A DNA stretch of 45,245 bases from Gemmatimonadales bacterium (GTDB lineage Bacteria; Gemmatimonadota; Gemmatimonadetes; Gemmatimonadales; GWC2-71-9). The DNA is taken from NCBI GenBank assembly GCA_031404115.1, contig JANNGX010000129.1, positions 1-45,245 of the forward strand, given 5' to 3'. The notes under the pieces were generated by a model that was given only the letters and a program-made list of their open reading frames with translations, was not told where the DNA came from and searched no databases. Of the stretch, positions 1 through 45,245 are shown piece after piece; the stretch's first letter is position 1, and each line of letters opens with the position of its first letter. The translations under genes and the position numbers were made by a program.

Positions 1-1
1 G

Positions 2-1540
2 AGCTCGGCGGGCCTGGTGACCGCGGCAGGCGCCGGGACCGCGACCATCACCGCCACCAGCGAGGGGAAGACCGGCACGGCGGCGATCTCCGTCGCGGAC
101 GGCGGACAGGTGACCGTGGGTGGCGGCGTGGTCGATGCCGCGGGCCTCCCGCAAACGATATCACATCAGCCAGGAGCGGTAATCGCGACTGAGGCGATCA
201 CCGTCACCGAGAAAGACTCCGCGCAGGCCTGTATTACGCGCGGCGACACCGGCGTGGTCGGTACCCACTACACCTTCGGACCCGCGGGCACCAGCTTCTC
301 GGCGCCGGTGACGGTGACGGTGAAGTACGACCCGGCCAAGAAGCCGGTCTGGGCGCTGCCGACCGACCTGGCGCTGTATCACTTCACCGGCGGCGCGTGG
401 GTGAAGCTCCCCAACCTGGTCGTGGATGCGGTAGCGGGCACGATTTCGGCCCAGACCACGTCGTTCAGCCCCTTCACGGTGGGCACCCGGTTGCCGCAGG
501 GCGTCCTCACGCCCACGATCGGCTCGGTGAATTTTATCCAGCGCTCGGTGACCTTCACTGCCTCGATCCCCGGGCATCCCACCACCGGACTCACCTATGC
601 CTGGACCGGGACTGGACGGAACGGGGTGATCAGCCCGCTGTTCGGCGCCGATGCCCAGTACACCATGACCCAGGCGCAGCTTCCCCCGGGAGACCTGGAC
701 CAGGTGCAAGTCATCATCCGGGGCAACATCGACCCGTCACAGCCGACCGTCCTGGTGCCGCTCGCCAGCGCCGAGGCCACCGTCAACGCGAACCTGCAGT
801 TCACGTACGAGGTCAATCCGGATGACAGCGAGCCGGATTTCAGCGCGACACAGACGCTCAGCGCGCTGATCCGCAACGCCGACGGCAGCATCTACACCAA
901 TCCCGCCAACCTGCCGGTGCTGATGGTATGGACCTCGAGCCAGTTTCACGGCGATCTGGACATTCATAGCCCGAATCACACGACCAATGTGAAACAAGGG
1001 GTCTATACCGCGAAATCCGCCACGCAATCGCGCCCGCTGCCCCCCCGCGTGGACGAGGTCACCGTCGATTTCTACGTGGGGTACATGAAGGACTACACGA
1101 CGACTCTGTCAGCCCTGGGCTTCACCAGGGTCAGAGTAGACAGCACCGTCGCCCGATTCGACGTCAAGAACGGCACGGCCAATGCCTTCCTCGAGGTGGC
1201 ACCGAAGACCCTCCTGGCCAACTTCATTGTGCGGACCATCCCGACTCCCGGCGGAGCCTGCAAGACGGCGGACGCCATCATCCCCAAGGTGGCCGGGGCC
1301 ACGTCCTACAATCTGACGGTGACCGGCATCGTCGGCTCGTCGCTCGGTACCACCATCAACAGGGTCATCACCGGCACAACCAACATCGGTAACATCATGG
1401 ATGTGTACGATGGCGGCGTGTTCTTCGGGGTGCCGCTGGATGGCGGGTGCAACACCATTCCGCAGTTCATTACCGCGCGGGAGAACACCTATCGGACCCA
1501 GTATGCCAATGCGAGCTTTGTGGTGAAGACGTCACCGTAG
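2..1540 (+). CDS. Secreted/surface protein with Ig-like (Big_2-type) repeat and ZU5-like domain, 5' partial
   Basis: Frame is open from the window edge (SSAGLVTAAGAGTATITATSEGKTGTAAISV, a typical Ig-like Big_2 end). It continues into YTFGPAGTSFSAPVTVTVKYDP...LALYHF...W...ISAQTTSFS (ZU5/UPA-like). Thr/Val-rich beta composition; TAG at 1538-1540. Confidence 0.7.
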   Translation, partial: SSAGLVTAAGAGTATITATSEGKTGTAAISVADGGQVTVGGGVVDAAGLPQTISHQPGAVIATEAITVTEKDSAQACITRGDTGVVGTHYTFGPAGTSFSAPVTVTVKYDPAKKPVWALPTDLALYHFTGGAWVKLPNLVVDAVAGTISAQTTSFSPFTVGTRLPQGVLTPTIGSVNFIQRSVTFTASIPGHPTTGLTYAWTGTGRNGVISPLFGADAQYTMTQAQLPPGDLDQVQVIIRGNIDPSQPTVLVPLASAEATVNANLQFTYEVNPDDSEPDFSATQTLSALIRNADGSIYTNPANLPVLMVWTSSQFHGDLDIHSPNHTTNVKQGVYTAKSATQSRPLPPRVDEVTVDFYVGYMKDYTTTLSALGFTRVRVDSTVARFDVKNGTANAFLEVAPKTLLANFIVRTIPTPGGACKTADAIIPKVAGATSYNLTVTGIVGSSLGTTINRVITGTTNIGNIMDVYDGGVFFGVPLDGGCNTIPQFITARENTYRTQYANASFVVKTSP

Positions 1541-1541
1541 T

Positions 1542-2354
1542 CTACAGGTCGAATCGCACCTCCACCCCGTAGTACCGGGACTTCTGGTTGTAGAACTGCC
1601 GCTGTGAGCTGAAGCCATCCAGCCAGGTCAGGAGGAGCGCAAAGCCCCTCCTGCCCTGCGGATCGGCAAACCGGAACCCCGCCCGGCCCGACCAGGTCAC
1701 CTTCCAGTCGGTGTATTCCTGCGCATCGGCATTCAGTGCCAGGATCGTCCGCGCCGAGCCGCCGAGCAGACCCCCGGGCTTGCCCTGGTAGTCGGCCGCC
1801 AGGGACAGGGCACCCCGGCCGACATCCGCGGCGTCGATCGCGGCGTAGGAAGCATTGGCGTGCAGCTTCACCAGCCCGGTCCGGTAACTGGCCCAGGCAC
1901 CCACGATCTCCCGGGACCAGTTGACCCGGGGGCCCGGGAAGCGGTCCCGGTACTCGTCGCCCAGGTGGCTGCTCTCATGGTAGGCCTCGAGCGCCAGCCG
2001 AAGCCGCCGAAAGTCGGCGGTGAGGATGGCGTTGACGTGCCAGTCGTTGCTGATGAGGGCGGAGGCCTGGTCTCCCAGGGAAAACCGGCCGTAAACCTCG
2101 ACGCCCAGGTGGAGGGTGAGGGGCACCCGGCCCCGGTGCACGGCCAGGATGGGCCAGAGCTCCCCGAGACCCGCCTCCGCCTCCGCCTCAGCGCCGAATT
2201 TCGACTCGCCCCGGCTGGCGTAGAAGACCCGGCCCACCATGGCGCTGGTCCGGGACGACGCAAGGGGGAACTCGAAGGGCGCGGCATCGTTGGGAAGCGG
2301 GATCGAGCGGGCCTGCGCGGCGGCCGGCGTGGCAACGGCCGTCGCCCATAACAT
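1542..2354 (-). CDS. DUF1207-like putative outer-membrane protein
   Basis: YHESSHLGDEY motif typical of DUF1207; signal-like MLWATAVATPAAAQ; barrel-like C-terminal strand YYGVEVRFDL. Start taken as ATG 2354 (GTG 2375 possible); the upstream part of the 1542..2948 ORF is shadow of the next gene. Confidence 0.7.
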   Translation of the reverse strand: MLWATAVATPAAAQARSIPLPNDAAPFEFPLASSRTSAMVGRVFYASRGESKFGAEAEAEAGLGELWPILAVHRGRVPLTLHLGVEVYGRFSLGDQASALISNDWHVNAILTADFRRLRLALEAYHESSHLGDEYRDRFPGPRVNWSREIVGAWASYRTGLVKLHANASYAAIDAADVGRGALSLAADYQGKPGGLLGGSARTILALNADAQEYTDWKVTWSGRAGFRFADPQGRRGFALLLTWLDGFSSQRQFYNQKSRYYGVEVRFDL

Positions 2355-2457
2355 TGTTAAAGCCAAATACCCCACGGTGTTGTAGCTCGTGAGGGTACGC
2401 CCTAACTTTCCCGGCGACGACTTCGGCCGCCGTCCCACGACTACGCAGGGAGCTCCC

Positions 2458-3492
2458 ATGCTGTCCGTTCTGCTGGTGTCCGCGCTGGCCTCCACCCCCG
2501 TCCGCGACTCCACGCCGGTCGCCCGGGTCCGGCTCGACGCCTCCCGCAAGGAGGTCGTCGTCTCGGCTGGTCCATTCTCGGTCAAGGCCATGCCCCCCGG
2601 CATGAAGCACGAAGAAATGGGCATGATGGAGGACCACAACACGCCGGTGATCCGGTTCGAGTGGCCGGTGGACGGCTCGTTCCGGGGCTTCGCCATCGCG
2701 ATCGTGGACAAGGACGGCAAGGCGGTCGACCGGAAAATGGTGCACCATCTGATCGCGATCAATTTCGATCGGCGCCAACTGCTGTACCCGATGTACGAGC
2801 GGATCTTCGGGATCGGCTCCGAAACCGAAGACGCCAGCATTCCGAAGTCGCTGGGGGTGCCCGTCACCGCCGGCACCAAAATGGGGATGTACCTGGCCTG
2901 GGCCAACGAGAGCGGCCAGGATGTGGAAGGCGCGCAGGTCGTGCTCACGCTCTCCTACAGCCCGACCAACCTGAACCCCCGTCCGCTCGCGGCCCTTCCA
3001 ATTTATATGGATGTCAACCTGACCGTGGGCAAGGGGAACGAGTACGATGTCCCGGTGGGCCGGAGCGAGAAGGCATGGGAGTTCACCCCGACGGTGGGCG
3101 GGCGGATCCTCGGCGTGAGCGGCCACATGCACGACTACGGCGTGGCGGTGCGGCTGGAAGACGTCGCGTCCGGCAAGGTGCTGACAACGGTCAACGCCAA
3201 GCGGAAGCCCGACGGCAAGGTGCTGAGCATGGAGCGGCGGCTGTTCGGCGTGGCCGGCGAGGGGCTCAAGCTGCGGGCGGGACGCAGGTACCGGGTGGTG
3301 GGCGTCTACGAGAACCTCTCCGGCGCGCTGATCAAGAATGGCGCGATGGCCCACATGGTGGGGCTGTACGTGCCGGACGACTTCAAGAAGTGGCCGGCAC
3401 TGGACCTGAGCGACGAAACGCTGCAGGACGACCTGGCGTATCTGGGCGAGATGGGGAACAAGGGACATAAACATCCCGGCGGCGACCGCTAG
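2458..3492 (+). CDS. Exported protein resembling copper type II (PHM/DBH-like) monooxygenase
   Basis: GGGAG RBS before ATG 2458; signal peptide MLSVLLVSALA; VHHL, SGHMH and GAMAHM motifs occur in the order of PHM copper ligands. Confidence 0.55.
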   Translation: MLSVLLVSALASTPVRDSTPVARVRLDASRKEVVVSAGPFSVKAMPPGMKHEEMGMMEDHNTPVIRFEWPVDGSFRGFAIAIVDKDGKAVDRKMVHHLIAINFDRRQLLYPMYERIFGIGSETEDASIPKSLGVPVTAGTKMGMYLAWANESGQDVEGAQVVLTLSYSPTNLNPRPLAALPIYMDVNLTVGKGNEYDVPVGRSEKAWEFTPTVGGRILGVSGHMHDYGVAVRLEDVASGKVLTTVNAKRKPDGKVLSMERRLFGVAGEGLKLRAGRRYRVVGVYENLSGALIKNGAMAHMVGLYVPDDFKKWPALDLSDETLQDDLAYLGEMGNKGHKHPGGDR

Positions 3493-3567
3493 CTCCGCAG
3501 CTGGCGCCGCGGGCGCACCCTTGGCGCCTGAACGGGATGTCCCACCCCGAGCACGCCGAGAGCCCTG

Positions 3568-4527
3568 CTACAGGATTCGCCGCGCCCCTACCCACCGCGC
3601 GAACCACCACTTCCCCACCGGATCCGACGCACTCAGCGCGCTGATCTGCACCCCGCCCTGCGCGCTGTGGATGAACTGCCCATCTCCGACGTAGAGCCCC
3701 ACGTGCGTCACCGCGCCGGCCCCCGGCTGTTCCGCGAAGGTCAGGATATCTCCCGGTGCAAGCTGTTCCAGGGCGCGCCCCACCTCGCTGCCGGTGCGTG
3801 CCTGGTCGACCGCCATGCGGGGCAGCGTGACCCCGTGCTGTGCGTAGGCGTAGCGAATCAGCCCGGAGCAATCGAAGCCCGAGGCGTCGGTGCCGCCCCA
3901 CCGGTAGGGCGTTCCCATAACCGTGAGCGCAGTGGCGACGATCTCCGCCGCCGCGGCGTTGCTCTTCCGCGCCGCGGTGGCCAGGCGGATCGCCTCCTCG
4001 TCGGACGGATTGGCGCTGGGAATGTCGCTCGCGGGGGTTGGCGTCCCGGGTGGACGATGGCCGAACGGCGTGCCCAGCCGAACGCCGAGCGACACGCCGG
4101 AGAGCTTCACGCTGCTCCGCCACTGATACAGCGCCTCGGCCTGCAGGGCGACCGGCCCGACCGTGACGATCTCCACCCCCACACCGCCCCAGACTCCGAG
4201 GCCCGGCTCTTCGCCGCCGCCGGTCGGGCCGCGCCCCGCGCCGACCGCGCCTCCGACGAGGAGGTAGGGCTGCGCCGACGCCAGGGGCCGCAGGATCACG
4301 TCGCCCCCCGCGCCATACCAGTGCGCCTTGCTGATGCCCGATTGCTTCACGTACTGCGCCGAGTAGACCAGCCGCACCGGCCCCAGGCCGAAGCCACCGA
4401 TGCCGACGCGATACTCGGAGGTATGGGGCGAGTTGAGCCAGCGCGACGCGCCGACCGTGATGCTCTGCGCCGCGAGCATTCCGGGAAGCGCCAGGAGGCC
4501 GAGCCCCGCGGCGAGCGGTCGCCTCAT
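3568..4527 (-). CDS. NlpC/P60 (C40) peptidase with N-terminal beta-barrel-like domain
   Basis: GTPYRWGG...FDCSGL...PGDILTF...HVGLYVGDGQFIHS catalytic Cys-His-His; signal peptide MRRPLAAGLGLLALPGMLAA; ATG 4527 overlaps the upstream stop (ATGA). Confidence 0.88.
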   Translation of the reverse strand: MRRPLAAGLGLLALPGMLAAQSITVGASRWLNSPHTSEYRVGIGGFGLGPVRLVYSAQYVKQSGISKAHWYGAGGDVILRPLASAQPYLLVGGAVGAGRGPTGGGEEPGLGVWGGVGVEIVTVGPVALQAEALYQWRSSVKLSGVSLGVRLGTPFGHRPPGTPTPASDIPSANPSDEEAIRLATAARKSNAAAAEIVATALTVMGTPYRWGGTDASGFDCSGLIRYAYAQHGVTLPRMAVDQARTGSEVGRALEQLAPGDILTFAEQPGAGAVTHVGLYVGDGQFIHSAQGGVQISALSASDPVGKWWFARWVGARRIL

Positions 4528-4919
4528 GGATTGAGCCGGTGCGGCAGGCCGTCGCGGATGCCGACCTTGTAGACCGCCGACGGGCGGCAATCGCGATACA
4601 GCTCGGCCCTGATGGTGCTGTCGTCGAGCCGGGTTGGTATCGCCCCGGTGAACAGCAGCGGCACCTTGAGCCTGACGCTGTCACGCCGGATCTCCACGCT
4701 CCGCTCCAGACATGGGGTGCCGGCGGAATCCCGGGCCCGGCGCGCTTCCGCGAGCCACACGGTTGCGCCACCCGGCAGCGCGAGTACCAGTGAATCGGTG
4801 AGTGGCGGAGGGCCTTCATCCAGCGCGGGCAGCGCGTCGGGCGCAGGTTCCCCGCGAGCGCCGCACGCGGCCACCAGTACCAGGGCCGCCCCGGCGAGTC
4901 GCAGAGTCTTCCAGGTCAT
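4524..4919 (-). CDS. Hypothetical lipoprotein
   Basis: MTWKTLRLAGAALVLVAAC lipobox; ATGA overlaps with both neighbours. Confidence 0.7.
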   Translation of the reverse strand: MTWKTLRLAGAALVLVAACGARGEPAPDALPALDEGPPPLTDSLVLALPGGATVWLAEARRARDSAGTPCLERSVEIRRDSVRLKVPLLFTGAIPTRLDDSTIRAELYRDCRPSAVYKVGIRDGLPHRLNP

Positions 4920-5206
4920 TTCGTGATGTCGGGAGCTTTGTGCTCGAGTGCGATGAGCGGGGTACCGTCGGGAGCCACAGCCAGGGTTTCCTGCAGCCTC
5001 GGGCTCCGGCGCAGGAAGCGGAGCCAGCCCCAGGCTCCGATCAGCGCCGTGACGGCGCCACATACCACCGTCACCCAGAGCGTGGTCATGGGATTGGTGG
5101 CACCGCCGGCCGCCGCGGCGCCGATCCAGGCCCCCACAAACGACGCTGCCCACGCCACCAGCGGCGTGAGCAACCAGCCCAGTATCCGGAAGAGCGCGTG
5201 GACCAC
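4916..5206 (-). CDS. Small hypothetical membrane protein (2 TM)
   Basis: Two hydrophobic segments; GGAG RBS before GTG 5206; stop overlaps the next ATG. Confidence 0.7.
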   Translation of the reverse strand: MVHALFRILGWLLTPLVAWAASFVGAWIGAAAAGGATNPMTTLWVTVVCGAVTALIGAWGWLRFLRRSPRLQETLAVAPDGTPLIALEHKAPDITK

Positions 5207-5215
5207 CGGCGCTCC

Positions 5216-5845
5216 CTAACGGCGCTTGACGCCGAACGAGCTGATCAGCGTGTAGAGCGCCAGCGCCGGGAGCACGGCGACGGCAAAGCTGCCGAGATTC
5301 CACCCGGCACGGGGCACGCCGATGACCACGGCGATGGCGAGGACCCCCAGTCCGAGTACGAACGTGCCGATGACCAGCAGGGCCGGGCTCGCCGCGCCGG
5401 ACTTGGCCGCCTGGTTGGCCTGAATCCAGGCGCCCATCCAGCAGACGTAGGTGCATACCATCCACCAGACCGGGTGATACCACCAATTGCTGCCGCCACC
5501 GATCTCCAGCCAGCGATTGGTGTACAGACCGAGCGGCTGCAATAGCGCCACGTCTACCACGAGGAAGACAAAGACCGAGGCGAGCCCGATACCCGCGGCT
5601 CCGGCAATGCCCTCGATGGTCCGGGCCCGGGTCCACAGGCCCGGCAGAACGATCAGCGCCCCGAGGCCGATCAGCAGGATGATCCCGCAGACCACCAGCT
5701 CGATGGGGCCCTCGAGGCGCACCTGAAGAAACCCGAAGATGGCGACGAGCACCGAGTAAAACAGGCCGAGCATCAGCCCGCCCCGCAGCACGGTGGGGAG
5801 GTCGGTCTGATCTCGGGAGGCGTTCATCGAAAGCGCCGACGTCAT
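5216..5845 (-). CDS. Hypothetical integral membrane protein (about 6 TM)
   Basis: Multiple hydrophobic helices with polar loop YTNRWLEIGGGSNWWYHPVWW; ATG 5845 preceded by GGAG (ATG 5827 is an alternative). Confidence 0.75.
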   Translation of the reverse strand: MTSALSMNASRDQTDLPTVLRGGLMLGLFYSVLVAIFGFLQVRLEGPIELVVCGIILLIGLGALIVLPGLWTRARTIEGIAGAAGIGLASVFVFLVVDVALLQPLGLYTNRWLEIGGGSNWWYHPVWWMVCTYVCWMGAWIQANQAAKSGAASPALLVIGTFVLGLGVLAIAVVIGVPRAGWNLGSFAVAVLPALALYTLISSFGVKRR

Positions 5846-5919
5846 GCCAGCTCCAGGGCGTGCAGGGTGCCGGAAAGGTAGCCCGGCCCCAGGGCGTGGG
5901 CCAAGACCGCGCGGCTCAT
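5842..5919 (-). CDS. Putative 25-aa small ORF MSRAVLAHALGPGYLSGTLHALELA
   Basis: Fills the ubiA-to-membrane-gene gap exactly, with ATGA overlaps at 5916-5919 and 5842-5845. Confidence 0.45.
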   Translation of the reverse strand: MSRAVLAHALGPGYLSGTLHALELA

Positions 5920-6836
5920 CGCGCCCAGGCGAAAAGGACCGCCATGTCGGTGATGGCCCAGGCGGCCAGCGCCCGGTGCATGCCCGCCTGGTGGGCGGCG
6001 GGATCGAGCGCTCTCCGCCCGCGCCACCAGGGCAGCAGGACGACGGCCCATGCACCCGCCGCCGCGACGAGGGCGGCCCAGCGGGAGATTCCGTTCATCC
6101 CGCCGCCCCACCCGCTGGCGGCGCCCGCGAGTGAGAGCCCGAGGAAGGCGAGCCCGGCCATCCCGATTGCCAGCGCGAGACTCCGATCGAGCCCCAGCGC
6201 CGAGGCGAGGGTACGGTCTCCCCGGCGACGGTCTTCCTCCAGCTGATAAATCTGGGTCAGCGGATAGAGCGAGCCGAAGAGGACCGCAAAGGAAATCAGA
6301 ACCGTTCGGCCCGGTCCGGCCACCTCACGGCCGGTGAGGGCCCAGCCGGCGTACGGGGTGAGCAGCCCGAATCCAACCATGTTGACCAGCCAGTCGACGC
6401 CGGGAATGGCCTTGAGGCGGACCGGCGGCACCGAGTAGAGCACCGACATCACCGCGCAGAGTCCGTACGCATAGAGGAACAGCCGGGGCAGCCGGAACGC
6501 CACCACCAGTCCCAGCGCCATGAGCAGGAGACCGAACCAGGCCAGCCCGGGTGGCGGCGGGGGGGGACGCTTGAGATAGGCCACATCCCCTTCATCGCGA
6601 TCGAAGGCGGAGTTGAGCGCCAGGGTGCCGCCGTTGAGTCCCACCACGAACGCGAGCGCTCCGAGCAGCGGCGTCGTCCCGGCCTGACCGGAGACCAGCC
6701 CCGCCAGTCCGAGGCTCAGCGCGCTCCCGGTGAGCAGGTGCACGAACATGATGGGCCATTCGGCGGGACGGAGATGCAGCAGGTAGTCGAAGCCCCGGCC
6801 CAGCAGCCGGTATCCCCACGCGCGTCGATCGGTCAC
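5916..6836 (-). CDS. UbiA family prenyltransferase
   Basis: NSAFDRDEGD first Asp-rich motif, YSVPPVRLK, second motif QIYQLEEDRRRGDRT, many TM helices. Confidence 0.85.
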   Translation of the reverse strand: MTDRRAWGYRLLGRGFDYLLHLRPAEWPIMFVHLLTGSALSLGLAGLVSGQAGTTPLLGALAFVVGLNGGTLALNSAFDRDEGDVAYLKRPPPPPPGLAWFGLLLMALGLVVAFRLPRLFLYAYGLCAVMSVLYSVPPVRLKAIPGVDWLVNMVGFGLLTPYAGWALTGREVAGPGRTVLISFAVLFGSLYPLTQIYQLEEDRRRGDRTLASALGLDRSLALAIGMAGLAFLGLSLAGAASGWGGGMNGISRWAALVAAAGAWAVVLLPWWRGRRALDPAAHQAGMHRALAAWAITDMAVLFAWAR

Positions 6837-7549
6837 GCCCGCCCCGCGAGCTGCACCGGCGCCATGATCTCCGAGACGACTCCCGCGGCGCTGCGGACCC
6901 GAAGTCGCCCGCGCGCGGTAATTCCTTCGGCGATCCCCGGCTCCGGCAGTGACACCGCCCGGCCCCGGAGCCAGTCGCGTGATTCGAACGCCGCCACTTC
7001 GGCTGCGGAGAGCGGGGCCGCATTCCGGGCCGCCTCCGCCACCGCCCGGGCAACCGGCGCGGCGAGCGAGGCGGCATCGGCACTGACGCCCGCATCGGCG
7101 AGCCGCGTCGCGGCGGCAGCGAGCGCGGGCGGAATGTCATTCTGCAGGTTGATCCCGACGCCGATCACCATCCAGCCCAGGACGTCTCCCTGCCACCGCG
7201 CCTCGGTGAGGATGCCGCCGAGCTTCCTGTCGCGGAGGATGAGGTCGTTGGGCCACTTGAGCGCGATGCGATCCGGCGGGGAGAGGAGCCGGTCGAGCAG
7301 GCCCGCCAGGTCGAGCCCGACGCGAAGGCCGACGACCTCGCTCGCGGCACCCGCACCGGGCCGGCACACCACCGAGAGCCAGAGGCCGCCCGTCCCCGAT
7401 ACCCAGGTCTGGCCGCGGGTGCCCCGGCCGCCGGTCTGCACCCGCGCCGCGACCGCCGTACCGTGGGGCGAGCCGGCCGCGGCGAGGCGATGGGCCTCAT
7501 CCTGGGTGGAGGCCACCGCGTCGTGCCAGAGAAGCGGCGCGGCGGTCAC
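6833..7549 (-). CDS. birA: Biotin--[acetyl-CoA carboxylase] ligase without HTH (class I)
   Basis: STQD, QTGGRGTRGQTW, KWPND, KLGGIL and GVGINL motifs; GTG 7549 overlaps the uppP stop. Confidence 0.9.
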   Translation of the reverse strand: MTAAPLLWHDAVASTQDEAHRLAAAGSPHGTAVAARVQTGGRGTRGQTWVSGTGGLWLSVVCRPGAGAASEVVGLRVGLDLAGLLDRLLSPPDRIALKWPNDLILRDRKLGGILTEARWQGDVLGWMVIGVGINLQNDIPPALAAAATRLADAGVSADAASLAAPVARAVAEAARNAAPLSAAEVAAFESRDWLRGRAVSLPEPGIAEGITARGRLRVRSAAGVVSEIMAPVQLAGRA

Positions 7550-8340
7550 TTGCCCAGGAGTCCGAACCACACCAGGCAGATCACCCCGAGCACGGCGCAA
7601 TAGGGAGCGAAGAGATGGAACTTCTTGTGCTTGAGCAGCCCGACCAGGAACCGGATCGCGATGAGGCCGGAGACCGCGGCGGCAACGAAAGCCCAGAGCA
7701 GGCCGATCGACAGGCCCTGCTCGCCCGGCGGGATGTGCCGGGCCTCGAGCAATCCGGAGCCGGCGATCACGATGATGGACATCAGGAAGGAAAATTCGGC
7801 CGCGGCCTCAGCCTGGAGGCCGCTCCAGAGCGCGGCGCCGATGGTGGTGCCGGAACGGGAAATCGCGGGCACGATGGCGATGGCCTGGCCGATGCCGATC
7901 ACCATGGCCTGAACCAGCGTCACCTGCGTGCCGGTGGCCCGAGGGAGCGCGTACTTGGTGCTCCACAGCACCGCGGCAGTGAAGAGAAACTGCCAGCCCA
8001 GCGCGGACATCGAGTGGAAGGAGGCCTCGAAGTGGTCCTTGAGCGCGATGCCCGCGACGGCCGCGGGGATCGATGCGATGAGCAGCAGCCCGGCATAGCG
8101 CCAGGCCTCGGACTGGCCGGACAGAAGCCCCTTGAGCAGCTCGATGATGCGTCGCCAGTACGCCACCACCACCGAGAGCAGGGTGGCCACGTGCACCGCC
8201 ACCTCGAAGAACACACCCGGCGGTGTGTAGCCGACGATGTGTTCCGCGAGCACCAGGTGGCCCGAGCTCGAGACCGGGAGGAACTCGGTGAGACCCTGCA
8301 CCAGCCCCAGGATCAGCCCCTGCCACCAGGTAAGAATCAT
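7546..8340 (-). CDS. uppP: Undecaprenyl-diphosphate phosphatase
   Basis: QGLTEFLPVSSSGH, PAISRSGTT and AAEFSFL motifs. Confidence 0.95.
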   Translation of the reverse strand: MILTWWQGLILGLVQGLTEFLPVSSSGHLVLAEHIVGYTPPGVFFEVAVHVATLLSVVVAYWRRIIELLKGLLSGQSEAWRYAGLLLIASIPAAVAGIALKDHFEASFHSMSALGWQFLFTAAVLWSTKYALPRATGTQVTLVQAMVIGIGQAIAIVPAISRSGTTIGAALWSGLQAEAAAEFSFLMSIIVIAGSGLLEARHIPPGEQGLSIGLLWAFVAAAVSGLIAIRFLVGLLKHKKFHLFAPYCAVLGVICLVWFGLLGK

Positions 8341-9458
8341 CCGATCACTTCGCGATAGAGCGATTCATACATCGGCACAATCCGGTCGGCGTCGAAGAGC
8401 AGCGCCCGCTCGACCGCGGCCCGGGACATCGCGGCGTGGCGGGAGGGGTCCCGCAGCAGCTCCACCGCGCGGCGGCCCATGGCCTCGACGGAGCCCGCCG
8501 GCTCGAGGATGCCGCTCACCCCGTCTTCGACGACTTCGGGAAGCCCGCCGGCGCGGCTGCCAACCACCGGGGCGCCACAGGCCATCGCTTCGAGCGCGGC
8601 GAGGCCGAACGACTCGCTCTGGGTGGGGAGCACGAAGAGATCGGATTGCTGGAGCAGCCCCGCCACCGGGTCGAGCCGGCCCAGGAAGCGCACGTCGGTG
8701 GCGACATTGAGATCGCGGGCCTCCTTTTCGGCGTCGTCCCGCTCCGGGCCGTCGCCGATCATCAGCAGCGTAGCGGGCATGGCCTTCCGGATCCGCGCGA
8801 AGACCCGCACCACGTCCTTGACCCGCTTCACTTCGCGGAAGTTCGAGATGTGGGTGACCAGCTTGTGGTCCGGCGGACAGAGCCCGTCCTTGCTGCGCGT
8901 TTCGGCGGGGCGGTACTCGCCCAGATTCACGAAGTTGGGAATGACGCCGATCCGGCACTGCACGCACCCGAAGGTGCGGATCGTTTCGTCCTTGAGAAAC
9001 GCCGACACCGCGGTGACCGCGTCGGAGCGCTCGATCGAGAACTTGGTGATGGCGTAGAAGCTCTGCTCCTGGCCCACCAGCGTGATGTCGGTGCCGTGGA
9101 GCGTGGTGATCACCTTCACCTTGTGCTTGGGCGGCAGCATTTCCCGCGCGAGCCAGGCCGTGGTGGCGTGGGGGATCGCGTAGTGCACGTGGAGCACGTC
9201 CAGCCCGACCGCCAGCGCCACCTCGTGCTGCTTGGAGGCCAGCGCGAGGGTATAGGGGAAATGCTCGAACAGCGGGTAGCGAGCCGAGGTGTCCACTTCA
9301 TGGAAGTAGACCCGCTCGGTGTACCCGCGGAGCCGGAACGGCATCGCGTAGGTAATGAAATGGACTTCATGACCCCGCCGCGCCAGGTCCAGGCCGAGCT
9401 CGGTAGCCAGGGCGCCGGAGCCGCCATAGGTGGGGTAGCAGGTGATGCCGATTTTCAT
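8337..9458 (-). CDS. bshA: N-acetyl-alpha-D-glucosaminyl L-malate synthase (GT4)
   Basis: MKIGITCYPTYGGSG, HVHYAIPHA, TTLHGTDITLVG, SNFREVKR and ESFGLAALEAMACG; ATG 9458 overlaps the miaA stop. Confidence 0.93.
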   Translation of the reverse strand: MKIGITCYPTYGGSGALATELGLDLARRGHEVHFITYAMPFRLRGYTERVYFHEVDTSARYPLFEHFPYTLALASKQHEVALAVGLDVLHVHYAIPHATTAWLAREMLPPKHKVKVITTLHGTDITLVGQEQSFYAITKFSIERSDAVTAVSAFLKDETIRTFGCVQCRIGVIPNFVNLGEYRPAETRSKDGLCPPDHKLVTHISNFREVKRVKDVVRVFARIRKAMPATLLMIGDGPERDDAEKEARDLNVATDVRFLGRLDPVAGLLQQSDLFVLPTQSESFGLAALEAMACGAPVVGSRAGGLPEVVEDGVSGILEPAGSVEAMGRRAVELLRDPSRHAAMSRAAVERALLFDADRIVPMYESLYREVIG

Positions 9459-10367
9459 TTGGGATCCTTGTAGGACCACGCTTCCGCTATCTCCGCCGCC
9501 AACTGCTCCACCGGCCGGGTCGCGTCGAGCGTCAGCACCGGCCCCTTGAGCTGATGGCGAAACCAGGTTTCCTGACGTTTGGCGTATTGCCGGGTGCTGA
9601 TCGTGACCGCTTCGGCGACGGACTCCCGGGTGCGCTTGCCGTGCAGGTACTGCACCGCCTCGCGGATGCCCACGCCGTCCAGCCCATGCGCGTCGGGGCC
9701 ATGGCCCTCGCTCAGCACCGCCGCGACCTCTTCGATCAAGCCGCGCCGCACCATCTCCTCCGCGCGCACCCGGATGCGTTGATGCAGCACCGGGCGCGGC
9801 GCGGTGAGCCGCACATACCAGGGCGCGACGGTGCCCTGACCTCGCGCCCGATGATGCCACTCGGACAGCGGATGGCCGGTGAGCAGCGCGATCTCGATGG
9901 CGCGCGAGGCACGCTGACGGCCGCCACCGGCAAATCCGGGGTCGAGGCGCGCCGCCCAGCGCACCAGGTCGCCCGCGTGCAGGCTGCCCACCCAGTGCTC
10001 CAGCTCGCGGCGCTTGTCGGGGTCGAGCGGCGGCTCGATGAACAAGCCGTCCACCAGTCCGCGGATATAGAGGCCGGTTCCTCCCACGATCACCGGGAGT
10101 CGCTGGCGGGCCCGCACCTCCTCGATCCAGCGCACCGCCTCGCGCGCGTACCGGCCCGCGCTGAAGCGCTCGCCCGGCTCGGCAACGTCGACGCCGTGAT
10201 GGGGCACCCGCCGGCGCTCCCGGGGGCCCGGCTTGGCGGTACCGATGTCGAGCCGGCGATACACCTGGCGCGAGTCGGCGGAGATCACCTCGATCGGCAG
10301 GAGCGCGGCCAGCGCCATCGCCACCGCGGTCTTCCCGATCGCGGTGGGCCCGACGATCACCGGGAGC

Positions 10368-10381
<14 letters not shown>
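9455..10381 (-). CDS. miaA: tRNA dimethylallyltransferase
   Basis: GPTAIGKT P-loop, SADSRQVYRRLDIGTAKP, VGGTGLY and YAKRQETWF; follows mutL as usual. Confidence 0.96.
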
Positions 10382-12071
<1,690 letters not shown>

Positions 12072-12075
12072 CGCC

Positions 12076-14394
12076 TCAATCTAACGCGGCCACTGGAGCG
12101 AGGATGTCGGCGGGGACCCAGCCGATCGCGCCGTCGGGCGTCTCGATCAGCCACCATCCTCCCTGCCGGCGATTCAGGCGCACCACGCTGAACGGGAGCA
12201 CCGTTCCCCGCTCCGGCGCCAGACCGTGCGGCGACACCCGGAGGCTCGAGCCGCCCACCAGCACCGCGCGGGGCGTGGCCCGCGCGGCGCGCAGCGAGAA
12301 GCCGGCCACGGCCGCGACACCGGCCAGCACCAGCACCGCGATCCAGAGCGCTCGCAGCGTTCCGGCTCCGATAAACAGCACGACGCCCAGCCAGAGCAGG
12401 AGGAGCGCGACCGCGAGACACTCTTCCGCGTTGAAGGGCCAGCGCGACCCGGCGCTCCGAAGCTGCTGGTGCTCCCGGGCCAGCGCATTCCAGAGCAGCT
12501 CGACGTGGCGATTCCGGGGTGCTCGCTCCCGCGCAATCAGCAGCGCCGCCACCGCCTGGGGATCGTGGCGGGCCATGTATTCCGCCGCCGCCAGATCGTA
12601 CCAGAGCGTAACCGGGGACCTTGCGCTGGCCTCGGCCCGAAATGCATGCGCCGCGGCGGCGTACTCGCCCCGCTGATAGAGCTCGATGCCGGTCTGCGCC
12701 GACACCGGCGCGGGGCGGACCACGGCAACGCCGTGGAACAGGACGATGAGCGCGCCCACACCGGCCAGCCGGCGAAGCCGGGGGGGAATCCTTGCCAGCA
12801 GCGCGTCGATGGCGCGCAGCAGCTCCGGCGCCGCGCGGCCGGTGCCGGCGGGCCCGAATCGCTCCGCCTCGAGGCTCGCGTGCAGCGCGATCAGCCGCTC
12901 GGCTTCCTCGCGATCGACGCCGGCCTCGCGCAATGCCCCGACCAGCGCCCGGGGCGTGGCACCTCCCGCGGTCCGCGCCAGCGATTCCACCAGACGCTCC
13001 AGCCGCTCGGCGGGATCGCCTTCAGAGGCCGGGGCACGGCGGCGCCGGGGGCGGCTCCTGAGCCACGCGACCAGCGCCATCACAACCAGCGGCGCCGCGA
13101 CCAATCCGGTCAGGAGCAATGGATCGAGGCCGGTGATGCGTTCCGCCAGCGGCACCGGTCCGGTCTGCTCGATGGGTACCGGCGTGCCCCGCTCGCCCAC
13201 GGGAGCGGCCTCCAGAACCGGGACCAGGATTCCCGGCGCGCGAGCCGACCGGTACGATCCGCTGCCGGGATCGAAGTAGGGATACTCGAGCGGCGGGAGC
13301 GACAGGCTTCCGGCGGAATCGGGCACCACCGCAAATCGGAATCGCTTGCTGCCGCCGAGCCATGGGCCGGAGGGACGGAGGGCGCCATCGGTCCCTTCTT
13401 CGTAGACTCGCGCGCCGGCGGGCCACGCCGCCTTGGGACTCGGCCACAGCTGCAGATTGCCGGCACCACTCACCACGATATCCACCTGCAGCACCGTGGC
13501 GGCGCGGGCCGAGCTCTGCGCCAGGCGGTATTCCACGGCCATCCCTCGAGCCACCGGGCCGTCGAACGCCGGGGGCCGCCCGGCCGCTGGCAAATCCCGC
13601 ACGACCAGCGCGGCGGGCGGGCTCTCGACACTCTGGCGGCGGTCGTCTCCGGAAGCGGGTCGGCCGGGCTGCACCCAGCTGAGTCGCGCCCGGGGGATGG
13701 TGAGCGGGCCGGGATTGAGCGGATAGACGGTCTGGAACCCCACGAAGAGATCGTAGGTCTCCCCATCCACCACTCGGCTGGCCACCGCGCCGGGCACCGA
13801 GGCCCGGGGCGAGGAGAAAACCCCTGGCAGCGCCGGCGGCGTGAGTGAGGGCGGCTGCCGCAACCGGAGCCTGAGGCCTCGCGGCAGCCACGCGGCGGTG
13901 AGCACGTTCAGTTGATCGCCGGCAAAGACATTGTCGCTCGACGTCACCACGAACACCGACGGAACGGACGGTCGCGGCGCTGGCACCCGGGATATCAACG
14001 CGAGCAGATCGGACTCCAGCCCGGGCGCGGCGCCCGAGGAGGCGCTGACCACGGTCACCGAGACCGCCGGTGAGGAGCCCGAGGCCTCCCCCTGCTCCAC
14101 CGCGAAGGGCCCGAGGTCCCAGGTGCCGACGAGCTCGGCGCGCAGGTCCAGTTCCAGGGTATAGGTCCGCGTGGCCTCCCGTGCGACCACGACGTCGGTC
14201 CGCTCCCGGCGCTCCACCAGCGCGAAGCCGTCGAGTGCCGGAAGCTCGAACCGGAAGGCCGCGGTGGAATGCCCGGTGGCCTTGACCGTGAGAACGACGA
14301 TTTCGCCAACCGCAACGCGGTCGCGATCCACCACGGCGGTCACATCCAGCGCCGGCGTCTGCAGCGCAATCAGCGCAACGAGCGACAGCATCAC
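12076..14394 (-). CDS. BatD-like protein with fused BatE-like TPR/TM/SH3 C-terminus
   Basis: VDRDRVAVGE...GTWDLGPFAV and GSLSLPP.EYPYFDP (BatD-like); then YQRGEY...WYDLAAA (TPR), TM helices and WWLIETPDGAIGWVP (SH3-like); located in a moxR/VWA operon. Confidence 0.75.
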   Translation of the reverse strand: MMLSLVALIALQTPALDVTAVVDRDRVAVGEIVVLTVKATGHSTAAFRFELPALDGFALVERRERTDVVVAREATRTYTLELDLRAELVGTWDLGPFAVEQGEASGSSPAVSVTVVSASSGAAPGLESDLLALISRVPAPRPSVPSVFVVTSSDNVFAGDQLNVLTAAWLPRGLRLRLRQPPSLTPPALPGVFSSPRASVPGAVASRVVDGETYDLFVGFQTVYPLNPGPLTIPRARLSWVQPGRPASGDDRRQSVESPPAALVVRDLPAAGRPPAFDGPVARGMAVEYRLAQSSARAATVLQVDIVVSGAGNLQLWPSPKAAWPAGARVYEEGTDGALRPSGPWLGGSKRFRFAVVPDSAGSLSLPPLEYPYFDPGSGSYRSARAPGILVPVLEAAPVGERGTPVPIEQTGPVPLAERITGLDPLLLTGLVAAPLVVMALVAWLRSRPRRRRAPASEGDPAERLERLVESLARTAGGATPRALVGALREAGVDREEAERLIALHASLEAERFGPAGTGRAAPELLRAIDALLARIPPRLRRLAGVGALIVLFHGVAVVRPAPVSAQTGIELYQRGEYAAAAHAFRAEASARSPVTLWYDLAAAEYMARHDPQAVAALLIARERAPRNRHVELLWNALAREHQQLRSAGSRWPFNAEECLAVALLLLWLGVVLFIGAGTLRALWIAVLVLAGVAAVAGFSLRAARATPRAVLVGGSSLRVSPHGLAPERGTVLPFSVVRLNRRQGGWWLIETPDGAIGWVPADILAPVAALD

Positions 14395-16004
14395 CAGTCC
14401 TTGCCCGAGGCGCTTGGGGCCACCCGGCGGCGGCGCGCCTGGTCGGCGCGAACGTCACGCTCGGTGCGCTCCACCGAATTGAGGATCTGGTCCGCTTCGG
14501 CCTGGGACAGCACGCCGCTGCCCCGGGGGCTCGGCGTGGCCGGAGCGCTGGGCTGCGGGCGAGGCGGCGGCGTGGCGCCGCCGCCCCCGCCGCTGGGCGG
14601 CGGGGTGCGCTGCTGCACCAGCTCGAGATTCCACTTGGCTTCCGCGGAGCGCGGGGTCAGCAGCAGCGCCTCGCGAAACTGCTCGGCGGCGCTCTGTTCC
14701 AGCGCCGCCCGCTTGCCGGTGTCGGCGCGCGCCTCCAGCATGTCGGTGAGGCCGAGGTTGTACAGGGCGCGGAAGCGCAGCTCGGGATCGAGCGACTTGG
14801 CCGCCTGGGCCAGCCACTGGCGCGCCGCCGCGAACTGCCGATTGGCCAGCGCGGCGGTTCCGGCGTTGAAGAGCGCCGTGTCCTTCGCCGTCAGGCGTGC
14901 CGCGTCCCTGCTGTACGCCACAATGGCGCCGGCGGTATCCCCGCGGCGCAGCAGGCGGTCGCCGGCCGACGGGCGCTGCGCCGTCGCGGTCCCCGAGCCG
15001 GCCATCAGCGCCAGCACCGCCAGCGCGGGACCCCTGCGAAGCAGTGCCTGAAGGCCCAGCAGCCCGATGGCCGCCAGCGCAAAGAGCCAGGCGCGCGGGG
15101 TGAGGTCCTCACGGCGACGCTCCCGGATAGCGCGCCGTTCGAGACCGGCCAGGACGCTGCGCACCGCGCCGGCCTGGTCGGCCGCGTCGCCGGGCACCAG
15201 GATGCCGCCCGCCGCATCCACGACCGCGCGGAGGATGTCGTCCCGGCGCGAGGTGTGCACGATCCGTCCTTCGGCGTCGGTCTTGAACCCCGTGAGCTCG
15301 CCCCGCTCGTCACGGAGCGGAATCCGGGCCGGGGCGCTGTCGCCCTCCCCCACCAGTACCAGCGTGACGCCGGCGGAGCGGAGCGCGCGCGCCGCCGCGA
15401 TGGCGGCATCGAGAGGACCGTGGGTCTCTCCATCCGTAAAGAGCACCAGCGCTTTCGCGCCGCCTTCCGCCGCGGCGGTGAGCAGGCCCCTTCCCTGCGC
15501 CATGACCGCCTCCAGATCGGTGCCGCCTTCGCTCGCGATGTCCGGCTCGAGCGCGTCGAGCTGGAGCGATACCGCCCCGTCGTCCAGCGTCAACGGCGTC
15601 ATGATGTAGCTGCGTCCCGCGAAGGCGAGAAGCGCCAGGCGATCGCCGCGGGCATCCTGCACCAGCCGGCGGGACTCCCGGATCGCGCGCTGCAGCCGAT
15701 TGGGCGCGACGTCTTCCGCCAGCATCGAACGACTGATGTCGATGCCGATGGCAAGATTGAGCGCCCGGCCTTCCATCTCGGTTTCGGTCGTGCCCCAGCG
15801 CGGGCCCGCCGCACCCACGCCGGCCACCAGGCAGGAGGCGCCCAGCAGCCAGGGCCCGGCGCGGCCCCCGCGGGCCACCCGCTGTTCGGGTGCCCAGAGG
15901 AGCGCCGCGCGGATCCGGGCCCGGCGGGTCCGCCAGGCGAGCAGTCCGGCGGCCAGCGCCACGAAGGGCGCGAGCATGAGCAGCACGATCGAGTCGATGC
16001 TCAC
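14391..16004 (-). CDS. VWA domain protein BatB-like fused to BatC-like TPR domain
   Basis: DISRSMLAEDVAPNRL MIDAS, PLTLD, FTDGE; C-terminal FNAG, LYNLG and AKWNLEL TPR repeats; terminal KDW. Confidence 0.82.
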   Translation of the reverse strand: MSIDSIVLLMLAPFVALAAGLLAWRTRRARIRAALLWAPEQRVARGGRAGPWLLGASCLVAGVGAAGPRWGTTETEMEGRALNLAIGIDISRSMLAEDVAPNRLQRAIRESRRLVQDARGDRLALLAFAGRSYIMTPLTLDDGAVSLQLDALEPDIASEGGTDLEAVMAQGRGLLTAAAEGGAKALVLFTDGETHGPLDAAIAAARALRSAGVTLVLVGEGDSAPARIPLRDERGELTGFKTDAEGRIVHTSRRDDILRAVVDAAGGILVPGDAADQAGAVRSVLAGLERRAIRERRREDLTPRAWLFALAAIGLLGLQALLRRGPALAVLALMAGSGTATAQRPSAGDRLLRRGDTAGAIVAYSRDAARLTAKDTALFNAGTAALANRQFAAARQWLAQAAKSLDPELRFRALYNLGLTDMLEARADTGKRAALEQSAAEQFREALLLTPRSAEAKWNLELVQQRTPPPSGGGGGATPPPRPQPSAPATPSPRGSGVLSQAEADQILNSVERTERDVRADQARRRRVAPSASGKDW

Positions 16005-16969
16005 GGGGCCCGGACCAGTACCGTGGAGCCGAGCAGCAGCGCTACGGCCATCGCGCCAAGGCCGGCGAGCAGGAACGGCCTGGGGGACTCGTCGGCGGCA
16101 CGGTACTGTTTCGCATCGACCCTGGTGCGCTCGAGCGCATCGATCTGCTGGAAGATCCGGCCCAGGGATTCGGTATCGGTGGCGCGGAAGTAGCGGCCCC
16201 CGGTCTTGTCCGCGATGTCCTTGAGCAGCACTTCGTCGATTTCCACCGGAAGCATCTCGTAGCGAAAACCCGAGAGGCCACGCCCGGTGGGCATCCGGGC
16301 CTCTCCCCGGGTACCCACGGCGACGGAGTACACCTTGATGCCGAACGCTGCCGCCGCGTCCCCCGCGGTGCGGGGATCGATCGCCCCGCGGTTGTTGACC
16401 CCGTCGGTGAGCAGCAGCACCACTTTGGATTTCGCGGGAACCCGCCGCAGGCGATTGACCGCGGTCGCGAGCCCGCTGCCGATGGCGGTGCCGTCCTCCA
16501 GCGTGCCCACCCGGAGGGCCAGGACCGCCTGCTCCAGCACCGCGTAGTCCAGCGTCACCGGAATCTGCGTCAGCGCCTCACCGGCAAATGCCACCAGTCC
16601 GATCCGATCGGCGCTGCGGCCGCGAATGAACGCGACCGCCTGGCGTTTGGCGACCTCCAGCCGGTTCGAGGGGGCAAAGTCCTCCGCCAGCATGCTGCTC
16701 GAAACATCGATCGCGATGACGATGGCGATCCCGTCCTTCCGGACCGTCGTGGGCCCGCCGGGAAGCCGGGGGCCCGCCGCGGCCACGATCCAGCCTGCGA
16801 GTGCCAGGGAGCGCAGGACCCGGGGAATCCAGGTCAGCCACGAGCGTCCCGCCGCGGCCGCGGGAATGGCGCCGTCGCCCACGGTGACCGCCGCGCCCCG
16901 CCGCCGGAACAGCAGGAGCAGCAGCGGGAGTGCCAGCAGCAAAAGCAGCACCGGGCGTGCAAAGCTCAT
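16001..16969 (-). CDS. batA: VWA domain protein BatA-like
   Basis: DVSSSMLAEDF, DRIGLVAFAG, GTAIGSGL, LLTDGVNN and TGGRYFRA; ATG 16969 overlaps the upstream stop. Confidence 0.85.
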   Translation of the reverse strand: MSFARPVLLLLLALPLLLLLFRRRGAAVTVGDGAIPAAAAGRSWLTWIPRVLRSLALAGWIVAAAGPRLPGGPTTVRKDGIAIVIAIDVSSSMLAEDFAPSNRLEVAKRQAVAFIRGRSADRIGLVAFAGEALTQIPVTLDYAVLEQAVLALRVGTLEDGTAIGSGLATAVNRLRRVPAKSKVVLLLTDGVNNRGAIDPRTAGDAAAAFGIKVYSVAVGTRGEARMPTGRGLSGFRYEMLPVEIDEVLLKDIADKTGGRYFRATDTESLGRIFQQIDALERTRVDAKQYRAADESPRPFLLAGLGAMAVALLLGSTVLVRAP

Positions 16970-17700
16970 GCGACGGCGAGCCTCGCCGCGCGCTGATACA
17001 GCGCGGCGAGCTCTCCCTCCCCGCGGGGGGCAAAGCTGCTGAACGAGATATCGTCCAGCATCCGTTGCAGCTCGGCGGTCTGGGCAAGATCCTGGCTCTT
17101 CCGCATCCGGTCCGACAGCAGCCACGCCAGCTCGTGCAGCGCGGCGCGGTATTCACCGTGCGCGGCCCAAGCCTCGAAGGTCGCGAGCGGAGGGCCGCCC
17201 GGCGCGGGAGTACGCGGCCTGGGCACCCGCCCCCTGCGTCTCCACCGCAGCGCCGCCACTCCGGCAACCAGAAGCACCGCGAGCACCAGCACGGCGAGCG
17301 GGAGAATCGTGCGGTCCTCGAGCGGCACTGCCGCCCGGGCCGGACGCGGATCCAGCCGCGAACGGCTGACTCCCGCGGGCAGCACGCTGGCCACCCGGAC
17401 CCGGACCGGGGCCGCGGCGAGGGTGTCAGAGCTTCCGTCTCGTCGCACCAGGACCGGCCCCGGCATCCTGAGCTGATGCTCCCCGGGGTACCAGAACACC
17501 ATCGGGTAGCGGACCAGGGCGCCGTTGCCCCCGAGTTCCACGATCGCGGACCCGAGCTGCTGCCCCAGCGCGCCGAGTGACCAGGACTGGGGCCGGATCA
17601 CCGCGCTCCCCACGTTGGTTACGGGACGTTCCACCCACACCGTATCGCCGACGCTGGGCAGGCCCGCCTGGAGCAGCATGAGGAGCCGGGCGGTCATCAC
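16966..17700 (-). CDS. Hypothetical single-TM protein of the bat operon
   Basis: Coupled to DUF58 and batA by stop/start overlaps; one TM followed by RWRRR; position is typical of bat clusters. Confidence 0.7.
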   Translation of the reverse strand: MMTARLLMLLQAGLPSVGDTVWVERPVTNVGSAVIRPQSWSLGALGQQLGSAIVELGGNGALVRYPMVFWYPGEHQLRMPGPVLVRRDGSSDTLAAAPVRVRVASVLPAGVSRSRLDPRPARAAVPLEDRTILPLAVLVLAVLLVAGVAALRWRRRGRVPRPRTPAPGGPPLATFEAWAAHGEYRAALHELAWLLSDRMRKSQDLAQTAELQRMLDDISFSSFAPRGEGELAALYQRAARLAVA

Positions 17701-18587
17701 CGCTTCCCTCCCCGATGACGGCGGCGCCGGCCGAACGCTCTCCGTAACACCAGTCCATAGTCGCTGGCCACGTCGAGGGAGATCTGCTGCACACCGGCCC
17801 CGCGAAGCCGCTCGGAACGCTGGGCCCGGCGCGCTTCCGCCGCCGCGCGCCAGCGGCGGACGGCGGCGGCGCTTCCGGTATTCACCAGTGCGCGGCGCCC
17901 GTTCTCGGCGTCTTCCATTTCAATCCAGCCGGCCCGCGGCGGATCCAGCTCCCGGGGATCATCCACCGTGATCGCGATGACTTCATGACGGGCTGCCAGC
18001 TCGCGAAGCGCCTTCTCCCACCCTTCCGCAAGAAAATCGGACAGGATGACCACGACGCTGCGATGACCCAGCACGTTCGAGGCATAGTGAATGGCCTGCA
18101 CCAGATTGGTGCCTCGTCGTTCACTCGCAAAGGCCAGGAGGTCCCGAATGAGCCGAAGCGCGTGGCGGCGGCCCTTGGCCGGCCGCACCACGTGTTCGAC
18201 CCGGTCGCTGAAGAGGAGCGCGCCGACCCGGTCCTGCTCCCGGGCGCCCGCCAGCGCCAGCACCGCGGCGACCTCCGCCGAGCGCGCCGCCTTGGTGACC
18301 GGCGCGCCGACCCGGGTCGAGCCCGACTGGTCGATCATCAGCAGCAGCGTGAGCTCGCGTTCTTCGGTGAAGATCTTGACGTGCGGGGAGCCGAGGCGCG
18401 CGGAGACGTTCCAGTCGATGGCGCGGAAGTCATCGCCCTGTTCGTAGGCGCGGACTTCGGCAAACTCCATTCCCTGCCCCCGGAAGACGCTGCGGAATTC
18501 GCCCGAGAAGAGCGAATCCACCACGCCGCGGGTGCGAAGGGCGATGCCCTTGACCTGCTTGAGGAGCTCGGCGGGGACGGGCGGCAA
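17697..18587 (-). CDS. DUF58 domain protein
   Basis: GEFRSVFRGQGMEFAEVRAYEQGDDFRAIDWNVSAR, EEREL, DQSGS and ILSDF. Confidence 0.93.
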   Translation of the reverse strand: MPPVPAELLKQVKGIALRTRGVVDSLFSGEFRSVFRGQGMEFAEVRAYEQGDDFRAIDWNVSARLGSPHVKIFTEERELTLLLMIDQSGSTRVGAPVTKAARSAEVAAVLALAGAREQDRVGALLFSDRVEHVVRPAKGRRHALRLIRDLLAFASERRGTNLVQAIHYASNVLGHRSVVVILSDFLAEGWEKALRELAARHEVIAITVDDPRELDPPRAGWIEMEDAENGRRALVNTGSAAAVRRWRAAAEARRAQRSERLRGAGVQQISLDVASDYGLVLRRAFGRRRRHRGGKR

Positions 18588-19577
18588 TCAGGGGGCCTTC
18601 ACCGCCCCGAGGAGCTGCGCAATCACCCCGTCGGACGAGACGTCCTCCGCCTCGGCCTCGAAGGTGAGCACCAGACGGTGGCGCAGTACGTCGCCGGCCA
18701 GCGCCCGGATATCCTCGGGCACCACAAACGAGCGGCCCTGCAGAAACGCATAGGCGCGGGAGGCCTGGGCAAACGAAATCGACGCGCGGGGCGACGCCCC
18801 GAACGCGATGAGCGGCGCCAGCGCGGGCAGCCCGACGCTCGCGGGCTCGCGGGTGGCGCGGACCAGGTCCACGATGTAATCCACCAGGCGCTGGTCCAGG
18901 TGGATGCCCGCAATCGCCTTGCGCGCCGACAGGATGCCGGCCGGGTCGAGCACCCGCTTGACCGGGATCGGCTCGCCCCCGCTCATCCGGACCAGCACCT
19001 CCCGCTCCTCGAGGCGCGTGGGGTACTCGACGCGCACCTTGAAGAGGAAGCGGTCGAGCTGCGCCTCCGGCAGCGGATAGGTGCCTTCCTGCTCGATCGG
19101 ATTCTGGGTGGCCAGGACCAGGAACGGCTCGGGCAGCGGGTAGGTGGTGCCGCCGATGGTGACCTGGCGCTCCTGCATCGCCTCCAGCAGCGCGGACTGC
19201 ACCTTGGCCGGCGCGCGGTTGATCTCGTCCGCCAGCACGATGTGCGCAAACAGCGGGCCCTTCTTGGGGTAGAACTCCTGATTCTTCGGGTCGAACACCA
19301 TGGTGCCAACCACGTCGGCCGGGAGCAGATCGGGAGTAAACTGGATCCGCGAGAAGCTGGCGTGGAGCACCTCGGCGAGGGTGCGCACCGCCAGGGTCTT
19401 GGCCAGACCCGGCACCCCCTCCAGCAGCACGTGCCCGCCGGTGAGCAGGCCGATCATCAGCCGCTCCACCATGACCGTCTGCCCCACGAGACGCCGTCCG
19501 ACCTCCTCCGTCACCTGGCGGAGTGGAATCGATTCGGGCGCGGGCTGGTCGGATCGGGGAACGGGCTGGGCCATCAC
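18588..19577 (-). CDS. moxR: MoxR family AAA+ ATPase
   Basis: GHVLLEGVPGLAKT, RIQFTPDLLP, LADEINRA, QSALLEAMQE and ATQNPIEQEGTYPLPEAQLDRF. Confidence 0.96.
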   Translation of the reverse strand: MMAQPVPRSDQPAPESIPLRQVTEEVGRRLVGQTVMVERLMIGLLTGGHVLLEGVPGLAKTLAVRTLAEVLHASFSRIQFTPDLLPADVVGTMVFDPKNQEFYPKKGPLFAHIVLADEINRAPAKVQSALLEAMQERQVTIGGTTYPLPEPFLVLATQNPIEQEGTYPLPEAQLDRFLFKVRVEYPTRLEEREVLVRMSGGEPIPVKRVLDPAGILSARKAIAGIHLDQRLVDYIVDLVRATREPASVGLPALAPLIAFGASPRASISFAQASRAYAFLQGRSFVVPEDIRALAGDVLRHRLVLTFEAEAEDVSSDGVIAQLLGAVKAP

Positions 19578-19601
19578 GAACCTCGGAGTGAGAACAGGGA
19601 T

Positions 19602-20315
19602 TTACTTGATCGCCCGGTAGATTGCCTTTTCCTCGGCGGGCGTGAGCGGACGCCACTTGCCGACCGGCAGCTCGCCCAGGCGAATCGGCCCGTACGACAG
19701 CCGCGCCAGGCGCTCCACCTTGAGCCCCAGCTCCTCGGCCCAGCGCCGCACGATGTGCTTGCGACCCTCCGCGAGGGTGACGTCCACGATGCTGCGTCCC
19801 TCCACACCAGGACGGACCCGGACCGCGAGGGGTTCCACCGGCCGGCCCTCGATTACTACGCGGCCTTTCACGGCGGCGACAATCTCGCCCGTCGAGCGGC
19901 CGTGGACCAGCGCGGTGTACCGGCGCGGGACGTGGTACTTGGGATGACTGAGGCGCTGGACCGCGTCTCCATCGGTGGTGAGGAGCAGGAGCCCGGTGGT
20001 CATGACGTCGAGGCGCCCCACGTAGGTAAGCCCCTGTCCCTTGGGAACGAAGTCGAACACGGTGCGGCGGCCCTCTTCATCCTGCGCCGTCGTGACCACC
20101 CCGAGCGGCTTGTGAAAGAGGATCCACTTCTTGGGCTTCTGGGTGACGCGCTTTCCCTTGACGGTGATCACCTGCGTGTCGGGATCGACCTTGGAGCCAA
20201 GCGTGGCCACCTCGCCATCGACCCGGACCACGCCGTTCTCGATGAGCGTTTCGGCAGCGCGGCGCGAGGCGACCCCCGCCTGCGCCAGCGCGCGCTGCAC
20301 CCGCATCAGCGTCAT
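19602..20315 (-). CDS. rluB: S4-domain rRNA pseudouridine synthase (RsuA/RluB family)
   Basis: S4 domain GVASRRAAE, HKPLG, catalytic VGRLD, EGRKH; scpA-scpB-rluB synteny. Confidence 0.88.
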   Translation of the reverse strand: MTLMRVQRALAQAGVASRRAAETLIENGVVRVDGEVATLGSKVDPDTQVITVKGKRVTQKPKKWILFHKPLGVVTTAQDEEGRRTVFDFVPKGQGLTYVGRLDVMTTGLLLLTTDGDAVQRLSHPKYHVPRRYTALVHGRSTGEIVAAVKGRVVIEGRPVEPLAVRVRPGVEGRSIVDVTLAEGRKHIVRRWAEELGLKVERLARLSYGPIRLGELPVGKWRPLTPAEEKAIYRAIK

Positions 20316-20899
20316 GCGTCCGCCGCGACGTACGCCGCGGACTCATCGTCCGGGCCCGCGGTTTCGGCCTTGTAGGGCTGCAGCGCGATGGTGAGCTCTT
20401 CGGCACGCGGCAGATTGGCGAGATCGGGCAGACCCAGGAGCTCGAGGAAGAGCGGCGTGGTGCCGTAGAGCAGCGGCCGGCCCAGCCCCTCACTCCGGCC
20501 GGTGACTTCGATGAGCCCGCGCTCCTGCAGCGACCGCAGCACGCCGCTGGCCGATACTCCACGGATCTCCTCGATCTCGGCGCGGCCCACCGGCTGCCGG
20601 TAGGCAATGACGGCCAGCGTCTCCAGCGTCGCGGCGGTGAGCCTGGGCTGCCGACCGCCAAGCTGGGCCCGCTCGATCGCGGCGGCAAACGCCGGACGCG
20701 AAAGGATCTGATACCCTCCGCCCAGCTCGACCAGCTCCACACCGTGGCCATCGAAGTCGTAATGCTCCCGCAGTTGCTCGAGGGCGGCGCGAACCTCGTC
20801 GAGCGAAGTGTCGGGATCCAGGGTAACGAGCTCTTCGGCCGTTACCGGGCGGGCCGCGGCAAAGAGCGCGGCTTCAATCAGCTGGGCGAGGGGATTCAC
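20312..20899 (-). CDS. scpB: SMC-Scp complex subunit ScpB
   Basis: IEAALFAA, LETLAVIAYRQPV.RAEIEEIRGV and GRPLLYGTT. Confidence 0.96.
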   Translation of the reverse strand: MNPLAQLIEAALFAAARPVTAEELVTLDPDTSLDEVRAALEQLREHYDFDGHGVELVELGGGYQILSRPAFAAAIERAQLGGRQPRLTAATLETLAVIAYRQPVGRAEIEEIRGVSASGVLRSLQERGLIEVTGRSEGLGRPLLYGTTPLFLELLGLPDLANLPRAEELTIALQPYKAETAGPDDESAAYVAADA

Positions 20900-21695
20900 G
20901 GCGAATCACGAGCGGCGTAAACACCGCGGGTTGGGTCATGAAGCACTGCCCGCGCTTGGCAAGCTCGAGCAGGGCGAGGAGGAGCGAGAGCACATCGGTG
21001 ATGCTGGGCCTGGGCCCCAGGGCCTCGGTCCAGATGAATTCCTCGCGCTCGGCGAGCAGCGCGTGCACTCGGAGCGCGGCGCCCTCGACGTTGAGCGGGC
21101 GTGCCACCACGCTGTGAAAGACCGGGTGGAGAATCGAGGACACGACCCGCTGCACCGCGGTGAGCAGGTCGAGAAGGTCGAGCGTGAGCGGCAACGGGGG
21201 CAGCTCGGGCGGCGGCGGCAGATAGCCCCGCGCAAAGCTGAGCGCGCGCCGGTCCGCGGCCGCGGCCATCCAGTGCGCGATCTCCCGGATCTGCTGGTAC
21301 TCCAGCAACCGCCGCACCAGCTCGGCGCGGGGATCCTCCCATTCCTCGCCATCCTGATTGCGGGGCAGGAGCATCTGCACCTTGAGCCGCACCAGCCGGC
21401 TCGCCATCTCGAGGTAGTCGGCCGCCTGATTGAGTCCGAGATGCTTGATGGCCGAGAGAAATTGATCGGCGATCCGCGCAATCGGAATGTCGGCGATGTC
21501 AATCTGTTCTTCGCGGAGGAGATGCAGCAGCAGATCGAGCGGACCGTTGAATGTGTCCAGCCGAACCACGAACCCCAGGCTTCCCAGTATCGCCGCCGCC
21601 TCGGGAGAGGAGGGCGCCGGCCCGTTATCCCGGGCATCCGGAAGCAAGGCGGTGAGCGGGGCCGAGGCGGTCATGTCCGAAAGATGTTCCATCAC
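20874..21695 (-). CDS. scpA: Segregation and condensation protein A
   Basis: FNGPLDLLLHL, YLEMASRL..LK..MLLP, DPRAELVRRLLEY and LALLELAK; exact start uncertain (21695/21692/21674). Confidence 0.93.
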   Translation of the reverse strand: MMEHLSDMTASAPLTALLPDARDNGPAPSSPEAAAILGSLGFVVRLDTFNGPLDLLLHLLREEQIDIADIPIARIADQFLSAIKHLGLNQAADYLEMASRLVRLKVQMLLPRNQDGEEWEDPRAELVRRLLEYQQIREIAHWMAAAADRRALSFARGYLPPPPELPPLPLTLDLLDLLTAVQRVVSSILHPVFHSVVARPLNVEGAALRVHALLAEREEFIWTEALGPRPSITDVLSLLLALLELAKRGQCFMTQPAVFTPLVIRRESPRPAD

Positions 21696-21718
21696 AGGCC
21701 GGACGTCAACTCGCTCAC

Positions 21719-21747
21719 TTGCGTCAAGATATTGCCGGGACTATACT
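21719..21747 (+). promoter_or_regulatory. Sigma70-type promoter for rpsT
   Basis: TTGCGT-N17-TATACT, 66 nt upstream of the rpsT GTG. Confidence 0.65.
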
Positions 21748-21813
21748 TAGCCCTTCGTCGGCAGGCTCCATGCGCTTGCCGTACCACCCGCTCCCTTCGC
21801 CTCAGGATTCGCT

Positions 21814-22053
21814 GTGCCGAGAACCAAATCCGCCAAGAAGCAGATGCGGCAAACCAAGACGCACACCGCCCGGAATCGGGCCCAGCGCAGCGAGCTTCGC
21901 TCCGCGCTCAAGAAGGTCAAGGGAACCGGGACCGTTGAGGACCGCGCCAAGGCCGTGAAGCTCCTGGATCGTTCCGGGCGCAAGCGCCTCATCCATCCGA
22001 ATACGGCCGCCCGGATCAAGAGCCAGCTCGCGAAGGCGGGCAACAAGAAGTGA
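21814..22053 (+). CDS. rpsT: 30S ribosomal protein S20
   Basis: KSAKKQMRQ...RNRAQRSELRSALKK...LIHPNTAARIKS; AGGA RBS. Confidence 0.95.
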   Translation: MPRTKSAKKQMRQTKTHTARNRAQRSELRSALKKVKGTGTVEDRAKAVKLLDRSGRKRLIHPNTAARIKSQLAKAGNKK

Positions 22054-22160
22054 GCGGTGAACAGTGACCAGTGAGAGGAAAAGCAACGCGGGGGACTTCG
22101 AAGCCATTCGAAGTCCCCCGCCGAGTTTTCTACCGGTCACCGGTCACTGTTCACCGCTCA
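22051..22160. terminator. Long imperfect palindrome between convergent genes; probable bidirectional terminator/stability hairpin
   Basis: Perfect 15-bp stem GCGGGGGACTTCGAA/TTCGAAGTCCCCCGC (22088-22121) with short A/T tracts nearby; outer arms 22051-22074 and 22137-22160 are complementary at 23 of 24 positions. Confidence 0.75.
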
Positions 22161-23097
22161 CAACGCCGCGAGCTCCGCCCCGCACCGCTCGCAGTACCAC
22201 TCCGTCGGCCGGTTGAGCGACCCGCACTCGCCGCACTTCAGCGTCTTGGCCACCGTGGTGCTGGGCCGGTCCTCGCGATCGAGCGGGCTCACCGCGGTGG
22301 GGCGAGGCGCTGGGAGCGGGCCGGGCGCCGGCGGGGGAGTCCAGGGTGACGGACCGGAGAAACGTCAGCTCGTCTGTCTGCTGCTGCGGAGCCGGGGCGG
22401 GCGCGGGAGGCGACTGCGGAAACGGAATCGAGCGGTGAGCGCCGGATTCGCGCGGCTTGGGGGCTCCTCCACGAGGCACGAACCGCGGAGCCTCGGGGCG
22501 CGAAGGCGGCGCCGACGGAAGCTCGTCTTTCACCAGCGTCAGGGGCGGCTGCTCCATCTGCTCCGGGTGCATCGGCGGCATCTCGGTGCCGTGCGTCACC
22601 ATGAACTCCGGCTCGTGCACCGGGTGGTGGGGAGCCGGGGGCGCCGCAACCTGCTGGTGAGCGGGCTGAATCAGTGACTGCACCTCCTCGAGCCGGGCGA
22701 TCTCCCCGGTCAGCCGGTCGAGCTCCTGGTCGAAGCCTTCGATCTTGCCGGAGCTCTCCAGCTCCACCAGCTGCCATTCGTCATCGGTGTACTCGCCCAC
22801 CGAGTGCCGCAGCTCGGCTTCGGAGCGCACTTCAAGCTCCTCACCGCGAAGCTGGCCAAACTCCCGGGCCTGGGCCTTGAGGCCGTCGAGGGTCGAGGAG
22901 ATGAGGTCGGCGTGGGTTCCGAGCTGGGTGACCACCTGGGCAAGCCGGGCGCGGTAATCCGCGCGAACCTTGGCCCGTACCGACTCCGGTGCGCGCGCGC
23001 CCGACGAATCGAGGCGATCGAGCCATCCGGTCAGCTGCAGCCGGGAGCCCAGCAGGCTCTCGATTTCGGCGATGTTATGCGACTTCTGATCACTCAT
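22158..23097 (-). CDS. Coiled-coil protein with C-terminal C4 (RanBP2-like) zinc finger; one frameshift near 22300
   Basis: Coiled-coil N-terminus from ATG 23097 and a Pro-rich linker. Removing one base near GGGG 22299-22302 gives KTLKCGECGSLNRPTEWYCERCGAELAAL, ending at TGA 22158-22160. Confidence 0.75.
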
Positions 23098-23190
23098 GCG
23101 GACCCCCGGCAAAACACTGGAACACACTCCCCCAAGTCGTTCCAATGTAATGAATAAGCGCAATCGCGAAACGTGTAGGCTTCCTTACTG

Positions 23191-24489
23191 TCAAGAAATT
23201 GGACGATCTGATCGATTAAAGACCACTCGGCCCCCTACGATCGTCACATCTGCCTGTCCCAACAGCGTTTCGCCCAGGAAAGGGGAGTTGGTGCTCTTGG
23301 AGTGCAAATCCTCGCGTCGTACCGCCCATCGCCGTGTCGGATCGAACACGACGACGTCGGCCGGCGCGCCAATCGCGAGCGTCCCGCCCGGCAGGTGGAA
23401 AATTCGTGCCGGTACGGTGCTCATCCGCGCGATCAGATCCGGAAGCGGAAGCAGTCCCGGCTCGACCAGCTCCCGTAACGCCAGCCCCAGTGCCGTCTCC
23501 AGCCCGACGATTCCGTTGGGCGCCTCATCGAACTCCCGCTCCTTGGTATCGTAGTGGTGCGGCGCGTGGTCCGACGCGATGCAGTCGATCGTCCCATCGC
23601 GAAGGCCCTGCCGGATTGCCTCGCGGTCGGCCGCCTCGCGGAGCGGAGGATTCATCTTGGCGTTGGTGTCGTATCCCAGACACCGCTCGTGGGTGAGCGT
23701 AAAGTGATGCGGGGTGGCCTCGGCAGTCACGTTGAGGCCCTTCGCCTTGGCCCAGCGAATCAGCTCGACCGAGCCACGAGTGGACATGTGACAGAGGTGC
23801 ACGTGACCGCCGGTCAGCTCGGCCAGGATGATGTCCCGGGCCACCATGATCTCCTCGGCAGCCGAGGGAATCCCCTGGAGCCCGAGCCGCGCGGCAATGA
23901 GCCCCTCGTGCATGACGCCGCCGGTCGCCAGCGACATGTCCTCGCAGTGATCCGCCACCGGAATCCCGAAAGTGCGGGCGTACTCGAGCGCCGTGCGCAT
24001 CAGGTGGCTGGTGGCTACCGGCTTTCCATCGTCACTCACCGCGACGGCCCCGGCCTGGACCATTTCGCCGAATTCGGTAAGCTGCTCCCCTTTCTGCCCG
24101 AGCGACACCGCACCGATCGGATAGACCCGTGCCTTGCCGGCGCGAATGGCCTGGCGCACCACGAAGCCGACCGTGGCCTGGCTGTCGGTCACCGGGTCGG
24201 TGTTGGGCATCGCGCACACCGCGGTGAATCCCCCCGCCACCGCGGACAGGGCGCCCGTGGCGATGGTTTCGGCGTGCTCGAAGCCCGGCTCCCGCAGGTG
24301 AACGTGGAGGTCGATCAGTCCCGGCGCCACGACCTTTCCGGCCGCGTCCACCACCTCGACTCCGGGGTCCAGGGCAATGTTGCGGCCCACCGCCTCGATC
24401 CTGCCGTCCTTGATATACAGGTCGGCCACCCCGTCGGTGCCCCGCGACGGGTCGATCACCCGCCCGCCGCGAATCAAAAGCTCGGTCAT
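23191..24489 (-). CDS. pyrC: Dihydroorotase
   Basis: [32 protein letters not shown] and ASDHAPH; ATG 24489 overlaps the pyrB stop. Confidence 0.96.
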
Positions 24490-25451
24490 CGGTCGTCCCC
24501 CGGGGTGGGCGCCGAGCGCCAATCGGGCGCGCCGCCCGCAAGGAGGTAGAGAACCGCCATCCGGACCGCGACGCCGTTGGTGACCTGGGGCAGAATCACG
24601 CTGGCGGGCCCGTCGGCCACGTCGCTGTCGATCTCCACTCCGCGGTTCATCGGGCCGGGATGGAGGATCACCACCTCCCTGCCCGCCTTGGCCAGCCGCT
24701 CACGGGTGACCCCGAACACCCTGTTGTACTCGCGCAGCGAGGGGATGAATCCGGAGGACATCCGCTCGAGCTGCAGCCGGAGCACGTTCAACGCGTCGGC
24801 CCACTCGATGGCCTCTTCGATTCTGGGAAAAATCCGCACGCCCAGCTCGGCGAATTCCCGGGGGATGAGGGTCGCCGGGCCGCAGATGGCCACTTCGGCG
24901 CCCAGCTTGAGAAGCCCCCAGATATTGCTGCGGGCCACCCGGCTGTGCAGCACGTCTCCGCAGATGGCGACCTTGAGGCCCGCAATCCTGCCAAAGCGGT
25001 CCCGCAGGGTGAGCATATCCAGGAGGGCCTGGGTGGGATGCTCGTGTCGGCCGTCGCCGGCATTGATGACGTTGGAGCGGATCCGGTTTCCCAGGAACTC
25101 GGCCGCGCCGCTCGACGGATGCCGGATCACCACCATGTCGATCCGCATCGCCTCGAGATTGCGGGCCGTATCCACCAGCGTCTCTCCCTTGGAGACCGAG
25201 GAGCCGGTGGTGGCCACGTTCACCGTATCGGCGGAGAGACGCTTCTCGGCGAACTCGAACGAGATTCGGGTGCGGGTGGACGCTTCGAAGAAGAGATTGA
25301 CGATGGTCTTGCCGCGGAGGGCCGGCACCTTCTTGATGGGACGCTCGCTCACTTCCTTGAAGGGTTCCGCGGTATCGAGGATCAGGAGGATCTGGTCGGC
25401 CGTGAGGTACTCCAGCCCCACCAGGTCCTTGCCAAGCACGGGGGGACTCAC
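24486..25451 (-). CDS. pyrB: Aspartate carbamoyltransferase catalytic subunit
   Basis: [42 protein letters not shown] and [11 protein letters not shown]. Confidence 0.97.
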
Positions 25452-25978
25452 AGCGGCGCTCCGCGTATCAGATCGACGGCATCGTGTCCATCGAGCTCAA
25501 GCACCGCAACGTCCACCCGGTCGTCGCCCCCGGTGTCCACGGTGAGGCCCACGAAATCGGCCTGGATCGGCAGTTCGCGCCCGCCCCGGTCTACCAGCAC
25601 ACAGAGCAGGATGCGGCGCGGACGTCCGAAGTCGGCCAGCTCGTCGAGGGCGGCGCGGATCGTGCGCCCGGTGTAGAGCACGTCGTCCACGATGACGACG
25701 GTGCGGCCTTCGAGCTCGGCGGGGAGGCTGGTGACCCCTACTCGGGGAACCGGTCCGACCGCGGAGAGGTCGTCCCGGTAGAGGGTGATGTCCAGTTTGC
25801 CCAGAGGGACCTGCCCGATCAGGGCAGCCAACCGGGCGGCGAGCTCCACCCCCCGCCGCTGGATACCCACCAAAACCAAGCCCTCGGTCCCCCCGCATTT
25901 CTCAATGACCTCACCGGCAATACGCTCGAGGGAGCGCGCCATGGCGGGGGCATCGAGGAGCCGGGTGACCGAGGGCAT
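25448..25978 (-). CDS. pyrR: PyrR-family uracil phosphoribosyltransferase/regulator
   Basis: [26 protein letters not shown] and [14 protein letters not shown]; pyrR-pyrB-pyrC order. Confidence 0.92.
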
Positions 25979-26043
25979 ATCTCGGGCTGAGAAGCTAGTC
26001 CGACCATGGATCACCCGCAACCATGAGCCCTGGCCTGGCCCGC

Positions 26044-26072
26044 TTGAAGGTCGAGGTACGGGGGGATACCTT
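26044..26072 (+). promoter_or_regulatory. Possible sigma70-type promoter for the solute-binding protein gene
   Basis: TTGAAG-N17-TACCTT upstream of a GAGGA RBS and TTG 26126. Confidence 0.45.
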
Positions 26073-26125
26073 CGCGATGCAGGACGAATCCCTGCCGCCA
26101 TAGCGCCCCCCGTCCCGAGGACCCA

Positions 26126-26794
26126 TTGAGACTGCCGCTGTGGCCTGCCCTCGCGACCCTCACGCTGCTTGGTTGCCGCCCCGAATCCTCTCGCGCAGGG
26201 CGGCTGGTGGCCGCGCTCACCAGCGATCCGGGGCACCTGAATCCCGCCATCACCACCCAGGGCGGCGTCCACACCGCCGCCTCCCTGCTCTACGACGGGC
26301 TCGTGGAACTCGACGAGAACCTCCAGCCGGTTCCCGGCCTCGCAAAGAGCTGGACCATCGAGGACAATGGGGCCCGCTATCGCTTTAACCTCCGGCGGGA
26401 CGCTCGCTGGCACGACGGACGTCCCTTCACCTCCGCGGACGTCAAGTTTGGGTTCGACAGCGTATTGCTCCGGTTCCACGCGCGTACCCGCGCCTCGATG
26501 GGCGCCGCCATCGCCTCGATCGATGCACCCGATGATTCGACCGTCGAGTTCCGTTTCAAACAGCCGTACGCCATCCTGCTCCAGCAGCTCAACGTCGTCG
26601 AAGCCCCGATGGTCCCGCGTCACCGCTTCCAGAACACCGATCCCGCGACCAACCCCGCGAACCGGGCCCCGATCGGAACCGGTCCCTATCGGTTCGTGTC
26701 CTGGACGCCCGGAGCGGAGATTCGTTACGCCGCCAATGCGGAGTACTTCGGCGGGAAGCCCGCCATCGCCATTGTGCTGCGGCTGATTCCTGAC
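26126..26794 (+). pseudogene. Truncated family-5 (DppA/OppA-like) ABC solute-binding lipoprotein
   Basis: Lipobox LLGC, LYDGLV, PGLAKSW, WHDGRPFTSADVKF, PIGTGPY and YFGGKP..RLIPD. Similarity stops at about residue 223 and the frame then runs antisense into the ATPase; no permease or ATPase partner genes follow. Confidence 0.75.
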
Positions 26795-26967
26795 GGCGGT
26801 TTACGTACGCGCGATCCCCTCCCTTCACGTAGACGGAGTTCCCGATGCAGAAGTCCATCGTCCGGCTGCTTGCGGTCGCCCTGCTCGCCTGATGTCCCCC
26901 TTGCCTCGATCTGCGAGCCGCTGGTACGGCTCACTCCCGATCATCAGGTAGCCCCGTCGCCGGCAAT

Positions 26968-28899
26968 TCACGATGGGAGTATCGGGGCGCCAATACCTGG
27001 CGATTCATGCCGTGCGGCCACGGGCAGGTGGATCTTCACCCGCAGGAGCTTCACGGAATTCAGAAACACCAGGATGTCCGGCCCCAGATGGATCAGGGCG
27101 GCTTCCACGGGGCCGATGAGGCGAAGCAGCGCCGCAGTAATGCCCAGCACGTGCACCACCCCGACGCCGACGAAGAGGTTCTCCTTGATGGTCCGGTACG
27201 CCCGCATTGCGATTGCCCGGGCCTCCACGATCTTGCCCAGATCGTCGGTCATGAGGGCCACGTCCGCCGCCTCGAGCGCCGCCTGGGTTCCTCCGACGCC
27301 CATGGCGATCCCCACGTCGGCAGCCGCCAACGCCGGCGCGTCGTTAATTCCGTCTCCCACCATGGCCACAACGTACCCCTCGGTGTGGTACCGGCGAATC
27401 AGCGCCACTTTGGCATCGGGCAGCAGGTCCGCTTCCACCTCGTCTACACCGAGCTCCGTCCCAATTCGGAGGGCGACCGCATGGTTGTCTCCCGAGAGCA
27501 TGACGACCCGCCGGACCCCGCTGGCCTTGAGCTGGGCGATGACCTCCTTTGCGCCAGGACGAGCGGCATCTGCCAACCGGATCCGGCCGATCGCGCGGCC
27601 GCCCGAGGCGAGGTAGATAGCCGTCTGGCCCCCGGCGCCGGCGCGTTCCGGAACCCGAACCCCATTCTCGTTGAGAAAGGCCGGGTTCCCCGCCAGGACC
27701 TCCACTCCCGCTAGCTGGGCACGCACGCCGCGGCCGCTCACCACTTCGAACGCGTCAGGCTCGGCGATCGCCACGCCTTTCGCTCTGGCGTACACCAGCA
27801 CCGCCTCAGCAAGCGGATGGCTCGAGCGCCGCTCCGCAGCCGCGGCGAGCTCCAGCAGCCTGGTGTCGGTCATCGTGTCATCGAACCGGTCGATCCCGGT
27901 GACTTCCGGCCGGCCCACCGTGAGCGTTCCGGTCTTGTCCAACGCCACCAGGTCCACTTTGGCGAGCGTCTCCAGGAAGAGCCCGCCCTTCAACAGGATG
28001 CCACCCCGGGCCGCCCGCGCGATGGCCGCGATGACTACCAGCGGGGTGGCCAGGCCGAGCTCGGCCGGTGACGTGAAGATGAGCAGCGTAATGATCAGCC
28101 GGATGTCCCGGGTTGCGATAAACACCACAATGAGAAAAACCAGCACCACGGGAATGAGCCACGCCGCGACGCGGTCGGCCAGCTTCTGCACCGGAGCCCG
28201 CTGCTCCTCCGCCGTCTCGACCAGCGCCACGATCCGGGCAAACATTGTATCGCCCCCGACCTTCTGGGTCTCGACATCGAGCGCGCCCAATTCGACGACG
28301 GTCCCGGCGAATACCGTCGCGCCCGGGGCTTTTTCCTGAGGAATACTTTCCCCGGTAATGGGCGCCTGGTTAACGGAGGCCTGTCCGGTGCGCACCACTC
28401 CATCCACCGGGATCTTCTCGCCGGCCCGCACGATGACGATGTCGCCCGGGCGGACGCTCGCGACCGGCATGTCGAGATCACCCTCTGGCCGGCGGACCAG
28501 CGCGGTGGCCGGCACCGAACCAATCAGCGCTTTGATGGAGGCGCGCGCCCGCTCGGTGTTGAGCTCGGCGATCAGCTCGGCGATGAGAATAATCGTCATG
28601 AGGATCGCCCCGGCCACGTACTCCCGACCCGCCATGGCGATCAGTGTGGCGAGTGTCACGAAGATCTCGGTGCCGATCTTGTGCTCGCGCACCAGGTCGA
28701 GCACCCCGGTCTTGACCAGCGGATACAGCCCGAGGGCCACGGCACCAAACAGGACCGGCAGCGGCACGACACCCTGCTGAAAAAGCAGCACGACGCCGCC
28801 GACGAGGAGAATGCGCGCGATCTCAATCCAGCGATCGCGGGTCAGCAGCGTCCGGAACGATGGGCTGGAAGGACCCACCCCGTTACCTCTCGTCCGCAT
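26968..28899 (-). CDS. P1B-type (heavy metal) ATPase with non-canonical SPAE membrane motif
   Basis: TGES, DKTGTLT, SHP, SGD and GDGINDAP present; IFTSPAELGLATP stands in place of CPC; no N-terminal metal-binding domain. Confidence 0.9.
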   Translation of the reverse strand: MRTRGNGVGPSSPSFRTLLTRDRWIEIARILLVGGVVLLFQQGVVPLPVLFGAVALGLYPLVKTGVLDLVREHKIGTEIFVTLATLIAMAGREYVAGAILMTIILIAELIAELNTERARASIKALIGSVPATALVRRPEGDLDMPVASVRPGDIVIVRAGEKIPVDGVVRTGQASVNQAPITGESIPQEKAPGATVFAGTVVELGALDVETQKVGGDTMFARIVALVETAEEQRAPVQKLADRVAAWLIPVVLVFLIVVFIATRDIRLIITLLIFTSPAELGLATPLVVIAAIARAARGGILLKGGLFLETLAKVDLVALDKTGTLTVGRPEVTGIDRFDDTMTDTRLLELAAAAERRSSHPLAEAVLVYARAKGVAIAEPDAFEVVSGRGVRAQLAGVEVLAGNPAFLNENGVRVPERAGAGGQTAIYLASGGRAIGRIRLADAARPGAKEVIAQLKASGVRRVVMLSGDNHAVALRIGTELGVDEVEADLLPDAKVALIRRYHTEGYVVAMVGDGINDAPALAAADVGIAMGVGGTQAALEAADVALMTDDLGKIVEARAIAMRAYRTIKENLFVGVGVVHVLGITAALLRLIGPVEAALIHLGPDILVFLNSVKLLRVKIHLPVAARHESPGIGAPILPS

Positions 28900-29196
28900 C
28901 CCGAATCTTGATCGCGGACTCGACCGGCAGCACAAAGATCTTGCCGTCTCCTCCCCCACCGGTATGCGCGGTGCGCTCGATCAGGCGGACCACGGCCGGC
29001 GCGAGCGCAGTGGGCACCACGATTTCAAGCTTCGTCATTTCGACTTCCTCGAACACCGCCTCCGGCTCACGGGGATAGCGCCGCCCGAATCCTCGCACCG
29101 TCGAGACCGTCACGCCGGGAAGGTCCGGCACCGTGTGCAGTGCATGCAGGACCTCCGGCAGCCGTTCCGGACGGATGATGGCTTTGATCTCTCGCA

Positions 29197-29197
<1 letters not shown>
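28883..29197 (-). CDS. PII-like protein (metal-efflux-associated type)
   Basis: MREIKAIIRP, VTVSTVRGFGR, KLEIVV, AHTG..GDGKIFV and IKIR; start overlaps the czcA stop; T-loop shortened. Confidence 0.9.
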
Positions 29198-33889
<4,692 letters not shown>

Positions 33890-33893
<4 letters not shown>

Positions 33894-35362
33894 TCCTTGC
33901 CGGGGCGAGCCGGCGGAACGGCGGACCGATTCAGGGGCTCGCCAATGAGCCGCTCCACATCCGCGGCGGCCTTGTGATACTCGGAAAGCGCGCGCAAATA
34001 TTGGCCACCGGCGCCGATCAAGGTGCGCTGCGCGTCCAGAACATCGAGATATTCAAACTTTCCCAAACGGTACCCTTCAGTGACGGCTTCGAACGCCTGC
34101 TTGGAGCCCGGGAGCACTGTTTCGCGCAAGGCGGTCAGCTCCTCATGCGCGCTGGCCAGGGCTCGATACGCCTCGGCGAGGGCCGCCGAAACCCGTGCCT
34201 GGGAGGCGCGTCGCTCCTCGTACGCTTTGCCAAGGCGAAGGCTGGCTTCCTGGACACTGCGCCCGTTAAAGTCGAAGATCGGCAACGCCACCGCAGCGCC
34301 GAACAGCAGCGAGCTGCCGGTAAGACCGGCAAACCGCCGAAAACCGGCAGTCACCGACACGTCGGGCACCCGCCTGGACCGCTCCAGAGAAAGCGCGCTT
34401 TGCCGCTGCGTGATTTCGGCGGTCCACCGGGCCAGCTCCGGCGTTTCGGCCAGCCGGACCTTCAATTCGGGAAGCGCGGGCAGCTCGGCGACCTCCCGCA
34501 GATCGCCGATGGCGGCTTGGAAGCCGGCCTCCGTGCTGCCCCACGAGGCCGCCAGCCGTCCCCGGCTTGCCTCCAGCAGCCGGCGCGCGCGGCCCGATTC
34601 CACCCGTACGCCCGCGAGCGCCACCTGAGCCTTGGTTTGCTCGACCGGGGAAACCACACCGGCGATGACACGGGCACCGACGCTCTGCTCCACCTGTTCC
34701 ACGAGCCGGGTCGTTTGGTCGGTCAGGGCGACCAGTTCCTGGGCCATGAGAACATCGATGAAGCGACGGGTCACCTGGGTGAGGACATCGATACGGGCGA
34801 TCTCATAGTCCCACCCCGCCAGATCCCGGTCCAGCGCCGCAAGTTTCCTCCGCGCGGCACGCTTCCCTCCCAACTCGACCAGTTGGCTGAGCTGAACGGT
34901 CGTTTGAGGCTGAACCACTCGCTGATTTCCGGTGCCGCCGGCGAGAGACGATGTTGCCCCCACGTCCTCAGCCAGTACTCCAAGTACCGGGTTCGGTAGC
35001 CGGCCCGCCTGGAACGCGCGCGCCTCGCGCGCCCGGATTTCCCACGCAAAGGCCGCCAAGTCGGGACTGTGGAGGAGAGCGAGCGCGAGCGCGTCCCGGA
35101 GGGAGATGTCTCCCAGGGGATTCTCAAAGGCCGGCCCCTCCGGACGTCCCCTCTCCCCACGCGATGGTTGATAGACGGGTACATCTCGGCCCAGCAGCCG
35201 GGGGGTCGCGGCCACACCGGGTGGACTCGACCGCGGGGCACACGCGGAGAGTGTCAACACGATGCTGAGTAATACACAGGCATGGTCGGCCGTCCTGGTC
35301 GACACCCCGATTCGCGAAGGCAGAATCCCGGGCGCCGCCAGCCTGCAAATCCAAGAGGACAT
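33890..35362 (-). CDS. czcC: CzcC/TolC-family outer membrane factor
   Basis: LPNP, SQLVELGGKRAAR, LPIFDFN and YRLGKFEYLDVLDAQRTL; lipobox LSAC; start uncertain. Confidence 0.88.
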
Positions 35363-35502
35363 ACCCGATCCACAGCGATAGACCCCGGGTCGCCCCAGGG
35401 TATGTCATTGCCAAGCTGGCTCGGCGGCATACCGATGCCGTTCGCTTGCAAGGGACTTCGAGTGGCTGAATGAAGGCTCGGGTGCGCCGAAGGCCGGCAC
35501 CC
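35358..35502 (-). promoter_or_regulatory. Structured leader between the RAPP gene and czcC
   Basis: GACATACCC (35358-35366) pairs with GGGTATGTC (35398-35406), covering the candidate czcC AUG; further hairpins at 35425-35440 and 35480-35502. Confidence 0.4.
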
Positions 35503-35511
35503 AGAGGCAGG

Positions 35512-35907
35512 CTAGGTCAGAGGAGGGGCGCGAGGTTGGGGTGTGCCGCCCTTGGGCGGGCTCGCGCGGGCGGAAACGCTGGAAAAAGAGGGGAGCCGAA
35601 CGGCGACGTCCTCGAGCGGGAGCACCGCGATACTGGCGGATAAGGCCGCGACGGCCACGAGCGGGCCCGCGAAGGGCCTTACCGGCGCCTGGAAGACTGG
35701 GTGCCCATGCCCACCGTGCTCGGCGAACGGCAACACCGCCGGGACCCCGGGGCGAGCAGCGTCCGGCGCAGGCTCCCATGCCTCGTGCAAGTCGTGGGGG
35801 GTCTCGGCATGAGCGACCGCGTGCCCGATCTCCCAGGCGGGCTCACAGAGCGCCGCCCCGAGCAACAGGGCGACCGAAGCAACTCGTAACGCACGCGGTT
35901 TGAGCAC
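35512..35907 (-). CDS. His-rich exported leader protein ending in PRAPP (DUF2946/CzcI-like position)
   Basis: Signal-like RALRVASVALLLGAAL; HAVAHAETPHDLH and EHGGHGH; C-terminus QPRAPPLT*; directly upstream of czcC. Start GTG 35907 is tentative. Confidence 0.7.
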   Translation of the reverse strand: MLKPRALRVASVALLLGAALCEPAWEIGHAVAHAETPHDLHEAWEPAPDAARPGVPAVLPFAEHGGHGHPVFQAPVRPFAGPLVAVAALSASIAVLPLEDVAVRLPSFSSVSARASPPKGGTPQPRAPPLT

Positions 35908-36010
35908 GACGCAATCTATCTGGAGCGGATGAGGAAGGGCAAACTCCCCCTTGCCCGTCGGCGGGATGGCGGAGTGTTCCTCAAGTGGCGGGCCTGGGGG
36001 AATTGGATGG

Positions 36011-37255
36011 TCACCGACCCCCCAAATGCTCGTACGTTGACCTTGCAATCTGTCGCTCTTCGTCTGTCGGGATCACCCACACTTGCACGGAGCCGCCCGC
36101 TTCGCCAATCCGCATTGCCACGCGCCCGTCTGCCGCATCGTTCAGCGCTTCGTCCAGCCGCACTCCGAGAAATCCCAGACCGCGGCAGATTCGGTTCCGC
36201 ATCAACGCTGAGTGCTCACCGATACCACCGGTAAAGGCCAGTCCGTCCAATCCTTCCAACGCCGCGGCAAACGCGCCAATATACTTGCGGGCCCGGTAGG
36301 CGAAGACCTCAAGCGCCAGTTCCGCGCGCTCGTTTCCCATACGCTCCGCCTCTTCCAAAGCCCGCACATCGGCGTCCAGTCCTGACAGGCCGCGCAGGCC
36401 GCTCTCATGATTGAGCAGAGTGTCCACCTCACCTGCCGTCATACCGGCCGTGCGAATGAGGTACAGGATCAATCCGGGATCCACATCACCGGAACGCGTA
36501 CCCATGACCAGGCCTTCCACCGGCGTGAATCCCATGCTGGTGTCGATGCTCTGACCATCACGCACCGCACAGACGCTCGCGCCGCTCCCCAGGTGGCAGG
36601 TAATCACCCGGGTGCCCAGCGCGCGCCGGCCCAGGTGCTCCGTCAGTTGTCCGGACACGTACGCGTGGGAGATGCCGTGAAAGCCGTATCGACGCAAACC
36701 ATAGCGGGCGGAGACCGCGACCGGCAGCGCGTAGGTGTAGGCGACTGCCGGTATTGTCTGGTGGAAGGCCGTGTCGAATACTGCGATCACCGGCACATCC
36801 GGCAGCACTTCCTGCACGCGATCGAGCACGGCCACCGCCGCCGGAATGTGCAGCGGAGCAAAGTCATTCAAGGCACGGAGTTCGTCCAGCACCGCAGCGG
36901 TGACGCGCGTCGGCTTCACCAGGCGTGCGCCACCGTGTACAACGCGACACCCGACGGCGTCTATTCTCGGCATTGAACGCGGTGTCTGGGAGTTCTTGCC
37001 GATACCGGGGACCAGGCGGCGGACGACCTGCTCCACGGCCTGCACCATCGTGGCCGCCTCGACTGGCTCGCTCGCCGCTTCCTGCGCCGCCATGGACATT
37101 CTAAGCTCGGATTGTCGCGCTCCTATCGGCTCGACGATCCCGCTCGCCATGACGACTGCAGAACTCCGCGCAGCGGATGCTTGATGCACGTCGGGCATCC
37201 GGTACACACCGAACTTCAGCGTGGCGCTTCCGGGATTGAACACCAGGACATTCAC
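36011..37255 (-). CDS. ackA: Acetate/propionate kinase
   Basis: NPGSATLKF, RVVHGG, APLH, FDTAFH, RRYGFHG, HLGSGAS, MGTRSGDVDP, FTGGIGE and TDEE. Confidence 0.95.
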   Translation of the reverse strand: MNVLVFNPGSATLKFGVYRMPDVHQASAARSSAVVMASGIVEPIGARQSELRMSMAAQEAASEPVEAATMVQAVEQVVRRLVPGIGKNSQTPRSMPRIDAVGCRVVHGGARLVKPTRVTAAVLDELRALNDFAPLHIPAAVAVLDRVQEVLPDVPVIAVFDTAFHQTIPAVAYTYALPVAVSARYGLRRYGFHGISHAYVSGQLTEHLGRRALGTRVITCHLGSGASVCAVRDGQSIDTSMGFTPVEGLVMGTRSGDVDPGLILYLIRTAGMTAGEVDTLLNHESGLRGLSGLDADVRALEEAERMGNERAELALEVFAYRARKYIGAFAAALEGLDGLAFTGGIGEHSALMRNRICRGLGFLGVRLDEALNDAADGRVAMRIGEAGGSVQVWVIPTDEERQIARSTYEHLGGR

Positions 37256-37330
37256 TCTATTGACGCCCCCTGTGTCGGTTCTTGGGTGTGGTGTCCTGGT
37301 GCTTCGCGCATACTGACGCGCGACGCTTGC

Positions 37331-39730
37331 CTAGTATGGCCATTTCCAGTCGCGCACTCCGGGCATGTCATCGCCATGCTTGCGAATGTACTGCGCGTGC
37401 TCGAGAAGCTTCGCGCGCATCGCCTGCTTGACGGGTGGACCCCTTGATCCCACCGTCGGTACCCGATCCATCACATCCTGGACCAGGTGGAAGCGGTCGA
37501 GATCGTTCAGCACCGTCATGTCGAACGGTGTGGTGGTCGTCCCCTCTTCCTTGTACCCCCGCACGTGAAGGTTCTTGTGGTTCGTCCGGCGGTAGGTGAG
37601 TCGGTGGATCAGCCACGGGTAGCCGTGAAAAGCGAAGATGATCGGCCTGTCGGTGGTAAAGAGCGCATCGAAGTCTGGGTCGGACAATCCGTGCGGATGC
37701 TCGCGCTCGGGCTGCAGCGTCATCAAATCGACGACATTGACCACCCGCACTTTCAAGTCCGGGACATGCTGGCGGAGCAGATCCACGGCGGCGAGCGTTT
37801 CCAGGGTCGGCACGTCTCCGGCGCACGCCATCACGACGTCCGGCTCGCCTCCTCCATCGGAGCTCGCCCACCCCCACCTGCCGATGCCGCTCCTGCAATG
37901 ACTGATCGCCGCATCCATATCGAGATACTGCAACGCCGGCTGCTTGCCCGCGATGATGACATTGACGTAATTGCGGCTCCGCAGGCAATGATCGGTCACC
38001 GACAGCAACGTGTTTGCGTCGGGCGGCAGGTACACCCGGACGACTGTTGCCTTCTTGTTGACGACATGATCGATGAAACCGGGGTCCTGATGACTGAAGC
38101 CATTGTGATCCTGCCGCCACACGTGCGATGTCAGCAGATAGTTGAGCGAAGCGATCGGCCGGCGCCAGGGGATGTGGCCGGTGGTCTTCAACCACTTGGC
38201 GTGCTGGTTGAACATCGAATCGATGATATGGATGAATGCTTCATAGCAGTTGAAGAATCCATGACGGCCCGTCAGCAGATAGCCCTCCAGCCAGCCCTGG
38301 CAGAGGTGCTCGCTCAGCACTTCCATCACTCGGCCATCCGGCGACAGGTGGTCGTCGGTGGGCAGAATGCCTCCTGTAAATACTCTGTTGGTCACTTCAA
38401 AAAGAGCGTTCAGACGGTTAGAAGCGGTTTCGTCCGGCCCCATGACACGGAAGTTCCGGCTGACGCTGTTGCGTGTCATCACGTCGCGCAGAAAGCGTCC
38501 CATCGCGCGGGTGGCTTCCGCTTCGACCGTCCCCGGCTTTGATACGGTCACGGCGTAGTCCCGGAAATCGGGCATCCTCAGGTCTTTGAGCAGCAGCCCC
38601 CCGTTGGCATGAGGGTTGGCTCCCATCCGGCGTTCCCCCTGCGGCGCCAGTGCCGCCAGTTCCGGTATCAGTCGTCCGCTCGTGTCGAAGAGCTCTTCGG
38701 GCCGGTAACTCCGCATCCAGTCTTCCAGCATCTTCAGATGCGCTGGCTTGTTCGCCAGCTCCGCGAGTGGCACCTGGTGTGAGCGGAACGAGTTCTCCGT
38801 CGGTAAACCGTCGACCACCTTTGGCCCGGTCCACCCTTTCGGCGAGCGCAGCACGATCAGCGGCCACGGTGGGCGCTGCGAGAAGCCGTGCTCACGCGCC
38901 TCGCGTTGAATCACCTGAATCTCGGCGAGCACGAGCTCGAGAGTGCGGGCCATCAGTTGATGCATTGCTTCGGGATCGTCGCCCTCGACGAAGTGCGGTT
39001 TGTGGCCATACCCGGTCAGGAGGCTCGCCAGCTCGTCGTGGCGTAGCCGCGCCAGCACGGTCGGTCCGGCGATCTTGTAGCCGTTCAAGTGCAGGATGGG
39101 AAGGACGGCCCCGTCGTGCACCGGGTTCAGATACTTGTTGGAGTGCCAACTGGCCGCCAGCGGGCCGGTTTCCGCCTCCCCGTCGCCGATGACGCACGCC
39201 GCCAGCAGACCGGGGTTGTCGAAGGCCGCTCCGTACGCATGCATCAGGGAGTAGCCCAGTTCACCGCCTTCATTGATTGACCCCGGAGTCTCGGCTGAGG
39301 CGTGACTGGGAATGCCGCCCGGAAATGAGAACTGAGTGAATAGCTTTCTCAGCCCTTCTACGTCTTGTGAAATGCGGGGATACAGCTCGCTGTAGGTTCC
39401 TTCCAGATAGGTGTTGGCAACCATGCCCGGTCCGCCATGGCCCGGGCCACAGACGTACAGCACATTCAGATCATGCTGCTTGATCAGACGATTGAGATGG
39501 ACATAAATAAAGTTCAGCCCGGGCGTTGTTCCCCAGTGGCCGAGCAGTCTTCGCTTGACGTGCTCGATGGTCAGTGGCTCGCGCAACAGGGGGTTGTCGG
39601 AGAGATAAATCTGCCCCACCGAGAGGTAGTTGGCGGCACGCCAGTAGGCGTCTATCCGCCGGACGTCTTCCCCCGTCAGCGTTAGTGGGTTCACGTCTAT
39701 GGTTGCGGTCTGCACGACGCCTCTTTTCAC
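37331..39730 (-). CDS. xfp: Xylulose-5-P/fructose-6-P phosphoketolase
   Basis: [32 protein letters not shown] and [13 protein letters not shown]; GTG 39715 after AAGAGG is an alternative start. Confidence 0.96.
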
Positions 39731-39742
39731 CTCGCCGAGCGG

Positions 39743-41041
39743 TTATAGCCAACCTCCGCCAAAGCCCGCCCGACGCAAGCCGCTGGCGATGTATCCGCAG
39801 TTCCGCATCAAGTGCCACAACAAGCCGGTCCGGTAGTTCTCGATCATCAGCACAGTCGGACCTTCATTGAGCCCGAAATGCCACGGGGATACCCATCCGT
39901 GGGAATTGCCAACCGCAGCCGGATAGGACGGATTAAAGGACGCTTTGAAGCCGTACCGGTTGGACGCTGTCAGCTTGACGTCATGAATACAGTACTCCAG
40001 CGCCGGCAGGGCAATCTCGGGGGCGAATGGTAGCGATGCCGCCGCCGCCCACGGCGAGATCGTGCCATCGTCGGGGCCGTATGGCACACCCCGTCCCACG
40101 TAATCGAAGAAGGTGCGCTCGATGCCCGCTACGGTCACGGAGTCCGGCCCGGGACCGTCGCTGGCGGTCAGCCCCCAGCAGTGCTCGTTATAGTGTGCGA
40201 ACTTGAGCGGATTGTCGATCGCGTACTGGCGCTGCACATAGGTCGCGCGCCGGCTGTTCTCGAAATAGTCGATGCCCTTGGCACGCATGAAGGCGTCCTG
40301 GATGCCGCGAAAGTCGACCCAGAGATGGGAGAGCTGGTGCGTGAATAGTGGCCCGGCATAGAGATAGTCATAGCCGTAGCAGTGCTCCCATCGATAGGTG
40401 GAAGCCCACGCCGCGTAGGCATTCTCACGCAGCGGATGCGTTGGCGACCCCAGCCCCAGGATATACAGCAGCAGCGCCTCGTCATAGCCCTCCCACCGAT
40501 AGTGGAGAAAGCCGCTTTCCGGCTTCCAGCCGTGCGTCACGGTCGCACCCTGGTTCTGTGCCCAGGGCCAATCAGCGCGGCAATAGAGCGCATCGGCAAG
40601 GGTGCGGATCTCAGCTTCCCCTACGGTATCGGCATCAAAGTAGATGCCTGCCGTCAACGCACCCGCCAGCAGAAAAGCGCTGTCTATCGTTGACAGCTCG
40701 CACTGCCACGCGCGCCGGCCGGTGTGCATGTCGAGGAAGTGATAGTAAAAGCCCTTGTAGCCGGTCGCGTCAGGCTCGGGGCCTTGCGGGCTGTTCCACA
40801 AAAACCGCAGAGTCGCAAGGGTTCGCTCGACCGCCACCCCCCGTGACATGAATCCGCGCTCGACGCTCACCGGGTACACCGCTAACGCAAGGCCGGTGGC
40901 GGCAATACTGGCAGGCCACTCTGCTGCGGTCTTGTCGATGACCAGCCCGTTGACGGGATTCGTCTCGTGCAGAAAATAGCCGGCCGAATCCCGCTGCAGC
41001 TTGTCCAGTTCGGCATCGACGCTTAGACGTTGCCCCGTCAT
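39743..41041 (-). CDS. Putative glucoamylase-family (GH144-like) glycoside hydrolase, no signal peptide
   Basis: SIAATG, GFYYHFLD, ELSTIDSA, WKPE, GYDEA, GPLFTHQ.SH.W.DFR, YFENSRRAT, WGLTASDGP and IENYRTG. Confidence 0.8.
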   Translation of the reverse strand: MTGQRLSVDAELDKLQRDSAGYFLHETNPVNGLVIDKTAAEWPASIAATGLALAVYPVSVERGFMSRGVAVERTLATLRFLWNSPQGPEPDATGYKGFYYHFLDMHTGRRAWQCELSTIDSAFLLAGALTAGIYFDADTVGEAEIRTLADALYCRADWPWAQNQGATVTHGWKPESGFLHYRWEGYDEALLLYILGLGSPTHPLRENAYAAWASTYRWEHCYGYDYLYAGPLFTHQLSHLWVDFRGIQDAFMRAKGIDYFENSRRATYVQRQYAIDNPLKFAHYNEHCWGLTASDGPGPDSVTVAGIERTFFDYVGRGVPYGPDDGTISPWAAAASLPFAPEIALPALEYCIHDVKLTASNRYGFKASFNPSYPAAVGNSHGWVSPWHFGLNEGPTVLMIENYRTGLLWHLMRNCGYIASGLRRAGFGGGWL

Positions 41042-41086
41042 TGTGGCGCTCCCCTTCGTCCCGTGCGCTACGACCGTTTTATATCA

Positions 41087-41233
41087 TCAATGCGACGCGG
41101 GACTCATGATCTCACCGACGGCTACATCCGATGCGCGCGGGTCATCAGTCGCCACGCCGCAACAGATGTCACGCTCGGTGACGGTGCCGACCAGCTTGAG
41201 ATCCCGTCGATCTGGTACTGTTGCCGCTTCCAT
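41087..41233 (-). pseudogene. CBS-domain gene remnant (48 aa)
   Basis: Translates as MEAATVPDRRDLKLVGTVTERDICCGVATDDPRASDVAVGEIMSPASH*; LVG.VTERDI and V.EIMS are CBS hallmarks; far too short for a CBS pair. Confidence 0.6.
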
Positions 41234-41269
41234 CGCTCGTCTCACCGGGTAGCCTGGGACGTTGGAGGG

Positions 41270-42302
41270 TCAGACAAACCGCTGTCTGATGCCGAGAGTG
41301 TGGTTGGTGCGTTCCATAGACGCCTGCGCACTCGGTTCGCGGCCCGCAAGCGCGCGAATCGCATCAATGGTTTCCGGGACCACAATAGCCTGATTGTCCA
41401 CTTGATAGGCGTAGTACGCCTCTCGCCCTTCAACGGCCAGGATGTCCTCCCAGAGGGCCACTTCCCACATGGCACCGCGCGGACGACCCAGTTCCAGCAT
41501 CAGGTCTGCGGTGACGTTGAGCGCCGTAACGCCTTCGCTGGCGCGGATGAAGGCAATGCGCCCGTTACGACTGAAGGCGGATAACACCTCATCGCGCGAC
41601 GCATCACGGGAGAGCTCCACGATCCAGCAGTGGAGATGGCCGATATTCTCAGGGGCCATCACGGCCATCGTCACGACATCGAGGTCGGGCGCCACCGTCT
41701 TGGCGTCCGGTCCCTGGTGACTCGGAATCCTGCTCTCCGGTACCATCGTGTTGATGATGCCGCTCAGATTGACTTTCCCACGGGTCGGTGGCGCGCCGGA
41801 TCAGCACGCCGCGCGCCTTGCGAAGCAGCCCCGCATCACGCAACGCAGCGAGCGTGCGTACGGTTGCGGTCGTGTTGCAGGAGACAACACGCGTCGCGTT
41901 GCGCCCGACGGCGGAGTCATAGTTGGCCGAGGCGACGAAGCTGTGTCCGGTCAACTCGTGCTTTGCCCCGCCCTGGAAGATGAATTTCACCTTCGCGTCC
42001 TCGTAGCGCGGTTTGTTCTTGGCATCGATGCCTTTGGGCGTGCAGTCCACGACGACGTCCGCCTCCTTGAGCAGATCGTTCAGCGTGCCACGCACCTCAA
42101 TGCCCGCGTCGACCATTTCACCCTGTTTCTCGGCGAGAGCGGAGTAGATGGCAAGCCCGCGCGACTGCGCCCCGCGCATGCGATAGTCGGCCGCAATATC
42201 GGCAATGCCGACCAGCTCCATGTCTTCCTGGAGCAACACCGCATCTACCACGCGACGCCCGATCACTCCGAACCCGGACACGGCTACCCGTATTCTGGTC
42301 AT
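41270..42302 (-). pseudogene. Type II (archaeal-type) glyceraldehyde-3-phosphate dehydrogenase, one frameshift at about 41770 (real or sequencing error)
   Basis: GFGVIGRRV, DCTP, FQGG, VVSCNTT and RRATDP lie in one frame; PSHQGPD and QAIVVPETIDAIRA lie in the next. Deleting one base in CAAT restores ESHLSGIINTMVPE. Confidence 0.85.
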
Positions 42303-43015
42303 TGCGTCGCCTCAGCCCCTGCGCGTGTTGCCCTCTTGCTCCAGGTGAAGTGCTCGTACACGCCGGTCCAGTACAGACCAAAGCTGAAGCCGAAGAGCAG
42401 CTCTTCGAGCGGAACGCCGTAGACCAGTCCTCCCTGTAACGCCGCCAGATTCCACACCTGCTCGATGTAGCCGGGCGTCAACCACTTGAGCCCGAGCATG
42501 AACACCGCGTACAGGCCCAGGAACATCAGCCCGCCAAGCAGAGTTTTGCGCGTGAGATCGGGGCGGCACAGAACGGAGGCGATGGCGCCCAGCGCCAGGG
42601 TGATGATCGATGGGTAAATGGGATTCCACGGTAGAAAATAGAGCGCCACGAACAGGACATAGGGCACGAACAGGGCCGCCAGATGGATCCGATGGAGCGG
42701 CAGACGCTTTTCCTCGGGGCCGACCGGGACGCGATACTCCCTGGTAAATGTGTTGTACAGGACAGTGCCGATGCCGCCGATGCCGAAGGCGAAGATCAGG
42801 CTCTCGATATCGAACCCCGTGCGCCGCGCGAGCTCGAAGAGGCTGGGAGGATTCCAGTAGACCGGAACGAAGATGGGCTCGGTCAGGCCAAGCAGCGCCG
42901 TTGCGAGGCTGGCGCGCCACATCACCCTGCGTTCCCCCGGGTTCAGCACGTACAGCCCAATCCAGAGCAGAATGAAAGCGCTCGCCCAGGCCAGCCAGAC
43001 GTAGTGATACTTCAT
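42299..43015 (-). CDS. Lycopene-cyclase-domain-like integral membrane protein
   Basis: About 7 TM helices; two repeats ending FDIESLIFAF and VPLEELLFGF (CrtYc/d-like P.EE..F), each preceded by a WN motif; stop overlaps the GAPDH ATG. Confidence 0.75.
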   Translation of the reverse strand: MKYHYVWLAWASAFILLWIGLYVLNPGERRVMWRASLATALLGLTEPIFVPVYWNPPSLFELARRTGFDIESLIFAFGIGGIGTVLYNTFTREYRVPVGPEEKRLPLHRIHLAALFVPYVLFVALYFLPWNPIYPSIITLALGAIASVLCRPDLTRKTLLGGLMFLGLYAVFMLGLKWLTPGYIEQVWNLAALQGGLVYGVPLEELLFGFSFGLYWTGVYEHFTWSKRATRAGAEATQ

Positions 43016-43037
43016 GCGCGGAACCCACCGCTGGAGG

Positions 43038-43151
43038 CTATTTCTTCTGCACCATCTTGAGAATGGCAACAACCAGGAGAATGGCCAGCAGCACGCCGAG
43101 AACCGTCCAGAGCCCGTACCCACCCATGAAACCGTGCGTGGTGTTTTGCAT
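43038..43151 (-). CDS. 37-aa single-TM microprotein MQNTTHGFMGGYGLWTVLGVLLAILLVVAILKMVQKK
   Basis: GGAGG RBS 5 nt before ATG 43151; clean TM helix with a basic C-tail; not in the ORF track. Confidence 0.7.
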   Translation of the reverse strand: MQNTTHGFMGGYGLWTVLGVLLAILLVVAILKMVQKK

Positions 43152-43263
43152 CACCGCCTCCGAAAGTGTTTCGGGTATGGAATCGGCGCGCTACCTGTGG
43201 TTGCTGGGTGCCCGTGTGAGACACCGGTCAGGCCCGGCAGGTAGCGCCCCGTGACGAATCTCC

Positions 43264-43824
43264 TCACATCTGATGGGGCTTGGCCTTGGCGGGCATCCCC
43301 GACATGCCGGCACAATGCTTCAGGATCTCGCTCGTATGCGCCGAGACGCTCTTGGGGTCCGGCGTACCGGCATTCACTTCGGCTTCCAGCGCCGTGAGAT
43401 GCTCGCCGAGCCCCGTGACGTGGGTCTCCATGTGCTGCATGGCTCCCGACATCTCCGGCTTCGGGGCGTTGCCCATCATCGCCATCTGCGCCTGATGGTG
43501 CTGCTGCATCTGGTCGAAACTGCGCCGCATCTCGGCCACCGCCGGCCGGGCCAGCTCGAGGTCTACGGTCGTCGCGTGGGTGACTTGGCCTTCCAACGCC
43601 CGAGCAAACGCCGCGAGGTTGTCCCGGTACGCCATCGCAAGCACATGATGGGGTCCTTTCATCATGCCGCTCATGACCGGCATGACTTTCATATGTTCAT
43701 GCGGGGCCATCTTGCCGGGCGCCGGCATGGGGGTCTGCGCCATGCCGGGTGCCACGGCGCCTGCCATTAGAAACGCCAGGAACGTGGTCGCAATCGGGAC
43801 CATCGAACGATTCGGAGTTTTCAT
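43264..43824 (-). CDS. Met/His-rich exported helical protein, candidate Cu/Ag binder
   Basis: GAGG RBS before ATG 43824; signal peptide; about 23 Met and 13 His in 186 aa by my count; downstream of cusA. Confidence 0.75.
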   Translation of the reverse strand: MKTPNRSMVPIATTFLAFLMAGAVAPGMAQTPMPAPGKMAPHEHMKVMPVMSGMMKGPHHVLAMAYRDNLAAFARALEGQVTHATTVDLELARPAVAEMRRSFDQMQQHHQAQMAMMGNAPKPEMSGAMQHMETHVTGLGEHLTALEAEVNAGTPDPKSVSAHTSEILKHCAGMSGMPAKAKPHQM

Positions 43825-43991
43825 GCTGCCTCTTGATCCTTTGGTGGTGCCGGGCCGCTCCGGTGATGCGGGCGTCGCGGCGAGCGGAATGCTGAACGGG
43901 CAATCGATCGGCAGTCGCCGATATCGATTAGAGAAAATTAACCACAAGCGAGACCCTGCACAGATTAAACCTTCTTAATGGTACACAGCTG

Positions 43992-45245
43992 CTACGCCTT
44001 CGTGACCACTCCGACCCCCATCGGAGCGGCCTGCCTCCCTCCGGCCAACACCTCGCGCCCCTTCCAGAGCGAGTAGATCGCGGGGATGACCACCAGGGTG
44101 AGCACCGTGCTGCTGATCATCCCGCCAACCATTGGCGCCGCAATGCGCTTCATGACGCTCGCGCCTGCACCCGATCCCCACAGGATGGGCAGCAGGCCGG
44201 CCATGATCGCCGTCACCGTCATCATTTTCGGGCGTACGCGCTCCACCGCACCTTCCATGACCGCCTCGTAAAGATCACGCAGGGTCGGCCGGCCGCCGGA
44301 GGCACGCCGTGCCGCCCAGGCATGATCGAGGTAGATCAGCATGATCACGCCGGTTTCGGCCGCGACCCCGGAGAGGGCAATGAAGCCGATTGCAACTGCC
44401 ACCGACCAGTTATAGCCCAGCAGCCAGATAAGCCAGATGCCGCCAACCAGGGAGAAGGGGAGCGAGAGCATCACGATGAGCGTCTCCCCGACGCTCTTGA
44501 AGTTGAAATAGAGCAGCAGGAAGATGATGGCGAGCGTGGCCGGGATGACCAGCTTCATCCGCTCCTTGGCCCGCTGCATGTATTCGTACTGACCGCTCCA
44601 CACCATCGTGTAGCCGGGGGGCATGGTCACCGCGCTTTCGACCTGCTGCTTGGCGTCGGCGACATAGCCGCCGATGTCCCGTCCCACGACGTCCACATAC
44701 ACCCACGCGGTGGGCTGGGCCCCCTCGGTGCGCACGACCATCGGGCCCGCCACCTGCCGGATGGTGGCGATCTGCCCCAGCGGGACAAACGCCTCCCCGG
44801 CACCGGCAAATCCCGGCGCACCCATCGGGGTCCCCGCCATTCCTCCTGCGGAGGGACTGGGCTGCCCGAGACCGTGAAAGGTCGGGATCAGGACCGAGGC
44901 GAGCCGCTCCGGATTGTCGCGCAGCTCCAGCGGATAGCGGATGCGCACGCCGTACCGTTCCCGGCCCTCCACGGTCTGCGTGATCACCATGCCCCCCACG
45001 GCGGTCGCGATCACGGTCTGCACGTCGCCCACGTTCAGGCCGTGGCGCGCCGCCGCCGCACGGTCGATGTCAATGTCCAGGTAATACCCCGACACCGCCC
45101 GCTCCGCGAATGCGCTCCGGGTACCGCGGACCATCTGGACCGCGCGTTCGACTTCCTTGCCCAGCCGCTCGAGCTCGGCGAGATCGGGTCCGAAGATCTT
45201 GATTCCGACCGGCGTACGGATACCGGTGGCGAGCATGTCGATCCG
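43992..45245 (-). CDS. cusA: CusA/SilA-type Cu(I)/Ag(I) RND transporter, C-terminal part
   Basis: RIDMLATGIRTPVGIK, WSGQYEYM, GVAAETGVIM, RVRPKMMT and MKRIAAPMVGG; frame is open to the window edge. Confidence 0.9.
   Translation of the reverse strand, partial: RIDMLATGIRTPVGIKIFGPDLAELERLGKEVERAVQMVRGTRSAFAERAVSGYYLDIDIDRAAAARHGLNVGDVQTVIATAVGGMVITQTVEGRERYGVRIRYPLELRDNPERLASVLIPTFHGLGQPSPSAGGMAGTPMGAPGFAGAGEAFVPLGQIATIRQVAGPMVVRTEGAQPTAWVYVDVVGRDIGGYVADAKQQVESAVTMPPGYTMVWSGQYEYMQRAKERMKLVIPATLAIIFLLLYFNFKSVGETLIVMLSLPFSLVGGIWLIWLLGYNWSVAVAIGFIALSGVAAETGVIMLIYLDHAWAARRASGGRPTLRDLYEAVMEGAVERVRPKMMTVTAIMAGLLPILWGSGAGASVMKRIAAPMVGGMISSTVLTLVVIPAIYSLWKGREVLAGGRQAAPMGVGVVTKA

Follow-up and report, generated by a model that had tools for sequence, protein, structure and literature searches.

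Substrate prediction for P1B-type ATPases rests on cysteine-containing motifs in M4, and seven subclasses are distinguished by such Cys-bearing tripeptides in parts of a 2026 review (PMC13460109); passages of a 2016 paper give the same number (PMC4932525). The sequence-only reading of this DNA had likewise taken the subclasses to be set apart by motifs with Cys. What, then, does such a pump carry, and through which ligands, when it contains no cysteine at all? The question is raised by an ATPase encoded in a 45,245-nt stretch of DNA from a Gemmatimonadales bacterium (the window). Proteins of this kind are automatically labelled as Zn/Cd or generic cation pumps. The gene and its key elements are as follows.

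26968..28899, (-) strand: Cys-free P1B-type ATPase of 643 aa (start ATG 28899) or, more probably, 636 aa (start GTG 28878)
28666..28668, (-) strand: E78 at the start of M1 (GTE), candidate entry-site carboxylate, E/D conserved
28348..28356, (-) strand: TGE dephosphorylation motif
28060..28071, (-) strand: M4 motif S277-P278-A279-E280, replacing CPC-A / SPC-A, with P278 43 residues before D321
27925..27939, (-) strand: DKTGT phosphorylation motif (D321)
27151..27153, (-) strand: H583 in M5, aligned with LpCopA N689 and preceded by a one-residue M5 insertion
27076..27090, (-) strand: M6 motif H604-L-G-P-D608, aligned with LpCopA M717/S721 and sCoaT H657/T661

The translation of 26968-28899 (-) holds no Cys in 643 aa, in agreement with the earlier claim, and the catalytic motifs reported as intact are all present: TGES at 182, DKTGT at 321, HP (H361-P362, within SHP at 360-362), MLSGD at 467 and GDGIND at 515. 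In the membrane region, SPAE begins at 277, IKENL at 571, VVHVL at 581 and HLGPD at 604; the helices read FTSPAELGLATP (M4), KENLFVGVGVVHVL (M5) and LIHLGPDILVFLNS (M6), with FTSPAEL, VVH and HLGPD as the key strings. The reading frame proposed earlier stands, but GTG 28878 is a more likely start than ATG 28899: it follows a GAGAGG, lies 4 nt past the PII stop codon and corresponds to the 636-aa database call. An N-terminal metal-binding domain is indeed absent, as the first helix begins at about residue 21, and Pfam (only E1-E2_ATPase, Hydrolase and HAD) and AF2 models agree on this.

Membership of the P1B subfamily is indicated by the heavy-metal model TIGR01525, which scores 522 bits against a cut-off of 346, and by the N-domain HP motif. 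Two AF2 models (pLDDT 82.8 and 83.0) predict the topology MA, MB and M1-M6 without an N-terminal domain (helices 21-41, 47-72, 77-90, 94-126, 235-263, 266-275/279-298, 555-591 and 597-620), with M4 unwound at the Pro (276-278), and their top fold matches are P1B pumps. The Cys-containing M4 tripeptide is lacking (S-P-A-E, 0 Cys), which weakens the fit to every named subclass, but not to the P1B subfamily by fold and profile. A sequencing error was rejected, as contigs over the SPAE codons list no variant (runs X5 and X6, from one study that is possibly not the source of the window), and so was a chance occurrence, as the same motif set recurs in hundreds of homologues.

Which residues could replace the sulfur ligands? 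S277 and A279 align with the two canonical M4 ligand positions, and E280 lies one residue past the canonical second Cys (= A279), at a position mostly held by a small residue in the other P1B pumps sampled. From its invariance, we infer that E280 is a metal ligand. By HMMER alignment, H583, H604 and D608 occupy the M5/M6 ligand positions of CopA, corresponding to N689, M717 and S721 of LpCopA. The AfCopA residues N683, M711 and S715 belong to the high-affinity site according to sections of PMC9433437, the equivalence between LpCopA and AfCopA resting on a six-residue numbering offset mapped in this analysis. H604 also aligns with H657 of sCoaT, which is essential and proposed to act as a built-in counter-ion, and the residues of HEGxT are the published sCoaT site residues (PMC8880997, in part). 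The Glu/His/His/Asp site suggested by the sequence-only reading is thus backed by conservation and by positional homology with known ligand positions. The usual M1 Met of P1B pumps is V81 here, and in the alignment Ala96 stands where these pumps normally have the Glu of the M2 exit path (E120 in sCoaT). Carboxylates in the membrane region include E78, E93, E108, E280 and D608. A site with N/O donors would prefer Ni, Co, Zn, Mn or Fe to the thiophilic ions Cu(I), Ag, Cd and Pb.

Whether SPAE, VVH and HLGPD are conserved among homologues had been posed as a check, with CPC or SPC in the close ones counting against the proposal. A first search returned 121 sequences (119 relatives at 70-89% identity and two copies of the gene itself), and all 121 keep FTSPAELGLATP, H583, H604, G606-P607-D608 and N614, so that none has CPC or SPC there; 108 contain no Cys at all. 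The IKENL string, which had also been pointed out, fared unevenly, with N574 invariant but K572 in only 40/121 and E573 in only 68/121. A metagenome motif scan gave 119 loci, in which M4 is conserved by construction while M5 and M6 are independent of the search pattern. Among 51 non-redundant full-length SPAE proteins (54-74% identical, query included), the complete S-P-x-E/H/H/D set is found in 50, the sole exception (L152) being a chimera, and position 78 is E in all 51.

The site extends to a deeper sister branch. The 150 best 50%-identity representatives include four SPAE and seven SP[ILT]E proteins, and a profile built from the seven matches 205 proteins at E<=1e-150; the taxon-named SPxE proteins are few, and all are Patescibacteria or Ca. 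Babeliales among the 120 of 205 matches listed. In a conservation set of 125 SPxE proteins that share 33-43% identity with the query, none lacks E280, H583 or H604 (125/125 for each), position 608 is D in 123 and Glu in two, position 277 is Ser in 123 and Thr in two, and position 78 is E in 122 and Asp in three. The complete set occurs in 121/125. At the median one of 219 membrane-region positions, 19% of the SPxE proteins share the residue of the query. The four site residues are therefore invariant across 33-100% identity, save for five exceptions to the full set over SPAE and SPxE proteins, of which four are conservative (T for S, E for D) and the fifth is the chimera. DKTGT and GDGxND are kept in 51/51 SPAE and 125/125 SPxE proteins, and the N-domain HP motif in only 24/125 of the latter. 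SPxE proteins contain Cys elsewhere (median 3), but in M4-M6 in only 9/125; what matters is thus that the site, and not the whole protein, is free of Cys.

The ATPase is under purifying selection, with dN/dS against three relatives of 0.15-0.20 for the whole gene and 0.045-0.085 in M3-M6; a partial fourth comparison (G014) gave 0.17 and 0.26, the latter over 58 M3-M4 codons. The gene is rare and patchily distributed: by exact pattern, it was found in 3/61 relatives and 3/301 genomes of the phylum (both counts including its own genome), and in 0/151 genomes of another class. Taxon-labelled close matches are mostly Gemmatimonadota; among carriers with a name, SPAE genes reside on plasmids of Shinella sp. 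PSBB067, Rhizobium daejeonense and Cupriavidus sp. EM10 and in a Cytophagaceae MAG. Neither the SPAE nor the SPxE pattern was matched in viral contigs; phage records gave matches at 31-36% identity (among 8 listed of 48 records), and an ESM Atlas search returned generic P1B clusters only.

Does this group belong to a standard subclass? The sequence-only reading had said that none fits, and the M4 motif of every subclass from P1B-1 to P1B-7 is indeed missing. For P1B-1/P1B-3 (CPC/CPH, M5 YN, M6 MxxSS), SPA, VH and HLGPD are found instead, and TIGR01511 scores 383.5 bits, under its cut-off of 397. For P1B-2 (CPC, M5 Lys, M6 Asp at the ZntA D714 position), there is a His in M5 and another at the first M6 position; TIGR01512 nevertheless scores 431.7 against a cut-off of 313.5, which explains the automatic 'Zn/Cd' labels on these proteins. 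The absence of a classical heavy-metal-binding domain is a P1B-4 feature (PMC8880997, in part) that the protein shares, but SPC in M4 is replaced by SPA (A279 aligning with C327) and HEGxT in M6 by HLGPD, only the His being kept; P1B-4 membership was rejected on the lack of both motifs and on branching outside the SPC clade. The PCP of P1B-5 is absent from M4, and the TPCP reference branches elsewhere. The P1B-6 features, given in a portion of PMC13460109 as SCA, M5 Asn and M6 H-N-x-(S/T), are lacking as well; a distant kinship to P1B-6 is possible, as the only YSCA reference sits on a long branch close to the clade, at a fork that the tree leaves open. The CSC of P1B-7 is likewise absent, with references assigned by motif only. 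Other off-scheme M4 motifs among the sampled pumps are CPG, CPD, GAC, CAD and APT.

A generic-pattern scan of genome contigs gave 80 P1B loci, one of them SPAE; the remaining 79 were used as controls and as references for the trees, most CPC rows being thinned out before tree building. A CSC locus (L215) yielded no ORF fit for use. In a quick IQ-TREE analysis of 68 rows (nine SPAE, seven SPxE), SPAE and SPxE group together (SH-aLRT 98), and their clade is distinct from the SPC, CPC, CPG, TPCP, CSC and GACG groups. The tree with P1B-1 to P1B-7 references that had been called for thus places the group separately, the P1B-5/6/7 references having been picked by motif alone and the SCA and TPCP references being long branches. 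Constraining the clade to group with five SPC pumps lowers the log-likelihood by 58 units (p-AU 0.035, on a quick tree and with the group named after the tree was seen), and their union is weakly rejected. In an earlier 64-row tree without SPxE, a GACG group was sister to SPAE (support 95); as a sister group it was discarded when this support was lost upon addition of SPxE and CSC sequences in the 68-row tree. The deep forks of the latter are open.

Compared with known pumps, the closest by PDB sequence match is the P1B-4 pump sCoaT (7QBZ; E 1.9e-94). The P1B-4 group (sCoaT, CzcP, CtpD/CtpJ) shares a length of about 640 aa, the lack of a classical metal-binding domain, an M4 motif beginning with S-P and the M6 His (H604=H657), and the CzcP gene likewise lies downstream of a czc operon. 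Relative to sCoaT, however, C327 is replaced by Ala279, E658 of HEGxT by Leu605, T661 by Asp608 and E120 by Ala96, and Glu280 and the M5 His583 are extra. P1B-1 CopA (LpCopA 3RFU, AfCopA 7R0G) has the same fold as judged from the predicted models (TM 0.74-0.75 to 7R0G; Z 29.8, rmsd 5.0, 603 aligned), and its N689/M717/S721 align with H583/H604/D608, whereas CPC, YN, MxxSS, the M1 Met and the CxxC domain are absent here and every sulfur ligand is replaced. Among P1B-7-like CSC pumps (P0262, P0315 and P0378, assigned by motif), the M6 'SLPD' of P0262 places an Asp at the D608 position; these pumps differ in having CSC in M4, Asn in M5 and Gln at the H604 position, and form a separate clade. The GACG group (M. 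extorquens AM1, X. autotrophicus, and Rhodanobacter and Novosphingobium plasmids; ~39-42% identical) uses the same positions with swapped ligands (M4 C, M5 D, M6 H...E) and a matching spacing (D-X20-H, H-X20-H here), with RcnR-like repressor, HupE/UreJ and RND neighbours as well. It differs in keeping one M4 Cys, and is sister to SPAE in one tree (support 95) but not in the fuller one.

Gene context offers a further guide to the cargo. The ATPase is the last gene of an operon ordered leader ORF, czcC, czcB, czcA, PII-like gene and ATPase.

35512..35907, (-) strand: His-rich 131-aa leader ORF ending QPRAPPLT, without CXXC, predicted CruR/CutF/CzcI-like metal-sensing arrest peptide
33890..35362, (-) strand: CzcC-like outer-membrane factor (PF02321, NF045679)
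32382..33893, (-) strand: CzcB-like periplasmic adaptor (TIGR00999, TIGR01730)
29197..32367, (-) strand: CzcA-type RND pump for divalent metals, sharing 63.4% identity with CzcA of C. metallidurans CH34
28883..29197, (-) strand: PII-like protein of 104 aa between czcA and the ATPase (PF00543, E 4e-21)

The leader ORF ends 149 nt before czcC, and the gaps from czcC on are -4, 14, -1 and 4 nt, the last to the GTG start. No tRNA genes were found in the 45,245-nt window. The window RND is 62.5-63.4% identical to CzcA and 47% to NccA (first ORF of the EM10 NccA), a closeness to CzcA that favours Co/Zn/Cd and speaks against a Ni/Co reading. The PII gene follows the RND gene, and PII occurs in 5/63 SPAE locus groups.

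These groups derive from 84 loci with flanks (39 short metagenome loci left out), clustered into 63 at 90% identity, and neighbours were counted in the 39 groups of at least 6 kb. Some metal-efflux gene is present in 34/39 groups. An RND pump occurs in 27/39 groups vs 1/75 control P1B loci, HupE/UreJ_2 in 9/39 vs 0/75 and an NreB/NrsD-like MFS in 6/39 vs 0/75, a contrast that is no more than indicative, since most of the controls encode Cu pumps and come from other phyla. NcrB-like repressors occur in 9/39 groups, RcnR-like repressors in 4/39, a second P1B pump in 7/39 and a CDF in 3/39; CsoR-family genes were found in 16/75 control loci (up to 44% identity). A nickel-type marker (HupE/UreJ_2, NcrB-like, NreB/NrsD-like MFS or RcnR-like) is present in only 15/39 groups. 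One neighbouring repressor is 64% identical to annotated NcrB, a nickel-responsive repressor (PMC3046157, in part), and a neighbouring MFS matches a cyanobacterial 'nickel resistance protein' at 47-50%. The CzcA/NccA-type DFGxxVD helix occurs in 19/37 neighbouring RND ORFs of at least 600 aa, the pattern leaving the rest unclassified. The Cupriavidus EM10 copy adjoins czcE, dmeF and ncc genes. Metal islands also co-locate unrelated systems (chromate, VIT, Nramp). An NcrB/RcnR-type operator was absent from the window and gave no signal overall (3/84 SPAE loci vs 5/79 controls). In addition, the same genome encodes pumps with CPC/Lys/Asp (P1B-2), SPC/HEGST (P1B-4) and CPC/YN (P1B-1), as well as CPD-type and partial P1B-5-like pumps; since P1B-1, P1B-2 and P1B-4 pumps are already present, a different cargo is suggested for the SPAE pump.

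The leader ORF resembles CruR/CutF (DUF2946) leaders as a short ORF with a C-terminal RAPP ahead of a metal operon. It differs in having His clusters instead of CXXC, with one Cys only and no match to the DUF2946 profile or to any Pfam family at E<=0.1. In CruR, RAPP is the arrest peptide and CXXC senses copper (PMC9426467, in part). CzcI similarly precedes czcCBA, but the CH34 protein has no C-terminal proline motif in the portion of PMC9973294 consulted. The ORF is kept with its RAPP in the relatives G014 (57% aa identity, dN/dS 0.45) and G185, and eight other SPAE loci have comparable His-rich ORFs with an R[AGS]PP end. Given the missing CXXC and Pfam match, a His-based metal sensor remains a prediction.

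How would such a pump work? That it is a working transition-metal exporter, whatever its cargo, is highly probable. With roughly even confidence, we favour export of Ni and Co, probably also Zn, via the predicted sulfur-free E280/H583/H604/D608 site. With neither a metal-binding domain nor an M1 Met, a divalent ion would enter past conserved acidic residues (E78, E108); it would be occluded by E280, H583, H604 and D608, perhaps with S277, as D321 is phosphorylated. In E2P it would leave for the periplasm, and H604 may at this stage serve as a built-in counter-ion like sCoaT H657. The co-encoded CzcCBA would then expel the ion across the outer membrane, as in the two-step efflux model (cytoplasm to periplasm to outside), and the part of the pump beside czcCBA would be that of CzcP beside czc on pMOL30. 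The His-rich RAPP leader may couple operon expression to metal through ribosome stalling. The sequence-only reading had argued for a harder N/O-liganded ion (Mn, Fe(II), Co, Ni or another); the site has since gained support, and the substrate that we infer is Ni/Co(/Zn), as gene context points to these ions more than to Mn/Fe.

Other cargoes have to be weighed against Ni/Co export, Zn/Cd and Mn/Fe being serious rivals. The same site and mechanism could serve mainly Zn(II) (with Cd/Co), the pump then filling the CzcP/P1B-4 role beside czcCBA without Cys. Zn is bound well by His/Asp sites such as CDF site A, the window RND is 63% identical to CH34 CzcA, and czc of CH34 is followed by an SPC/HEGST P1B pump. 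Moreover, sCoaT in vitro prefers Zn and Cd over Co (PMC8880997, in part). We nevertheless consider this somewhat unlikely, with P1B-2 and P1B-4 pumps already in the genome, nickel-type neighbours recurring and thiol loss expected to weaken Cd binding. An Mn(II)/Fe(II) exporter, whose thiol-free site would resist oxidation, is unlikely: the dominant neighbours are CzcA/NccA-type RND, NcrB, NreB-like and HupE genes, and no Mn/Fe regulator cluster recurs in at least three locus groups. In its favour, two His, one Glu and one Asp are the donor set of PsaA/MntC-type Mn-binding proteins, VIT-family neighbours occur in 3/63 groups and Nramp near the Shinella copy, and the presence of the SPxE branch in reduced-genome lineages makes a housekeeping role plausible.

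Further from Ni/Co efflux lie another hard cation (Ca, Mg or a lanthanide) and an importer or metal-delivery pump, which we regard as improbable. The SERCA motif PEGL has its Glu at Pro+1, whereas the Glu here is at Pro+2, and two invariant His also argue against a hard cation; the co-orientation of the gene with efflux operons argues against an importer, for which the frequent tie of HupE/UreJ proteins to Ni uptake could be counted. The membrane region is carboxylate-rich (E78, E93, E108, E280, D608), and Ca2+ transport has been reported for some members of P1B-4 (PMC8880997, in part). If the protein were an SPC/CPC pump that had decayed or no longer transports, this would account for the lack of every Cys ligand, of the M1 Met and of the M2 exit Glu, and for the HP motif in only 24/125 SPxE proteins. 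Such a copy is very improbable in view of site invariance across 33-43% identity, whole-gene dN/dS of at most 0.20, intact catalytic motifs and a separate supported clade, and a strain-specific decayed copy in particular was rejected on the 121/121 invariance, SPxE-branch conservation and low dN/dS.

The SPAE/SPxE clade is likely an undescribed P1B subclass, in effect a candidate eighth type. None of the seven subclasses in the consulted part of PMC13460109 fits, in line with the earlier suggestion that the motif belongs to no characterised one, and no description of SPAE/SPxE was found in the literature searched, mostly outside subscription journals and supplements; a passage search of part of PMC11672702 also found nothing. 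We consider it quite unlikely that earlier publications mention the cluster without characterizing it. The SP-x-E / H / HxxxD pattern spans Patescibacteria, Babeliales, Gemmatimonadota, Bacteroidota and proteobacterial plasmids. More tentatively, at slightly less than even confidence, we propose an old unnamed subclass whose sulfur-free site selects Ni/Co or Mn/Fe and excludes Cu/Cd/Pb, the operon being switched by a His-based, CXXC-free RAPP stalling peptide. Ni/Co/Fe/Mn selectivity among P1B pumps is still poorly explained, and the clade bears on how ligand identity sets metal choice; a widespread natural His2/Glu/Asp pump allows a direct test of the need for thiols in gating and metal-phosphorylation coupling. 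Two natural-looking chimeras and the GACG group, with C/D/H/E at these positions, form a ready comparison series, Cupriavidus sp. EM10, Shinella sp. PSBB067 and Rhizobium daejeonense are cultured hosts, and the Cys-free 636-aa protein is convenient for spectroscopy.

The SPAE pumps (the P1B clade of the query ATPase) are not alone outside the P1B scheme, as the GACG pumps form a second such group (loci L002:4762-6792 and L208-L211; homologous proteins P0122-P0241), with AGACG in M4 (119/120 proteins), VD in M5 (all 120) and HVASE in M6 (117 of the 120). On three of four plasmids, the GACG pump lies directly downstream of an RcnR/FrmR-like repressor with RND genes close by, and two of these three also carry HupE/UreJ. 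Odd M4 motifs, namely CADE, CADD and the Cys-free APTA, occurred among the 50% representatives P0316, P0383 and P0308. A P1B pump with CPD in M4 (C285 of G000, apparently the query's own genome, and L054) branches inside the CopA-like clade.

Two pumps are chimeric, each with an SPAE N-terminal half to about DKTGT, followed by GACG-like M5/M6 in L152:6078-7982 and CopA-like M5/M6 in L106:2778-4517; they may be either natural recombinants or mis-assemblies.

A HupE/UreJ_2 protein and an unannotated 'transmembrane anchor' protein recur as a pair adjoining SPAE pumps (L081:20943-22362 and 10 locus groups). The GACG pumps of L208 and L210 are also adjoined by HupE/UreJ, then a hypothetical protein of similar size. 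On Enterobacter plasmids (L084:7166-9713), an antR-annotated repressor adjoins a CPC pump that shares 42% identity with the query; this is probably the antimonite system AntA.

Two further genes belong to the query's czc operon:

35512-35907 (-), His-rich leader ORF, RAPP-ended and without CXXC, upstream of czcC
28883-29197 (-), PII-like gene downstream of czcA

The RAPP-ended, His-rich leader ORF is kept in relatives (L219:2909-3295, L221:1650-2099), and similar ORFs occur in L093, L094, L104, L124, L138, L143, L162 and L163. It is a candidate non-copper arrest peptide of the type of the copper-operon leaders CruR/CutF. In many loci related to the query's, an RND gene is followed by a PII gene or DUF3240.

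The right end of the window encodes:

41270-42302 (-), archaeal-type (type II) GAPDH, two overlapping ORFs
within 36011-45236 (-), acetate kinase, phosphoketolase, a glucoamylase-family gene and a lycopene-cyclase-domain protein
within 36011-45236 (-), a protein rich in Met and His, and a second RND of the CusA/CzcA family, of which the window includes the end

This gene content, together with a GC of about 0.62 in 36011-45236, lower than the 0.66-0.74 of the left half, suggests that the region is part of a larger acquired block adjoining pyrR. What divides the GAPDH into its two ORFs, around residue 181-186, is apparently a frameshift.
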